Shown here in pieces: positions 1 through 64,000 of a stretch of DNA of 64,000 nt (its first letter is position 1; the number at the start of each line of letters is the position of its first letter). The translations under genes and the position numbers were made by a program. This stretch comes from Acidiferrobacteraceae bacterium (GTDB lineage Bacteria > Pseudomonadota > Gammaproteobacteria > Acidiferrobacterales > SZUA-150), in the NCBI GenBank assembly GCA_003228915.1, contig QIGL01000086.1, positions 22,381 through 86,380 of the forward strand, in the 5' to 3' direction. Under the pieces are notes generated by a model. That model searched no databases. It was not told the origin of the DNA and saw only the letters and a program-made list of their open reading frames with translations.

Positions 1-2301
1 GGAACCAGACATGCCTTCAGCATTTTCAAGAATTTTCATAGAATCCGTTAAGGTACTGCTATTCTCTTCAATGCCCGCTTCCAGCTCGGTTATGTCATTT
101 GAAATTTGCTTTAATCTGTTTTCAGTCTGGTTAGCCTGTGTTTCACTTTTGCCCAGCTCGGTTAATATTTCAGTTTTTTCCCGTGTCGTCTCTGTGATAA
201 TTCTTCGCAACCCGTCCCGGTTACTTTCCTGATCTTTAATGCTTGAGCGAAGTGATTCGAGACCTGCCTGTTGCTGATTGATTTTTGCTTCAAGACCACT
301 GAGCTTATTCTCGATAGACTCAATTTCCCGGGCCCTTGCCAGTATCCCTGCATTAGCCCCCTCCTGGTTAATCAAACTAATCCAGTTTGGTCCCAACAAA
401 ATACCTGATTTGGTAACTATCGATTCATCATCAGCCAGCCCGGATCTTCTTTTGTTAGCGTCAGCTAAATCTTCAGAAAATTTTACCTTGCCTGCCAACG
501 GGAACAAGTTAAATTCTGATTGAATTTTATTCAATAATGAATCGTCACTGACCGTATTTGTTGTTGTGGTATTTTCAAGCACTGCAAGACTGGATGTTTT
601 TAGCGATTCCAGATCCCCAATGACCGGGTCGAGTTTATCAACACAAACTGCTGCCAGCGCGTTTCCCAATACCCGTTCTACCGCTTTTTCCCAACCATCT
701 TCAACCTGAATCTTGCCTGATAGTCTTGGTTTGTCTGACAGGTTTTTATTGTTTAACCAGCTTGCCAGTTGGTCATCATGTTTGCCTTCTGCATTTTCCT
801 GCAACTCACGTAAAGAATCGAGCCTGGCGTTTAATCCATGTAACTCATTTTTCTCGACATCGAGCGCTGCACTACCGGAATCAACTGCTATTCGATTGTC
901 CTGAATTTCAGTTTCCAGTATTTCGAGCTGTTGTTCCGAGTCTGTACTTCGTTTACTTATTTCTTCTGCTGACTGGCGTAATTGATCAATATTTTCACGG
1001 GCCAATGCCTCATTGAGGGTCTGTTGTTCGGCCTGTAAACGATCCAGACGCACTTTTGATTGTTCTATTTGGGGTTTGATGTGCTGTATTCGTGATCTTT
1101 GAATTTCGGCGGCCTTTTCAGGCTCGGCGGCAATCTCACTAAACGACTGCCACTCTTGTTGCCAGTTTTGTAAATCAGATTCAGCTGTCGTCATCGCTTC
1201 AAGTGCTTCGTTAAACTGTTGTTGCACAGTTTCAATATTCGGTTTGGCGCTGGCAAGTTGCACTTCAAGATCAGATAACAGGGCTTTGTCCTCGGTTAAA
1301 TGATCGCTCGCCTCTTGCCATTGTTGATTAACCTGCTGCTGTTCGCGCTGCTGCTGGCGTCGCGTATCTTTAGTATGTTGAATTTTTTGTTCTATGTTAT
1401 TTACTTCTGCACCGACAGAATAAAATTTTTCCTGTACCTTGTTCAGGTTGTCATTGGCTTCAACCTGTTTTGCCCGTAATGATTCGATGCGGGCTTCGAT
1501 CTCTCGTTGGACGGCTAAAACTGCATCCAGCTCTGTTTGTTTTTGAGAAAGTATCTTATCATTTTCCTTGAGCTCGACTGAAAGTTTCTGCCAGCGCAAT
1601 ACAATCAGCTGCGCCTGCACCTGGCGTTCATTTTGTTTTAAGTCTTTATATTTTGCAGCTGCCTTTGACTGGCGCTGTAATTTTTGAATCTGGGTATCAA
1701 GTTCACGACGAATATCTTCTACCCGCTCAAGATTTTCCCGGGTATGGCGCATCCTGTTCTCGGTTTCACGACGACGCTCCTTGTACTTGGAAATACCGGC
1801 AGCCTCTTCAAAAAATCCCCTGAGATCTTCAGGTTTGGCTTCAATGATCCTGGTTACCATGCCTTGTTCAATAATTGAATAAGCGCGCGGCCCCAAACCA
1901 GTCCCCAGAAATAAATCGGTAATATCTTTTTTTCGGCAGCGGGTTTTATTGATTGAATAATCTGAATTGCCATCTCGGGAAGCCTCGCGCTTGATTGATA
2001 TTTCGGTAAACGAGGCATATTGACCTGGAGCTTTGCCTTGCTTGTTCTCAAAAATAAGCTCAACAGTGGCTTTACCCACTGGTTTGCGGGTATTGGATCC
2101 GCTGAAAATAACATCAGCCATGGAATCGCCACGCAGGTGTTTGGCAGAACTCTCGCCCATCACCCAACGCACCGCATCAATAATATTGGACTTGCCACAA
2201 CCATTTGGTCCAACAACACCTATCAAATTGGCGTTAATGGGAATGGTGGTAGGATCTACAAATGATTTAAAGCCGGCTAACTTGATTTTTTTCAGACGCA
2301 T
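1..2301 (-). CDS. smc: Chromosome segregation ATPase SMC (N-terminal ~767 codons; runs off the window start)
   Basis: Not in the ORF track because it has no stop in the window. Manual translation from ATG at 2301: MRLKKIKLAGFKSFVDPTTIPINANLIGVVGPNGCGKSNIIDAVRWVMGESSAKHLRG (Walker A of SMC), then coiled coil and a hinge-like segment (GWEKAVERVLG). Confidence 0.96.
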   Translation of the reverse strand, partial: MRLKKIKLAGFKSFVDPTTIPINANLIGVVGPNGCGKSNIIDAVRWVMGESSAKHLRGDSMADVIFSGSNTRKPVGKATVELIFENKQGKAPGQYASFTEISIKREASRDGNSDYSINKTRCRKKDITDLFLGTGLGPRAYSIIEQGMVTRIIEAKPEDLRGFFEEAAGISKYKERRRETENRMRHTRENLERVEDIRRELDTQIQKLQRQSKAAAKYKDLKQNERQVQAQLIVLRWQKLSVELKENDKILSQKQTELDAVLAVQREIEARIESLRAKQVEANDNLNKVQEKFYSVGAEVNNIEQKIQHTKDTRRQQQREQQQVNQQWQEASDHLTEDKALLSDLEVQLASAKPNIETVQQQFNEALEAMTTAESDLQNWQQEWQSFSEIAAEPEKAAEIQRSRIQHIKPQIEQSKVRLDRLQAEQQTLNEALARENIDQLRQSAEEISKRSTDSEQQLEILETEIQDNRIAVDSGSAALDVEKNELHGLNARLDSLRELQENAEGKHDDQLASWLNNKNLSDKPRLSGKIQVEDGWEKAVERVLGNALAAVCVDKLDPVIGDLESLKTSSLAVLENTTTTNTVSDDSLLNKIQSEFNLFPLAGKVKFSEDLADANKRRSGLADDESIVTKSGILLGPNWISLINQEGANAGILARAREIESIENKLSGLEAKINQQQAGLESLRSSIKDQESNRDGLRRIITETTREKTEILTELGKSETQANQTENRLKQISNDITELEAGIEENSSTLTDSMKILENAEGMSGS

Positions 2302-2394
2302 GGTTTTACCGAAATACTCACGAAATATTCAATGTTGGGCAAATTGGGCTACAATCCGCCGCGAGATACGCAAAGCTAGCATAAGGGAAAGTAA

Positions 2395-4458
2395 ATGCCT
2401 ACCAAGAAACAAAAGGGAGCAAAAAATGGTCCCGGCAAAACACTGGAATCGTTTGAAAACCCGCATCCTGAGCGGGATTATATTATTGAGATTGAAACCC
2501 CGGAATTTACCTGTGTCTGCCCCAAAACGGGCCAACCCGATTTTGCCACTATCCAGATAGAATATGTGCCTGACAAGGCCTGTATTGAACTCAAATCCCT
2601 GAAACTCTACTATTGGTCTTACCGGGATCAAGGGGCATTCCACGAGAAAGTAACCAATACTATTCTGGATGACCTGGTCGCTGCCATTGCACCCCGATAC
2701 TTACATATCAATGCGATATTTAATGTCAGGGGCGGCGTCTACACCACAATTCAGGCCGAATACCGGCGGCCCGGCTGGCAGCCATTGCCCCCGGCCCCGG
2801 ACCACTTGCCTAGAGAAAAACAGGATTTCCCCCATGACAGGCCAGACCAAGGGGTAAAACAAGACTCTGATACAAGCCAATCAAGTACAGCCCAGTCGGC
2901 AGGTGCATCAGGGCAAATGCCTGCCCAGACTACTCAAAGGCCTGCTAACGAAGCCATGACAACACGCCGCCAGCGTTTCCCCATGCTCGGCAGGGCCAGG
3001 AACAAAACCCCTGTCGCAGCACCAGAGGTGGTACCTGAAATCACGCCTACCCCAGATGCCTCACCGTCAGCGCCTGAGGCGTCGCCAAGCCCTGATCAAA
3101 CACAAGGCCCAGAGCATCAACCTACTAAAACATTAGATGTGCCTCCACCTGAAGAGGTATTCGCTCGTGATAACCCTGTTTACCTGGGAATTGATCTCGG
3201 GACCACTGGTTGCCGCATAGTGGCAGTGGATTACAGCGGTAACCAGATCACCCAGGCTGAGAGCCCCATTGCCAGCCCCGCACGTCGTGATAACCAGGTC
3301 ACCCAGGACCCTGACCAGTGGTGGCAGGCAGTCAGTGCCTGTCTTGATAATATTTTTCAGGTCGTCGAACCTAAACAAATACATTCTATTGCCGTTGATG
3401 GCACTTCCAACACTATCCTGCTTTGTGATAAACAGGGCGTGCCTGTGACCACGGGCCTGATGTATAACGACAGTCGCGCCCAGGCTGAAGCCGCCTTGAT
3501 TGCCAAGGTTGCAGACAAAAATTCCGGCGCCCATGGTGGTAGCAGTGGCCTGTCAAAATTACTCTGGCTGCAAAATAAAAAACTGGACAAAAAAGCAGCC
3601 TATGTACTGCACCAGTCAGACTGGATTACTGGCAAGCTCATGGGGAGCTGGGGGCACACAGATCACAATAATGCCCTAAAATTAGGATTTAACCCGGAAA
3701 CACTAAATTGGCCAGACTGGTTCCCGGCACTTAAAGTCGAGACCAGGTTATTACCTGAAGTCACCGCTCCCGGCGAAGAATTGGGGACCATAAGCCAGGA
3801 AATCGCCATGAGTTTTGGTATGGCTAACGACACGAATGTCGTGGCTGGCACCACTGACGGCACAGCTGCTTTTCTGGCAGCAGGCGCCACGACGCCGGGT
3901 CATGGGGTCACTTCCCTGGGCTCTACCCTGGTCATTAAATTACTCTCAAAAAAGCCTGTATTTTCACCTGAACATGGCGTTTACAGCCATCGCCTTGGCA
4001 ACCAGTGGTTAGCCGGCGGCGCCTCTAACAGCGGGGGGGCGGTTTTATTACAATATTTTAAACCTGAACAAATGACTGAAATGACACAAATGCTGGATCC
4101 CGGGAATCTTACCGGCCTTGATTATTATCCATTACCCGCCGTCGGTGAGCGATTTCCTGTTAATGATCCGGATATGGTGGCCAGGCTGGAGCCGCTGCCA
4201 AGCGACAGTGTTACCTTTTTTCAGGCCATGCTTGAGGGGATTGCCAACATCGAGGCCCAGGGATACAACCTGCTGGCAGACCTGGGCGCCCCCAAAGTAG
4301 TTGAGATTCGAACAACCGGTGGCGGCAGTCACAACGAACCCTGGCAACGTATTCGTGAAAATATCACCGGCGCAAAAATGATGCCGGCAAACTCTGATTT
4401 GTCAGCCTATGGCACGGCACTACTGGCGCTCGGCATTGTTAAGGAACGTTTCCAATAA
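2395..4458 (+). CDS. queF: Fusion: preQ0 reductase QueF (aa ~1-135), Pro/Gln/Ser/Thr-rich linker, FGGY-family carbohydrate kinase (aa ~260-687)
   Basis: QueF motifs [38 protein letters not shown] motifs [57 protein letters not shown]. One uninterrupted ORF. Confidence 0.88.
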
Positions 4459-4490
4459 AAAACGCCCCGAAAAATCGGGGCGTTTTTATT
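4454..4490. terminator. Bidirectional intrinsic terminator between the queF fusion and soxZ
   Basis: AATAAAAAACGCCCCGA-AAAA-TCGGGGCGTTTTTATT: GC stem with A and T tracts on either side, between convergent genes. Confidence 0.9.
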
Positions 4491-4532
4491 TTAATAACTC
4501 TGGTAAATATAAAATTCTACCAGCAGCAGCAA

Positions 4533-4850
4533 TCAGGCATCAACGACTGCACTAATTTCACCTGATTCGCCTTTGTTGTCTTTCCATGTAATTTTAATCT
4601 TGTCGCCATTCTTGGCCTTTGGTAAACGGAATCCCAGCAAGGGGTCTTCAGAAACAGCAATTCCCAGGTTCGCTTCCGCTGCCAGCTTGCCGTTGTGCAT
4701 GAGACTCATGTTTTGAATCCAGTGTGCCGGAATTACTTTTTTGGTTTTTTTGTCCTTACGCAAGCCTGTTTCCATTGGGTGGCTAACAAGAACCAGGACT
4801 TCAACCATGCCATCCTGAGTACGGGTACGAACTTTCATTTTACGAGCCAT
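4533..4850 (-). CDS. soxZ: Thiosulfate oxidation carrier complex protein SoxZ
   Basis: HPMETGLRKD...IPAHWIQ...AVSEDP...WKDNKG; directly downstream of soxY. Confidence 0.95.
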   Translation of the reverse strand: MARKMKVRTRTQDGMVEVLVLVSHPMETGLRKDKKTKKVIPAHWIQNMSLMHNGKLAAEANLGIAVSEDPLLGFRLPKAKNGDKIKITWKDNKGESGEISAVVDA

Positions 4851-4895
4851 TTAAACTTTCTCCTGTCCAGATAGTTTCTGTATTATGGTCTTGGC

Positions 4896-5369
4896 TTACC
4901 CGCCACAACCGCCAACAGTAACCTTGATTTTTGCTTTTGATGAATATAATTTTCCACCTGATTTAACGACAACCTGCACGTCCGATGTCTTCGCCATCTT
5001 GATGCGAGCGCTGAAGTAACCACCTGCGCTGGGCAGTTTAATGTTAGCTGTCAGGGGCATAGCGTTAGCTGTCACCATTATGGTAATTGCTTCAGGATTA
5101 GGGATTGTAGTTTTGATTGAAAAGGGAACAACAGAGCCATTTTCTGCCTGTATTGGTGCCCGGATTTTAACGTCCTTGCTTTCAATAACCTGGTCACTGC
5201 CATAGAGTGATTTTAAAACCAGACCCACTTTCTTGCTGCTAAATGCTTTTTTGGGCCAGGATGCTGCCATGGCGCTAACCGGGGTCAACAAACCAGCGGC
5301 AGCGGCAGCCAACACGGCACTACTGGCCACGGTACCCTTGATAAATTTCCTTCGATTGAGATTGCTCAC
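4896..5369 (-). CDS. soxY: Thiosulfate oxidation carrier protein SoxY
   Basis: Tat signal NRRKFIK, AENGSVVP, RIKMAKTS and the C-terminal swinging arm KVTVGGCGG. Confidence 0.96.
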   Translation of the reverse strand: MSNLNRRKFIKGTVASSAVLAAAAAGLLTPVSAMAASWPKKAFSSKKVGLVLKSLYGSDQVIESKDVKIRAPIQAENGSVVPFSIKTTIPNPEAITIMVTANAMPLTANIKLPSAGGYFSARIKMAKTSDVQVVVKSGGKLYSSKAKIKVTVGGCGG

Positions 5370-5720
5370 TAATTACTCCTTACCTTTGTATAAATCATGA
5401 TTTATTTAATAATACTGCCTTGCTTGTTTTTACCAACAACCCGGCAATAAACTTAAAACAGGCGCTAAAACTGACCTGTAAGAACTGGCCTCATAGAACG
5501 CCTGATTCTAGACGCAAGCTATCTCGGATTTATTCCCACAAGACCCTAAAATCTCTTGTGTACAGTTTTTGGGAAACAGGACTATACAGTAAGTGCTTGA
5601 ATATCAGGGTAATAATTATTTATACCATAGTAATTATATGTTATTACGTTTTTATTTTAATTGTGAAGTTGTCGTAACATCCCGGTTTCAGCAGATTTAT
5701 TCACTACTATCAGTCGCCAA

Positions 5721-6446
5721 CTAATCTACTGTTAAAAAAACCAACGATGAAGTGAGCGATCCGTGATTAAAGTCACCGAGCAACAAGTCCTCATTGACAT
5801 CCCTGGCATGTACAACCCACGTATACCATCCGCCCGATTTTATTAATCCCTTCGGTAAACTATATTCATTATGCGGCAAGAGCGGCGAACTATGAATGAC
5901 CTTACCGCCTTCCCACATATCCCTGATTGTTACTTTATAATATCCTGCTTCGGGTATTTCTTGCCACGAAAGTGCCGTGGGTATTTGAATTATATCTAGT
6001 GAACTGGCAGGTGTAATATTTTTAGCGGCGGGCATTTTTTTTATATTAATGTAATCTTTTGCAATTATTGTTTCACCGCCAGTTAGTTGTATAACTGCCT
6101 TGTACCAGCCATCTTGCTCATTCGAGTTAGTCGCGAATCTAGCGAGATAAATTTGTTTGTTCCTGTTATTTTTTAATTTTTTAACTTTAAAACTTTCCAG
6201 GTTAAATGCTCCCACCTTGCTGTTATCTGGCCTGAAGACGGTAACACTTTCTATTTTTTCGTAATCAAGTGTTGAAAAAACCGCTAAAAAAATTAATGGT
6301 TGGCCAGGCCAGTTACAAATATGGAGATCAAAAAAACCGGCAGAAGTGTAATGGGGGTCATGTTCAAGTATTTCATTGTCACTATTAGTAATACAGGAGC
6401 TAACCAGGAATGCTGTGATTAACAAGATACATCCGATTTTTTTCAT
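5721..6446 (-). CDS. Hypothetical lipoprotein, beta-rich, with a possible fibronectin-III-like C-terminal half
   Basis: 241-aa ORF; signal peptide with lipobox LVSSC; LSW...YYKVTI...YTWVVHA pattern. Confidence 0.6.
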   Translation of the reverse strand: MKKIGCILLITAFLVSSCITNSDNEILEHDPHYTSAGFFDLHICNWPGQPLIFLAVFSTLDYEKIESVTVFRPDNSKVGAFNLESFKVKKLKNNRNKQIYLARFATNSNEQDGWYKAVIQLTGGETIIAKDYINIKKMPAAKNITPASSLDIIQIPTALSWQEIPEAGYYKVTIRDMWEGGKVIHSSPLLPHNEYSLPKGLIKSGGWYTWVVHARDVNEDLLLGDFNHGSLTSSLVFLTVD

Positions 6447-6622
6447 GACTGAGATAATTTACGCACGCTCTTATGTTGAATGAAATAATCTGGAAACAGA
6501 ACTATAAATAATATCAGACACCATACACGGGGGGACTTACAAATAACTTACATATTAACCAGTTGAGAGATATTCAGGATTTTTACCCGTTTACCCTGTA
6601 TTAATCGGGCTATGAGATAATT

Positions 6623-7066
6623 TCAGTTCTTTTTCAGACGCAAATTCGCATCCCGTAATCGACTGCTGATGCTACCCATAATCCCTAAACTTAATTCTGG
6701 ATAATTAATAATAAGCGCGCGTAATTTTGATTTCTCAAGAGCAAGCAGTCCGCTATCCTCCATTACATAAGCTGTTGCTGATCGGGGCTTATCGTCAAAC
6801 ATGCCCATTTCTCCGAAACATTCTTTGGCGCCCAGCTCGACAATAAATTCTTTCTTCCCTGGATTAGTCTCTAGCGAAATACCTATTTTTCCGTATTCGA
6901 TTATGTACATTCTGTCGCTTGGGTCATTAATATCAAATACTCTTTCGCCAATAAAACAGGCCTCTTCCTCCAGCTCATGGGCAACTACACGTAAATCTTC
7001 GGTCGATACCTTTGAAAATATCGGGGCTTGCTTAAGAAGTAATATGCGTTCAAATAGATCCGACAT
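6623..7066 (-). CDS. Stand-alone cyclic nucleotide-binding domain protein
   Basis: Phosphate-binding cassette FGEMGMFDDKPRSATA; N-terminal ERILLLKQAPIFS; no HTH. Confidence 0.88.
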   Translation of the reverse strand: MSDLFERILLLKQAPIFSKVSTEDLRVVAHELEEEACFIGERVFDINDPSDRMYIIEYGKIGISLETNPGKKEFIVELGAKECFGEMGMFDDKPRSATAYVMEDSGLLALEKSKLRALIINYPELSLGIMGSISSRLRDANLRLKKN

Positions 7067-7079
7067 TATTAAATTTTAC

Positions 7080-9707
7080 CTAAGAAAGTACTATTTGTTT
7101 TGTTACTACTTGCACCCAGGGATCCTGCCGCCGGGTGCACCAGTGGATAACGTCCTTAAAATCACCAAATATAGAATAACGCTTGTTTTTTTCGATACCA
7201 CCATCATATATCTGGCCCAGCATTTTGGATAAATGCCTGTTCTTTAGATGACGCATCACCTCGCAGGCATAGGCTATTTGCCGATTGTCACCGCTTTTAA
7301 GGCCTGCCCTTATAATATTAATAGTTGATTTGTCCTCCACATATTCCAGGGAGGCCAGTGATAAATCAACAAACTGTTGAATTCTCTCTTTAAGTATTGC
7401 CTGTAATAGTTGCATTGCAGTCTGCGATGTTAATACTTTGTTATCCGGAATAATCTTAATTGCCGCACGACATTTCAGCGCATCCTCAACTTTCGCTTCA
7501 GCTATTCTTTCGTATATGGCTACATCCGGCAATATTAGCCTCAGGCCATGAAGTGCAGATTGCTGTGCCCTGGGGGTGCACTTGTTATTAATAATCCATC
7601 CAAATAGCAAGCCAGCCGGATTACTGCTTCTGTTCTGCAATACCTCAATCGCACATTCTCTAACCCTGGGATGACTATCCTCCAGCATAATTAAAGCAGA
7701 GTCTTCGATGACAGCAGCCGGTAGATGAATGTGACAATCCACTGCTAATATCCGAATCTCCGGATCCTCTTGCTGCAACAGATTTTTTAACAAGGAAGAC
7801 TCATCATTATTTGTGATGACAGGCCAAATATACAGGACACGCAATACTGCTTTAACAATTTGACTGGAATCATGGAGTAAAAGTTTTTTTAATATAGGCC
7901 CATATTCTTCCAGGTAATGCTGCTCGAGTAATTGCAGGCCTGCCAGAATTGCTGTGCTGTCTTTACTTTCGAGGAGTGTCCCAAGAGCTTCTTTCGCTTT
8001 CGATTCCAGTGCAATTATTTTGTATTGGAATACGCCATAAATCCCTACTGAGCATAACCTGGGATTTTTATCATAAACGCAACTTTCAACATCGATCATT
8101 GCACGTGAACTTTTTTGATTAAACAATAAAGAATATATCGTCGCTTTCAGATGATTATCTGATCTTTTTAATATCACCCACAATTCTTCTTCTATTTCTC
8201 GCAGGTCAATATCAATAATTAATTTAAGAAGTCGATCACTAAGGGCATGGTCTGCAGTTCTAATTCTTTCAAGCACAACCTGCAAGACTTGCTCAGGATA
8301 TTCTTTAGCCAATAATTTTGCATATGAAACAGAGATATCGCTATCTTCCTGCACTACACCTTTTTTTAGCTGGTTGATTAATTCAATACTGCCCGTGTTT
8401 ACCCCCTCGGGAATAAATACTTTTGCGCGCAGTGTAGACAATATCGCATTCACATAAGCCGAATTAATCTTTATATTATAATACAGGTACACAAATACAG
8501 AAAATAACCCTGCGTATAAATATATTCTAAATTCTTCAAGGTTTTGCATAAACAACAGAAAACCACCTGTCACAATCAGTGCACATGGCAACACCAGGGC
8601 AAGTGATAACGCACGGGCCCTGCCCTGCATATAATCAGGCAATGCATTAAATAATAGATTTCTTACAGGGCTCCTTATGGCAGTCATAATAACTTCTTTG
8701 TTGAAACTGGCGAACAATGCAGCAGGAAATGTAAAACTCAAGATAAGAAATAAATAACTTGTCAGTGTCGTTACCGGAAATACCAGATTTATTTTTTTTA
8801 TACCAAATATGCGAAATAACTTACTGGTCAGGAATGCCTGGATTAATAAAGCAATAGTACCGTTTACTACTGTCAGTAAACCAAAAAATGTACTGAGCGA
8901 TTCTTCTGTACTGAAAGTCTCAGAATAAATACTATTTACCGTATAAGTTATAATGTAGAAACCAATCACGATAAAGAATAATGCCAATGATAAAGATCTG
9001 AGTAACCTGGAACGCTTTGCAAATTGCACTCCCTGGATTATCTGGTCTATCGAATAAGCCAGTCCTTTTCTGCCTTTCTTCCCTGATCTGAAATATGGTG
9101 AGACGCCGGACCGTCTGTGACGAATAATTATCAATGTTAAAGCAATTAATATAAGCGCCACCCATAACAGGATAAAATTCTGGACACCGATTACCGGCGA
9201 AGCAAAAGTTAAAGCCAGCCCACCAATTATTTTCCCGGATTGTGCCGCAGCAAAAATTAACGGGGTTAACCTTTTGGCCTGCATTGTTTCAAGATTCTGA
9301 TTCACATACAGGAGTGCATGCATCATTAATAATTCTGATGCGACTTCGTAAACAAGATAATATAACGGGTAGGCGTTACTCCACTGCAAGACACTAATCA
9401 GAACCCAGCACCCTAGCAATAATATTGTCGTTGCAGCAATGATAACTACAAAAAATTTTTCTGCTGCAATTCTGTCGGCAAACGCAGCATACATTGCGCT
9501 GACAATTGACAATAAAATACCGAAGGAAATGTACATTACGGGCAAATATTCAATGCCGTAACGTTTAAAAAATAGTGTATCAGCTGAACCACGACCAACA
9601 GCCAGCCCCGCCCCGATTAATAAAAACAATACGAGAAAGTATGCTGTTGAGTAGTGTTCATCTTCCTTGACTAAAAAGAATTTTGCCAGTCTGTCAGGCA
9701 GGTTCAT
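7080..9707 (-). CDS. NTT/TLC-like MFS transporter fused to HEAT repeats
   Basis: About 12 hydrophobic segments in aa 1-410 (DTLFFKRYGIEYLPVMY, QAKRLTPLI, QGRARA), then alpha-helical repeats (LLQQEDPEIRILAV, MLEDSHPRVRECAI). Confidence 0.75.
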   Translation of the reverse strand: MNLPDRLAKFFLVKEDEHYSTAYFLVLFLLIGAGLAVGRGSADTLFFKRYGIEYLPVMYISFGILLSIVSAMYAAFADRIAAEKFFVVIIAATTILLLGCWVLISVLQWSNAYPLYYLVYEVASELLMMHALLYVNQNLETMQAKRLTPLIFAAAQSGKIIGGLALTFASPVIGVQNFILLWVALILIALTLIIIRHRRSGVSPYFRSGKKGRKGLAYSIDQIIQGVQFAKRSRLLRSLSLALFFIVIGFYIITYTVNSIYSETFSTEESLSTFFGLLTVVNGTIALLIQAFLTSKLFRIFGIKKINLVFPVTTLTSYLFLILSFTFPAALFASFNKEVIMTAIRSPVRNLLFNALPDYMQGRARALSLALVLPCALIVTGGFLLFMQNLEEFRIYLYAGLFSVFVYLYYNIKINSAYVNAILSTLRAKVFIPEGVNTGSIELINQLKKGVVQEDSDISVSYAKLLAKEYPEQVLQVVLERIRTADHALSDRLLKLIIDIDLREIEEELWVILKRSDNHLKATIYSLLFNQKSSRAMIDVESCVYDKNPRLCSVGIYGVFQYKIIALESKAKEALGTLLESKDSTAILAGLQLLEQHYLEEYGPILKKLLLHDSSQIVKAVLRVLYIWPVITNNDESSLLKNLLQQEDPEIRILAVDCHIHLPAAVIEDSALIMLEDSHPRVRECAIEVLQNRSSNPAGLLFGWIINNKCTPRAQQSALHGLRLILPDVAIYERIAEAKVEDALKCRAAIKIIPDNKVLTSQTAMQLLQAILKERIQQFVDLSLASLEYVEDKSTINIIRAGLKSGDNRQIAYACEVMRHLKNRHLSKMLGQIYDGGIEKNKRYSIFGDFKDVIHWCTRRQDPWVQVVTKQIVLS

Positions 9708-9740
9708 GGCATATAATTATAATTATTAATCTCGGAATTT

Positions 9741-12700
9741 TCAGGCTACTGGCCTCAGGCCAATAATATTTTCAGGTTTATTTTTTTTATCATGAGCTAG
9801 CGAGTATACGACTGGCAAAAGCAAAAGACTGACAATCATGGAAAACGAGAGGCCACCAACAATGGTAATAGCCAGGGGTTGCAACATTTCTGCGCCTGAC
9901 CCGATGCCAATTGCGAGTGGCAACATGCCAACAACGGTAGTAAGCGTGGTCATTAAAATAGGCCTTAACCTCAATTTTCCAGCCTCCAGTATAGAATCCG
10001 TTATGCTTAACCCGCGTAACTTCATTAGCTCAATATACTCAACCAGCACAATAGCATTGTTGACCACAATACCGACAAGCATAATTATTCCCAGCCAGAC
10101 GGGCATAGACATTGGTGTTGATGTCACTACCAGGCTGATTGCCACGCCGATGAAAGCAAACGGTACACATACCATAATGACTGCTGGATTCTTCAGGGAT
10201 TCATACTGAATAGACATAACAACAAAAACCAGAAATAGCGCAAGTGCCGTCAATAATGTTGTGGTGTTCGTTCCTTCTTTTAAAGTCACGTCAGTGCCTG
10301 TATAAAATAAATTATAATCCCCTGGTAATACCAGATCTGCCAGTCGTTTTTTTACTTCTTGCGTTACCTGGCCTAAAGGTACTTCGCCTGATAGTGACGC
10401 AGTTATTTCTACACCACGAATCTGGTCAATGCGTGTGATCGTTGCTGGAGAAGGAATAAGTTCGACGAATGCTACATCACGCAAATATATTGCCTGGCGT
10501 TGCTGAGATTTTCCGAATAACAAAACTCCCCCTAAAGAATCCGGACTGTTTATTTCTTTTTTAGGCAGCCGGATACGGATGGGGTAATTTCGGTCACCTT
10601 CAAGGTAATCACTAATAACAATGCCTTCCAATGCAATTTTAAGCGCTTTACCTACGGCTGCAGTATCAACTTCAAGTTCTGCAGCACGTTCGCGATCAAT
10701 CTTGATGGCAAATTCCTGCAGTTTGTCTTCCATGGAATGTTTGATATTTCTGATGCCTTTTATCCCCTGCAGCCTGCCTACAACTTCCTCGCCATAATTG
10801 GACAATGAATCGAGATCCGGGCCTTGTATGGCAATACCAATATCATCATCGCTACGCCCGGTTCGTACGCCCCTGATACCCCGCACCCTTACGCGCACCT
10901 TGACCCCGGCGAGTTGTGATTTTTTAAGGGCACGACGATAATTTTTTGCCCAGTCCTGGGCAGATATATTCCTTTCTGCCAGCGGTACAAGCTGGACTTT
11001 TAAACTACTTTTGTTGGCTATGGTTCGTTCTGTCCGACCAAATATCCTGCCACCAACCAGGGTAAAAATTCCTTCTACATCGCCCTGATCGTGGGCAAGC
11101 TGCTCCAGGAAAACGACGCCTTCATCCATTTCATCCAATGAAATTCCGGTATCCATGGTGACGCTCAATGATATTCTGCCATCGTCCATTGCCGGTAAAA
11201 ATTCATTTCTTCCGGAAGTAAACACAACAGTCAATGCGATAACCAATAATGCAAACATGACAATAATTATTAGTCTGGGCGCTCTGATAACAGACTCAAG
11301 CAGTGCCCGATATAAACCCTGGAGTTTTGTCATTGCGCGACTGACAACAACATTAAGCTTTCCGGTTGCTTGATTAGACATTCTTGCTGCCAGGCTGGGT
11401 ACCAGTGTTAACGCCACAAACAGTGAGCCAATTATGGCCGCTGTGATGGTAAAAATAAGTTCACGAAATAATAATCCGACAAGGCCGCCAATAAATAGAA
11501 ATGGTAGTACGGCTGCAAGATTTGTGGAGGTCGCAGCAACAATAGCACTATTGACTTCGCCGGCAGCAGCGATTGATTTTTGATTATCCTTATCGTGATT
11601 TGCATGATCAATTGTTGCAATTGTTCCTGTCGAGAGGTGTTTGCCACTACCTTCTTTTTTGTGACGGGCAATATTCTCGAGCATGACAATGGTGTTATCT
11701 ATTAACATGCCGATACCGAGTGCCAGACCGCCTAAAGTCATTACATTAAACGTCAGGCCAGCCAATGCCATTAAAACAAATGTCACCAGGATAGAAATCG
11801 GTATCGCGGTACCAATAATTAGTGTGCCCCTGATATTTCCTAAAAAAGCATACACAACCAACATTGCCAGCAAAGCACCGCTGACTGCCGCCATTGTGGC
11901 ATTCGACAGCGAATTTCGAACGTAACGCGCCTGGTCAGACACCTGGTGCAAGACCACATCTTCAGGAATCAGGCCATTATTTTTTAGCCATGCTAGGCGT
12001 GATTTGACAAGATCAGATACTTCAACTGTATTTGCGTTTGGTTGTTTCTGTATGGATAGCTTGACCCCGGGAATACCATTATAGCGAACACGCAGTCTCT
12101 CATCTTCCTGGGTATCAACTACCTGGGCAACCTCTGATAGCGATATCATATCGCCTGATTTCAGACGAATCGGTAGTGAAGCTATCTCGCCAACCGTTTT
12201 GAATCTGCCAGCTGTCCGGCTTGTGTATTCCTGGCGAGACATTAATAAACGACCGGAGGGTTCATCCCGATTTGCCAATTGCACGGCCTCAGAAATATTA
12301 TCGACAGACAATCCCATGCCAGCCAGTCGCCTTTGATCAACTAAAATTTGAATTTCTCGTTCCAGGCCACCACCTATCTCAACTGCAGCAACACCTGGCA
12401 GGTTTAGAAATCGTTTTCTAAAGTTATGATCTGCCCACTCCCTAAGCTCGACTGAGCTTTTTAAATTTGAGCTGGCAACAAAAACCATGACGGGAATTTG
12501 CGCAGGATCCATTTTAAATATAATGGGGGGATCAATACTGTCAGGTAAAAATCTCTTGGCGCGATCGAGTCGGGTACTTGCATCCCGCAGCGCTATATCA
12601 ATATCCTTGCCGTACTGGAAAAACAGATCTACCCTCGAGGTTCCTTCCGATGTTTCTGACTCGATTGAAGTTACGTCTTCTGTAATTGACAACTGCTCTT

Positions 12701-12935
12701 CCAGCTGTCGAGTAATACGATCTTCCATGATTGATGCCGAAACACCGGCATCCAGTACACGCACACCAATCTGGGGATAGATAAGTTGCGGTAGTAAATT
12801 GATTGCCAGCCTGTCAATAGCAAAAAAACCAAGTACGACAATCGTTAGCACCAACATGCCAGTGCTAACCGGATGATGGATAGACCAGGCTGCCAGGCCG
12901 CCCTTAGCCACTGTCTTTTCCCGACTGCTGTTCAA
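9741..12935 (-). CDS. RND-family efflux permease (AcrB/MdtB-like)
   Basis: 1064 aa; NVMTLGGLALGIGMLIDNTIVMLENI, GIVVNNAIVLVE, RLRPILMTTLTTVVGMLPLA. Start uncertain (TTG 12935 or GTG 12911). Confidence 0.95.
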   Translation of the reverse strand: MNSSREKTVAKGGLAAWSIHHPVSTGMLVLTIVVLGFFAIDRLAINLLPQLIYPQIGVRVLDAGVSASIMEDRITRQLEEQLSITEDVTSIESETSEGTSRVDLFFQYGKDIDIALRDASTRLDRAKRFLPDSIDPPIIFKMDPAQIPVMVFVASSNLKSSVELREWADHNFRKRFLNLPGVAAVEIGGGLEREIQILVDQRRLAGMGLSVDNISEAVQLANRDEPSGRLLMSRQEYTSRTAGRFKTVGEIASLPIRLKSGDMISLSEVAQVVDTQEDERLRVRYNGIPGVKLSIQKQPNANTVEVSDLVKSRLAWLKNNGLIPEDVVLHQVSDQARYVRNSLSNATMAAVSGALLAMLVVYAFLGNIRGTLIIGTAIPISILVTFVLMALAGLTFNVMTLGGLALGIGMLIDNTIVMLENIARHKKEGSGKHLSTGTIATIDHANHDKDNQKSIAAAGEVNSAIVAATSTNLAAVLPFLFIGGLVGLLFRELIFTITAAIIGSLFVALTLVPSLAARMSNQATGKLNVVVSRAMTKLQGLYRALLESVIRAPRLIIIVMFALLVIALTVVFTSGRNEFLPAMDDGRISLSVTMDTGISLDEMDEGVVFLEQLAHDQGDVEGIFTLVGGRIFGRTERTIANKSSLKVQLVPLAERNISAQDWAKNYRRALKKSQLAGVKVRVRVRGIRGVRTGRSDDDIGIAIQGPDLDSLSNYGEEVVGRLQGIKGIRNIKHSMEDKLQEFAIKIDRERAAELEVDTAAVGKALKIALEGIVISDYLEGDRNYPIRIRLPKKEINSPDSLGGVLLFGKSQQRQAIYLRDVAFVELIPSPATITRIDQIRGVEITASLSGEVPLGQVTQEVKKRLADLVLPGDYNLFYTGTDVTLKEGTNTTTLLTALALFLVFVVMSIQYESLKNPAVIMVCVPFAFIGVAISLVVTSTPMSMPVWLGIIMLVGIVVNNAIVLVEYIELMKLRGLSITDSILEAGKLRLRPILMTTLTTVVGMLPLAIGIGSGAEMLQPLAITIVGGLSFSMIVSLLLLPVVYSLAHDKKNKPENIIGLRPVA

Positions 12936-13998
12936 CTGGGGTCGCAGTTTTTTGTCCCACTTGTTTTACTTTCTTGCCATCGCCAAGACCAAGAAAACCT
13001 TTTATCACCACCTTGTCGTTCTCAGCCAGGCCTTCAGTGATTTCAACTTTATCGGACAAGCGCAATCCGCTTTTCACCGCCAGTCGTTTTACCCTGCTCT
13101 CATCATTTATCAGGTATAAGTATTCGCCTGCCCGGTCCCTGCGTAATGCCATAAAAGGAATCACCAGGCGCTTTTTTTCACCAGTGCTAAGAGTCACCCG
13201 GTTAAATTGTCCTGCCTGTGCTTTTGCAGGTACGGGATCAAGTGTGACTTCTATTTTGCCAAGGCGGGTTTGCGGATCAACGGTTGGATATATTCTTAAA
13301 ATTTTACCGGCAAAACTTTCTGGTCCTAATGCATCAATCCTGATTGAAGCGGAATCACCTACTTTCAAATGCGGTAATACGAGTTCAGATACCTGGACAT
13401 CAGATATCAACTCCGAAGGATCAACTATTGTCAGCAGGTGTGTGTGCTTGGGGGCGACGTCTCCTGGCTCAATTTTTCGTGCTGCGACCTTGCCAGGGAA
13501 TGGTGCCTTAATGGTCATGTAACCCAACCGCGTAGATAATAATCGCTCTTCTGCTTTTGCTACCTCATAGGCAGTCTCTGACTTGAGATAAATTTCTTCA
13601 GCTATTAATTGTTTCTTTTTTAATTTTTTTAATCTCAGGGCATCACGTTTTGCCTGTCGCAGGTTGGCCGCAGCCTTATCCCATTGCGCCCTGAGCAGGG
13701 TATCATCGAGGCGAATCAAAACCTGTCCGGTTTTTACAGAATCACCCTGGCGAACAGTTACTTCCTTGATTCTGCCTTCCGCCTGGTTGAATATTTTTAC
13801 TTCACGTATCGCCCGTAAGCTTCCGGCCCTGTCTGCTACATAACTAAGAGACTCGTAACGTGCAGTGGCTGCCTCGACAAGGTGACTGGCTGCTGTTTTT
13901 TTATTCTTGCCAGTGTCATCGCTGCATGCGACTAAAACTGCCGGGATGCTAATCAGCATAAAAATCTGCAGGAGAAATTTTGGCGAGAAAGATTTCAT
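12904..13998 (-). CDS. RND periplasmic adaptor (membrane fusion) lipoprotein
   Basis: Lipobox LVAC; lipoyl half-motifs GRIKEVTVRQGDSVKTGQVLIRLD and IKAPFPGKV; overlaps the RND gene. Confidence 0.93.
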   Translation of the reverse strand: MKSFSPKFLLQIFMLISIPAVLVACSDDTGKNKKTAASHLVEAATARYESLSYVADRAGSLRAIREVKIFNQAEGRIKEVTVRQGDSVKTGQVLIRLDDTLLRAQWDKAAANLRQAKRDALRLKKLKKKQLIAEEIYLKSETAYEVAKAEERLLSTRLGYMTIKAPFPGKVAARKIEPGDVAPKHTHLLTIVDPSELISDVQVSELVLPHLKVGDSASIRIDALGPESFAGKILRIYPTVDPQTRLGKIEVTLDPVPAKAQAGQFNRVTLSTGEKKRLVIPFMALRRDRAGEYLYLINDESRVKRLAVKSGLRLSDKVEITEGLAENDKVVIKGFLGLGDGKKVKQVGQKTATPVEQQSGKDSG

Positions 13999-14010
13999 AG
14001 TTTTATGATG

Positions 14011-14493
14011 TCACGAATTTGTTTCAAGTAATTTTTGCAGTTCACCGAGCGCCTGCTCATAAACTTCGCGTTTGAATTCTATCACGCGCTCCAGTGGCTC
14101 CCAGTAATCAAGCCAACACCAGTCATCAAATTCAGGCCGATCACTACAGTCCAGGTTAAAATCTGATTCTTGGCCAGTAAGCCGTAACAAGTACCAGATC
14201 TGTTTTTGGCCACGGAAATTCGATTTTCCTTGCTGATTTCTCAGGAATTGTTTCGGAAGATCATAATAAAGCCATTCCTGAGTGCGGCCAAGCACATCCA
14301 CGTGATGAGCATGCAGGCCCACTTCTTCATGGAGCTCGCGAAACATTGCCGCTTCCGGACTTTCCTTGTAATTTATTCCGCCCTGGGGGAACTGCCAGCC
14401 ACGCTGGCCACAACGACAGGCCCAAAAAACTTTATTTTGGCGGTTACATAAAACAATACCCACGTTGGGGCGGTATCCGTTCTGATCAAGCAT
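14011..14493 (-). CDS. rppH: RNA pyrophosphohydrolase RppH
   Basis: GYRPNVGI, Nudix box WQFPQGGI...[32 protein letters not shown]. Confidence 0.96.
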
Positions 14494-14643
14494 TGACTGA
14501 AATCCTGCAACTTACTAATAATTAATCAATATTTTTTCACGTTCCGGCAGTGACAGCAATCAAATCATGACAATAAGACTTTATCACGGACCCACAAACC
14601 ACTATGCTTGGCCTCCAAAAAAGCTTTCTTGATAAAAATCTCC

Positions 14644-15300
14644 ATGTACCTCGCCATTTTTGATCTGGATAATACCCTGCTAACCATTGATAGCGATTAT
14701 GAGTGGGGTCGTTTTCTGGTCGCTAAAAACCTGGTTGATGGCGAGAATTATGAGCTGAAAAACCAGCGGTTTTACGAAAACTACAAAAACGGGACCCTGG
14801 ATATCCATGAATTTCTGGCCTTTTCCCTGCAGCCCTTAACGCAATTTGACCAGCAATCACTGGCAAAACTCCATCAGGAATTCATGGAATCACGAATTTT
14901 GCCCAATATCGCGGCAGGCGCCCGGGAGCTCATAAAGAAACATCACAATCAGGATGCCAATTTGCTCGTAATCACTGCCACCAACAGTTTTGTTACTGCG
15001 CCGATCGTTAAAGCCCTTGGTATTCCCCATTTAATTGCCACTGAACCTGAAATCATTAACAAGAAATACACGGGTCGCGTGAGCGGCACGCCCTGTTTTC
15101 GCGAAGGTAAAGTCCTGCGACTGCAAAGCTGGCTGGCTAAAAACAGGCAGGATTTACGGAACAGCTGGTTCTACAGTGACTCTCATAATGATTTACCGTT
15201 GCTTAATCTAGTCGATAACCCAATCGCGGTTGATCCAGATCCTGAACTGAAAAAACATGCCCAAAAACATGACTGGCCTGTTATCTCGCTACGCCAGTAA
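14644..15300 (+). CDS. HAD-IB family phosphatase (histidinol-phosphatase-like)
   Basis: AIFDLDNTLL, ITATN, FREGK, FYSDSHNDLPLL; divergent from rppH. ATG at 14644 preferred over TTG at 14608. Confidence 0.9.
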   Translation: MYLAIFDLDNTLLTIDSDYEWGRFLVAKNLVDGENYELKNQRFYENYKNGTLDIHEFLAFSLQPLTQFDQQSLAKLHQEFMESRILPNIAAGARELIKKHHNQDANLLVITATNSFVTAPIVKALGIPHLIATEPEIINKKYTGRVSGTPCFREGKVLRLQSWLAKNRQDLRNSWFYSDSHNDLPLLNLVDNPIAVDPDPELKKHAQKHDWPVISLRQ

Positions 15301-16286
15301 TGAAAAAAAACCCAATGCATCTTAAACCACGAAATTTAACGATAATACTGCTATTAGCCATGCCTGTTAGCCTGGTGCTGGCATTGAAATATGGCGCTAC
15401 ACCCATAGACTGGACATCGATATGGCTGGCGTTAAGCCGGCAAACACAAGGCATCCCGATTACCATTGTCTGGGAACTCAGGCTGCCAAGAGTGCTGACC
15501 GCCTTTGCCGTAGGCGGTCTCTTGTCCCTGTCAGGCGCTTTATTACAGGTATTGCTGCGCAACCCACTGGCAGATCCTTACGTACTGGGTATTTCAGGTG
15601 GCGCGGCAACGGGCGCATTACTCAGTATGTTATTTGGTATTAGCGGTTACGCCCTGAGCGGTAATGCCTTTATTGGCGCGCTTTTTTCCATGATCCTGGT
15701 TTTTGGTCTGGCCCATAGCCACAGCGCCTGGACACCGGTACGACTGTTGTTGACCGGTGTCGTGCTTGCGGCTGGCTGGGGCGCCGCCATTAGCTTCATC
15801 CTGGCAATCGCACCGAATAGTAATCTCCAGGGCATGTTGTTTTGGTTGATGGGTGATTTAAGTAATGCTGATGCACCCGCATTGCCAGTTTATACCGTCG
15901 CCATTGGTCTGCTATTGGCGCGGGTGCTGGCGCCCTCCCTGAATCTGTTGTTGCGAGGTGAGCTGGTTGCCAGTGCCCTGGGTGAACGGGTAAAAAAATT
16001 GCGTATTATTATTTTTTTACTGGCTTCCGCCATGACGGCGGTGGCAGTCACTGCAGCAGGGACAATTGGTTTTGTTGGTCTCGTAATCCCCCACTTACTG
16101 CGCCTGGCTGGCAGTAATGATCACCGTGATCTCATTACCCAGTCCATGTTGCTTGGCGGGATATACCTGGTTATTGCAGACACCCTCTCCCGTACCATCA
16201 TGTCACCACTACAATTGCCGGTAGGGGTGTTGACTGCATTTATTGGTGTACCCCTGTTTCTCTACCTGTTGTGGAAAAATAAATAA
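15300..16286 (+). CDS. btuC: FecCD/BtuC-family ABC permease (probably corrinoid uptake)
   Basis: LRLPR, LLRNPLADPYVLGISGGA, FWLMGDL, GTIGFVGLVIPH, LPVGVLTAFIGVP. Confidence 0.85.
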   Translation: MKKNPMHLKPRNLTIILLLAMPVSLVLALKYGATPIDWTSIWLALSRQTQGIPITIVWELRLPRVLTAFAVGGLLSLSGALLQVLLRNPLADPYVLGISGGAATGALLSMLFGISGYALSGNAFIGALFSMILVFGLAHSHSAWTPVRLLLTGVVLAAGWGAAISFILAIAPNSNLQGMLFWLMGDLSNADAPALPVYTVAIGLLLARVLAPSLNLLLRGELVASALGERVKKLRIIIFLLASAMTAVAVTAAGTIGFVGLVIPHLLRLAGSNDHRDLITQSMLLGGIYLVIADTLSRTIMSPLQLPVGVLTAFIGVPLFLYLLWKNK

Positions 16287-16291
16287 CTGCC

Positions 16292-17092
16292 ATGATATTA
16301 CTTGAAACCTGTGCTTTATCCGCTACTGCAGGACCTGGTTCGGCAGAGCAAAAGACATTATATGAAAATCTCAACCTGAAAGTTCATGCTGGTGAGAACT
16401 GGGCCGTGCTCGGCCCCAACGGCTGTGGTAAAACAACGCTTTTACACACCCTGGCAGGACTGGTAGAACCTGAGTCAGGAGCCATAAAATTATGCGACAA
16501 ACCGATAAAAAGCTGGCCCCACAAAAAACGCGCGCAACAAATTGGTATTTTATTTCAACAGGAAGAAACGCTTTTCCCGGCATCAGTGTTTGAAACAGTA
16601 CTGACAGGTCGTCACCCCTATATCATGGCGCGTGGACTACAAGCCTTGCTTGACTGGGAAGATAGCGAAGATTTCGCTATTGCAGAACAGGCCTTAAAAG
16701 ATGTTGGTTTGCTGTCAATGAAAAACCGGTCAATTACAACATTATCAGGCGGTGAATGGCGCCGGGTTATGATTGCTGCCTTGCTGGCACAAAAGACCAA
16801 CATCAATTTATATGATGAGATTTCGAATCACCTGGATCTTAATCACCAGCAAAAATTGTTGAAACTTATATCGAAACAAGTTGAAAATAAAAACCGGGCC
16901 AATATTTTTGTCCTGCAGGATATTAACCAGGCTTTACGCTACTGTGAGTTCGGTCTGCTTCTTTTTGATAATGGCCAGCATATAATGGGGTCACTTCATG
17001 AGATTATATCTGAAGGCACACTGGCAGAGCTTTATCACTGCCCGTTTACGGTTCTGGAACACAAACTGGGAAATATTTTTTTACCGGCATAA
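16292..17092 (+). CDS. btuD: ABC ATPase of the BtuD/FepC type
   Basis: Walker A GPNGCGKTT, signature LSGGE, Walker B-like LYDEISNHLD; the H-loop reads VLQD rather than VLHD. Confidence 0.82.
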   Translation: MILLETCALSATAGPGSAEQKTLYENLNLKVHAGENWAVLGPNGCGKTTLLHTLAGLVEPESGAIKLCDKPIKSWPHKKRAQQIGILFQQEETLFPASVFETVLTGRHPYIMARGLQALLDWEDSEDFAIAEQALKDVGLLSMKNRSITTLSGGEWRRVMIAALLAQKTNINLYDEISNHLDLNHQQKLLKLISKQVENKNRANIFVLQDINQALRYCEFGLLLFDNGQHIMGSLHEIISEGTLAELYHCPFTVLEHKLGNIFLPA

Positions 17093-17241
17093 AATAATAA
17101 TTAAAGCATTTAATTAAAAAGCGCAGGATAATTCCTTATAACTGTTATATTTTGTGTCTTGTTTGACAGGACTAATTGACCACCATAAAGTGCGACTGCT
17201 TCTGGGACTGACAGCGTAATTTATACCGGTAAGGGCTCTTA

Positions 17242-17883
17242 ATGATCACGAATAATAAAATACTGCTGGCTACAATTTTTATATCAATAAGTGCCCATGC
17301 TGGTGCGTTTTACTTGTGGCAACCAACCAGTAGTACCCAGTATTCCTTGATCAACCCAGGTCAGATACAAATCAACATTGTTGCCACAAGCTCAAAAAGT
17401 TACAGTAAAAAAAAGACTACCGACAATCTCCCTCTTCCTGAAAATATTAAAGCTGCCTCAAGTTCTGTCAATCGCACGTCCAAAGGTGATAGAAAAGTGG
17501 CCAATGGCAGTGTCCGTATGGAAAATGAGAACAAGATTCTCTTCGAGGAAGATACTTCAACCAACAGCTCAGCCAACAAACTAACGGTTCAACTGCGCGG
17601 TAAAATCAAAACCGCATTACAAAAACACTTGACCTATCCACAAATCGCACGACGTCGTGGCTGGCAAGGCACTGTCACGGTATATGTTACTGTAAAGAGC
17701 AATGGTGACGTGCGGCAAGTTAAGCTTGGCAAGAGCTCAGGACATTCACTGCTTGATGAATCTGCTATCACGGCTTTGAAAAAAGTTGGCCGGCTGGATG
17801 AATTAAAACCATTATTGCAGGGACGAACAATTCCTATCGAGTTACCCATTAAATACTTATTAAAAGACCTGATAGTCGGGTAA
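17242..17883 (+). CDS. tonB: TonB-family energy transducer
   Basis: N-terminal TM with SxxxH (SISAH); C-terminal YPQIARRRGWQGTV and KSSGHSLLDESA. Confidence 0.88.
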   Translation: MITNNKILLATIFISISAHAGAFYLWQPTSSTQYSLINPGQIQINIVATSSKSYSKKKTTDNLPLPENIKAASSSVNRTSKGDRKVANGSVRMENENKILFEEDTSTNSSANKLTVQLRGKIKTALQKHLTYPQIARRRGWQGTVTVYVTVKSNGDVRQVKLGKSSGHSLLDESAITALKKVGRLDELKPLLQGRTIPIELPIKYLLKDLIVG

Positions 17884-17965
17884 TTATTTTGCTAAAAATT
17901 GTGAATTTTTGCAGGCGCAATAGAACCATAAATTAGAATTACTTTGTTTATATATTTTCTAAAAA

Positions 17966-18883
17966 TTAATCATTTTTACTTCTTACGTCATCAAGAAATC
18001 TACACATTCTATCGGCAGCCAGTAATATTCTCGGGCCCTGTCTGTGTATCCAGTCAGGATTCAGCCACAGAAAGTTATTGTTCTTTACTGCCGTAATTCC
18101 TTGCCATTGCTGCCAGTACGCCAGCCAACCTGGTTTTTTATCTCCCGTGGAGGCCGTAATAATTACGTCAGGATTTTTTTGCAACACAGATTCAAAATCT
18201 ATTGTCGGCGTATAAATTTTCTGTTGGCCAAAAATATTGACTCCTCCACAAAGTTTTATTACGTCGCTGATAATATGTTCAGAGTTTACGGTTAATATTG
18301 GTTTGTGCCACAATAGGTAGAATACTTTAAGCTGTTTTTTGTTGCTATATTTTAATTTTAATTTAAACAATTTATTCTGATAGTCATTTATAGCTTTATT
18401 AGCTTGTTTTTCGGTCCCCGCTAATATTCCCAGTTTTTTTATATTTTCAGCAATATCCTCCAGTTTTCCTGGTTCACTCAGAAATACTTTAAATCCCAGA
18501 TTTTTTAGTCGAGATATATTTTCCTTCCGATTACCGCTTAACCAGCCAACGATTAAATCAGGGCGTAAGGCCAGTATTGATTCATAATCCAGCTGCCCTG
18601 CCCGTCCAATTTTTTTTATAGCTAGTGCTGTTTTCGGATAGTCGCTACCAACAACTGTTGCGACAATTTTCTCTCCCGCGCCAGCAGCAAACAACAATTC
18701 TGTGATGTGTGGTGCCAGGCTTATAATTCTTTTTGCAGGACGATCCAGTATAATTTTACTACCGCCATCATCAACCACTTGAATTGTCGATGATGCAAAC
18801 GAGTGGTTAGCAGGGAAAAATAGAAAAATAATGTAGCCTAAAACAAAACCACAATAAGTTATTAGTGAGTATAGTGTGTGCAA
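17966..18883 (-). CDS. btuF: Cobalamin-binding periplasmic protein BtuF-like
   Basis: RIISLAPHITELLFAAGAG, SDYP, LCGGVNIF, RQGPRI...MC. Confidence 0.88.
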   Translation of the reverse strand: MHTLYSLITYCGFVLGYIIFLFFPANHSFASSTIQVVDDGGSKIILDRPAKRIISLAPHITELLFAAGAGEKIVATVVGSDYPKTALAIKKIGRAGQLDYESILALRPDLIVGWLSGNRKENISRLKNLGFKVFLSEPGKLEDIAENIKKLGILAGTEKQANKAINDYQNKLFKLKLKYSNKKQLKVFYLLWHKPILTVNSEHIISDVIKLCGGVNIFGQQKIYTPTIDFESVLQKNPDVIITASTGDKKPGWLAYWQQWQGITAVKNNNFLWLNPDWIHRQGPRILLAADRMCRFLDDVRSKND

Positions 18884-18910
18884 ATGACTATTTTTTAATT
18901 TATTATTTAT

Positions 18911-19813
18911 TTACCAGCCCGAAAATATTCCCAAAAAATCGCTCAATGAAATCAACAGTACGACAGTCAACCAAAAAAACATGACCCGCCAGCTCAGTGC
19001 TAGTGCCTGACGCACATGGCCCGAGGCTGGCTTATCAAGGGTTATATCTTCAGTTCCGTTTGGATATTGAAGATGCAGTGCACCAAAACCAGCTGCCTGT
19101 AATGTATCCCGGTTATCGGACCAGGCATCAGACCTCCGCATCCAGTTATTGATCGCTTCTTCGAAATTTCCAACTATTGCATAACTCAGGGCCGTTAGCC
19201 GGGCTGGTACCCAGCCCAGAATTTTGTTAACTGAAATAGCCGGTTTACCAAACTCTTTAAATTGCTCATTGTCCCTGCCCCAGATATGATCCAGCACGGT
19301 AGACATTCTCTGAACCGCAGCACCCACCGGACCAAAAAATAAAAACCAGAAGAGTGGCGCAATAGCTGTGGCATTCAATTCGAATAAAACAGCCTTAACA
19401 GAGGCCGATGATATTTCAGCTTCATTCTCACGACTACTGTTACCGCTTAACTGGCGTAAATACTCATTGGCATCCAGTAATCTGCCATTTTCAAGTGCAT
19501 TTGAAAGTTCGGTTGCCTGATTGTTCAATCGGTGCAAATTCACACAAAAATACAAGATCACGACATCAAAAATAAAGCGAAATAACCAGCCAATTTCACC
19601 CAGTACATACCTGCCAATTAGAATCGCAAACGTAATGGGTAATAGCGCCAGTAACAATGCCGCCCAACCCTGTTCGCGGGTGCCGGTATTAAACCTCTGC
19701 TCAATGTAGTCAGCCCAGTCACGATACCAGCTGGACGGATCGAGGTCGGCCTGCAGTGGTGCCAGCCGATCCAGCGCCAGCACTAGCAGCGAAGCAATCA
19801 AAAATTCTATCAT
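18911..19813 (-). CDS. AmpE / CobD-CbiB family membrane protein
   Basis: APLFWF..FGPVGA, LGWVPARLTALSYAIVGNFEEA; immediately downstream of ampD. Confidence 0.75.
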   Translation of the reverse strand: MIEFLIASLLVLALDRLAPLQADLDPSSWYRDWADYIEQRFNTGTREQGWAALLLALLPITFAILIGRYVLGEIGWLFRFIFDVVILYFCVNLHRLNNQATELSNALENGRLLDANEYLRQLSGNSSRENEAEISSASVKAVLFELNATAIAPLFWFLFFGPVGAAVQRMSTVLDHIWGRDNEQFKEFGKPAISVNKILGWVPARLTALSYAIVGNFEEAINNWMRRSDAWSDNRDTLQAAGFGALHLQYPNGTEDITLDKPASGHVRQALALSWRVMFFWLTVVLLISLSDFLGIFSGW

Positions 19814-19879
19814 TTATGTATTTAGTATGATTATAGACAGGCATGACTGTACCGGTCACACAGGGTGTGACGCAAGCGT

Positions 19880-20470
19880 CTAAACGTTCAATAATGTTTT
19901 ATACCTGGGCCAGTCAAAATGTGGCCCGGGGTCGGTCTTGCGACCTGGCGAAATATCAGCATGTCCGTATATACGATCTGCATTGATAGCAGGATACTCA
20001 GTAAATATTACACTGCTTAATTCTACCAACATATTATATTGTTGATCTGTAAAAGGTAACTGGTCACAACCCTCCAGCTCAATGCCAATTGAGAAGTCAT
20101 TGACACGGTTTCTGCCCTCACATTCTGACTCGCCCGCGTGCCAGGCCCTGTCATTTAACGAGACAAACTGAATCAGTTCACCAGTGCGCTGTATCAACAC
20201 GTGCGCCGATACCTCCATACATGATATTTCCTGAAAACTTTCATCTCCTGCAGGGTCAAGTTGGTTACAGAATAATTGAGCTATATATTCACCACCAAAT
20301 TTTCCAGGCGGAAGACTAATGGCGTGAATGATGAGAACTTCCGGGAATAAATTATCCGGTCGAGCATCAAAATTGGGAGAGTTAATTTGTTTCGCTGGCT
20401 TTATAATTCCCGTATCAGGCGGGATAACCATTTTTACTCCTGTTGCAGAATTGTTAGACACACTGTTCAT
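19880..20470 (-). CDS. ampD: 1,6-anhydro-N-acetylmuramyl-L-alanine amidase AmpD
   Basis: SPNFDARP, IHAISLPPG, VSAH, RAWHAGES, NDFSIGIELEG, GHADISPGRKTDPGPHFDW. Confidence 0.96.
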   Translation of the reverse strand: MNSVSNNSATGVKMVIPPDTGIIKPAKQINSPNFDARPDNLFPEVLIIHAISLPPGKFGGEYIAQLFCNQLDPAGDESFQEISCMEVSAHVLIQRTGELIQFVSLNDRAWHAGESECEGRNRVNDFSIGIELEGCDQLPFTDQQYNMLVELSSVIFTEYPAINADRIYGHADISPGRKTDPGPHFDWPRYKTLLNV

Positions 20471-20564
20471 AGCGCTGTAATTATATCAATTTAACAGTAT
20501 TTTTCCATTTACTTACTGTGAGTTTCTAAGGGGATATGGCGCTTTCCTTGTTCCAGCGCACTAA

Positions 20565-21321
20565 TTATGCGTGTTTGACATTGACCTGGTGCAAGCTCGC
20601 ATCAATTACTTTTACGATATCATGATGGCCATTTTGTTTGGCAAAATACTTTGCGTTTTTTCTCTGGTCGTTTTCTATTGATAGAGTCGCACCAGAATTA
20701 ATCAATAAAATTACAATAATGGCCGCACCAACATAGGCTGCATTCATTAATGCGGTATAACCTGACCTGGATCGAAGATCCTGGTGGGCACCCCGGCGCA
20801 ATAAATATTTTACAATTTCTATGTGTTCTGCATGGGCCGCTTTCATTAGCGCTGTTTCACCCCTGGCATCCGGCTGATTGATCGCAGCCCCGGAAGATAA
20901 TAATTTTTTTATAACTTTGATATAACCCTTGTTGGCTGAAATAGATAATGCAGTCATGCCATCATGGGTTATCGCTGCAACGTCTGCACCTGTTGTAATT
21001 AATCTTAATGCCAGTTCAGGTAATTCTGAGTGCAGGGCCTCCAACAAAGGAGTGACTCGCATTTCATCGACAATGTTAATGTCGGCGCCTTTTGCGATCA
21101 GGTAGTCTGCTATATCTTCATGTTGATTCCTGATGGCATAAAATAATGCAGTATCATGCAGTATCACCATTGCCGTCGGGAGCATTGAGATCGCAGCCGG
21201 TTTGTAAAATAGTAGCAGCCATGTCTAGCTGGCCAATTTCGCAAGCCCGGTGCAGGGGGTTAATTTTGTCTTCAAGTACTTGTATTTTAACGACATTTTC
21301 AATTGTTAACGCCATATACAT
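20565..21321 (-). pseudogene. Ankyrin-repeat protein frameshifted by a 10-bp tandem duplication
   Basis: Upstream frame MYMALTIENVVKIQVLEDKINPLHRACEIGQLDMAATILQTGCDLNAPDGNGDTA* joins LFYAIRNQHEDIADYLIAKGADIN if one TGATACTGCA copy is removed, giving a 248-aa ankyrin protein. Confidence 0.85.
21147..21166. repeat. Perfect 10-bp tandem duplication (TGCAGTATCA x2)
   Basis: Read directly: 21147-21156 and 21157-21166. Confidence 0.95.
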
Positions 21322-21532
21322 GCCCTTTTTTCAGGTACTTATATATAAGTATAGCAACACCAACATGATGTAAAGGTTTTTTATGGCATAGTGGCTTAAT
21401 AATCAGAAAATGAGTTTATTTCAGATTCTCTTAAAAAAATAATGGGTGCCCTTATCCTAACGACAATAAGCGGCTAATTTCATATGCTCCTGATCAAACG
21501 ATTTAATTATTTTAGGATTTTTCTCACCTAGT

Positions 21533-22471
21533 TTAAGTAAATTGCATTTCACTTAAATTTTTTCTATCACGAAAATTTGCAATAGAATAGACAATGTGGC
21601 GACTGTCGGGACACCATTCAACACCGAAGATACCTTTTCTCTCATAAACAACAGTGGCTGTATTATTTTTGTTTAGCTGTACAAGCTTTTCTATATCCTG
21701 TTCTCTGTAGTTTGAGAGTGAAACTTTTCTGATTGTTGATTCCAGAAATAGTAATTTTTTACCATCAGGGCTGTACCTCGGATCACTAACCTCGATACCT
21801 GACTGCGACTCATTTAATGCAAACCTGGTTGTTTGTGTGCGGCTCACTAGGTCATACTCAATAATCTTTTTCTTGTCCTCTACAAACACCACTTTCGTGC
21901 CATCAGGGTGCCAGTCTGGCTGCCAGCATCTCAAACCGTTACAGGGCAAATGCTCGCCCTTCTCTTCTTCTATATCATAAATGACGACCCGGGCATGATT
22001 TTCTGCATTCATGGCATCATGATAGACAATTTTTTTACCGTCAGTTGCATATCTGGGTAGAAGTGACCCTGGTGCAATATTAGGCACGGTACTTACTTCG
22101 CCACTTTTCAGATCTATCTCAACTATATTATTTGGTGCACCATTATACTTTTTCACGTCTGTGATTACTTTTTCCCCTGACGGATGCGGGTTTGGTTGGC
22201 CCATTATTTCCACATTCTCGTATGAATCGTTCTTATACTCCTTCTCAATCCCCTTCTTCAGATCAAGAGTGACAATGGTAAAGCCTTTATCGACTCTGCG
22301 GCTAAAGTCTGCCTTCATTCTCAAATAGGTAATTTTACTGGGATAGTTTTTTATTTCTGCGGAAAGATTATTTGATGAATTTACTTCTTTTGAAACACTA
22401 TCTGGTTGGTTTCTTTCTGTGCAGGCAGCAAGAATAATAAAAATAGAAAGTAATATTAATCGTTTAGGCAT
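21533..22471 (-). CDS. TolB/PD40-like beta-propeller lipoprotein; candidate immunity protein; C-terminus possibly truncated by a +1 frameshift
   Basis: Lipobox LAAC; repeats PNPHPSGEKV, PRYATDGKKI, PDWHPDGTKV, PRYSPDGKKL, EWCPDSRHI; starts 5 bp after the effector stop. Confidence 0.75.
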   Translation of the reverse strand: MPKRLILLSIFIILAACTERNQPDSVSKEVNSSNNLSAEIKNYPSKITYLRMKADFSRRVDKGFTIVTLDLKKGIEKEYKNDSYENVEIMGQPNPHPSGEKVITDVKKYNGAPNNIVEIDLKSGEVSTVPNIAPGSLLPRYATDGKKIVYHDAMNAENHARVVIYDIEEEKGEHLPCNGLRCWQPDWHPDGTKVVFVEDKKKIIEYDLVSRTQTTRFALNESQSGIEVSDPRYSPDGKKLLFLESTIRKVSLSNYREQDIEKLVQLNKNNTATVVYERKGIFGVEWCPDSRHIVYSIANFRDRKNLSEMQFT

Positions 22472-22476
22472 GCTAA

Positions 22477-25400
22477 TTAGATAGTGCTTCCATGGACATA
22501 GGAATTTTTCTTTTCATCTATTTCATAATTATTGGATTTATTTGCATCCTTTTTATACAGGGAAATAAAAATACCCTGGTCTGTGGGTATTAGTGTCTTG
22601 TTATTACCAAACGGATCGTAGGCTACCGTTAGATAAAGGGCATGAAGATCATCAGGTATATCCTTGCCACTGATCTGCCAACTCAGCCTTTTTTTCTTGA
22701 TGTCATCTTCATTGACATCCTGAATATTCGGCAACAGGGTCTTTTGGGATGAAATAAGATAATCAACCCTGTCTTTTTCACTGTCATTCGCTGCCGTTTT
22801 AATGCCGCGCAATTCTGTAATGACACGGCCATTATTTCCATGATTATAGAGATCAATTTTAACTTGTGCCTGCTCGAATAATGTTGCATGAACGCCGCGA
22901 TTATGCACCCTGGTGATCCATTTCAATTCTGCATCATAAGCAAAAACTAAATTAAAAAATTCACCCAGTTCTTTGCCCAGGTTATCTTTAAATTCTTTAT
23001 ATTTGAGATTTTTTTTCTGTTGATTGCTCTCGCCTGGTTCTATGTAGGCCTTCTCGCCCCAGTAACAGCGTAACAACCACTCTTCAATAGGCGTTCGGGC
23101 AAAATAAACACCCAGTATTAAAGCGATAATCCCGCCAATCACACCAATAATAGCCAGCACCCAGCCCACCACAGGTACGGTTGCGGAAGCTGCTGCTGCC
23201 TCAAATAACAAGATTGCCCCGCCAATTGCTGCAATACCTCCAAAGACTGCTGAACTCATGTATATATTGGCACGAAATTTTGTGCCTGTTTCTCTTTCTA
23301 CTGCAGACTTTTCAATATCTGCCAGCAGGCCAGATATGTTTGCTGCAATGCCCAGCAGACCCGCGGCTTTGCCCAGTGTTTCGCCGATAACCACATAACC
23401 GTTAACCTTTGCTGCAAACTGGCTCAATTCTATACCCTTCTGAATCGTTTGCAGGACAGTGTTACTGGCATCATAAAAATCGGCAGTATTATTGATGCCT
23501 TTGTTCAGCAAGTCTTTCCAGGCCAGGCCCAAACTAATAATTTGAACGGCAGTAATTATTTTAACCGGCACCCGGTTCATATATTCAATCGTCTGTTGCG
23601 AGACTGCAGCGGATGGACCAATGAAAATTGTTTTGACTTTAATCTGGCCAGTACTGCTTTGTTTAATTACGGGTACTGAACTGGGGTAATGCATATTGAC
23701 AGATGCCTTGCTGGAAGACATTTTTTTCCAAAGCCCATGATCCAGTTCTTTTTCGATCACTGGTATGCCATATAAATGGCTAATAGCGCCTCTAAGATTA
23801 TTCCACTTGACTTCTTTGTTTAATTTTGTGAAAGGTAACGCAAGAATATTCAGGATATTTTCAAGGGCCGCATAAGCTTCACTGGTTATTTTTAATGTGT
23901 CCTGGATCATTTTTTCATGATCTTTTAAATTACTGACAGTATAATACTGAATACGGCTTTCAAACTCTTCCTGAGTTTTTTGTTTTAATATATCCTCGTC
24001 CTGTTTTTTTATCTGGTTATCTATAACAGACAACATGTCTTTATTTAAGATAATGCTTAAACAATTATTGGTGATACTTTTATCACTATTAAGTTCTTGC
24101 TCCAGGTAGGCTCTACCTTGCTCACTATGGCTGATATTAGTAATAATATCTGACCAAACAGCCAAGGCTTGTCCGCCTGATTTTCTTTTTTCAGGACGGT
24201 CATAACCTTCAGAAAGTTCAAAATCCTGAAAAGCCTGAAAAATAGTCCCGGCACCGGACTTTTCAAGATGAGCAATAAGTTTTTCGATTACTTTTTCTGC
24301 TTTTTGTTCTCTTTTTCCCAGCTCCTCATCATAGTCTTTAATAAATTCAGAGGGGGTTTGGCCGCCGATCCTTTTTAAGAAATCAGCATTATCCTCATCA
24401 GATTTAACAAGTTGATCACAGTACCTGGCAATCACGACTTTGGTGTTTTCTTCACTCTTTATCCAGCTCGATACATCTTCTACTTTTCTGTGAAAATCAA
24501 TATTAATTGTCCTGGCCAGGCCAATAGGATCTAACAGCACAACAACCGGGCATTCGCTGTCTTTATACTCATTTTCGGATTCTGTTTTATTTACAGCAGT
24601 CAATAATTGGGCGAGACGCGGGGTTTCAAGTCTTTTGTCAATGTTTTCATTATTTTCATCATGGGCGCGAGACACGGGCATTAGGTAAGTCTCCCTGAGT
24701 TTACCTGATCCATCTGCCTTGCTCAGGTCTATTTTTTGCGCCCTTTTTTCAAGCAGGCTTTTGTCTGCTTTGTACTGGTCATATTTTAGTGTTTTGTGGA
24801 GCTCTTCTATGTATCTTGGGTCTTTTTTATCCAGGCCACCTAGCTTGCAAATATACTCCCAGCTCCATTGGTGCTCGGAAAAACACATGTGGATTTCCGG
24901 TGCTTTTCCATTAATAGTTTCAGGCAAGGCAATCACTGCTTTTTGCTTATCTTCAGTAATACAGGGTCGATTATCTTTGCACTGTTGTGCCGCCAAATTA
25001 ACATCATAATAACTCCACCAAGATAGTGCAGTTCTTGGGTCAAGGTTGGCATTATTATGCACCTTGCCTGCCCATGGCTCGACTGCATAAATTTCTCGCC
25101 ATAAAAACCCATCTATGAATATATAGATGTAACCGGTACGCAAATGCACGAGTTTGTCACTATCACTCTCCCAGAAACTGACAGGGAAAACAGGCGTAAG
25201 CTTGGTTTTACTTTTATCTACTTTTTCGCCTTTTTTGACCGAATCACCAATACCTAATGGAATCCAGTAATAATTATTATCTTTAACGGGGTATTTTTCT
25301 GTATCAAGAAATTTATGAATAGCACGCCTATCGCCATTTATTCCAATCAGGGGTACGCCTCTGTAAGCATTGGCGTCATCCTGAAATCTGAGCCAGACAT

Positions 25401-25533
25401 TATAAGAACCCTTTTTAATGCGTTCGTAAGTCAATCGCCGCAATGGCTGACCTGACTCATCGGTCCCCTCGGGCAATGCACTGCCAAGAGGCAGGTCCAA
25501 AACCGTGTTTTTAAATAATGCTGTACCCGCCAT
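22477..25533 (-). CDS. T6SS effector, MIX/VasX-like, probable pore-forming toxin
   Basis: MIX-type core LRTGYIYIF..LWREI, FSEHQWS and LLDPIG; C-terminal Gly/Ala-rich hydrophobic helices followed by TPIEEWLLRCYWG; start overlaps the stop of the PAAR-like gene. Confidence 0.78.
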   Translation of the reverse strand: MAGTALFKNTVLDLPLGSALPEGTDESGQPLRRLTYERIKKGSYNVWLRFQDDANAYRGVPLIGINGDRRAIHKFLDTEKYPVKDNNYYWIPLGIGDSVKKGEKVDKSKTKLTPVFPVSFWESDSDKLVHLRTGYIYIFIDGFLWREIYAVEPWAGKVHNNANLDPRTALSWWSYYDVNLAAQQCKDNRPCITEDKQKAVIALPETINGKAPEIHMCFSEHQWSWEYICKLGGLDKKDPRYIEELHKTLKYDQYKADKSLLEKRAQKIDLSKADGSGKLRETYLMPVSRAHDENNENIDKRLETPRLAQLLTAVNKTESENEYKDSECPVVVLLDPIGLARTINIDFHRKVEDVSSWIKSEENTKVVIARYCDQLVKSDEDNADFLKRIGGQTPSEFIKDYDEELGKREQKAEKVIEKLIAHLEKSGAGTIFQAFQDFELSEGYDRPEKRKSGGQALAVWSDIITNISHSEQGRAYLEQELNSDKSITNNCLSIILNKDMLSVIDNQIKKQDEDILKQKTQEEFESRIQYYTVSNLKDHEKMIQDTLKITSEAYAALENILNILALPFTKLNKEVKWNNLRGAISHLYGIPVIEKELDHGLWKKMSSSKASVNMHYPSSVPVIKQSSTGQIKVKTIFIGPSAAVSQQTIEYMNRVPVKIITAVQIISLGLAWKDLLNKGINNTADFYDASNTVLQTIQKGIELSQFAAKVNGYVVIGETLGKAAGLLGIAANISGLLADIEKSAVERETGTKFRANIYMSSAVFGGIAAIGGAILLFEAAAASATVPVVGWVLAIIGVIGGIIALILGVYFARTPIEEWLLRCYWGEKAYIEPGESNQQKKNLKYKEFKDNLGKELGEFFNLVFAYDAELKWITRVHNRGVHATLFEQAQVKIDLYNHGNNGRVITELRGIKTAANDSEKDRVDYLISSQKTLLPNIQDVNEDDIKKKRLSWQISGKDIPDDLHALYLTVAYDPFGNNKTLIPTDQGIFISLYKKDANKSNNYEIDEKKNSYVHGSTI

Positions 25534-26072
25534 TACTCTTCTCCACCATCCGGTTGCTCGATAACCACAGATGATTTCAACATGTGAAAGTTATTACCTT
25601 TAACGTCTACCGTATATTCAAAACCAGGATCTTCAGCTTCTTTTGTTTCTGCTTCAGTGGCTGATAATTCAGGTGGTTGCCCAGCACCTGGCTGTTGCAA
25701 TGGTACGGGTGGTGTATTTTTATTATTTGATACCATGAGATCGGTTTGCCTGACAGCGGGAATGCCTTCGATATAAACATTGGCGGAAAATGTAATGAAC
25801 TCTGCCATGCCCTTTATAGATCCAGATGACACGCCACCACAGGCTCCGCCCTCATCGCCCGAACTGACTGAAAAATTAGCGTCCTTATTACAGGCCGGAT
25901 TGCCATTTATCATGACACTGCCGGCAGTTTTAGCTGAATTACTGGAAGTGGCAGTATTTGTATAGGGTATGGGGGGGCATTTATCCGGGGTTTTGCATAC
26001 ATCCACTGTTGTGAGCGTACCCCCTGATCCTGCATGCACTGCCGTAAGGCCGTTAATGACTACATTGCTCAT
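25533..26072 (-). CDS. PAAR-like spike tip protein (DUF4150) with an acidic C-terminal extension
   Basis: DVCKTP..PIPYTN, SSGDEGG..GGVSSG, SANVYIEGIPAVR.TD...NNKNT. Confidence 0.88.
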   Translation of the reverse strand: MSNVVINGLTAVHAGSGGTLTTVDVCKTPDKCPPIPYTNTATSSNSAKTAGSVMINGNPACNKDANFSVSSGDEGGACGGVSSGSIKGMAEFITFSANVYIEGIPAVRQTDLMVSNNKNTPPVPLQQPGAGQPPELSATEAETKEAEDPGFEYTVDVKGNNFHMLKSSVVIEQPDGGEE

Positions 26073-26082
26073 TGTTTTATCC

Positions 26083-27270
26083 TTATGCTGCCCGTTTCGG
26101 GTTTTGTTTGCGTTTACTATCTTGACTCAGGTGCACAGCCCCTCGCACTACATGGCTGCTGGCATCACAAACAATCAAGTTACTAATATCTGGATAACTA
26201 AATTCGAATCGCCCACAGGACAAGGCCAATGCAATCGGTAACGTGGCTGCGCCAACATTTCCTGTCACACTGGTCATTTGCAGAATTTCCGGGCTAATAA
26301 TTGTTCCTGGTTCTGGCTGGGGCGCTTCTATTTCACCTACCTGCATTGCCAAACGTTGTTTTTCTTCCAGTACAGTTGGCCATATTTTCTGCTGTACCTG
26401 GTGCCATTCCAGTTGTTCGCAGATCTCCTGACCAAATGGTAATAAAACAGTATCGATAGCCGCGGGCGATATGTTGTTTTTGCTTATAATTTCGCTAATA
26501 GAATCAGCCAAACCAAGTAATTTTTTATGCTCGGCACAGCGGCTATTAGGCTCTGGTTTAAATGTTATGCCACTAATTTCAATATTTTCATTTTCGTCAT
26601 CAGGTTTTCTTGTTTCCAGCAACAGAAATGCAGCACCTTCACCGGGGAGTTGACCATTTGGAATATCTCTGGTCAGCAGTCTGTTTTCTCTGGCCAGTTC
26701 GGCACAGGTCGCTTCATTAATTAATGAATCTGCCCCACCAAAAATTACGGCTTGCCATTTCCCGTCTGCTAACTCCTGGCAACAAGATGAAAGAGCGTTG
26801 GCTGCACCTTCATTGACACGTATGAACCTGTATTCCATGGCGCCAAATGATGTATTCAGTTTGCTTACTGATAGATGTCTATTGTAAATCCACTCTTTAA
26901 GGTAATTTTCTGCGTAAAGCTCATTTATTGCGGCGCCTCTTGCCTCGCTCAAAGCAGGCAGTAAAATACAACAAAGAATTCTGGAATGATCAATTTCACG
27001 GTCAATTTTATCAATAATCTGTCCGAGTGCAGTACCCGCAAGCTCCATCATTCTCTCGGCAGGATTCTCTGAAGCCACCATTTCAGTCATCACACACAAT
27101 GGTGAGACTGCCTCATCATCGGGGTCAGGTGACGCTACCTCTATACCCAACTCTCGACAATTAATTATATTACCGCCCAGGGCACCGTATAGAGCAAAAG
27201 GCTGGTTACCAGCTGTACAACAAAGGCCGATATCAGTTATTACAATATTGTTTGTACTGTTAGTGTTCAA
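26083..27270 (-). CDS. Thiolase/ketoacyl-synthase-like T6SS accessory protein
   Basis: IVITDIGLCCTAG, GGADSL, PGEGAAFLLL, TGNVGAA; lies between DUF2169 and DUF4150 genes. Confidence 0.8.
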   Translation of the reverse strand: MNTNSTNNIVITDIGLCCTAGNQPFALYGALGGNIINCRELGIEVASPDPDDEAVSPLCVMTEMVASENPAERMMELAGTALGQIIDKIDREIDHSRILCCILLPALSEARGAAINELYAENYLKEWIYNRHLSVSKLNTSFGAMEYRFIRVNEGAANALSSCCQELADGKWQAVIFGGADSLINEATCAELARENRLLTRDIPNGQLPGEGAAFLLLETRKPDDENENIEISGITFKPEPNSRCAEHKKLLGLADSISEIISKNNISPAAIDTVLLPFGQEICEQLEWHQVQQKIWPTVLEEKQRLAMQVGEIEAPQPEPGTIISPEILQMTSVTGNVGAATLPIALALSCGRFEFSYPDISNLIVCDASSHVVRGAVHLSQDSKRKQNPKRAA

Positions 27271-27314
27271 TTTTTATATTTTCTATTGGTAAGCCAATCA
27301 ATACAATCCGGTTT

Positions 27315-28373
27315 TCAGGATGCTTTTTCCAGACTTTGCTTTGTATCGTAATTTTGATCCTCAGCCAGAATTACCCACCCTTTGCGGGGTTCTGCCCTGC
27401 TCCACGGGATCCCGGCACGCCAGATCATACTTATAATTTGGCGATCAGTATCAATAACAAGCGTGTCACATTTGGTGTTGATCTTTTGCTGATTTTGCCC
27501 CGTTACTTTCCAGGTGTCATGATGTAACTCTGGTAAAATTAGCTCAAGTGGTTTGGCTGGTGGTATCTCAGGCAAAAAACCGGTTAAGGTGATAATTTCG
27601 CCGCCTTTTAAATTAGTGTTAAACCGCTGATCAAGGGGGGCTACGTTATAAAAAGACGGTTTTAAATCATCGCCAAATGGACATAACCCTGCCCTGGCAG
27701 ACGCTTCGTCCAACGTACCGGCATCGTTTTTTCGTGGCGACCAAAAAACGGGTAAGGGACCATATCCCGCTGGCAAAGGCTGGTCCCTGGGAGATTTGAT
27801 GAATTTTGGGCCTATTTCAATCTGCGGTAATTCTGTATCAGAAAATTTAGTCGGGTCTGAAAAAAATCCCTGACCAGCCCTGTTGGCTTCAAATTCAATA
27901 CCTGTCTCTCTGTCAATACCACCGTAGGCATTTTCATACGTTAGTGGTACCGGTCTTCCGATGTTTTCCGGTTCTGATGCCCTTGGTGCAAAACGCATCC
28001 CTTTCCATGTGCGCTGCCCAAAAATACGCAGTATTTTCTGCCAGCCATTGCCATCGGGAGTCTTCATGCCCAACTTAACTTCCATCACTTTTTGGCTGGT
28101 TTGTGGCGGTGTAGCAGTGCCGTGCAAGTAAATTTCACTACCCATTTTAATTGGCGCGATTTCATTAGCAATTTTTAAACTGGTCTCGAGCGATTTACCA
28201 TAATGCTGGTCTGTTTCTTCAATAGGCAATTGATCGGGCATCGGTGTGAGTTTTCCTGCTTGATCAAATTCAAAACTGGCTTTAATAACACATGTCCACT
28301 GGAATTCCTGATTCAACTGAAAACCCGGGTAGAGGCCGGCAGACCATGGTCCCTGGTTAGATAATTCAAGCAT
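27315..28373 (-). CDS. DUF2169 T6SS adaptor/chaperone
   Basis: VIKASF, GQRTW, VPLTYENAYGG, PAGYGPL...WSPR, YNVAPLDQ, DTLVID...WR. Confidence 0.9.
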   Translation of the reverse strand: MLELSNQGPWSAGLYPGFQLNQEFQWTCVIKASFEFDQAGKLTPMPDQLPIEETDQHYGKSLETSLKIANEIAPIKMGSEIYLHGTATPPQTSQKVMEVKLGMKTPDGNGWQKILRIFGQRTWKGMRFAPRASEPENIGRPVPLTYENAYGGIDRETGIEFEANRAGQGFFSDPTKFSDTELPQIEIGPKFIKSPRDQPLPAGYGPLPVFWSPRKNDAGTLDEASARAGLCPFGDDLKPSFYNVAPLDQRFNTNLKGGEIITLTGFLPEIPPAKPLELILPELHHDTWKVTGQNQQKINTKCDTLVIDTDRQIISMIWRAGIPWSRAEPRKGWVILAEDQNYDTKQSLEKAS

Positions 28374-29640
28374 GGCTTGCCGCCCTGCTTGCTTCTGGTT
28401 GTCCCTGTACCTGGTTTGATATTTCGTTAAACAACACTTCTTGTTTGATTATCCAGGTATTACTGCTTATAGATAAAGGCTCACCAAGAGACAAAACCAG
28501 TAAATCTTTAAGATCCTGCCCAACTAACCCGCAAACCTGTTTGGCACGTTTTAATAAAAAATATTCAGAAAATTGTTCTCCGGATATTTTCCTTGCCTCG
28601 TCTTGCCAATGATCCTTGTGTTGTTGCCACCACGATACTGCCAGGGAACTATCAGGAATTAATGGTACATCGAGCGCTGCACCTGGTGCCGATTTACCAT
28701 CATCGCTCACAAGTTTCATCCGGGGAACCATTGGTAGCTGTTGTCCCGTTAGCCATGTCCATGCGTGCGCAGCTAAAACGGTTTCACGGCCGTTCTCAAG
28801 ATAATCAAGCAACACATTTGCTGCTTGCTTACGGCCAGTCAAAGCGAGCAAGTGCAGGCCGGGTCCGGGGTGCGATACTGCCCATGCCTCAACAAGTTGA
28901 TATAACTCGTCATCCCCGGATAATGCTGCCAATCGAATAATGGCTTCACTATTTTCAGACGGGGTTTTTGCGATTGCCGTGCTGATTTTTCTGTTTATTT
29001 CAGGATCGCCTCGTAACATACTTCCCCACAGCGCCGATACTAGACTATCTGTCGCTATAGAAAACTGTTCGTTCTCAGAGAACAAACTGGCAAGTGCAGC
29101 TTGGAAAATATCCATACCAAATTCTTTTTTACCGGCTGCATAATGCAGTGCGGCTGAAGCTATTTCCGGATTGTTATGATTAACGACTGCATTAACAATT
29201 GCCATGTCGATGAAAATTGATTGGTCACGCCAGAGATTGAATAACACTGGCTGTACTTCTTCATTCGTTTGGAATAAATTGACCAGTTTTTCATTAGTAC
29301 TTTGGGGATAGTTCAGGAGCGCCTGGCAGGACGCTTGCTGCTGTGAGTTATTGCCAACTAGCAATTCTAGCGTCAAATCATAAGCCTGATTTCGAATACC
29401 TTGATCATTTGATTGCAATCTTCTTGCTAAATATACATATAACTCGTGTTCTTTTTCGGGGACTGCTTCGTTGGGGTCGATTGTGTATGAGAGCACATGG
29501 ATATGTACACGCTGTCGATGCTCAAGGCTCGCCATGCTATGACTGCCAACTTCGGCCTGTTTTAGCCAAAGTTTTTTTTGGCGATAAAGCGCGGCAGAAA
29601 CTTCCAGGTGGGTGTCTAGATAAGGAACTTCGGAGTGCAT
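28366..29640 (-). CDS. Alpha-helical repeat T6SS accessory protein (TIGR02270-like)
   Basis: HLEVSAALY...LEHRQRVHI, AAHAWTWLTG, LIPD....SWW; position in the DUF2169 cassette. Confidence 0.62.
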   Translation of the reverse strand: MHSEVPYLDTHLEVSAALYRQKKLWLKQAEVGSHSMASLEHRQRVHIHVLSYTIDPNEAVPEKEHELYVYLARRLQSNDQGIRNQAYDLTLELLVGNNSQQQASCQALLNYPQSTNEKLVNLFQTNEEVQPVLFNLWRDQSIFIDMAIVNAVVNHNNPEIASAALHYAAGKKEFGMDIFQAALASLFSENEQFSIATDSLVSALWGSMLRGDPEINRKISTAIAKTPSENSEAIIRLAALSGDDELYQLVEAWAVSHPGPGLHLLALTGRKQAANVLLDYLENGRETVLAAHAWTWLTGQQLPMVPRMKLVSDDGKSAPGAALDVPLIPDSSLAVSWWQQHKDHWQDEARKISGEQFSEYFLLKRAKQVCGLVGQDLKDLLVLSLGEPLSISSNTWIIKQEVLFNEISNQVQGQPEASRAASHA

Positions 29641-29642
29641 GC

Positions 29643-30131
29643 TTAATTCAGCTCAATAATACTGCCTTGCAAACGTAACGGGCCTTCGGCAATACTATAT
29701 ATATCTTTGCCATCGACGCGAATTTTCCCGTTTGCGTGTATCTCTATACTGCTGGCGCCGGTTTTTAGGGTAATGCTTTTGGTGGCATCCAGCTGTAAAT
29801 GCCCATCCTGCAAATCTATCTGTGCTTTAGGTTTTTCACTTGCTGATAACCAGCTACCCAGGATCCCTACTCCTTGTTCTGTTTCCAGTACCAGTACTTG
29901 CTGGCCCGCTTTTAATTTTGGGATAATACCGGGGATAGCTGCCAGGTAGCCAGCAACAGGTAAAATGCGATTTTCCAGCTTTATAAATATTGAACCGTCA
30001 GAATTTAGCTTATGGACCGTGGCAATTTTTGGTAGTGTAGAAACGAGATTTTCTGACTGAAAACGACTATCTGCATCAGAACCAGGTCCTTTGGCATTAA
30101 TTGTTAATTTTTCCGGTGCTGATTTTGACAT
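29643..30131 (-). CDS. Small OB-fold / gp5-like spike accessory protein (DUF6484-like)
   Basis: GQQVLVL...GILG, LDATKSITLKTGASSIEIHANGKIRVDG, LRLQGSIIELN. Confidence 0.75.
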   Translation of the reverse strand: MSKSAPEKLTINAKGPGSDADSRFQSENLVSTLPKIATVHKLNSDGSIFIKLENRILPVAGYLAAIPGIIPKLKAGQQVLVLETEQGVGILGSWLSASEKPKAQIDLQDGHLQLDATKSITLKTGASSIEIHANGKIRVDGKDIYSIAEGPLRLQGSIIELN

Positions 30132-30204
30132 ACGCGCTCCTGTTATACCGCTAAAATAAATTAGAAAATAAAAGTATTATCCGTCCTGATTAATGACAGG
30201 TCTG

Positions 30205-30245
30205 GTTATTTCCATGCCTGGTTATTTCCAGATTTAGTTATTTCC
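30205..30245. repeat. Three GTTATTTCC units at 16-bp spacing across the vgrG stop codon
   Basis: Copies start at 30205, 30221 and 30237; the first two extend to CTGGTTATTTCCA. Confidence 0.8.
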
Positions 30246-32312
30246 GACCTGGGTTCCCTTAATATTAATACTTGAACCATTAATTTCGATACTATTAGCG
30301 TCAATAGTAAGATCGCCGCCAGTAGAAATTTCTATGGTACCGCCGCCCTGGCCAATAGTGATGGGCCCACCGCCCTGACCGGCAATAGTGATGTCCTTGG
30401 CGGCTTCAATACTGATATTTCCGGACTCGACAATAATTTCCATATCTTCATCTATCACTCGCACAGACATCGACTGGCCCGTCTCGATAACCATGTCTTT
30501 GTCCGCCGACAATTCGATGTTTTCTTCATCAGCACTCATGCGAATATTTTTTTGTGCGGTCATGTCAATATTGGCGGCTGACTGGTACGTAATATCCTTG
30601 TTTTTAGTTAACAACTGGTAACGATTTTCAACTGTCACAATCTGATCATTACCTGTCTGTAATGTATATGAGTCGCCAGACTCAAAATTCATGGTTTTAG
30701 CCGCAAAAATTTCTGCCTCACCTTCTTCTGTCCGAAGCTGTACTTTATGGCCTTCACTATTTGCATCCAGGGATAAAATATTTTTTTTATCTTTTGTAAA
30801 TAAGTCTATTTTTTCCTGGTTCTGCATATCATCCATCAATAATTCATTGCCACCCCATGTGCGTATGATATTCTGACTATTATTGCCGCTTGTGACCGGG
30901 CTTGTTGTATCAGGATTAGGTACAGCACCAATAATGACTGGCCGGTCGACATCACCATTGACACCGGTAATCAGCACTTCTGTGCCAGCATGTAACGGAA
31001 AATGAAATCCATGCTGTTGTCCGGCATAGGGTTGACACATGCGAACCGGGTGCGACGCGCCTCCCTGCTGGGTATCACCGAGATCAAATGGCAGGCGTAG
31101 TTTGTACCTGCCCTGCTCATCCACATAGGCATAGTCACCACCGGTGGTTTCAATTTTTGCAGAAAATACACCATGAACTTTTGGGATGCGGCTTTCATCC
31201 ACTGGCGGTCGGTAACGCATATCTGTCTTGATCATTAAAACCTGGTTGCTGTAGGTCTTGGGTGTAATTTTACCACTTCGACCACCACCAAAAGCAAAAG
31301 CAGATGATTGATCGCCTTGATGGGTTACAGATAGTATTAAAAAATCGCCTTCCACATCGCCTTCAGGATTAACAACCGATAACACATAGCCGGGTATCAG
31401 GCCACGGCAATCTGTTTCCGCTAATACCAGGTCACGCTGCCAGTCCATTGCCTCCTGTCTTCTTCGGACTACTTGATCTCCGTCTTCCTGGTTTTTATAA
31501 TTTTCACCATAGCGATAATCCAGCCCGTGTGATGCGGTACCAGATTGTGAGCTCGCTTCTGCCAGCAAGGGTGACTCAGGTGTTCGGTAATTATAATCCT
31601 TGAGCTTTACTCCGGCAGTTAAATACCTGCTGCTACGCTGGAGTTTTGAAATTGATTCTTCACCCTGAACATTTCCCGTTCCTGGTTTGTAAGTTAAGCT
31701 GTCATTTCCCGCAAGCTTGGGCGCACCATTACTATCGTCCCGGATAACCAGGACAACATTTTCTGTTTCATGGGCATAATGATAATAAATTCCCTCTCTT
31801 TCCATGAGCCTTGAGATAAAATTAAAATCTGTCTCATTGTACTGAATAACCATTTCCCGAATTGGATAATTTCCGGTCAACTCAAATTTATATTCTGAGC
31901 TGTTAATGCCACCATCCTTCAGGACTTGTTCAATGATTGCCTTAGCATCACGATTCAAAAAAACCCGGCACTGCCTGTTTATATCCAGGCTGTATAACGG
32001 CGATGTAAAAACAATTGAATATTCCTCGCTATCGTCTCCCACCAGCGGGCCCAGGTGGGTCGCCTCGGATATAAGGCCATGGATCTTGCGAGGCTCGCCA
32101 TCCCAGTCTATTTCCAGTATCGCTTTTTGGTTTATTAATGTTGCTGGGTCAACTACATCTTTGATAGCCAGGCTCAACTCATATTCATAACTTTCAGAGA
32201 TCGCTTCAGAGCCTTCAAACTTGATCACGCTCACCGCTGCCGCGAGATCTTTTATCTCCAGCGAATAGTGAGTGCTGTTGTTATGTCCTTCAAATGGTGA
32301 TGTAGCTGCCAT
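30234..32312 (-). CDS. vgrG: T6SS spike protein VgrG (no toxic extension)
   Basis: QYNETDFNFISRLMEREGIYY, KDYNYRTP, DEQGRYK, GFHFPLHAGTEV, GDVDRPVIIGAVPN; beta-helix tail. Confidence 0.95.
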   Translation of the reverse strand: MAATSPFEGHNNSTHYSLEIKDLAAAVSVIKFEGSEAISESYEYELSLAIKDVVDPATLINQKAILEIDWDGEPRKIHGLISEATHLGPLVGDDSEEYSIVFTSPLYSLDINRQCRVFLNRDAKAIIEQVLKDGGINSSEYKFELTGNYPIREMVIQYNETDFNFISRLMEREGIYYHYAHETENVVLVIRDDSNGAPKLAGNDSLTYKPGTGNVQGEESISKLQRSSRYLTAGVKLKDYNYRTPESPLLAEASSQSGTASHGLDYRYGENYKNQEDGDQVVRRRQEAMDWQRDLVLAETDCRGLIPGYVLSVVNPEGDVEGDFLILSVTHQGDQSSAFAFGGGRSGKITPKTYSNQVLMIKTDMRYRPPVDESRIPKVHGVFSAKIETTGGDYAYVDEQGRYKLRLPFDLGDTQQGGASHPVRMCQPYAGQQHGFHFPLHAGTEVLITGVNGDVDRPVIIGAVPNPDTTSPVTSGNNSQNIIRTWGGNELLMDDMQNQEKIDLFTKDKKNILSLDANSEGHKVQLRTEEGEAEIFAAKTMNFESGDSYTLQTGNDQIVTVENRYQLLTKNKDITYQSAANIDMTAQKNIRMSADEENIELSADKDMVIETGQSMSVRVIDEDMEIIVESGNISIEAAKDITIAGQGGGPITIGQGGGTIEISTGGDLTIDANSIEINGSSINIKGTQVGNN

Positions 32313-32353
32313 AGTTTTCCTTAATTAATATTTCTTTCTATCTTTTTTTTAAA

Positions 32354-35242
32354 TTAAACTGTTGCTGAGGCTTGTTCTTCACTGCCAATCTCTGGTTTAG
32401 CGTCCCCTAACGGCTTGTTACTCAGCTCCAGGAAATCGCAAATCAACTCATTATGTTCATCGAGGCCAAGTCTCAGGATATCTGGCATATCATCGTCAAG
32501 CATATAATTTAGCAACGTGCGCGCCACATTAGGCAGTAGTTTCCTGTCAATAATCGCATCAATATGCCGTGCACCTAATTCTGGTCGCTGGCATAGACCG
32601 GCAAGGTGTTTTAGCACTTCCGGCATGCACTGAAATTCTATTTTATGATTCAACAATAAACGTTCAGCTACCTTATCAAGCTTTAATGCCGCTATTTGTT
32701 CCAGTGTACGACTATCCAGTGGCAGGAAAGGTATAACCTGCATGCGGGCAAGCAGGGCTTGCGGGAAAAAGTCCAGTAACTGGGGTTGAATTTCTGCTTC
32801 TATCTGGTCAATGCTAAGCGGCTTTTTATTTTCATCGGTTTTTTCGGTCTTGGTCGATTTCTTTTTCCCGGTTTTAGTCCTGGGCTTGGCTTTGCCTGGC
32901 TTGGTTATTGTCTCAGTCGCTTCTGCCGACTCTTCATTATCAGCAGCATCTTGATGTGCTTGCCAGGACTCCATAATTTCATTTGCGGCCAGGTTGCTGG
33001 TCATTAGTATAACGGTATTGGAAAAATCAATTTCCCGGCCTTCACCATCGCGCATAAAACCACGATCAAAAACCTGGAAAAAGAGATTCATCACATCCGG
33101 GTGCGCCTTCTCGACTTCGTCCAGCAATACCACTGAATAAGGTCTTTGCCGTACCGCCTCGGTCAAAATACCGCCCTCGCCATAACCAACGTAACCCGGG
33201 GGTGAACCTTTCAACTGGGAAACAGTATGCGCCTCCTGGTATTCACTCATATTGATAGTTGTCAAAAATCTTTCACCACCAAATAATATTTCTGCAATTG
33301 CGCGGGCAGTTTCAGTTTTACCGACACCGCTTGGACCCACTAGCAAAAAGACACCCATGGGCGCATCTTCTCGTGTCAGGCCAGCAGTCCTGGTGCGTAA
33401 TGTTTTTCCAACTTTGGTAATTGCCTGGTCCTGGCCGACCACCCGGTCACCCAATATTTCTTCAAATTTTAGCAGGGTACTTGCCAGGTCATGAACCATG
33501 TTACCAACCGGTATTCCAGTCCAGTCAGAAATAACACTGGCAATGACATCGGCCGTTACTTCACTGTGAACCAACACATCACTGCCCTGCGCTTGTTGAA
33601 TTTCCTGGCGGGATTTTGTCAGAATTTCACGCATTTCATTTGCCAGTTTTTCTTTTTCGGCATCCAGCTGTTGATCCGTCTCTTCTTTATCCAGGCCGTT
33701 CTCCAGTAATTGCTTGCGCTGTTCTTCCAGTTTTTTTACCAATGCAAGTTCAATCTGCCACTGGAGTTTTGTCTCGACAAGTTGTGCCTGTATTTTTTTC
33801 TTGTGGTCATTCAGGTCATTTATAATTTCCTTTTCGGGCTCGATACCTTGTGCTCGCTCCTCTTCAAGATGACCCAGGCGTCGTTCTATATGGGCCAACT
33901 CTGCCTCGGCGGTCTCAACTTCTACTGGCGGACTTGCCTGGCCCATTCGCACACGGGCAGCCGCAGTATCAATCAAATCAATTGCCTTATCTGGTAATTG
34001 CCTGCCTGTGATATAACGGTTGGAGAGATGGACAGCTGCTTTAATCGCATCATCAGTGATCAATACTTCATGGTGTCGCTGATAGTATGCCTTTAATCCC
34101 GATATCATAGTGATGGCGCTGTCTACATCTGGCTCCTCAACTTTGACCAGTTGAAATCGTCTGGCCAGGGCCGCATCACGTTCAAAATATTGTTTATATT
34201 CAGACCAGGTGGTCGCGGCGATGGTGCGCAACTCGCCCCGTGCCAGTGCCGGCTTGAGTAAATTGGCGGCATCACTACCGCCGGCATCACCACCAGCACC
34301 AATCAAGGTATGGGCCTCATCAATAAACAGGATAATAGGTGTTGTAGATGCCTTAACTTCATCAATGACCTGTTTTAACCGTTTTTCAAACTCGCCTTTA
34401 ACCCCGGCACCGGCCTGCAGTAAACCAAGATCAAGTATATTTAAACCAACATTCTTGAGATTATCCGGGACCTGGCCCTCAACCATTCTTAAGGCCAGCC
34501 CTTCAACCAGGGCAGTTTTACCAACGCCCGGTTCGCCAACCAAAATAGGATTGTTCTTGCGGCGGCGACTCAAAACATCAACCATTTGCCTGATTTCATT
34601 GTCGCGACCAAAGACTGGGTCAATTTCTCCAGAGGCAGCACGGGCGGTCACGTCTATTGTGAACTGGCCTAACGCACCGCCATCTTCACCTGCAGGAGTG
34701 TTTGCCATACCACTGGCGGTACCAGTCTGTTTTGAATCCTTGCTGGTTACGGGTTTACGCTGGCTCATATTTTCACTGGAGCCTTCAACCAGCTGATTAA
34801 AATTATCTCTTAAGGCATCAAGTGATATTTCGTCAAGTAGCGAAAAGTGGTTGCCGGGCAATCTGGGCGCAAGTTCAATAAGGGCATCGAGCAGCGCGCC
34901 GGAGCGTATCTGTTCGTGGTTAAAATGCAAACTGGCATTTACCCAGGCCTGCTCAAACCAGTCAAGCACAAAGGGTGAAAAACTGGGTTTGCCAGTATTG
35001 CCGGCACGACAACTGGATAACTGTTGCAACATGCCCTGCCAAATAGCATCGGTGTCTACGTTAAACGCGCGAAACAATCGCGCCATATCACCACTACCGT
35101 CCTCCAGGCACTTGATGACTACATGCTCAATTGTCACCTCGTAATGTGTTCGAGCCATTGCAAAACCAGCCGCATCATCCAGCATGTCTGCGCAATGATC
35201 ATTTAACCGTTCCAGTAATTTTTTAACTCTTTTTACGCTCAT
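32354..35242 (-). CDS. tssH: T6SS AAA+ ATPase ClpV/TssH
   Basis: RRRKNNPILVGEPGVGKTA, LLQAGAGVKGEFE, GPSGVGKTET, GSPPGYVGYGEGG. Confidence 0.97.
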   Translation of the reverse strand: MSVKRVKKLLERLNDHCADMLDDAAGFAMARTHYEVTIEHVVIKCLEDGSGDMARLFRAFNVDTDAIWQGMLQQLSSCRAGNTGKPSFSPFVLDWFEQAWVNASLHFNHEQIRSGALLDALIELAPRLPGNHFSLLDEISLDALRDNFNQLVEGSSENMSQRKPVTSKDSKQTGTASGMANTPAGEDGGALGQFTIDVTARAASGEIDPVFGRDNEIRQMVDVLSRRRKNNPILVGEPGVGKTALVEGLALRMVEGQVPDNLKNVGLNILDLGLLQAGAGVKGEFEKRLKQVIDEVKASTTPIILFIDEAHTLIGAGGDAGGSDAANLLKPALARGELRTIAATTWSEYKQYFERDAALARRFQLVKVEEPDVDSAITMISGLKAYYQRHHEVLITDDAIKAAVHLSNRYITGRQLPDKAIDLIDTAAARVRMGQASPPVEVETAEAELAHIERRLGHLEEERAQGIEPEKEIINDLNDHKKKIQAQLVETKLQWQIELALVKKLEEQRKQLLENGLDKEETDQQLDAEKEKLANEMREILTKSRQEIQQAQGSDVLVHSEVTADVIASVISDWTGIPVGNMVHDLASTLLKFEEILGDRVVGQDQAITKVGKTLRTRTAGLTREDAPMGVFLLVGPSGVGKTETARAIAEILFGGERFLTTINMSEYQEAHTVSQLKGSPPGYVGYGEGGILTEAVRQRPYSVVLLDEVEKAHPDVMNLFFQVFDRGFMRDGEGREIDFSNTVILMTSNLAANEIMESWQAHQDAADNEESAEATETITKPGKAKPRTKTGKKKSTKTEKTDENKKPLSIDQIEAEIQPQLLDFFPQALLARMQVIPFLPLDSRTLEQIAALKLDKVAERLLLNHKIEFQCMPEVLKHLAGLCQRPELGARHIDAIIDRKLLPNVARTLLNYMLDDDMPDILRLGLDEHNELICDFLELSNKPLGDAKPEIGSEEQASATV

Positions 35243-35321
35243 TGGTATATTCCGTTAAATAATATTTTTAATATCCTGCATTGCAACTTGTAAGTACTTG
35301 ATAAAATTTTTAGTTGGCTGT

Positions 35322-36365
35322 TTATGCTGCCTGTTTTTGCCCGGGAGCACCGTTTCTTTCATTTTTCTCGTGGTCGTCTTTGTTCTGAAATTCACCACCT
35401 GACACGTTGATTGGATATTCAGCACCGGCAGCTTCGCCCAACCAGCTACGCCAGCCAAGTCGTAACCCATCATCACCCAGTGTCGGTGCGGTACCGGTTG
35501 TACCTGCTACCATGATGGTCATGTCATACTCTATAATATTGTCGAGATACTGATTCGTTAGTTTGTCCAGCATTTTTCCGTAGGCGTGAACTGGCAATAA
35601 TCTTTGCGCTGTCGTATAGGAAACCGGGCCAACCGTTATATGCACCTTGCCACCCACATCCAGCACCTGGTCACCGGTCACGGTATTGTCCCCGAGCACC
35701 ATCGCCTGGCCGGCTTGATCTGTCTGGCCCAGGCCAATCGGTTTGCTTATCTGCACCCAGCGCGGCACATATTCCCTGACCTCGACCGGGGCACCAACCA
35801 ATTCCCGGACCATGCCTGTCAGGCCAGTGGCGCTGCGAAAACGGCGGCCATATAAACCGGAAAAACGTAATGCTGATAACGATTTTGGTAAGTCATCGCG
35901 GCCAGATAACGCCGAAAAATATCGACGATACCTGGAGTCTGCCTGCTCCAGGTCAATTGCCGGCCGATATTTTTTCCATGCCAGGTACAGGAGTGCGTAG
36001 GTGCGATGACTATATATATCAAGGAATGCTCGCGTCGACTCGCCAGCAGCATCATTTCGCAAAACGGTCTGGATGAAATAGTGGGGAACCGGTGCATCTA
36101 CCCCATAAAGCCCCATAAAATTTAACTGGATATCGAGCCGACCATTTTCTTCGTTCCTGATAATGCGCTTGATATCAGCAGCCGGGAATCCAATTTCACG
36201 AGCCGGGCGAAAGCGCGCCTTTTCTTCAAACGACTTGTCCCGTTTGCCGATTGCACCCCAGACACGCTCAAGTATTCGCACGACCTGGAAAAAGTCGTAA
36301 CCGGGCCCATTTTCTGCCAGGCGGCGAATTAAATCGGGGAGGCGTCGCCGAACGTCGGTTGCCAT
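35322..36365 (-). CDS. tssG: T6SS baseplate TssG
   Basis: YDFFQVVRILE, FMGLYGVDAPVP, FLDIYSHR...AWKKYR, LGWRSWLG. Confidence 0.94.
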   Translation of the reverse strand: MATDVRRRLPDLIRRLAENGPGYDFFQVVRILERVWGAIGKRDKSFEEKARFRPAREIGFPAADIKRIIRNEENGRLDIQLNFMGLYGVDAPVPHYFIQTVLRNDAAGESTRAFLDIYSHRTYALLYLAWKKYRPAIDLEQADSRYRRYFSALSGRDDLPKSLSALRFSGLYGRRFRSATGLTGMVRELVGAPVEVREYVPRWVQISKPIGLGQTDQAGQAMVLGDNTVTGDQVLDVGGKVHITVGPVSYTTAQRLLPVHAYGKMLDKLTNQYLDNIIEYDMTIMVAGTTGTAPTLGDDGLRLGWRSWLGEAAGAEYPINVSGGEFQNKDDHEKNERNGAPGQKQAA

Positions 36366-38080
36366 ACGAACTCCTCGTTGCTTGGGTGGGTTTGGATGCG
36401 GGTACGAATAAAAGAATTTACATTTGCATAACTGGAAAAGAATTTATGCAAGATTGTGCCAAATAAATAACTATCTGCAGTTGAGCCGTATGAATCATCA
36501 TTCATACGAATAACCAGCTCCATGCCCCGCATGAGCGCGCCCCGTTTAATTAACTCTGCTGGTTTACAGGATATAATTTCGAGACCGGCTATACGTCTTT
36601 GATTCGGCGTTTCTGCTGACCATTCATATAATGATAAAAGACGCCGGAAAGTATCTGTATCACTCAGCGACGCGTAATTCATTGCCATATGAGAAATTAA
36701 CGCCCATTGAAAGGCTTCTCTATCCGGCGGTAATAACATGCGCGTTGGCCGCGTGATGTTGGCAAAACTGACGAAACCCGGAAAATCCGCACTCGGTGTA
36801 TTGACACTGCCAATCTGCAGGTTGGCCCTGGGAATATGGCCGTTACTCGCAGTTATTTCACACGACAGGGTTTGTTCCTTGAATGACCCATCATCACTGA
36901 CTGTTATATACGTTTCCGGACGACCTGAGCCCAAGACTCGACGGCTAGCATAAAAATACCTGCCTGTGAGATCGTGTTTGAATGAATACAGTGGATCATA
37001 TTCAAACCGGTCACCGGTTTTACCATCAAGGCCTATAACCTCATCAATTGAATAAACTTCCGTGCCCTGTCTTGAATGAAAATCGGCTATCACCGGGTAA
37101 TCGTAACGTTGCTGGGTTAAGCTAACTGGTTCAGAGGAGCGCTTGAATAAGTTAATTGCCGGGCAACAGTGGAGCTTAAACATATCCGCACTAACACTGA
37201 CATCGCGGGGTAATATCTCGTCACTATAAACCTCAATTTCAAATTCGCGCAAGCGCTCTGGCCAGGCAACCTGATCCAGGCCCAGCAAGGATAAAAACAG
37301 GTACTTCTCGCGAAAACTAAAATAGTCATGAAGCAAATGAAATCCTGAAAAACTTTGCCCGCTTAAAGGAATCAGCGACTCATCAGTACCCATGTGACTG
37401 GCAACTACCATTTCCTGGCCCCCGAGTCGGGAAGGTTGCCGGGTAGGCTCTTCTGGAAAACGTACCTGGACCATGCGTGTACCGCCTACCAACGCTTTAT
37501 AAAGTAACATTGCAACATTGGGGTCGGTATGGAGATAAATTTTTAATTGGCTAAGAGAAAGGGCATCTATTTTTACGCCAGGATCAAGCTTGAAATGATA
37601 TTTAAGTAACGTCCCGCCCGTGGCCGGCTCTTCTGCGGTTACTTTTTTAAGCCTGATTGGCTGAAGCTCAACCGGGTAAACGGTTCGAAAACGGCAGGTA
37701 ACACTTTCCTGGATACCATTACTTGCTTTAGTAGAAACTGGTGTCGCTAATAAACCAGCGTGTTTTGGCAAAACCTGGGTTTGCTGAAGCTGGCCCTGGC
37801 GAGGGTTAAATTCAACTATTGTTGTTGAAGGCATGGGCCGCAATAAATGTGGCCACATCAGGCTCAATAAGCCTTCGCTAACTTCCGGAATATCATCGTC
37901 AATGGTTTGGCGGATTTGGGCAGAAAGAAATGCCACTCCCTCCAGTAATCGCTCTACATAAGGATCACGATCCTTGATGGCATCAAGATTGAGCTGGCTT
38001 GCCTGCTCAGGATAGGCATGGGCAAATTCCTGGGCGGCCTCATGCAGTTGCCGCATTTCTGCGTCAAAATATTCACGCAT
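36329..38080 (-). CDS. tssF: T6SS baseplate TssF
   Basis: DPYVERLLEGVAFL, WPHLLRPMPS, LHCCPAINLF, WALISH..NY.SL, YANVNSF. Confidence 0.96.
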   Translation of the reverse strand: MREYFDAEMRQLHEAAQEFAHAYPEQASQLNLDAIKDRDPYVERLLEGVAFLSAQIRQTIDDDIPEVSEGLLSLMWPHLLRPMPSTTIVEFNPRQGQLQQTQVLPKHAGLLATPVSTKASNGIQESVTCRFRTVYPVELQPIRLKKVTAEEPATGGTLLKYHFKLDPGVKIDALSLSQLKIYLHTDPNVAMLLYKALVGGTRMVQVRFPEEPTRQPSRLGGQEMVVASHMGTDESLIPLSGQSFSGFHLLHDYFSFREKYLFLSLLGLDQVAWPERLREFEIEVYSDEILPRDVSVSADMFKLHCCPAINLFKRSSEPVSLTQQRYDYPVIADFHSRQGTEVYSIDEVIGLDGKTGDRFEYDPLYSFKHDLTGRYFYASRRVLGSGRPETYITVSDDGSFKEQTLSCEITASNGHIPRANLQIGSVNTPSADFPGFVSFANITRPTRMLLPPDREAFQWALISHMAMNYASLSDTDTFRRLLSLYEWSAETPNQRRIAGLEIISCKPAELIKRGALMRGMELVIRMNDDSYGSTADSYLFGTILHKFFSSYANVNSFIRTRIQTHPSNEEFVWQPTFGDASPI

Positions 38081-38504
38081 AACTAGACGCCTTTATCTTG
38101 CCTTGCGATACTCGTGCAGCACCGCCACTAACAAACATCGTTTGGTAGACAACTTTATGGCCATCCCAGGTACTGCCATTAATGTCCAGTCGAATCACAA
38201 AATCGGTTTCTTCTACGGGCATAACCGTTACCCTGACCCGTTTTAACCGGGGCTCATATTTCTCAACAGTTTTTTTGACTGAATCTACAAGATCGTTGAT
38301 TGAATAGGGCATTTGCTGATAAACAGCCGTTAAGTCCGGCAGGCCATAATCAGGTAGATGTGTGAGCACGCCTTGTCTTGCATTAAACAACCGGACAAGG
38401 TGATCCTGGATGCTTCTGGATTGTGCATTGAGCTTATCTACAGAATCGACCGGACGGCCGTCCATAAACCGGACACTAAGCACATCAAACAGCGCAAACG
38501 ACAT
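38073..38504 (-). CDS. tssE: T6SS baseplate TssE (gp25-like)
   Basis: LFNARQG, PDYGLPDL, YEPRL. Confidence 0.93.
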   Translation of the reverse strand: MSFALFDVLSVRFMDGRPVDSVDKLNAQSRSIQDHLVRLFNARQGVLTHLPDYGLPDLTAVYQQMPYSINDLVDSVKKTVEKYEPRLKRVRVTVMPVEETDFVIRLDINGSTWDGHKVVYQTMFVSGGAARVSQGKIKASSYA

Positions 38505-38536
38505 CGCAGTGTTTCTTCAGGGAAGATAGAATAAGC

Positions 38537-38561
38537 GCGCACCCTTGAGACAAGGGCACGC
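38537..38561 (-). terminator. Stem-loop just downstream of hcp (partial terminator or mRNA stabiliser)
   Basis: Minus strand GCGTGCCCTTG-TCT-CAAGGGTGCGC; only a weak U tract follows. Confidence 0.55.
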
Positions 38562-38575
38562 ATTATCCATTCTTA

Positions 38576-39067
38576 TCAGCCGTCAGCCTTTTCGTTCCAG
38601 GAATCGCTATATTCCAGGCCGCCATCTTTATATATCCACTTAATGGTGGCATATCTCAGGCAAATTTCTTCCAGGTGCGGATAACGTTCTTTATCAATAT
38701 CTTTCACGTTATGCATGATCGGGCTTACTGAAGTAACTTTGACATCTTCAAGCTCATGGGTGAAATATTCCATTTCACTACCGCTATCATTAATTTCATA
38801 CCAGCTTATTGTAACTTTCTTCAATGTTTGTCCAGTACAACAAGCCTTGTACAAATAAGGTGAAGCCGAATCAAACTTTTTCAGAATCTTCAGTGATTCA
38901 TGCTTGCGTGTGCCAGTTAACGCGCCTGAATGCGGATCTGTTGGAATGCGTACTGAGTGATCAAACGATAAAACTTCTACCGTGCCTTCACGGCCAGCGA
39001 TCTGAACGCCGCCAGCAATCTCTGAATTCTGGTCATCGGTTAACTTCATATATGCGGGAATTGCCAT
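38576..39067 (-). CDS. hcp: T6SS tube protein Hcp/TssD
   Basis: MAIPAYM, GREGTVEV, TGTRKH, KKFDSASPYLYKA, EYF, HLEE..LRY..IKW. Confidence 0.96.
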   Translation of the reverse strand: MAIPAYMKLTDDQNSEIAGGVQIAGREGTVEVLSFDHSVRIPTDPHSGALTGTRKHESLKILKKFDSASPYLYKACCTGQTLKKVTISWYEINDSGSEMEYFTHELEDVKVTSVSPIMHNVKDIDKERYPHLEEICLRYATIKWIYKDGGLEYSDSWNEKADG

Positions 39068-39240
39068 GGTATACCTCCATCAAAAAATTAAAATAAACTT
39101 AAAAACCCAGAAGTTGGGCTGTCCTTGCCGATCCAGGTCTAAACCCTTATCCGGCCTCACTTGCCTTCACTTGCTTCATTACTTCAAACTGTAAAAAATT
39201 AAAACGTAAACTATTGTTACCGGTTATTTTTGTCCTGGAA

Positions 39241-40767
39241 TTATTTTCCCTTAGGTAATTGCGCAACCAGGGACAGGCTCACATCAATGCCTTCTATCTG
39301 GAAATGCGGCATTACCGCGAGGCCAACTTTGTAAAACCCCGGGTTTTCCGGGATCTCCTGCACAGATACATTCGCTTTACGCAATGGGCGTTTTGATATC
39401 AGCGCTGGATCAGGATCTTTCATTTCGGTAACCAGTGTTTGCGCCCAAACATTCAATTCTTCCTCAAGTGCTTGCCGCGGCTTATTGGAGCCAATATTTT
39501 CGCGTTGCAGTACTTTTAGATAATGGGCAATTTTGGATACCAGGAATATGTACGGTAAACGGGAATTAATACGACTATTCGCCGTTGCTTCCTTGCTGTC
39601 ATACTCGGTTGGTTTTTGTGCTGAGTTGGCAGAAAAGAAACAGGCATAATCACTATTCTTGTAATAACTCAACCCAGGTCAGCAAATTCAAATTCACGGG
39701 TTTCCGGCAGCAATACCTCAGTTGGAATCTTGGCTTGTTTGCCACGACCTACATCATAAGTATGAATCGGAAGATTCTCTAATTTCCCGCCTGATTGCGG
39801 ACCGCGAACCTGTACACACCAGCCGTTTTCCTTGTAGCTACGGGCCATGTTCGCGGCAAATGCAAAACTGGCATTGCCCCACAGGTATTTTTCCGACGTT
39901 TCATCCCGTACCGTTTCTTCATAATTAAATTCACGTATGGGATTACTGTCTGTACCATAAGGCATGCGCAATAAAAAGCGTGGCGTCACCAGGCCAATAT
40001 AACGGGCATCATCAGATTCGCGGAAGGATTTCCAACGCAGAAATTCTGACCTATCCATATAGTTGGTTAAATCATGAACGCCAACAACCTCGGACATATC
40101 CTTTTTACCAAAGAAATTAGCGCCGACTGCCCCTAAAAACGGGCAATGGGCAGCAGCAGAAACCTTGGCGATTTCGCTCAACATGCCAATATCCCGGGGA
40201 GAATTATCAAACGAGAAGTTTGAAACCATTGATGTGATCGGCTCACCACCCGGGAGTGTCATATTCCTGAATATAAACGTGTTTGAATAATCCCGCCTGT
40301 GTCGTATCAGGGGCTTCTTCAAAGTCGTCCTGAAGATCCTCTTTAGAGATGTCAAGCAACTCGATTTTGCAGTTTGACCTGAAATCAGTACGATCAACCA
40401 GGAATTTTAAACTGCGCCACGAAGATTCAATTTCTTGAAACTTTTCATGATGCATGACTTCATCAAGCTGCTTACTAAGCGTATTGTCTATTTGGGAAAT
40501 GAAAAGATCCAGCAGGTTTCGATCGATACGATCGACTGTAGTGCCAGACTTACCAACCATTTCCAGGAAAACATTAATAGCTGCTGTCAGGCGTTCTTCA
40601 TATGGCGCATCTGCCATTTTCTTGGCATCACTGAATGAATTAATCGCAATACTGGAGCTGAGCGGCTTAATATCGATTTTTTCGCATAAACGCTCATAGA
40701 CACTGTCGCTGCTCTCTTTTGCAGCGACCGACTGCTTGGGTTTTGTTTTTGCGGTTGCTTTGGCCAT
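39241..40767 (-). pseudogene. tssC: T6SS sheath large subunit TssC, split into three ORFs by two frameshifts
   Basis: Segments: ...QLDEVMHHEKFQEIESSWRSLKFLV...EYDTPG / GEP...AAAHCPF...PRFLLRMPYG...YLWGNASFAFA...REFEFADLG / LSYYKNSDYACFFSANSAQKP...RLPYIF...PHFQIEG. One extra base at ~40249-40254; about 10 nt missing at ~39672. Confidence 0.9.
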
Positions 40768-40833
40768 AATTTACTTCCTCCTTCAAGCAGATACTGTTTT
40801 TACAGATCTGTGAATAAATGGTTTCGTTCTTTC

Positions 40834-41355
40834 TTACTCTGTCGCTTCGTTTTTATCTTCGACCGTAATTGGTGCGATCGCTTCAAGTTCTTTTTTAAGA
40901 TTCTCAAGCTCTGGTTGATTCTTGACAATTTTTTCAAGCTCCTTCCGGAAGCCTGTGTTATCAAGCAAGTTTGATTTCAAATCCTTGAGTAAATTTCTCA
41001 TGGCCAGCATACCTGCTAATTCAGGAATCTGTTTGGCAATTTGTTCCGGGTGGAAAGATTTATAGTTTTCAAAAGTCAGGTCGACCTTAATCTCACTACC
41101 ATCGTTAGCAACTTTATTGGGAACCGTATAATTAACAACGGGCGCCAGATCTTTCATGACCTGCTCAATGTTATTGTTATCAATATTGATTCGTTCCTGT
41201 TCGCCAACCCGCCTGGCTTTTTTTGACATACTGAAGTCGCCGAGCACCAAAGTTTTGTGTGGTAATTCCAGTTTCTTCTTTGAGCCATAGGTTTCAACAT
41301 CAAGGGTGATGTTGACGCGTGCTTTTGGTATTTCATTCTGAAAACTATCTGCCAT
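40834..41355 (-). CDS. tssB: T6SS sheath small subunit TssB
   Basis: MADSFQNEIPKARVNITLDV, LELP..LVLGDFS, FHPEQIA.QIPEL, RNLLKDLK. Confidence 0.96.
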   Translation of the reverse strand: MADSFQNEIPKARVNITLDVETYGSKKKLELPHKTLVLGDFSMSKKARRVGEQERINIDNNNIEQVMKDLAPVVNYTVPNKVANDGSEIKVDLTFENYKSFHPEQIAKQIPELAGMLAMRNLLKDLKSNLLDNTGFRKELEKIVKNQPELENLKKELEAIAPITVEDKNEATE

Positions 41356-41356
41356 T

Positions 41357-42979
41357 TTATGCTCCTTTCGCCTTTTTAAGGCTCGTCATTCGGACTGCTT
41401 CCTGCAAATCGATTTTGCAGACTGCAGCATGAATCTCTTTAAGCTTCTTCTCAAGTTGGGGTTTTTGGCTAACATCGGCCTTCGGTAACACCTGCTTGAT
41501 TGCTGAACTTAATAACCGCCAGGTATCAATTGCAAGTGCTGGCTCCCATTGTGCTAACTCCCTGTTTTCTATATTTTTGTCAATATCCTCAAGTATGGTC
41601 ATTGCCATTTCAGGCTCTTTAGCCTTGGCACAAAGACGCGCCTCTTCCAGGCGTTTTACAAAACGTTCCCTGCCGCTATCGTCAGGCAAATCTTTCAGGA
41701 TATTTATCCCTTCTAACAAACTACCGCTTTTAGCCTCTTTATGGGACGCTTTTATGATGCTTTTTATTTCATCGGTATGAACAGCGCCAATTTCTGGTCC
41801 GCCACCGCCTTCTCGGGAACTGCCAATTTCTTCCAGCCACTCCCTGGCATCTGCTCCGGCAAACGAAGTGCCGCCATCGTAACACAAGTCTTGCAGATCA
41901 GGACACCGTTTGAGCAGCCCAAACACCTCATTTTCAAGCATTTGCGCCGCTTCTTCAGCTTTCATGGCCTTCAGCGCATGAAATGCGATTAACTGTAAAT
42001 CCATATTCCATTGCCCGCCCGGTTCCATTAATGATGCTTCGCTTCGGTTAAAAATTTCTACCGGTGCCGCACTATTGGTCTGTAATAACTGTAATTCGGT
42101 CAGGGCTGTAGGTCGCAGTGGCGGAATACGGGTGGTACCGTTTTCATTGGGTGGCGTTTTCAAATTACCCCATCGATAGACCCGCAACACCCCAATGGCA
42201 CGACTAAGTTCGCCCTGGTCACGAAAATGACTCGCCAACTTTGAAATTAGTTCGCCGGCCTTGCCATCTGTAATGGCGCCGTCAATAGAAGCGGCCTGGC
42301 TAAGTCGTTCTTCCTGTGCTTGCTGGTCTTTAGCCAGTTTTGCCTGTGCCGCCTTCTTCTCCGTCAACGCCTTGGTAGTCCAGTCGCCAAGACTCTTCCA
42401 TCGGTTGGCCTCGTCACCCAGTTTCTGGTTTGCCAGTTTGTGCAAGCGTTCAAGGCTGGCATTGAGTGCTTCCAATTCTTCCAGATCGAGGGCACCACTC
42501 TTAATCTGGCGGATGTAACTACTCATTCGATCATTGTTCAGCCATGCGTAGGATTGCAAACGCCCACTCTCACGGGCAGGAAAACAATTATCCCAGAAAT
42601 TTTCAATGATACTGCTGTAACTTTCCAGGGCATCGGCCATGCCTTTAAGGCCTTCAGTAAATAGGGTGCCCATTAACAGGTAACCGGCGACCCGCAGGTC
42701 TTTGCCCTCTTGCTGTAACAATTCACGAGAAGAATCGATTACAACTTTGAAATCAGCGCCGCTTAGTTTATCGATCTCGGTTTTGATTGCGCTAAATCGA
42801 TCCGAGTAACGCGGATCCTCACCGGCACCACCAGCACCACCGACAATAGGTTCGGCAATTTTTTGTACCCAGTCGGGCAACGCACGAGATGGATTTTCTT
42901 GTTGCATAGATTCGGAATTACCATTGTCTGCATCTGTTGTTGCGGACGTTTCCGCTATTGCTTCAGCTGGTTTGTTCAT
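41357..42979 (-). CDS. tssA: T6SS protein TssA (ImpA_N plus VasJ-like C-terminal domain)
   Basis: AGEDPRYSDRFSAIKTEIDKL, GKDLRVAGY, FWDNCFP, DGGTSFA...WL, LAQWEPALA. Confidence 0.88.
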   Translation of the reverse strand: MNKPAEAIAETSATTDADNGNSESMQQENPSRALPDWVQKIAEPIVGGAGGAGEDPRYSDRFSAIKTEIDKLSGADFKVVIDSSRELLQQEGKDLRVAGYLLMGTLFTEGLKGMADALESYSSIIENFWDNCFPARESGRLQSYAWLNNDRMSSYIRQIKSGALDLEELEALNASLERLHKLANQKLGDEANRWKSLGDWTTKALTEKKAAQAKLAKDQQAQEERLSQAASIDGAITDGKAGELISKLASHFRDQGELSRAIGVLRVYRWGNLKTPPNENGTTRIPPLRPTALTELQLLQTNSAAPVEIFNRSEASLMEPGGQWNMDLQLIAFHALKAMKAEEAAQMLENEVFGLLKRCPDLQDLCYDGGTSFAGADAREWLEEIGSSREGGGGPEIGAVHTDEIKSIIKASHKEAKSGSLLEGINILKDLPDDSGRERFVKRLEEARLCAKAKEPEMAMTILEDIDKNIENRELAQWEPALAIDTWRLLSSAIKQVLPKADVSQKPQLEKKLKEIHAAVCKIDLQEAVRMTSLKKAKGA

Positions 42980-43992
42980 GATCGTCCCCAGGCGTGCAAC
43001 CCTTGTTCAAGATTCAACTCCTGACCATCTGCAAGATCTTTTAGATTTGCTTCTGATACTTCGGGCATATTCTCAAGCGGTCGCCTTACCAGGTCAACTA
43101 CTCCACCCTCATCACATTCGGGGCTAACTAACTGGGCAAAACTCGAAGCGCCTGGCGCACGGAAATAAACTGTTAATGCAGCCATTAAACCTTCGCCATT
43201 TTCGGACCAGAATACATGGGGCAGCCATTTCTCATCACCCACGTAACTAATGACCAGGCTTAGCCAGAATGAAACTTCGGTATTGCGCTGATCTTTCGTG
43301 CCCAGGGGGAAGCGAATACCCCAGGCGGTACGCAAGGGACCGCGATTGGCTGCCAGTCTAAGCGTTTGAGTCATGTCGCGAATAAAAGTTAATCGCCTGG
43401 ATTGATCAAATTCAGGCAATACATCGGCCCATAAAGATTTCATTGTTGTTTCAGAAAAAACCTCTGATCTGCGTTGCGAGCAATCACTGTCCTTCAAGTC
43501 AGGTAATTCCGATGTAAGCTGGATATTTTTTTCGATAAAAGCATCCAGTGACAATGATTCACTGGCACCATTACCCAGTACGTTGGCAGCGGAATAAAAA
43601 TCTTCGTAATGAAAAGGTACCAAAGGCAAAATTGACGCCGGGCTCATGTTTTTTAACATAGAAAAATTTATTATTGGGTGATGCCTGCCTGTATTGTCAT
43701 GGCTTGGCTGAATGACACCACTAATAACTGCACCACTCCTCTCGCCAGCTACATAAAAATTAATTGCCGGGAACCCGGATACCCGCTCTTTCCAGTCCCC
43801 TGGAAAACGTCTCACCAGGTAAGCGATACCTTCGTGGATCCACTGGTCCAGCAGTTTAATTGCCGGGTGTCCTGTTTGATGCCTGACAAAATCCGGTCGG
43901 GCAGGCAGCTTACCGAAAAAACCAGTCAACATTTCTGTTGGCTGCTCAACGGGCTGTTTTGTTTTTTTGGAAAAAAGTGACATTACGCTCAT
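42976..43992 (-). CDS. tagF: T6SS post-translational repressor TagF
   Basis: GFFGKLPARPDFV, LDQW, GVIQPSHDNTGRHHP; directly downstream of tssM. Confidence 0.85.
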   Translation of the reverse strand: MSVMSLFSKKTKQPVEQPTEMLTGFFGKLPARPDFVRHQTGHPAIKLLDQWIHEGIAYLVRRFPGDWKERVSGFPAINFYVAGERSGAVISGVIQPSHDNTGRHHPIINFSMLKNMSPASILPLVPFHYEDFYSAANVLGNGASESLSLDAFIEKNIQLTSELPDLKDSDCSQRRSEVFSETTMKSLWADVLPEFDQSRRLTFIRDMTQTLRLAANRGPLRTAWGIRFPLGTKDQRNTEVSFWLSLVISYVGDEKWLPHVFWSENGEGLMAALTVYFRAPGASSFAQLVSPECDEGGVVDLVRRPLENMPEVSEANLKDLADGQELNLEQGLHAWGRS

Positions 43993-43999
43993 AGTTAAC

Positions 44000-46900
44000 C
44001 TATCCCGGGTTTTTATTTTCTATATCCAGTGCATCGGCAATTTCCGTTTTTGGAAAAACTGTGCCGGGCAACCGGTAGCCACGTAAAATATTTTTCTTAA
44101 AGGGATTGTTATGACGATCCGGGCGAATACGAAATCGCACACGTATACGCTGTCCCGCATTATCACGAATACTCCATGAAGCAAGAAATGAAGTCCCCGA
44201 TGATGACCCCTGTTTCTTGGCCCTGTCGAGTAATCGCAGCCATGCCCAGGTACCATCAGCAGAAATCTCACCGCGACTTATAGAGCCTGTCCTGATTCCC
44301 TGTATCCGTGCACCTGGTGATGGACCGGGCCAGTTAAATTTCCGCCATTCCTGGGGGCCATTTCGATAACGATAACTCGCACCATCGACATTAATAGTAG
44401 ATTCACTTAGCTGGGTATTTGGAAACGGATAAACGCCAAATGACAATCGCGGTTGAGAATCATCGGAACTAAAAAAGCTGTTAGTAACCCGTGCTGTATG
44501 GCTAATGACTTTCAGAAAGTCTGGCTCAAATGCGAGGCCAATACCCAGCCACTTGCGTGGCCGCCATTCATTACCCTGCTTCTCGATGAAAGGGCGCAAG
44601 TCTTTATTGATAAAACTCCAGAAGATGCCACTACGAGGTTTAAAGAATTCAACCAGATCGCCCATGCTTGCATCTCTGCCATCACGAGTAAAAGGGTAAC
44701 GGTTTGAGAGTGACTCATTGAAGGTAAGTCGGACCTGGTTTTTCCAGATACTCTGGATGTCCCGCTGGGCAACAACTGTCATCGTGCCCCAAACATTTTT
44801 AATCGGTGCACGCAGGATACTTGCCAGGGCCTGGGCGGTACGGGTATCAAGGTCTTCCAGCCAATGATTGATAGTCAGCCAGCTGCGGTAAAGTTCGGTT
44901 TCGGTATCACCATCCATAATCTTGGCAGCAAACTGGCGTGTATCGCGGGCGACGTCGCTGGATGTCGCCAGCCTGGCGATGTCTTCCTGAATGGCTTCCA
45001 GTGACTTGAGGTAAATTGGCAACCAGGACCCTTCTTTCCCGCTTAAACCATTGTTAGCCATACGTTGTAAATATTTAAAATGAACCTTGAGTTCTGGCAC
45101 TAACTCCAGACCAACACCGGTTTTATCTCCCTCACCTTCGCTCAAAGATATGAAAGAGCCGTCTGGGTCGATTATTTCCACATTCTCTTTTATAGATTTA
45201 AACAATGCGGTAATGGGGCCATCGGCCTTGGCAACTTGTTGTAACTGGGAAGAAGCATCTCGCAATGAATCAAAACGTCGTGCTGAAACATTTCCCAGTA
45301 ATGCGAACCATTCCTCAGCGTAGTCAGCAAAATATAATTCCCGGAGCTGGCGAACAAGTTGTTCGCGGGCTTGCCCCTCATTCTCTTCAATCTCATTCCG
45401 GGCGCCCATTACCCAGTCTGTACTGCTGGATGATTCTTTGGATTTTTTAATATACGGCCAGACAAATTCTTGCCACGCTTTTTTTGTAAAAATGCCAGGA
45501 ATTGCGTGTTTACCAACCAGCATTCCCCGGGGGTGACCACCGAGAAGATTAATTAAATCTACCGTCTCGTATTTTCGTGAACCAATATCACGCATATCTG
45601 CGTAATATCTTTCAGCGCTGGGAACTTCCCTGATTGCCGCTCGAACATTGGCGATCAATTTATTATCCAGGTTCCAGGCCCGGGCATGTAATGGTTTGCC
45701 AGCAGGCACTTTCATATGATTAACATAGTATGAAGCCATCGAGCGAAGTTGATCAGTATCAATTTCGTCAAGCCTCAAGCCCTGCTCCTTCATGGTGCTG
45801 ATCCAGACACGGGAAAATGTTTCTGCCAGTGAATCATCTTCCACGACTTCCGGTGTTGTCAGGTAAAGATATAATTTCAATGCTTCATAGGCACGTGCCG
45901 TACGACGACTTTTCCTGGCAGTCACAACCGGCTTGGCGCCATTCAAATTTGCGTTGCGTACTTTCACGTCCTGGACATAGGCTTGCATGCTTGCTTCCAG
46001 TGTCAGCGCCACAGGCATAAGAAACATGGTTTCCATACCAACAAGGAAATTTTTTGCCAGTGGTTCTTCAAAACCACTCGGCTTATACAGGCTGACTTTT
46101 TCTTCTTCCTCAGACCAAAGCTCAGAGGTTACACCATAGTATGAAACCAAACGCTTGAGGATAAGCTGCAGCTCAGAGTCCGGATCAACCAGTGTTTTGG
46201 TTAAACGTTCGCTACTTTTTTGGACGTCTGAAATCAACAACATTTTACTGGCAAACGAGGCGCTAAAACCCATTAAACTCACCACCATAACAGCGAGAGA
46301 TGTGATGATAGTCGCACGCTTTAACCAGCGAGTACGAAATGCCATTTTCCTGTTGCGAATGGCCTGGCGACTATTCGGCAATACCACATCTTTTAACAGT
46401 CGGTGGATAAAAAACGGTTTTTGTTCTCTTGTTGTTTCAGCATCTGGCACTGAACCAGCGGTACCAAATGCTTCTACCAGGGAACCGACCACGCGCTCAA
46501 TGGGTGCGCCTTCCTGGGCGCCACTGGTGAAGTAAAAGCCACTGAAAATTGGTGTTTCTGAATAAGGGTTTTTCTTGAATACCTGCTGAATAAATTCTTC
46601 GAGACGGGCAGAGGCGCTGTGAAACTGGTTTGGAAAATCCACAATCTGGGCCTTGCGCGTTACGTTTCGCTCAAGCCCCAATTTATGCAATCGATGTGTG
46701 CACAGGCGTGAGTAGAGCGATTGAAAAGCCCTGGCAAAACTTTCGCCTGGCTCGATCTTGTCTCCCTGATCAAACGCCAGCATGCTTGATCCCCAAACTT
46801 GCTCACGATCTTCTTCGCCAAGGTCTTCAAAAAAAGAACCAAAACCACGAACAAGATCGCACTTGGTGAATATGACATAGACTGGAAATAACAAACCGAG

Positions 46901-47647
46901 ACGACCAATGAGTTCGTCAATACGATCGCGTATTACCTTGGCGTGCTGCTCAACGGCCTCACTATCGCAGGTCAGCAGATCAGCAATACTTACTGCAACT
47001 AAAATACCGTTGACCGGTTGTTTGCTGCGGTTCTTGCGCAGCATGTCCAGGAATGCGAACCACTCTTCACGATCTTCATCTTCTGTCGTATAACGACCGG
47101 CGGTATCAAGAAAAATCGCCTGGTCGGAAAACCACCAGTCACAATTACGGGTGCCGCCTACTCCCTGGATACCCCTGGGGTCATGATTTGAGTAGGGAAA
47201 ATTCAACCCGGAGTTTCTCAGAATAGTGCTTTTACCTGCGGCCGAAGGCCCAATAATCATATACCAGGGCAATGCATAAAGTGCCGCGCTACCACTACGC
47301 GCCGAACCCAGTTCCGAAGCCCGCAGTGATGTAATGGCATCGTGCATTTGATTGCGCAGGTTTTCTATGTCTGCTTCATGGCCAGCACTGGTACCAAGCA
47401 TGGCAGCATCTTCCAGATCTTCTTCAAGACGCTTGCCGCGGCGCTTGTCCATGGCCCATTTAAATGCCACGTAAAGAAAGAACAAAGTCAGGAGAACGGC
47501 AATTACAATCAGGCGCAGCGAAACAGATTTTAAGCCGACATAGGGGCCGGCAAACCAGACCAGCAGTAATGCCAGCAACAGGCCAGCGGCCATGGATCCG
47601 AAACGGCTGATTAAAAGTTTTTTCAGAATTGAGATTACTTTGCCCAT
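44000..47647 (-). CDS. tssM: T6SS membrane complex TssM (IcmF)
   Basis: LPWYMIIGPSAAGKST, GGTRNCDWWF, LDTAGRY, PVYVIFTKCDL, RYPF, YRNGP, GTWAWLRLLD. Confidence 0.97.
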   Translation of the reverse strand: MGKVISILKKLLISRFGSMAAGLLLALLLVWFAGPYVGLKSVSLRLIVIAVLLTLFFLYVAFKWAMDKRRGKRLEEDLEDAAMLGTSAGHEADIENLRNQMHDAITSLRASELGSARSGSAALYALPWYMIIGPSAAGKSTILRNSGLNFPYSNHDPRGIQGVGGTRNCDWWFSDQAIFLDTAGRYTTEDEDREEWFAFLDMLRKNRSKQPVNGILVAVSIADLLTCDSEAVEQHAKVIRDRIDELIGRLGLLFPVYVIFTKCDLVRGFGSFFEDLGEEDREQVWGSSMLAFDQGDKIEPGESFARAFQSLYSRLCTHRLHKLGLERNVTRKAQIVDFPNQFHSASARLEEFIQQVFKKNPYSETPIFSGFYFTSGAQEGAPIERVVGSLVEAFGTAGSVPDAETTREQKPFFIHRLLKDVVLPNSRQAIRNRKMAFRTRWLKRATIITSLAVMVVSLMGFSASFASKMLLISDVQKSSERLTKTLVDPDSELQLILKRLVSYYGVTSELWSEEEEKVSLYKPSGFEEPLAKNFLVGMETMFLMPVALTLEASMQAYVQDVKVRNANLNGAKPVVTARKSRRTARAYEALKLYLYLTTPEVVEDDSLAETFSRVWISTMKEQGLRLDEIDTDQLRSMASYYVNHMKVPAGKPLHARAWNLDNKLIANVRAAIREVPSAERYYADMRDIGSRKYETVDLINLLGGHPRGMLVGKHAIPGIFTKKAWQEFVWPYIKKSKESSSSTDWVMGARNEIEENEGQAREQLVRQLRELYFADYAEEWFALLGNVSARRFDSLRDASSQLQQVAKADGPITALFKSIKENVEIIDPDGSFISLSEGEGDKTGVGLELVPELKVHFKYLQRMANNGLSGKEGSWLPIYLKSLEAIQEDIARLATSSDVARDTRQFAAKIMDGDTETELYRSWLTINHWLEDLDTRTAQALASILRAPIKNVWGTMTVVAQRDIQSIWKNQVRLTFNESLSNRYPFTRDGRDASMGDLVEFFKPRSGIFWSFINKDLRPFIEKQGNEWRPRKWLGIGLAFEPDFLKVISHTARVTNSFFSSDDSQPRLSFGVYPFPNTQLSESTINVDGASYRYRNGPQEWRKFNWPGPSPGARIQGIRTGSISRGEISADGTWAWLRLLDRAKKQGSSSGTSFLASWSIRDNAGQRIRVRFRIRPDRHNNPFKKNILRGYRLPGTVFPKTEIADALDIENKNPG

Positions 47648-47700
47648 TTAAAGCAAACCGTCCCTGTTATTTTTGTTGGCAAATTTTTTCCGTTAAACAT

Positions 47701-48537
47701 TTAAATATTCTCTGCCGGATTGTTTATCGGCGTTCTGCTTGTATCCCCTGATGAAGATTTCTTCTGATCTTCAATGGCCTTGCGTGCTGCTTCCCAACTT
47801 ATCTGGCGTTTGGTTTTCGTAGTGCTGGTAATTAATTCTTGATGTTTGGCCTTTAAAAAAGATCTTGTGCCTTCTGTGCGACTATCAAGCGTATAGGCGA
47901 ATCCTATGTAGCCAAAAAAAAGTACCGAGACGGTAACAATACCAATCACCCAGTAAGGCACTTCCCGGCCGACAGTCTCGAGCAAGCCAATATCGGGCAC
48001 ACCATGGGGGGATATCTCTCTGGTTGGTCGTCCACGGTAGTCATTAATTTGCGACCGGACATCAACTTGCAGCGCCAGCAATTGTTCTGGCCCGCGCATT
48101 CGGTACATGCCCTCGAATCCCATTTGTAGACAAACGTAATACACTTCCAGCACAGCAAGATTCCGCTCCCCGGACTGACGCAATTTTTTCAAGTGCTCAT
48201 AAAACCCTTCGCCGGCAAGATGGTCACCAAAAAATTCCAGCTGTAACGGACGACCCATCCAGTCTGTTTTGCCGTGCCAGGACGAGCTTAGTACACGCTC
48301 ATCAATGTAGGCAGCCAGTGCGTACTTGGCTTCATTAACATCATTGGAGGGAAGTTGTTTTTCAAAACTTTCCCTTTCCAGTTCTGCAAAGGCGGAAAGA
48401 ATTTTCTCACGATAATCATCAGTAAGATTCGCACCACGATCACCGGTAGCCAGAGGCACGGCCAGGGAGAACAAGTTGCTACAACTTTCAAGCAACGGGT
48501 TATCCTGGTCGCCCACGGTTCCATTTTTAACTGGCAT
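47701..48537 (-). CDS. tssL: T6SS TssL (DotU), without an OmpA domain
   Basis: AKYALAAYIDE, PLQLEFFG..LAGEGFY, EVYYVCLQMGFEGMY; C-terminal TM. Confidence 0.95.
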   Translation of the reverse strand: MPVKNGTVGDQDNPLLESCSNLFSLAVPLATGDRGANLTDDYREKILSAFAELERESFEKQLPSNDVNEAKYALAAYIDERVLSSSWHGKTDWMGRPLQLEFFGDHLAGEGFYEHLKKLRQSGERNLAVLEVYYVCLQMGFEGMYRMRGPEQLLALQVDVRSQINDYRGRPTREISPHGVPDIGLLETVGREVPYWVIGIVTVSVLFFGYIGFAYTLDSRTEGTRSFLKAKHQELITSTTKTKRQISWEAARKAIEDQKKSSSGDTSRTPINNPAENI

Positions 48538-49874
48538 TATTTATCCTGTACGCACATTAATTCTACAGTGGCACCGGCAAATGTTTGTGGCACATACAAA
48601 GCAACCGTGCCGGAGCCGGTTACCGCATCCCAGAATTCACCACTACTGTCGACCCTGAAGTATTCAAATTTACTGCGAATAGGTAGCTGGCTGGGTGGGC
48701 GATGCTCATGGCGAATCCGTACACCAGGCATGGCCGAGCTGACAATCATCTCGATGGCGTCACGTGAACCCATTTTGGCCAGTTTTTCAAATTTCTCAAC
48801 CCAATTTTTATCTTCACTGGTTATTTTCACGGCCAGGTAAAAAGTAGCTGAGTCCAGCACCTGCCAGTCAAATTGTGATGCCGAGTAAAGCGAGTCTGTT
48901 TCCCGTTGCAACTGAATCGTGGAAAAGTTTGACGGAATGACCGTGTCAATTAAATCACGTAACAACGATTCCAGGCCTTTAAATACATTGCCCAGCTCGG
49001 TATGTACGTAGCGGGGCAAACCCTCGACGCTGTGGTTGAGTGAAAATGTGCACAGGCTACCGGCCAGATGACTCAGTACTATATATAGTCGTTCAGGGTG
49101 GTGTTCCGACTGGTCACGCAAAAAACTCAACTCCGGTACCGTGCTGTTAAGGTTGTTAAGCAACCAGAAATGGGCCACATCAGCATTGCTGAACTCGGCG
49201 ACATTTTCGTTGCGTTGACGGCGGCGCTCAGACAATGCGCGTATTTTGGCGCGCATCACTTCCAGCAGTCGGTCTATTACTGTCAGTAGCGCTACAGAAC
49301 CCCGGATTCGCGCCAGCGGTGGTATGTAAGTTTCATCAATGCGAAATCGGTCATCACCTTCGGCAATGAGTTGCGCTAACTTAATAGAGACAAAGGCATC
49401 ACGGGATTCGGCATCAGTCAATAACTGTACGTGGGGGCTGCTTAACAATACCTCCCGAGTACGCGCATGATCATATTCGTCTGTGACTTCCTGGTACTGT
49501 CCGATATTGCCTGGTAATTGCGCCGACTCCCGGTAACCCGAGATACCCGATACCGTACTATTGGCAGGAACGGACAAGTAGACAGACGCCTTACCATCAG
49601 CATCGGCCTTGAGTTTGCAGGATATAGGCGCCTCATCCGGGCCATTAGCGGCAATAGTGCCATCGGGGAAAATGACAGAATAATCACTTAACTGAAATTG
49701 CCCATTTTGTAGCGCATCATGATCGATATCTACCGACACCAGGCCCCAGGATAATGGCGCAATGGTTTCTCTCTGGAAATTCTGACGGGCATGGGTATAA
49801 CGATCCCATAACTGAAAATGCTGCTGACCCAGCAACATACCTTCGGTCCAGACAACCTGTTTTATATCTTTCAT
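48537..49874 (-). CDS. tssK: T6SS baseplate TssK
   Basis: VVWTEGMLLGQQHFQ, WG, IFPDGT, YIPP, HPERLY, AMPGV. Confidence 0.96.
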   Translation of the reverse strand: MKDIKQVVWTEGMLLGQQHFQLWDRYTHARQNFQRETIAPLSWGLVSVDIDHDALQNGQFQLSDYSVIFPDGTIAANGPDEAPISCKLKADADGKASVYLSVPANSTVSGISGYRESAQLPGNIGQYQEVTDEYDHARTREVLLSSPHVQLLTDAESRDAFVSIKLAQLIAEGDDRFRIDETYIPPLARIRGSVALLTVIDRLLEVMRAKIRALSERRRQRNENVAEFSNADVAHFWLLNNLNSTVPELSFLRDQSEHHPERLYIVLSHLAGSLCTFSLNHSVEGLPRYVHTELGNVFKGLESLLRDLIDTVIPSNFSTIQLQRETDSLYSASQFDWQVLDSATFYLAVKITSEDKNWVEKFEKLAKMGSRDAIEMIVSSAMPGVRIRHEHRPPSQLPIRSKFEYFRVDSSGEFWDAVTGSGTVALYVPQTFAGATVELMCVQDK

Positions 49875-49959
49875 GGCTTTAAAGCTTTCATGTTTTGTTG
49901 CTCGTTTTGCTAGTTACATAGCGTCATACTTCTGCCAACAAAATTCAGTCAGCAAAATT

Positions 49960-50433
49960 CTAATCAACTACTTCGATTTTGTTTTGGCTCAACCGCAGCC
50001 CAAATGACGCTGAAAAAACCTGCTGCCAGGCATTTGAGATCACGTTATTGGGTATTGCCTCGATAAAACGCCACTGGGATTTGCTGGGATTACGGAAAAT
50101 TGCTACGCCAGCAATAAAACGCATTTTGCTATCGTAAGGAAATTCAATACGCTCCGTTGTATCCGGTTGAATGACGACTTCTTTTTTCAGGATAAGACTG
50201 CGCGCCAGTACTTCTTCATCCTTTTTCCACAGGGCATAAAAATCTGCGTTGTTAAACGCATTATCATCCTCGAGGGAATATATACGCACCACCACTGGCA
50301 AAGGCGTGCCACTAACACTGTTTAAATCTGTGGTTGATTCTACATCCAGCCTGACCAGTCCGGCGCAACCAGACAGTAGCCCGCTTGTTAATAAGATCAG
50401 GATATATACAAAGTTTCTGGAACCATACTGCAT
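49960..50433 (-). CDS. tssJ: T6SS lipoprotein TssJ
   Basis: Lipobox LSGC; DLN...PLPVVVRIYSL, F..ADF..L, GVAIFR....WR. Confidence 0.93.
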   Translation of the reverse strand: MQYGSRNFVYILILLTSGLLSGCAGLVRLDVESTTDLNSVSGTPLPVVVRIYSLEDDNAFNNADFYALWKKDEEVLARSLILKKEVVIQPDTTERIEFPYDSKMRFIAGVAIFRNPSKSQWRFIEAIPNNVISNAWQQVFSASFGLRLSQNKIEVVD

Positions 50434-50458
50434 GAACTAATTTCCTCCCGGGTACTGC

Positions 50459-51310
50459 TTAATGTTTATTTTTTACTGATTTTTTCATCGATTTTCTTAG
50501 CATCTTCTCTTTTGCCTTGGCGTAACCAAATGCGACGCCCGGTGCAATAATGACCTTGTAACGGGCTTGCTGATCAGCAGCAATTTTTCGATTTCTTTTG
50601 CGATAATGGGGCCAGATCGGGCCTAGTTTCGATAAACCGCTCACGCCCTTTACCGTAAGTTCTGGTCCGAGATACTTAATCGTCCGCCTGGTAATTGTAT
50701 CCAATGATGCCAACAAGCATGACTGGTGAAACGCCAAATCTTCAAAAAGTGCATCTAGTTGTGAAGACGCATCCGGGTTTGTTCCGGTTAACCAATCACG
50801 CAAAACTGCACTACTGCCACGTTTTTGAATATCAGCCAGGTCGGTGGAAAAAACCAAATCCTGTTTTAGGCCAAATTCATCTGCAAATCGGCGTTGGCCA
50901 TCTATTAACTGGGCCAGGCCAATCAGGACGGAGTCAAAAACATCTGCGTCAATACCAATTACGTCGCCAGGCTGGCCAGATGAACCTGGGTGTAACGCGC
51001 CCTGTTGCTCCGTGATTTCCTGTTGTTCCGTAATTTGTAGTGTATTTTCTTGTGGACTTTGTTTTTTAGGTGGCTTGTTTTTATCTACTCTCTGTTTTTC
51101 AGGTTGATTTTGTTTGAGCTTATCGTGCTCGGCAAACTGGGGGGTAAGATGATTTAAAACTGTTGCTGATATTTTTCGCTGGCGCAAGACGGCCTTTGCC
51201 ATGGCTTCGAAATCCTCGAAACCCAGCTCCTCAGTTGCAGAATAATTTTTAGTGTCCATGTCACCCGAAAGCGCCCGTTTTTTACGGGTAACGATTAAGT
51301 CTTCCGACAT
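50459..51310 (-). CDS. TagH/Fha C-terminal-like protein with no recognisable FHA domain
   Basis: C-terminal half (LIGLAQLIDGQRRFADEF, LFEDLAFHQSCLLASL, W.HY, AFGYAK) resembles the TagH C-terminus; first gene of the tssJKLM run. Confidence 0.55.
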   Translation of the reverse strand: MSEDLIVTRKKRALSGDMDTKNYSATEELGFEDFEAMAKAVLRQRKISATVLNHLTPQFAEHDKLKQNQPEKQRVDKNKPPKKQSPQENTLQITEQQEITEQQGALHPGSSGQPGDVIGIDADVFDSVLIGLAQLIDGQRRFADEFGLKQDLVFSTDLADIQKRGSSAVLRDWLTGTNPDASSQLDALFEDLAFHQSCLLASLDTITRRTIKYLGPELTVKGVSGLSKLGPIWPHYRKRNRKIAADQQARYKVIIAPGVAFGYAKAKEKMLRKSMKKSVKNKH

Positions 51311-51691
51311 TCTAAATTTTGACTAATTCCTTGTTGGACCAAAAAAACAGGACCGAAAAACGTCGGCCTTCACCCAGTGAGAATCCACCACAAATCTGTT
51401 GTGATAACCAACATGCCAGTCTGTGTAGATAGCCCCTTAAACCAAAACTGCCCGGATCAGAATATGCGCTAACCTGAGCGTGGACTGGCCAATATATCAC
51501 TCGCAGGGCCGGCAAAACAACACATGGACTAACTAAATAGTTTGACCGACCAGATGGTGAATGTCGTCGCGACCAATGGTTGATTTTAGGGGATAAGTGG
51601 AGCGATGATATAAAATAGAAAAAATTGGCCTAAACCCAGGCATTATTAACCCTAAATAAAATAGTGCAATATTATGTTTAAACCTTTGAGT

Positions 51692-52306
51692 TTAATACAG
51701 GAGATAAGCGTAAGCCGACAATACATTGATATCTCCCCGTAAAGGCGCTTCATATTGCAAATGCAGGCCGATATCGAGATCCCGGTTAATGGAATATTGC
51801 GTTGATACCCCGATCAGGAAGGGTACGGCTATTTCAGTCCTGTCCTTCCGCTCTGAGCCTACAATCCTATACCCGTTTTCAGTTACTCTATGACGTGACT
51901 CGAATTTTTCCTGGACAACACCCAGGCCTGCGCCCAGCCACACGGCTTTATCAAAAAATGCAAACTGCAACATGCCCGTGGCGCCAATTCGGGTAATATC
52001 CTGGCCGATTTCGGTGGGGCTTGCGTCCAGGGTGGCAGCCTGGCCGAACATATTGATAAATAAACGCTTGTCCCGGGTCAAATCACTAACCAGCAATATA
52101 TTCGGAAAACTGAATTCGGTGGTATCAGCTGTTTTGCCGTCAGGGTCGTCGACTTTCATGCTGGAAGTGCCGACCATTAAGCCATAACGAAGAGAGCGTT
52201 TAGCGTCTGCTTCGGCTTTGGCGATTGCAGGTAAAAATAGAATAGTGGTGATGAGCGCCAAAAGTATATAAGTATGGAGTTCGGCCTTGCCTGTTTTTAT
52301 ATTCAT
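51692..52306 (-). CDS. Small outer-membrane beta-barrel protein
   Basis: Signal peptide (AIAKA/E), amphipathic strands, terminal aromatic (AYAYLLY). Confidence 0.7.
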   Translation of the reverse strand: MNIKTGKAELHTYILLALITTILFLPAIAKAEADAKRSLRYGLMVGTSSMKVDDPDGKTADTTEFSFPNILLVSDLTRDKRLFINMFGQAATLDASPTEIGQDITRIGATGMLQFAFFDKAVWLGAGLGVVQEKFESRHRVTENGYRIVGSERKDRTEIAVPFLIGVSTQYSINRDLDIGLHLQYEAPLRGDINVLSAYAYLLY

Positions 52307-52604
52307 GATTGATCTATTTATGTATTAAAGTTATGGTTTTAATCTAGGTCCGGGCACCGATTGAAACATCGAAAGGCATGGTAGTTCAAGAAATTAATGG
52401 AGATAGTTGTTAAAAAGTTCCATATTCTCCATAGTGTGGATCACGCTAACGCCTCATTCATGCCGGTATGTTATAGTATTTTTTTGCCATTCATTCTCAG
52501 TGTTGAGGTTCTTTGGGTATACCGAGACTCTTTGGCGCTAAATATTTATTCAAATTTATGATCACAATATATTCACAACTCTACTTACATAAAATACGAC
52601 AAGC

Positions 52605-55574
52605 ATGGACGCCGCCTCTTCAAAAATACATTTTGTTATCGCTGGCGCCAAACAAACGGCTATCAGCCTGCATGCCTCCGATGCCATCTCGGCGTGTTTT
52701 ACAACCAGAATTCTCTTTCTAACTGAGCCCGGCACGAATCCTGGGGCTTTTCTGGGTAGCCAGGCATCATGCCAGGCAATCGATAGCGATGATGGTGCTC
52801 ATTACTGGGCTGGTATTATCACCCAGGTTGAAGAAAAAGGGCTGAACGCAAAAAATAAATTGCGTATCGAGATAACCCTGCGACCCCGTTTGTGGTCACT
52901 CAGCCTGCAAACTGATCATCGTGTCATCCGGGGCATGAGTGCGGTTGAGTTGGTTAACGCGACCCTGGCTCGACACAATATCGACCAGGCCGATATTCAA
53001 TGGCAGCTTAATCGACTCTACCCGATGCTGCCATACACCGTTCAATATAAAGAAACTGACCTGGCCTTTATTCAGCGCCTGCTCAGCGATAACGGTATTA
53101 GTTACTGGTTTGACTGTGAAAACGGTCAGGATATTGTTCGCTTTACAGACCACAATAGTCATTTTCCCTATGTCGACCTGGGGGCGATTCCGTTGATACC
53201 GCCAACTGGGACCGAATCTGGATCAAAACGGGCCCAGGCCTGCTTTCACCGTTTTGGTAAAACATCTGGCGCTCGTCCCCGGCGAACCGCCCTCCATGAC
53301 TGGCATGACATGACACCACAAGTGCGCCTGCTGGCGGGTGATATTCCTGGCAAAGACAGCAATGATACGGACGTGATTTATGGTTCCGGCCAAACACAAA
53401 TCGAGGCCGCCAGTATCCGGGCCGAGACAGAAAATGAACGAAACGCGGTGGCAGCAGATCAGTATCTACTGGATGGCAGCGTGGCATCGCTTGCCCCTGG
53501 CATGGCCTTCTCCTTTAAGCACCCCGACTTAACCCGGTATTCCGGTGATTATCTTGTTGTCGAGATGAGTCATAAAATAATTCAACGGGCCGGCGCCGAG
53601 ATTGAAGGCGATGGCACTGACTTAAGCTATACCAACTCTGTCAAACTCATTAGCCGGGAAAAACCATACAGGCCACCAGCGGCAAGCAAACCTGTCCTGC
53701 CCACGGTTTACACTGCCCGCGTTGAAAACGACGGCGATTATGCCCTGTTGGATGAAAGGGGTCGGTTGCGTCTGCGCAATGTTTTTGATCTTGAGCCAAG
53801 CCGGCCGACCCAGGCCACGCCTTTTATTCGCAAGGCGCAATCCTATGGCGGTGGCCCCGGTGAAGGTGGCACTGCCACTGGTTTACATTTGCCGCTTACA
53901 GGTGGCACCGAAGTTTTATGGGGCTCAATCGATGGCGACCCGGATCGTCCGGTTATCCTGGGCACACTGCCAAACCCGGAAACACCCAGCCCAATTAACA
54001 GTGACAACCCGGCCCAAAATCGTTTGCGCACGGCGTCGGATAACGAGTGGTTGCTCGATGATACAACCGGACAAGAGCGTATCGAACTAAAACAAGGGGA
54101 TGTTGACGAGCCATTCAATTTATTCCGGCTCGATGCCAATAACGAGGGCCATAAAATACGCCTTGCCTGCACCTATGGCGCCCTCGCAGTTTATGCAAAA
54201 AAAACCATGCTCGTTGATGCCGGTGATACCATCACCCAAAAACACGGTAATGATCGCACCGAAATTGTCGAAAACGAGTCAAACCTGGCCACAAAAAATA
54301 AAGACATCTATGCGCAAGCCGCTACCGACCATGTTCATACCGCTAAAAAAAATATCAAACACACCGCCAAGGAAAATATTGAACAACGGGCAGAAAAAAT
54401 CACCACCTGGCGTGCCCAAAAAAATGCCCGCCTGACCATCAAGCAAGGCGATCAAATTATTAGTGTTGAGAATAGTAGCCTGGTCATTCAATCGCCTAAC
54501 AAGCTGGCCATTACCGGTAAGGGCGGCGGGTCCATAAAAATTGGTCAAAATGGCGGCGGCCTGGAAATCGATTCCGGGGGCAACGTCAAACTCTATGGCA
54601 AAAAAGTCACCCTTAACGGTGCCAGCGGCACAACATTTAATGGCAACACCAGTTATGACATTGGCGGTGCGCCCAGTTTAAACGCTGGACCGCTTGCGGC
54701 CCTGGATCCAGGTGAATTACCCTGGATTGAAACCGAAAGCAAAACACCGGACACCCATAACCTGGAGTTGAGCCTCACCGACGAGTTTATTGAGACCTTG
54801 CCAAAACATCTCGATCTTATGGACGGGGCCAAGTACACCCTCACTACCGACCTGGGCGAAACCAGGCAAGGCACGATTGAAGACAGAAAAATTGATGAAA
54901 AAGATATTATTATCGCCAATACATTTGATTTGGCATTTGAAGAAAAAGGTGGTGGCAGCCAGCCAGATGTTATCGGCAAACCCAAGGTGTTTGTGCCGAA
55001 AAAAATTCACCAGAATTTTACCAGCCTGAAGTGGAGCCAGGAACGCTTTAAACCGGGTCAGGAAGTTAAACAACTTTTTAAGGCAAAAGAATGCGCAGCC
55101 GGCGACAAGGCAACATTAACAGTCTACGAGATTGATGATAATGGCCAGCAACAGGAAGTCGAATCTAAATCCATCACCCTGACACAAGGGCCCGGTAACT
55201 ACGCCTTCCCGTGGTCCCGCAGTGTTGACGATGCCGAGAAAGATCTTGACCAGGACATCAAGAGCGGTGACGAAGGCGCATTAAAATACGTATTTGAAGT
55301 AGCCATGGCGGATGGCGCACCGGCAAGCTCCCCGCTACTACTGATGCCGGCTACTTACGAGCTAAAAATTTGCGATGGCCCGGAGGCTGATAGTGCTTGT
55401 TACCCCAATGAGAAATTTAAATTAAAACGGGATGGCAAAGTCATTCGCGAAGGCAAAACCGATGAAAATGGCACCGCTTTTATTCGTTGCACCAATCCAA
55501 ACGCGAAATACATGCTTGAAATTCTTGATAACGAAATTGAGTTAGATGTCTCAGACCTGCAAGCTGTCGACTAG
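52605..55574 (+). CDS. vgrG: Second VgrG, with a ~300-aa C-terminal extension (transthyretin-like/Ig-like modules)
   Basis: VQYKETDLAFIQRLL..GISYWF, LDERGR, GLHLPL..GTEV, DGDPDRPVILG; tail with YTLTTDLGETRQGTIED and YPNEKFKL...EGKTDENG. Confidence 0.92.
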   Translation: MDAASSKIHFVIAGAKQTAISLHASDAISACFTTRILFLTEPGTNPGAFLGSQASCQAIDSDDGAHYWAGIITQVEEKGLNAKNKLRIEITLRPRLWSLSLQTDHRVIRGMSAVELVNATLARHNIDQADIQWQLNRLYPMLPYTVQYKETDLAFIQRLLSDNGISYWFDCENGQDIVRFTDHNSHFPYVDLGAIPLIPPTGTESGSKRAQACFHRFGKTSGARPRRTALHDWHDMTPQVRLLAGDIPGKDSNDTDVIYGSGQTQIEAASIRAETENERNAVAADQYLLDGSVASLAPGMAFSFKHPDLTRYSGDYLVVEMSHKIIQRAGAEIEGDGTDLSYTNSVKLISREKPYRPPAASKPVLPTVYTARVENDGDYALLDERGRLRLRNVFDLEPSRPTQATPFIRKAQSYGGGPGEGGTATGLHLPLTGGTEVLWGSIDGDPDRPVILGTLPNPETPSPINSDNPAQNRLRTASDNEWLLDDTTGQERIELKQGDVDEPFNLFRLDANNEGHKIRLACTYGALAVYAKKTMLVDAGDTITQKHGNDRTEIVENESNLATKNKDIYAQAATDHVHTAKKNIKHTAKENIEQRAEKITTWRAQKNARLTIKQGDQIISVENSSLVIQSPNKLAITGKGGGSIKIGQNGGGLEIDSGGNVKLYGKKVTLNGASGTTFNGNTSYDIGGAPSLNAGPLAALDPGELPWIETESKTPDTHNLELSLTDEFIETLPKHLDLMDGAKYTLTTDLGETRQGTIEDRKIDEKDIIIANTFDLAFEEKGGGSQPDVIGKPKVFVPKKIHQNFTSLKWSQERFKPGQEVKQLFKAKECAAGDKATLTVYEIDDNGQQQEVESKSITLTQGPGNYAFPWSRSVDDAEKDLDQDIKSGDEGALKYVFEVAMADGAPASSPLLLMPATYELKICDGPEADSACYPNEKFKLKRDGKVIREGKTDENGTAFIRCTNPNAKYMLEILDNEIELDVSDLQAVD

Positions 55575-55583
55575 GAAATTCTA

Positions 55584-56873
55584 ATGGCCGAGAACAACCC
55601 AACTAAATCCAAAACCAGCATCAAACAGGGCAAAGCAAACAGAATTCCTGTTTACAGCGGTGGCACCTGTTTTGGTGTCTTTTTTGATGGTACTGGTAAT
55701 AATAGAAACAAAGATATACCAAACGGTAACGAGAGCAATATCGCCAAGTTATTTGATTTTTATAATTTTGAATCGTATACCAATAAAGACGGTATTGAGT
55801 GCACGAACAATGATCGCTATTACAAAATTGGCGTGGGCTCAACTGCTGGCACTTTATTCCTTGGTGGATTTAGTGGTGCCGGTGCCACGAGTCGTATTGA
55901 TGATGCATACGAAGAAGCGGTCAGCCACTTTAATAAAAAAGAAAATATTTATCGCAAGAAAAAATACCTGGACGTGTTTGGCTTTAGCCGGGGCGCGGCC
56001 TTGGCCCGTCATTTTGTCAACATGGTGAAATATTTAAAGCTACCTGATAAAACTAATGGCGGCTTCCATGATATCGAACTTCGTTTCCTGGGGATTTTTG
56101 ATACGGTTGGCTCGTTTGGCCTGCCTGGCAACATGGTCGATTCTGGTTTTGATTTTCATCTCGACCGTGATTTTGTAAAACGAACCGTACACCTGACCGC
56201 CGAGCATGAAAAACGGGGGTTATTTGATCTCACCAGCATCAAAAAAAATAAAAGTGAGGCACTACCGGGAAATTGTCTGGAAAAATCATTCCCCGGCGCC
56301 CACTCAGACGTGGGAGGCGGTTATGCCTACCGCGCCTACCGCAGTGAAGGCTGGTATAAGGAACGCCTGGTACCAGCGCAAGACTCCACCGGAAAAACAA
56401 TTATGAAACTCAAGAATGTGCCTGAAAAAAACATGCAGTATGAGAAAGATGTTAATCTCACCGATGATGCCATCTATAATCAATCCGAAAATATTGATGA
56501 AGATTACTATTTAAAAGAACAAACAGAAAAATCCAGCGAGCTTGCTCGCATACCTCTGAAATTCATGCATGAAGAAATGGTTAAAGCCGACATCAATGTT
56601 ATCCCCTGGGAAGAACACGACCGTTATGAGAAAAGTATAAAAATAGAACCCCAGGTTCAGGCCTTTTACGATCAGAATCAATCCGGCATGCCTTTTAATG
56701 AGGCTGTTAATTCCAAATACATTCACGATTCAAGATATTTCGTTGATAAAATGGGCGTATCCATTGAAGACAATGGCGGCAGCCGTGATATTTTTTATGC
56801 ATCTGCCAATGCCCAATTATGGAAGAACTATCAAGAAGAAAAAGAAGAAGAGTGGAGAAACACAAGGATATAA
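55584..56873 (+). CDS. tle1: Tle1-like (DUF2235) phospholipase effector
   Basis: FFDGTGNN, SNIAKL, nucleophile elbow GFSRGAA, GIFDTV, EHEKR..F, FPGAHSDVGGGY. Confidence 0.9.
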   Translation: MAENNPTKSKTSIKQGKANRIPVYSGGTCFGVFFDGTGNNRNKDIPNGNESNIAKLFDFYNFESYTNKDGIECTNNDRYYKIGVGSTAGTLFLGGFSGAGATSRIDDAYEEAVSHFNKKENIYRKKKYLDVFGFSRGAALARHFVNMVKYLKLPDKTNGGFHDIELRFLGIFDTVGSFGLPGNMVDSGFDFHLDRDFVKRTVHLTAEHEKRGLFDLTSIKKNKSEALPGNCLEKSFPGAHSDVGGGYAYRAYRSEGWYKERLVPAQDSTGKTIMKLKNVPEKNMQYEKDVNLTDDAIYNQSENIDEDYYLKEQTEKSSELARIPLKFMHEEMVKADINVIPWEEHDRYEKSIKIEPQVQAFYDQNQSGMPFNEAVNSKYIHDSRYFVDKMGVSIEDNGGSRDIFYASANAQLWKNYQEEKEEEWRNTRI

Positions 56874-56878
56874 AAAAC

Positions 56879-57304
56879 ATGAAGCCCCGATTTCAAAAAC
56901 CATTCTGGCAACTGGTCTTCTCGGCTACCTTGCTGCTAGCGTTATCGGCTTGCACTACCTACCCAGTTACCGTATCCACAGAAACAGAACAAAAAGCTAT
57001 CTGGGTTCTTGATATACAGTTCGGAGATTATCGTTTGCCTGGCGGCGGAATGGGTGGCAGTGTGGGTGAGAATACCGGGCGGGGTAGATCCTCAGTCGGT
57101 CTGGGCCACATAAAAATTCCAGAAACTGCCACTTATCGCTGGAAAAAACGAGCCCATTACACTAAATCTAAATATTTTCCTGTACACGAATACACTGTGC
57201 AACTACCCCAGGAAATGCCTGAATTAAAACCTGATCAAAAAATAAAATTTTTGTTTCTTATAAAAGAAGATAATACAGTAACTGTAGAAGTATTCGCATA
57301 CTAG
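56879..57304 (+). CDS. Putative Tle1 immunity lipoprotein, copy 1
   Basis: Lipobox LSAC; ATG 5 bp after the effector stop; paralogue of the next gene. Confidence 0.8.
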   Translation: MKPRFQKPFWQLVFSATLLLALSACTTYPVTVSTETEQKAIWVLDIQFGDYRLPGGGMGGSVGENTGRGRSSVGLGHIKIPETATYRWKKRAHYTKSKYFPVHEYTVQLPQEMPELKPDQKIKFLFLIKEDNTVTVEVFAY

Positions 57305-57306
57305 GC

Positions 57307-57738
57307 ATGCGACATCGATATATCTTTGTTTGGTATACAAAATTATTTACTTTTGTAATCATAGTCCTGACATTTACCGGTTGCACAACTTACCCGGTGC
57401 AGGTATCCACAGAAACAGAACAAAAAGCGATCTGGGTTCTTGATATACAGTTCGGGGATTACCTTTTGCCTGGCGGAGGAATGGGAGGCAGTGTGGGTGA
57501 GAATACCGGGCGAGGAAGGAGTTCTGTGGGAATGGGTACGATAAGCATACCTAAGACAGCAACGTATCGCTGGTATGACGATATCGTCCATTATTCAAAA
57601 TACAAAGATATGCCGATTCATGAATACACGGTTAAATTACCCCAGGAAATGCCTGAGCTAAAACCTAAAGAGGTAATACTCTTTTTGTTTCTTATTAAAG
57701 AAGATAACACGGTGACCGTAGAAGTGAGGCCGCGTTAA
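57307..57738 (+). CDS. Putative Tle1 immunity lipoprotein, copy 2
   Basis: Lipobox FTGC; shares CTTYPV.VSTETEQKAIWVLDIQFGDY.LPGGGMGGSVGENTGRGRSSVG and LPQEMPELKP...FLFLIKEDNTVTVEV with copy 1. Confidence 0.8.
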   Translation: MRHRYIFVWYTKLFTFVIIVLTFTGCTTYPVQVSTETEQKAIWVLDIQFGDYLLPGGGMGGSVGENTGRGRSSVGMGTISIPKTATYRWYDDIVHYSKYKDMPIHEYTVKLPQEMPELKPKEVILFLFLIKEDNTVTVEVRPR

Positions 57739-57787
57739 TTTAGTTTTACCAATTTTGTCGCTAAAAATACAGGCTTAATTAACCGAA

Positions 57788-59300
57788 TTACTGGCTCAGC
57801 AGGATTTTGTTCTCTTTATTCTGTAACATTTCCCTTAGCCATCGCTCTCCTTCAGCATCCATATAAGTAATATTTCGTAAGTCGATTTCGAATTTAGCAC
57901 CACTTTCTGATGCCTTTGTGATGGCGCTTTCAATGTAGGGCAATGATCCGTAGTAAAGACTGCCATAAATCGTCAGGACGTTTTCTTTAAACGTAATGTC
58001 CGGACGAATATTACTCCACTTGAAGTGAATTAACGCAAGCAACGATCCAACAATAACGGCACCAAACAATCCGAAGATATGAACAGAAATAAACGCAGTC
58101 AGAAAAATAATCGCCTCCGGCCAGTTTGAAAAATGGGGTCGAATATCTTGCCAGTTAATCATGTTGGCGCCAACAATCATGATTACTGCTGCCATTGCCG
58201 GGATCGGGATAATGGCAATCAGATCCGAGAACGCCAGCACAAGAATCAAAAGAAAAATTGCCGACGATACCGCCACGAACCTGGTCCTGGTGCCCATGGT
58301 ATACATGAGCCACATACGGTTAAAAGAGGCGCAGGTGGGCAAAGCTGATAAAAATGGCAGTACGCAATTACTCACCGCATCAGTGCCGATGCCAACCGTG
58401 CTTTCCACATGCTGGCCTGTTTTTCGATTCATCCTGCGCATGGCGGCCACGGTTTGAAAAAGTCCCAACATGGCCAGGGTAACGGCACCGGGCATGATGG
58501 CGATAATGTCGGGTAAGGCTTCCTGGGTAAACAAGGGCATTGAAGGAAACACAAAACCAATGGCGGAAAAATCGGCAGTTTGTTCTACCAGGATATTTTC
58601 CAGGCCATATAGATTTCCCAGGTACTCCGACCAGGCCATATAGATTTCCCAGGTACTCCGAATAAATAGTACCGACAATAATGCCGACTAATATTCCCCA
58701 GTTACGTACCGGCTTGATACTGCGCACAATAATCGCTGACACCAGCGTGACCATGCCAATTCCGATCGCGTGCATGTTGCCAATTTCCAGTACCGCCAGG
58801 ATATTATGCCAGGCGATGGCCAGTGGCCACTCCACTTCTGTGTTAATGGGCAGGCCGCCAAAGGCAGTAATAGATTTTAATATCAGGAATAAACCAATAC
58901 CGGCAATCATGCCATTGATAACAGCCTCGCTCATAAGGTCGAGTAACCTGGCTAGCGGTTTGATGAAATAAAATAATAATTGCACCAGGCCCGCCATGAG
59001 TATGAGCGTTAACGCATAACCCATATAACTGACACCGAATTGTGGCGCGATTGGCAACAGCGTCACACCCACTACGGCAGACAGGGTGCTGTTGGGCCCG
59101 CCATGAAAGACGCTTGAAGGATTTAACAAGGCGGTAAACAACACGCCCCATATTGCCGCGTAGATTCCAAAGTATGGCGGCACACCGGCCAGGGTAGTTG
59201 AAAAAGCAATCGCCTGGGGCAGCACCACAATCGCCAGTGTTAGGCCTACCAATAATTCATTGGGCAGGATTTTTGTATCCGGAATTAATTTTTTAAACAT
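57788..59300 (-). pseudogene. sulP: SulP/SLC26 anion transporter with short STAS domain, frameshifted by a 31-bp duplication
   Basis: GLTLAIVVLPQAIAF...AGVPPYFGIY in the 5' ORF; ASFNR, GTRTR, IPIPAMAAV, GSLYYG, IDL..ITYMDAEG in the 3' ORF. Removing one repeat copy gives one 493-aa ORF. Confidence 0.9.
58600..58661. repeat. Perfect 31-bp tandem duplication inside sulP
   Basis: CCAGGCCATATAGATTTCCCAGGTACTCCGA at 58600-58630 and 58631-58661. Confidence 0.96.
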
Positions 59301-60424
59301 TATTTCGGGCTACTATTCTGGCTGTTATCCAGGTTATTGATTTGGGCAGATGTTGTTTCAGGATTAAAAAATGCGATTAATTTTGGCATGGCAAACATCA
59401 TCATTTGTTGCCAGGCAGCAGTCACGGGCCCTTCCCGGTCACCGGCAGGCCTTGGTAAGTTACTTATATAAAATGCGATATCGCGGCACTCCTGACTCTT
59501 CAGGCTTCCTTCCTGGCCCAGGGGCATGTTGCGACAAATAAACCCGGGCAAAATAGTTGAGACAAATCTAAAATAATTGCGTGATTGTTTATTAAAAGAA
59601 TCCGGGCCGGCCACAGCAGGAAAAATAACACGACCGTTTACCACCGTTCCACGCCCGTCTTTGCCGTGACACTTGGCACACTTTTGCTTAAATAGTGCAG
59701 CGCCCCGGACATAATCATCACCGCGTTTTTCGGTCATCGAAACAGACACTTCATCAATGCCCTGCTCTGCATAGCGCGTATGGTATTTAAGACCCAGTGC
59801 GCCAGACAGGAATCGGCTGTAAGCCGTGATGTCACGAATAATGTCATCGGCGATATTTGGTTTATAGCCATTGGAAGAATTAATAAAACATTGCATTTGC
59901 CGTAGTTCGAAGGGCAACAACAAGCCAGTGAAACGGTCATAGGTATCGCCGCCATTACTCCAGGAAGCGGCCATACTTAAGGAACCGACAAGACGCTGGC
60001 CTTTGTCATTCTGTTTGTCACCAATTCCCTGGTGGCAATGATCACAGCTTGTTTGCTTGCCACGAATATAACGTTTTGAGTTCCAGCGTTCGATATCAAG
60101 TTTCGCATCCTGGCCCAGGGTGTCGTCAATAATATTACAGCCACGCTGGATGGCACGAATGTCCTGTTCTGAATATCCCGCGAGTCGTATCGTTTGACCT
60201 GTTTGCTGTGTCACGTATGGGGAAGTATAAGAATCACCAGCTTGTAAATTATATTTCTGGAACTTTTGATTACAGCCGATCGTAAGTGTGACGGGTTGTT
60301 CGCGAAAAGCGGCACGGGTCTCATGTTTGGCAAGCGCAACCAGGTAAAGTCCGCCGAGAATTGTTATCACGACAGAGGTGCTGACTAATTTTTTGATGGT
60401 GCCATGCTTCATATGGGGCTTCAT
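59300..60424 (-). CDS. Diheme c-type cytochrome, TsdA (thiosulfate dehydrogenase)-like
   Basis: N-terminal hydrophobic anchor/signal; CDHCH; candidate active-site Cys in LRQMQCFINSSNG; CAKCHGKDGRG; FPAVAGPDSFN; RNMPLG. Confidence 0.72.
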   Translation of the reverse strand: MKPHMKHGTIKKLVSTSVVITILGGLYLVALAKHETRAAFREQPVTLTIGCNQKFQKYNLQAGDSYTSPYVTQQTGQTIRLAGYSEQDIRAIQRGCNIIDDTLGQDAKLDIERWNSKRYIRGKQTSCDHCHQGIGDKQNDKGQRLVGSLSMAASWSNGGDTYDRFTGLLLPFELRQMQCFINSSNGYKPNIADDIIRDITAYSRFLSGALGLKYHTRYAEQGIDEVSVSMTEKRGDDYVRGAALFKQKCAKCHGKDGRGTVVNGRVIFPAVAGPDSFNKQSRNYFRFVSTILPGFICRNMPLGQEGSLKSQECRDIAFYISNLPRPAGDREGPVTAAWQQMMMFAMPKLIAFFNPETTSAQINNLDNSQNSSPK

Positions 60425-60426
60425 TT

Positions 60427-60951
60427 TTATTCTGCTAGCGGCCCCACCAGGGACCCTTCGGTAATTTTTAGGTCGTGGGCAACCAAACGCGCAAAAATAC
60501 GGATATCCCGAATAGCCGGATCGTAAATCGTCGGTACAAATCCATCGAGCTTGCTAACGTAACAACGCATAATGCGTTCTTCAAAAGAGATACGCTTGCC
60601 CAGTTTGTTATCGTATCGATCAGAGCTGGCAAAACTATAGGCAATCTCTTCGGGGGTATGACAGCTGCCACAGTTATTGTTTTCAGATTGGGCCGTTTTC
60701 CTGGTGAAACGCCAGGCGAAATCGTAGGTTTTGTAAAATAACCCGTGACCATGACGTATAGCGCGGACAAAATAACCGTCATCGCCAAATCGATTGACGT
60801 TATATTTCTGGCTAAATTCTTGCCATTGTTCATTGAGCCTGGTGTCACCACTACCAGGCAAACTAGCGCCCACTAATATATTGCTCAGAATGACAAATAT
60901 GAGAATAGCTGCCACTTTAATCGACATTGTGATTCTTTCTTTGTTTTTCAT
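60427..60951 (-). CDS. Monoheme c-type cytochrome resembling the Cys-ligated heme domain of TsdA/SoxA
   Basis: Signal/TM segment; AIRHGHGLF, NNCGSCH, RYD.KLGKRISFEERIMRCY. ATG at 60951 preferred over 61029. Confidence 0.68.
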   Translation of the reverse strand: MKNKERITMSIKVAAILIFVILSNILVGASLPGSGDTRLNEQWQEFSQKYNVNRFGDDGYFVRAIRHGHGLFYKTYDFAWRFTRKTAQSENNNCGSCHTPEEIAYSFASSDRYDNKLGKRISFEERIMRCYVSKLDGFVPTIYDPAIRDIRIFARLVAHDLKITEGSLVGPLAE

Positions 60952-61139
60952 GGCTTGTTTTTCTTTCAGCAGGAACCGTTTGCTTAAACCCGGGTAACAG
61001 CTAGTAATAGAGTATGACTGGCAGGGCATTCTATCATTAGCGACCGCTAAAATACATTTGTCATCTTTTTAAAAGAAACCTGCCGCCGCACGGGGATTTG
61101 GTTATAATGCGGGGCCAATTTGACCCGGGAAATCTGAAC

Positions 61140-61310
61140 ATGGTTCGCGTCCTGCTCTCTTTTATAGTTATTTTTATTGTTGCCCTGGCGGCGCTGCTTG
61201 GTTACAGCATGCTGGCCAAATTACCGCGCAATACCAAACTCAAATTTATGATATCTGTCATTATTGCCGTTATCGGCACGGTGGTCATTTTTTTATTAGA
61301 AGTAAATTAA
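61140..61310 (+). CDS. Small two-TM membrane protein
   Basis: 56-aa hydrophobic ORF 20 bp upstream of the SPFH gene. Confidence 0.6.
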   Translation: MVRVLLSFIVIFIVALAALLGYSMLAKLPRNTKLKFMISVIIAVIGTVVIFLLEVN

Positions 61311-61330
61311 CAGTATAACTGGAGAAAAAC

Positions 61331-62110
61331 ATGAAACGTTTACCACTTATTATTGGGCTGGTGTTATTAATCTCGGCCTGCGGTCGAATCGAAACCGGTA
61401 ATGTCGGCGTCCGCACCGCCTGGAATGGCAAGGTGGTTCTGGAAGAAATCACGCCGGGATTTTATACCTCGATTACTTCATCGGTTGAACCGTTCTCTGC
61501 CAAACAAATCACGGTTGAGCTCTTCGACATGAAACCCAAGGCCAAGGATAACCTGTCATTATCCGACATGGACATCGAGATCTATTACACCATTGATTCG
61601 AGCCAATCCGCTGAACTTTCAATCAAGTATGCCAACCGGAATGCCTGGGATCGTAACGTGGGCGTCTGGTATCCGGCTTACAACCTGGTGCGCAGTTTCG
61701 CCCGGGAATCTGCCTACTCTGCCGTGGCAAAATATGACAGCCTGGAAATTCACAAGCATCGCGATACTTTACGAGACGACATCCAGTCAAGCCTGCAAAA
61801 AAAGCTGGACGAGGCTGACGAAAACGTATTTCAGATCAGGAAAGTGGTTGTACGCAATCTTAAAACTGACGCCAGTGTCGAAAATGCGATTAAACTGGCC
61901 GTGGCCAAAAACAAGGAACTGGAAGCCAAGCTCATTGAACTGGACATTGCCAAAAAACAATCACAAATCAACCGGGCCCTGGATGCCTCGTTAACCGATA
62001 AGATTCTTCGGCAGCGAGAGCTGGACGTAATGGAAAAAGCGATTACTGAAGGCGCCAAACCCCTGGTTATTTTTGGTAGTAGTGTGACGCCGTTGATTAA
62101 CATCAAGTAA
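61331..62110 (+). CDS. SPFH / band 7 / prohibitin-family lipoprotein
   Basis: Lipobox ISAC; RIETGNVGVR, AKDNL, coiled-coil C-terminus; RBS GGAG. Confidence 0.85.
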   Translation: MKRLPLIIGLVLLISACGRIETGNVGVRTAWNGKVVLEEITPGFYTSITSSVEPFSAKQITVELFDMKPKAKDNLSLSDMDIEIYYTIDSSQSAELSIKYANRNAWDRNVGVWYPAYNLVRSFARESAYSAVAKYDSLEIHKHRDTLRDDIQSSLQKKLDEADENVFQIRKVVVRNLKTDASVENAIKLAVAKNKELEAKLIELDIAKKQSQINRALDASLTDKILRQRELDVMEKAITEGAKPLVIFGSSVTPLINIK

Positions 62111-62115
62111 GCTAA

Positions 62116-62246
62116 GGAAGTTCTGATCAATATATGTTTGTCATTCCGACCAAAGCGGAGGAATCTTGTCACTTCCTAATACTACAGAAGTTCCGTGGGT
62201 TGAGATCTCTCCACTGCGGTCGAGATGACAATTGATCAGAGCTTCC
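62116..62246. mobile_element. 131-bp MITE/REPIN-like element with nested inverted repeats
   Basis: Outer IR GGAAGTTCTGATCAAT / ATTGATCAGAGCTTCC (15/16). Inner IR TGTCATTCCGACCAAAGCGGAGGAATCT (62139-62166) / AGATCTCTCCACTGCGGTCGAGATGACA (62203-62230). No ORF. Confidence 0.65.
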
Positions 62247-62255
62247 TAGCTACAT

Positions 62256-62299
62256 AAAAAAGCCCGATGACCAGTATAGATATCTGGTATCGGGCTTTT
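62256..62299. terminator. Bidirectional terminator between the SPFH gene and tRNA-Thr
   Basis: AAAAAAGCCCGATGACCAG...CTGGTATCGGGCTTTT. Confidence 0.8.
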
Positions 62300-62320
62300 G
62301 TCTAAATATTTTATTTAATA

Positions 62321-62396
62321 TGGTGCCGGAAAGAGGAGTCGAACCCCCGACCGTCACATTACGAATGTGCTGCTCTACCAACTGAGCTATTCCGGC
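62321..62396 (-). tRNA. thrW: tRNA-Thr(CGT)
   Basis: GCCGGAATAGCTCAGTTGGTAGAGCAGCACATTCGTAATGTGACGGTCGGGGGTTCGACTCCTCTTTCCGGCACCA; 76 nt, CGT anticodon, encoded CCA. Confidence 0.97.
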
Positions 62397-62485
62397 GCGC
62401 TGGGGAGTATACGGATTTTAGGCGCCAAACCATAGCGAGTGATTACTTCGCCGGCAGATTAATTGATTCCTGATTGTTCCCTGAT

Positions 62486-62938
62486 TTATTCCAGGCGCCG
62501 AAGACGCACCACGATATCCACGCCTTCTACTTCTCGACCCGAAGGGGCTGCCGGCAAACCTGAAATTTGTACAGTATCTGCACTAATGTCTGTTAGTTCA
62601 CCTGAGCTCGGATCATACATATGGTAGTGCGGCCGGGTATTGGGATCGTAAAAAACCTTGTTAGGATCGGCAATCACTTCACGCACCAGGCCTTTGCGAG
62701 CAAACAGGCCGAGAGTATTGTAAACCGTTGCCTTGGAAACACTATTTTGGGAAGCACTATTAATCTGGCTGTGACTGCCGTGATTGATCATGGAAAATAT
62801 TTCCTCAGCGGCAAAGTGGTTATGATGAGCAAACAATAGCCGAGCTATTTCGAGCCTCTGACTGGTGGGTTTGATGTCATGGGCCGTCAACAAGTCATTG
62901 AGGGACTCGACAGTATGATTAGGGTTAATGGTTTCCAT
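62486..62938 (-). CDS. Fur-family transcriptional regulator (Irr/PerR-like, no CxxC)
   Basis: TSQRLEI, HNHFAAEEI, SKATVYNTL..F...GLV, PHYHMYD. Confidence 0.88.
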   Translation of the reverse strand: METINPNHTVESLNDLLTAHDIKPTSQRLEIARLLFAHHNHFAAEEIFSMINHGSHSQINSASQNSVSKATVYNTLGLFARKGLVREVIADPNKVFYDPNTRPHYHMYDPSSGELTDISADTVQISGLPAAPSGREVEGVDIVVRLRRLE

Positions 62939-63011
62939 TTAGAATCATTATAAACGTTTGCATCACAACTGACTACCCTGCCCCTCTCACAGACATATCA
63001 GAACAAAATCA

Positions 63012-64000
63012 CTAACTTACACGATCAAGGGCAAATTCTGGTTGGCTGAAGTTTGTTTTTTGGTCCAGCACCAGGGCAGTCATAAACTCTGCGGAGGCAG
63101 GCGCCATTACCAGGCCGTTGCGAAAATGACCTGCACAAACCCATAAATTTTTGATGCCGGGATAAACACCCATATAAGGTATACCCCGTGGCGACCCTGG
63201 GCGCAACCCGGCCCATTGCGCCTCAATATTATACTCGGCCAGTTCAGGCACCATTTCCAGGGCCGTTTTTTGCAAGGATTCGCGGGCCTCGTCAGTGGTA
63301 AATTTATTAAAACCTGCATTTTCCAGGGTACTGCCAACAAGCACCCGTCCGTCGCGCCGGGGAATGAGATAGCGTTTTTTATTAAGGATTATATGGTTTA
63401 CAAGCCCGGGTTTTGCTTTATACAACAACATCTGCCCTGCCACAGGTTCGACGGGAATGCCAAGACCCAGTCCTTTTAGCAATTGTCCTGTCCAGGCCCC
63501 GGCGCAAACAATCACCTGTTCTGCGTTGACATCACCCTGTGTTGTGACTAATTTTTGGAGTTTATTTTTTTGTGAAATTATGCCCAATATTTCCGTATTT
63601 TCACGAAGTTCGCAACTATTTTCCAGAAGATCAGCACGTAAGGCCGATATCAACCGTGGATTTCTAATATGGCCAATATCTGGAAATACCAGGGCTTGTT
63701 TGGTTAGTGTCGTTGCCAGGTTAGGTTCTAATTCAGCCACATGATCCGGCCCGACTACCCGGATTTTAACGCGATTGTGGTCAGCCCAGTCCTGAGCCAT
63801 GCCAGGGTCTGCGACAGATAAAACAAGTAACCCCGTTTGTGTCAACTCGGGGTCAATGCCTGTATTGTTATACAAGGCACGGGTTAAATCGGGGTAAAGG
63901 GTCTGACTGCGTAGTGCCAACTCGGTCACAGATTGTGGGTAACGCCAGGGATACAGTGGTGAAAGTATGCCACCCCCTGCCCACGATGATTCTGCCCCGA
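63012..64000 (-). CDS. thiO: Glycine oxidase ThiO (5' end outside the window)
   Basis: Frame stays open to the window end: ESSWAGGGILSPLYPWRY, RNPRL, CAGAW, YLIPRRDGRVLVGST, WAGLRPG, GHFRNGLVMAPASA. Confidence 0.9.
   Translation of the reverse strand, partial: GAESSWAGGGILSPLYPWRYPQSVTELALRSQTLYPDLTRALYNNTGIDPELTQTGLLVLSVADPGMAQDWADHNRVKIRVVGPDHVAELEPNLATTLTKQALVFPDIGHIRNPRLISALRADLLENSCELRENTEILGIISQKNKLQKLVTTQGDVNAEQVIVCAGAWTGQLLKGLGLGIPVEPVAGQMLLYKAKPGLVNHIILNKKRYLIPRRDGRVLVGSTLENAGFNKFTTDEARESLQKTALEMVPELAEYNIEAQWAGLRPGSPRGIPYMGVYPGIKNLWVCAGHFRNGLVMAPASAEFMTALVLDQKTNFSQPEFALDRVS

What the first reader, a model, noticed from the sequence alone, without database searches (positions are those of the whole stretch)
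2395..4458. QueF fused through a long disordered linker to a ribulokinase-like FGGY kinase
Seen: one 687-aa ORF with an intact-looking QueF (catalytic Cys in TCVCP, PDFA, ELKSLK, FHE), about 125 stop-free P/Q/S/T-rich codons, then a complete FGGY kinase and a single terminator. Known: short QueF is normally a ~130-160-aa stand-alone tunnel-fold enzyme of queuosine synthesis that forms homo-oligomeric rings. The kinase motifs resemble the cyanobacterial/plant D-ribulose-kinase subgroup. I know of no described fusion of the two. Inference: the fusion could couple tRNA Q-modification to pentose/NADPH status in an autotroph, recycle a sugar released in deazapurine nucleoside turnover, or use the QueF ring as a scaffold for tethered kinases. 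The linker holds one basic/hydrophobic island ([16 protein letters not shown]) that could be a docking or processing motif.
Basis: partly seen in the sequence, partly recalled or inferred. Interest (0 to 1): 0.72.

Follow-up and report, generated by a model that had tools for sequence, protein, structure and literature searches.

The report
QueF fused to Calvin-cycle-linked sugar kinase
In a group of sulfur bacteria, one real gene joins a tRNA-modification enzyme (QueF) through a floppy tether to a sugar kinase; the two were long-time neighbours that likely work separately, and the kinase occurs mostly in genomes with CO2-fixation genes, so it is likely a Calvin-cycle repair enzyme.

Summary
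The 687-aa ORF is real. All 120 listed homologues carry QueF plus both FGGY domains, catalytic residues are invariant, and independent contigs span the linker in frame. In the same order, 25 of 40 genomes are fused, 14 have the genes adjacent, 1 is unclear. Outside the order, 61 of 70 kinase loci lie right behind queF, none fused, inside an old smc-queF-kinase-cysZ-cbbY-dksA block. The two genes are lost independently. The kinase (SePSK/AtXK-1 type) follows RuBisCO: 66 of 71 kinase genomes have it, against 19 of 129 others (tree-aware test only suggestive, median p 0.06). It is also found beside, or fused to, HAD sugar phosphatases. Best reading: stop-codon loss joined two neighbours. QueF still makes preQ1, and the kinase likely re-phosphorylates stray pentuloses. 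A link to queuosine metabolism is not supported. I found no paper on the fusion, and three look-ups of this scan's notes found none on other DNA.

The parts
2395..4458 (+). Single ORF, QueF-linker-FGGY kinase fusion, 687 aa
2383..2388 (+). Shine-Dalgarno-like site before the ATG
   Evidence: sequence; duplex energy -4.6 kcal/mol with an anti-SD octamer
2395..2778 (+). Unimodular QueF (preQ0 reductase) domain, aa 1-128. C42, D49, E65, E84 correspond to B. subtilis C55, D62, E78, E97; C40 sits at the alternative 'backdoor' Cys53 position; V86 replaces Cys99
   Evidence: these residues (not V86) are invariant in 121 of 121
2782..2832 (+). Conserved QueF tail extension, PPP-x-x-LPRE-x-Q (aa 130-146); the PPP..LPR(E) part is also seen on the split QueFs of G002-G004
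2779..3177 (+). Disordered P/A/S/T/Q-rich linker, aa 129-261; 65-144 aa in the 114 of 121 homologues where it could be delimited, 57-141 aa in the order's genomes
   Evidence: dN/dS 0.21-0.49 in six pairs
2974..3000 (+). Conserved short linear motif R-F-[R/P]-M-L-x-R-x-R (aa 194-202)
   Evidence: 116 of 121 proteins; synonymous codon variation at R, F and L in 19 loci; column identity 93-97% at six positions against mostly under 50% around them
3178..4458 (+). FGGY kinase of the SePSK/AtXK-1 subgroup, aa 262-687. D267, T270, S338, K429, D488 correspond to SePSK D8, T11, S72, K163, D221; G489 replaces S222
4458..4487 (+). Intrinsic-terminator-like hairpin, 13 bp, between the fusion gene and the convergent soxZ
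1..2301 (-). smc (5' part), divergent neighbour that is conserved with queF across the class
4533..5369 (-). soxZ (4533-4850) and soxY (4896-5369), convergent neighbours (context only)

Best explanation
This is one gene encoding an intact QueF domain, a disordered tether and a SePSK/AtXK-1-type sugar kinase, likely formed when the stop codon between two old neighbouring genes was lost, with the two halves likely doing separate jobs. QueF likely still reduces preQ0 to preQ1 for tRNA queuosine: it is the genome's only QueF, and queC, queD, tgt, queA and queG are present. By analogy to B. subtilis QueF it would form a ten-subunit ring, so the long flexible tether would let up to ten 45-kDa kinases hang from it without blocking assembly (inferred). 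The kinase likely serves as a metabolite-repair enzyme of the Calvin cycle, putting a phosphate back on C5 of a stray pentulose. D-ribulose is the substrate shown in vitro for SePSK; a pentulose-1-phosphate is my alternative, because the family pairs with HAD phosphatases including CbbY. The RFRML motif is under protein-level selection and likely docks on a protein surface. My first guess is an acidic patch of the kinase itself, my second a Calvin-cycle enzyme. The motif is not needed to keep the fusion.
For: SHOWN. (1) One ORF, conserved. (2) Both domains are under strong purifying selection: dN/dS G000 vs G001 is 0.04 for QueF, 0.05 for the kinase and 0.49 for the linker; kinase 0.05-0.16 in 6 pairs. 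(3) Only QueF copy in the genome; QueC, Tgt, QueA, QueG and QueD families found. (4) Old adjacency: 61 of 70 class-level kinase loci have queF directly upstream on the same strand and 0 of 70 are fused; in 11 of the 61 the two frames are one in-frame stop apart. (5) Independent loss within the same block; 19 changes of kinase state on a 79-row SMC tree in which most rows keep queF. (6) Kinase and RuBisCO in 200 genomes: both 66, kinase only 5, RuBisCO only 19, neither 110; among 115 short-QueF genomes 64, 3, 16, 32. In independent pairs RuBisCO goes the same way in 5.5 of 10 and the opposite way in 0.1. (7) A CbbY homologue (best PDB hit CbbY 4UAR, E 3e-55) lies in the fetched stretch of 22 of 70 kinase loci against 1 of 28 kinase-less queF loci; 2 of 14 long kinase relatives scanned are kinase-HAD fusions; 4 of 4 plasmid homologues opened lie between a class II aldolase and a HAD in sugar/polyol clusters without queF. 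(8) Single origin is the simpler history: the fused proteins form one 50%-identity cluster among the best 150, need 2 state changes on the tree, and the split kinases of G002 and G003 keep the fused clade's G489, A496 and E599. FROM PAPERS: SePSK phosphorylates D-ribulose in vitro (PMC4880283, passages and section 8); unimodular QueF is a homodecamer joined through its C-terminal tails (PMC5372742, passages); CbbY removes the 1-phosphate of XuBP (PMC10212915, passages). INFERRED: ring assembly of the fusion, the real substrate, the repair role, the motif's partner.
Against: The tree-aware test is not significant (median p 0.0625, range 0.016-0.22), and the raw table overstates because kin are not independent. 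19 of 85 RuBisCO genomes lack the kinase, and 5 of 71 kinase genomes lack RuBisCO; 9 of 41 genomes of the order have the kinase but no RuBisCO match, among them 4 relatives at 95-98% completeness. G000 itself has no RuBisCO match. It has PRK and a CbbY homologue, and its sister G001 has cbbM-cbbQ-cbbO beside a gene whose G000 orthologue lies about 0.8 kb from a contig end, so an assembly gap is likely but not shown. AtXK-1 is barely stimulated by D-ribulose (PMC4880283), so the true substrate is uncertain. The fused clade changed a sugar-pocket residue (S222 to G in 120 of 121, against S in 68 of 70 unfused), so its specificity may differ. queF-kinase adjacency has survived in 61 of 70 loci while the downstream genes vary more (cysZ 40 of 70), which leaves room for some functional tie. 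8 of 10 class-level loci that pair these genes with gluQ or similar were not tested for shared regulation; in all, gluQ appears in 8 of 70 kinase loci. In G000 the cbbY homologue is on another contig.
Confidence: 0.6

Rival explanations
1. The fusion is an adaptation that uses the QueF ring as a ten-armed scaffold. The RFRML motif, displayed ten times, would bind Calvin-cycle machinery (for example PRK, which consumes the kinase's likely product Ru5P) or the membrane by avidity, concentrating the repair kinase where stray pentuloses arise.
For: The motif is nearly invariant inside a linker that changes fast in length and sequence. Among the order's fused genomes, 15 of the 17 relatives with the intact motif have RuBisCO, against 4 of the 8 with a lost or degenerate motif (my count). 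The fusion has been kept across seven families.
Against: 7 of 25 fused genomes lack the motif and 1 has it degenerate, yet they stay fused. The motif-less rows are mostly one clade, so the RuBisCO trend is one or two events. 14 genomes of the order, and all 70 class-level loci, manage with separate genes. No partner was identified.
Confidence: 0.2
2. The kinase is metabolically tied to queuosine or pterin chemistry: it would phosphorylate a polyol side chain or sugar from that pathway, and fusion would couple the two steps.
For: Very stable adjacency (61 of 70) followed by fusion. gluQ lies in the same old block in 8 of 70 loci. The SePSK pocket held two ribulose molecules, which could mean a larger true substrate (PMC4880283 section 8; the authors say the second site may be an artefact). 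The pocket residue S222 became G in the fused clade.
Against: 48 sampled genomes keep short QueF without the kinase, and the kinase follows RuBisCO within QueF-bearing genomes. The kinase occurs without queF in 2 smc loci and in 4 of 4 plasmid sugar clusters. No kinase of this subgroup was found in 50,697 phage records; the best of 13 hits is 25% identical. From my own knowledge, no step of the GTP-to-queuosine route releases a free pentulose. gluQ also appears in 7 of 28 kinase-less loci.
Confidence: 0.1
3. The gene is fused but the products are separate: the motif would be a protease site or an internal start that frees the kinase from QueF.
For: The Met of the motif is almost invariant (114 of 116). 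The distance from motif to kinase is tighter (interquartile 40-47 aa) than from QueF to motif (50-76 aa). Fissions appear to have happened in G002 and G003, and G003 keeps an RFRQL variant on its QueF tail.
Against: R, F and L around the Met are conserved as amino acids with mixed codons. The motif ATG has no consistent Shine-Dalgarno: median -1.9 against -3.5 kcal/mol for the true starts in 17 loci, and none in the window itself. It is, however, -3.7 or stronger in 6 of 17, and 5 true starts also score as absent, so this test is weak. No conserved start lies near the kinase core.
Confidence: 0.08
4. The fusion is an assembly or gene-calling artefact.
For: None found.
Against: 120 of 120 listed homologues from several public sources, 25 fused genomes, in-frame-only indel in independent contigs, linker dN/dS below 1 in 6 of 6 pairs.
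Confidence: 0.01

Closest known systems
Unimodular (YkvM-type) QueF, B. subtilis, PDB 4F8B/5UDG/4FGC; NCBIfam TIGR03139
   Same: Single T-fold domain; catalytic Cys, Asp, QueF motif Glu and substrate Glu all present.
   Different: Carries a 560-aa C-terminal extension (tether plus kinase); uses the Cys53-type backdoor cysteine instead of Cys99. A November 2026 QueF review (PMC13740343; five passages from a term search) has no occurrence of 'kinase' or 'fused' in its main text.
SePSK (Synechococcus elongatus) and AtXK-1 (Arabidopsis plastid), PDB 5HTN/5HV7/5HTR
   Same: Best sequence match (E 3e-95, 6e-91) and best fold match (40% identity, TM 0.84-0.87 to target); D8, T11, S72, K163 and D221 conserved.
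   Different: Those are stand-alone proteins. Here the kinase is tethered to QueF, and the ribulose-contacting S222 is G. The paper states that the physiological function of both is unknown (PMC4880283 abstract).
CbbY XuBP phosphatase (Calvin-cycle metabolite repair)
   Same: Proposed role class (repair of stray sugar phosphates); a CbbY homologue is a frequent neighbour of the unfused kinase.
   Different: CbbY is a phosphatase with a shown in-planta role (PMC10212915); the kinase's role is only inferred from co-occurrence.
Rhizobial aldolase-kinase-HAD pentitol module (lalA-rbtB-rbtC of S. meliloti)
   Same: Plasmid homologues (41-50% identical) lie between a class II aldolase and a HAD hydrolase in sugar/polyol clusters. 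PMC3599248 (passages) describes a lalA-rbtBC sub-operon for adonitol and L-arabitol.
   Different: Catabolic context with transporters, no queF. That these homologues are RbtB is my recall of the gene order; the passages I saw do not give RbtB's enzyme class, and I did not test it.

Membership tests
Unimodular QueF (YkvM type) | Catalytic Cys55, Asp62, QueF motif with Glu78, and Glu97 in one T-fold (PMC5372742) | tested here: met
   C42, D49, E65 (ELKSLK), E84 by alignment to 4F8B; each 121 of 121
Unimodular QueF (YkvM type) | Score over the curated TIGR03139 cut-off | tested here: met
   173.4 bits against 86.9
Unimodular QueF (YkvM type) | Stand-alone chain under 200 aa | tested here: not met
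   687-aa fusion; only the N-terminal 128 aa are QueF. It is filed as a fused variant, not a canonical member
Unimodular QueF (YkvM type) | Homodecamer of two pentamers | not tested
   Inferred by homology only; the one complex job held three QueF copies and scored only the linker peptide
Unimodular QueF (YkvM type) | NADPH-dependent reduction of preQ0 to preQ1 | not testable with these tools
   Needs an assay; sole QueF of a genome with the rest of the pathway
SePSK/AtXK-1 subgroup of FGGY kinases | Closest sequence and fold match, short two-domain FGGY fold of about 430 aa | tested here: met
   E 3e-95 against 6e-23 for the next family; Foldseek ranks 1-8 are SePSK/AtXK-1
SePSK/AtXK-1 subgroup of FGGY kinases | Catalytic D8, T11, D221 and pocket S72, K163 | tested here: met
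   D267 121/121, T270 T91+S30, S338 121/121, D488 121/121; K429 invariant in 108 rows; mapping read from the alignment
SePSK/AtXK-1 subgroup of FGGY kinases | Ribulose-contacting Ser222 | tested here: not met
   G489 in 120 of 121 fused proteins (1 not parsed); S in 68 of 70 unfused class-level kinases
SePSK/AtXK-1 subgroup of FGGY kinases | D-ribulose kinase activity | not testable with these tools
   Shown in vitro for SePSK, weak for AtXK-1 (PMC4880283)
Xylulokinase XylB, L-ribulokinase AraB, TIGR01315 pentulose kinase | Score over the curated NCBIfam cut-offs | tested here: not met
   165.5 against 380 (XylB), 58.6 against 428 (PRK04123), 30.1 against 409 (TIGR01315)

The most novel reading that the evidence does not exclude
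A tRNA-modification enzyme's ten-subunit ring has been co-opted as a multivalent scaffold that carries, and through a dedicated RFRML docking motif positions or regulates, an unrecognised Calvin-cycle repair kinase. That kinase, shared with cyanobacteria and chloroplasts, acts on pentulose-1-phosphates and hands the bisphosphate to CbbY or RuBisCO.
Probability: 0.12. Interest if true: 0.8.

Novelty: new variant of a known kind. Interest (0 to 1): 0.47.

Why it matters
The fusion itself is a lineage-wide curiosity that databases already hold under one-domain names, and the ESM Atlas has clusters with this architecture. Two by-products are more useful. First, the SePSK/AtXK-1 kinase family, present in cyanobacteria and chloroplasts with no known physiological role, gains genomic evidence for a Calvin-cycle repair function and a concrete substrate list to test. 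Second, a sharply conserved seven-residue motif in a disordered bacterial linker, on a probable decamer, is an easy handle for finding an unknown interaction. For QueF biocatalysis it shows that the C-terminus can carry a large natural passenger.

Tried and rejected
Single-sequence AlphaFold2 model: pLDDT 33, discarded; redone with a 108-row alignment, where the motif stayed at pLDDT about 30. Complex prediction of the motif peptide with three QueF copies plus the kinase: no verdict, score 0.01. Long 'open frames' of 566-631 aa in the class search first looked like further independent fusions; cutting them out showed a stop between the genes in every case, so that reading was dropped. Search for shorter proteins matching the linker region: 0 of 291 candidates scored. 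Motif scan of long frames in the own genome: one other match, judged unrelated. No RNA holder listed among sequencing runs. Phage collection: only distant FGGY kinases. QueF dN/dS values for 2 of the 6 pairs (G030/G021, G013/G036) are unusable because the start was mis-picked. The careful SMC tree did not finish; the quick tree was used, and the seven long-branched f4 rows were left out of the concatenated tree. No one-clade test was run. Literature searches with no paper on the fusion: QueF+fusion+kinase+FGGY, 0 papers; four of queF/fused/queuosine/carbohydrate kinase/Acidiferrobacter, 0 papers; a looser search, 134 papers, of which I saw the 15 listed titles and abstract starts, none on this. 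The library lacks most subscription papers, and I read no supplements. Resemblance of the motif to membrane-targeting helices, CsoS2 RuBisCO-binding peptides or Tat signals was considered from recall only and not tested.

Full report
1. Observation. The window holds one 687-aa ORF at 2395-4458, divergent from smc and convergent on soxZ-soxY, with a Shine-Dalgarno-like site before the ATG and one strong terminator at 4458-4487. Residues 16-125 pass the curated cut-off for short QueF; 262-679 are FGGY_N plus FGGY_C. A protein search gave 531 hits; all 120 listed carry the three domains, at 606-690 aa, and sources name some as Sulfuricaulis limicola, Sulfuricaulis sp. or Acidiferrobacterales bacterium, so the order is likely Acidiferrobacterales (inferred). 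Contigs from 3 of 4 laid runs span the linker; the only indel listed inside the ORF is an in-frame 9-nt deletion. The matching runs are mostly hydrothermal-vent and marine metagenomes.

2. Both halves look active. Alignment to B. subtilis QueF maps C42, D49, E65 and E84 to the family-defining C55, D62, E78 and E97 (PMC5372742, passages); C40 sits at the alternative protective Cys53 position. All are invariant in 121 of 121 proteins. The kinase matches AtXK-1 and SePSK far better than any other solved kinase and keeps the residues that PMC4880283 (passages and section 8) shows or proposes for catalysis and sugar binding, except Ser222, which is Gly in the fused clade. dN/dS is 0.04-0.10 for QueF (4 usable pairs of 6), 0.05-0.16 for the kinase and 0.21-0.49 for the linker (6 pairs). 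The fusion is the genome's only QueF; QueC, Tgt, QueA, QueG and QueD families are present and a QueE-like frame lies beside queC (label from recall). The only other FGGY_N match is a distant 496-aa protein.

3. Origin. Of 40 genomes of the order, 25 are fused, 14 have queF and the kinase adjacent but separate, and 1 is broken by a contig end. In a sample of 200 genomes of the class, 71 have the kinase (one of them, G010, is of the same order and fused). I cut out the other 70: 52 have queF within 150 nt upstream, 9 within 151-610 nt, 9 have no queF in the fetched stretch (one of these starts at a contig end), and none is fused. In 11 of the 61 the two reading frames are one in-frame stop apart, so a single change could fuse them. 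The pair sits in an old block: ligA-zipA-smc, then queF-kinase-cysZ, aminotransferase, cbbY, dksA-gluQ. On trees of SMC, of the kinase and of the three proteins together, split families f4 and f5 fall outside a clade that holds all fused rows plus three split rows. Two changes suffice. One fusion followed by fission is the simpler reading, because the motif is shared across the clade, G003 keeps it on its QueF tail, and G002 and G003 keep the fused clade's kinase signatures. Two separate fusions are not excluded, and G003 is a 71%-complete assembly whose split could be an error.

4. What the kinase follows. RuBisCO (form I/II, E under 1e-90) is in 85 of the 200 genomes: both genes 66, kinase only 5, RuBisCO only 19, neither 110. 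Among the 115 genomes with short QueF the counts are 64, 3, 16 and 32. One row of these counts (G077) is an unpublished genome; it does not affect the result. I cut out 28 of the 48 kinase-less queF loci: 24 still have smc upstream and 14 have cysZ downstream, so the kinase was lost from between them; 2 loci show smc-kinase with no queF. On a 79-row SMC tree (55 with, 24 without the kinase) RuBisCO goes with the kinase in 5.5 of 10 independent pairs, against it in 0.1, and does not differ in 4.4; median p 0.0625. This is suggestive, not proof. A CbbY homologue is in 22 of 70 kinase stretches but 1 of 28 kinase-less ones. Among the best 150 kinase representatives the QueF fusion is one cluster; of 14 long ones scanned, 2 are kinase-HAD fusions and none has QueF. 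Four plasmid homologues opened (of 48 records) all read aldolase-kinase-HAD in sugar clusters. So the recurring partner of this kinase family is a sugar phosphatase, and its main host trait is the Calvin cycle. G000 has PRK and CbbY but no RuBisCO match; the sister genome has cbbR-cbbM-cbbQ-cbbO next to a gene whose G000 orthologue ends a contig, so a gap is likely. In the order, 32 of 41 genomes have RuBisCO.

5. The linker. It is disordered in the model, 65-144 aa long and 24% proline. It holds two conserved spots: a PPP-x-x-LPRE tail next to QueF and the motif R-F-[R/P]-M-L-x-R (116 of 121; a further protein has I for L), conserved as amino acids with mixed codons. The motif is missing in 7 and degenerate in 1 of the 25 fused genomes, so the fusion does not depend on it. 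It lies at a tighter distance from the kinase than from QueF. Kinases of motif-bearing fusions tend to be more acidic (net charge -16 to +4, 18 rows that include G038 and G040) than motif-less ones (0 to +4, 7 rows), and E558 goes with the motif (15 of 16 against 1 of 7). These hints point to docking on the kinase, but the motif-less rows are mostly one clade. An internal start is not favoured, though the test is weak.

6. Mechanism. Shown: one conserved gene, two intact domains, descent from an adjacent gene pair, independent loss of the two genes elsewhere, co-occurrence of the kinase with RuBisCO and CbbY, a selected motif. Inferred: QueF makes preQ1 as a decamer whose C-terminal tails (PMC5372742) now carry tethered kinases; the kinase returns stray D-ribulose or a pentulose-1-phosphate to the Calvin cycle, next to the known CbbY repair step (PMC10212915, passages); the motif docks on a protein. 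I give this 0.6, an adaptive scaffold 0.2, true coupling to queuosine or pterin chemistry 0.1, and processing into two proteins 0.08.

7. Novelty. Both domains are known families; the architecture is in public databases under one-domain names and forms Atlas clusters of 76 and 77 members. Three literature searches, a term search of a 2026 QueF review and three look-ups of this scan's notes found no description. A search for papers on the kinase subgroup listed 12, and only PMC4880283 is about it by title and abstract start. Verdict: a new variant of known kinds, real and undescribed as far as I could search, most likely a fusion of neighbours. Its main value is the testable lead on the kinase family's function and the conserved motif.

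Noticed in passing
P0133, P0148: Natural fusions of this kinase subgroup to a C-terminal HAD hydrolase (about 700 aa), matching the kinase-HAD gene pair of rhizobial plasmids.
   Followed up: partly
L133-L136 (plasmids of Burkholderia sp., Aminobacter, Shinella, Sinorhizobium): The kinase homologue lies between a class II aldolase and a TIGR01459 HAD in sugar/polyol clusters; possibly the lalA-rbtB-rbtC module (recalled, untested).
   Followed up: partly
G000 contig C75 end; L139:573-6866: The cbbR-cbbM-cbbQ-cbbO block of the sister genome is not in G000, whose matching contig ends about 0.8 kb before the neighbouring MCP gene; likely an assembly gap. A 123-aa ORF (GxxExxY-like, label recalled) sits between cbbM and cbbQ in the sister.
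   Followed up: partly
G000 contig C34:15198-24164: gluQ, dksA, cbbY, the aminotransferase and queD lie together here, so the downstream half of the old block has moved away from the fusion gene but is near another queuosine gene.
   Followed up: partly
G000 contig C29:178-1188: The QueG match has one TGA inside the aligned stretch although a 374-aa frame is open; probably the gene's end, not checked.
   Followed up: no
L015 (G004): G004 groups in family f1 by SMC, but its kinase has the unfused, outgroup-type residues and branches outside the clade; possible replacement by transfer.
   Followed up: partly
L023 (G015), L037 (G037): The kinase match is split over two reading frames; frameshift or sequencing error.
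   Followed up: no
window 5721-6446 (-): 241-aa ORF with a lipoprotein-like N-terminus and no Pfam match.
   Followed up: no
window 6623-9707 (-): An 875-aa membrane protein with HEAT repeats followed by a 147-aa stand-alone cNMP-binding protein, downstream of an RND pump pair.
   Followed up: no
P0134, P0221: Other long kinase relatives: one with a 110-aa hydrophobic N-terminal extension, one eukaryote-like with a Tudor-like N-terminal part; may be gene-calling joins.
   Followed up: no
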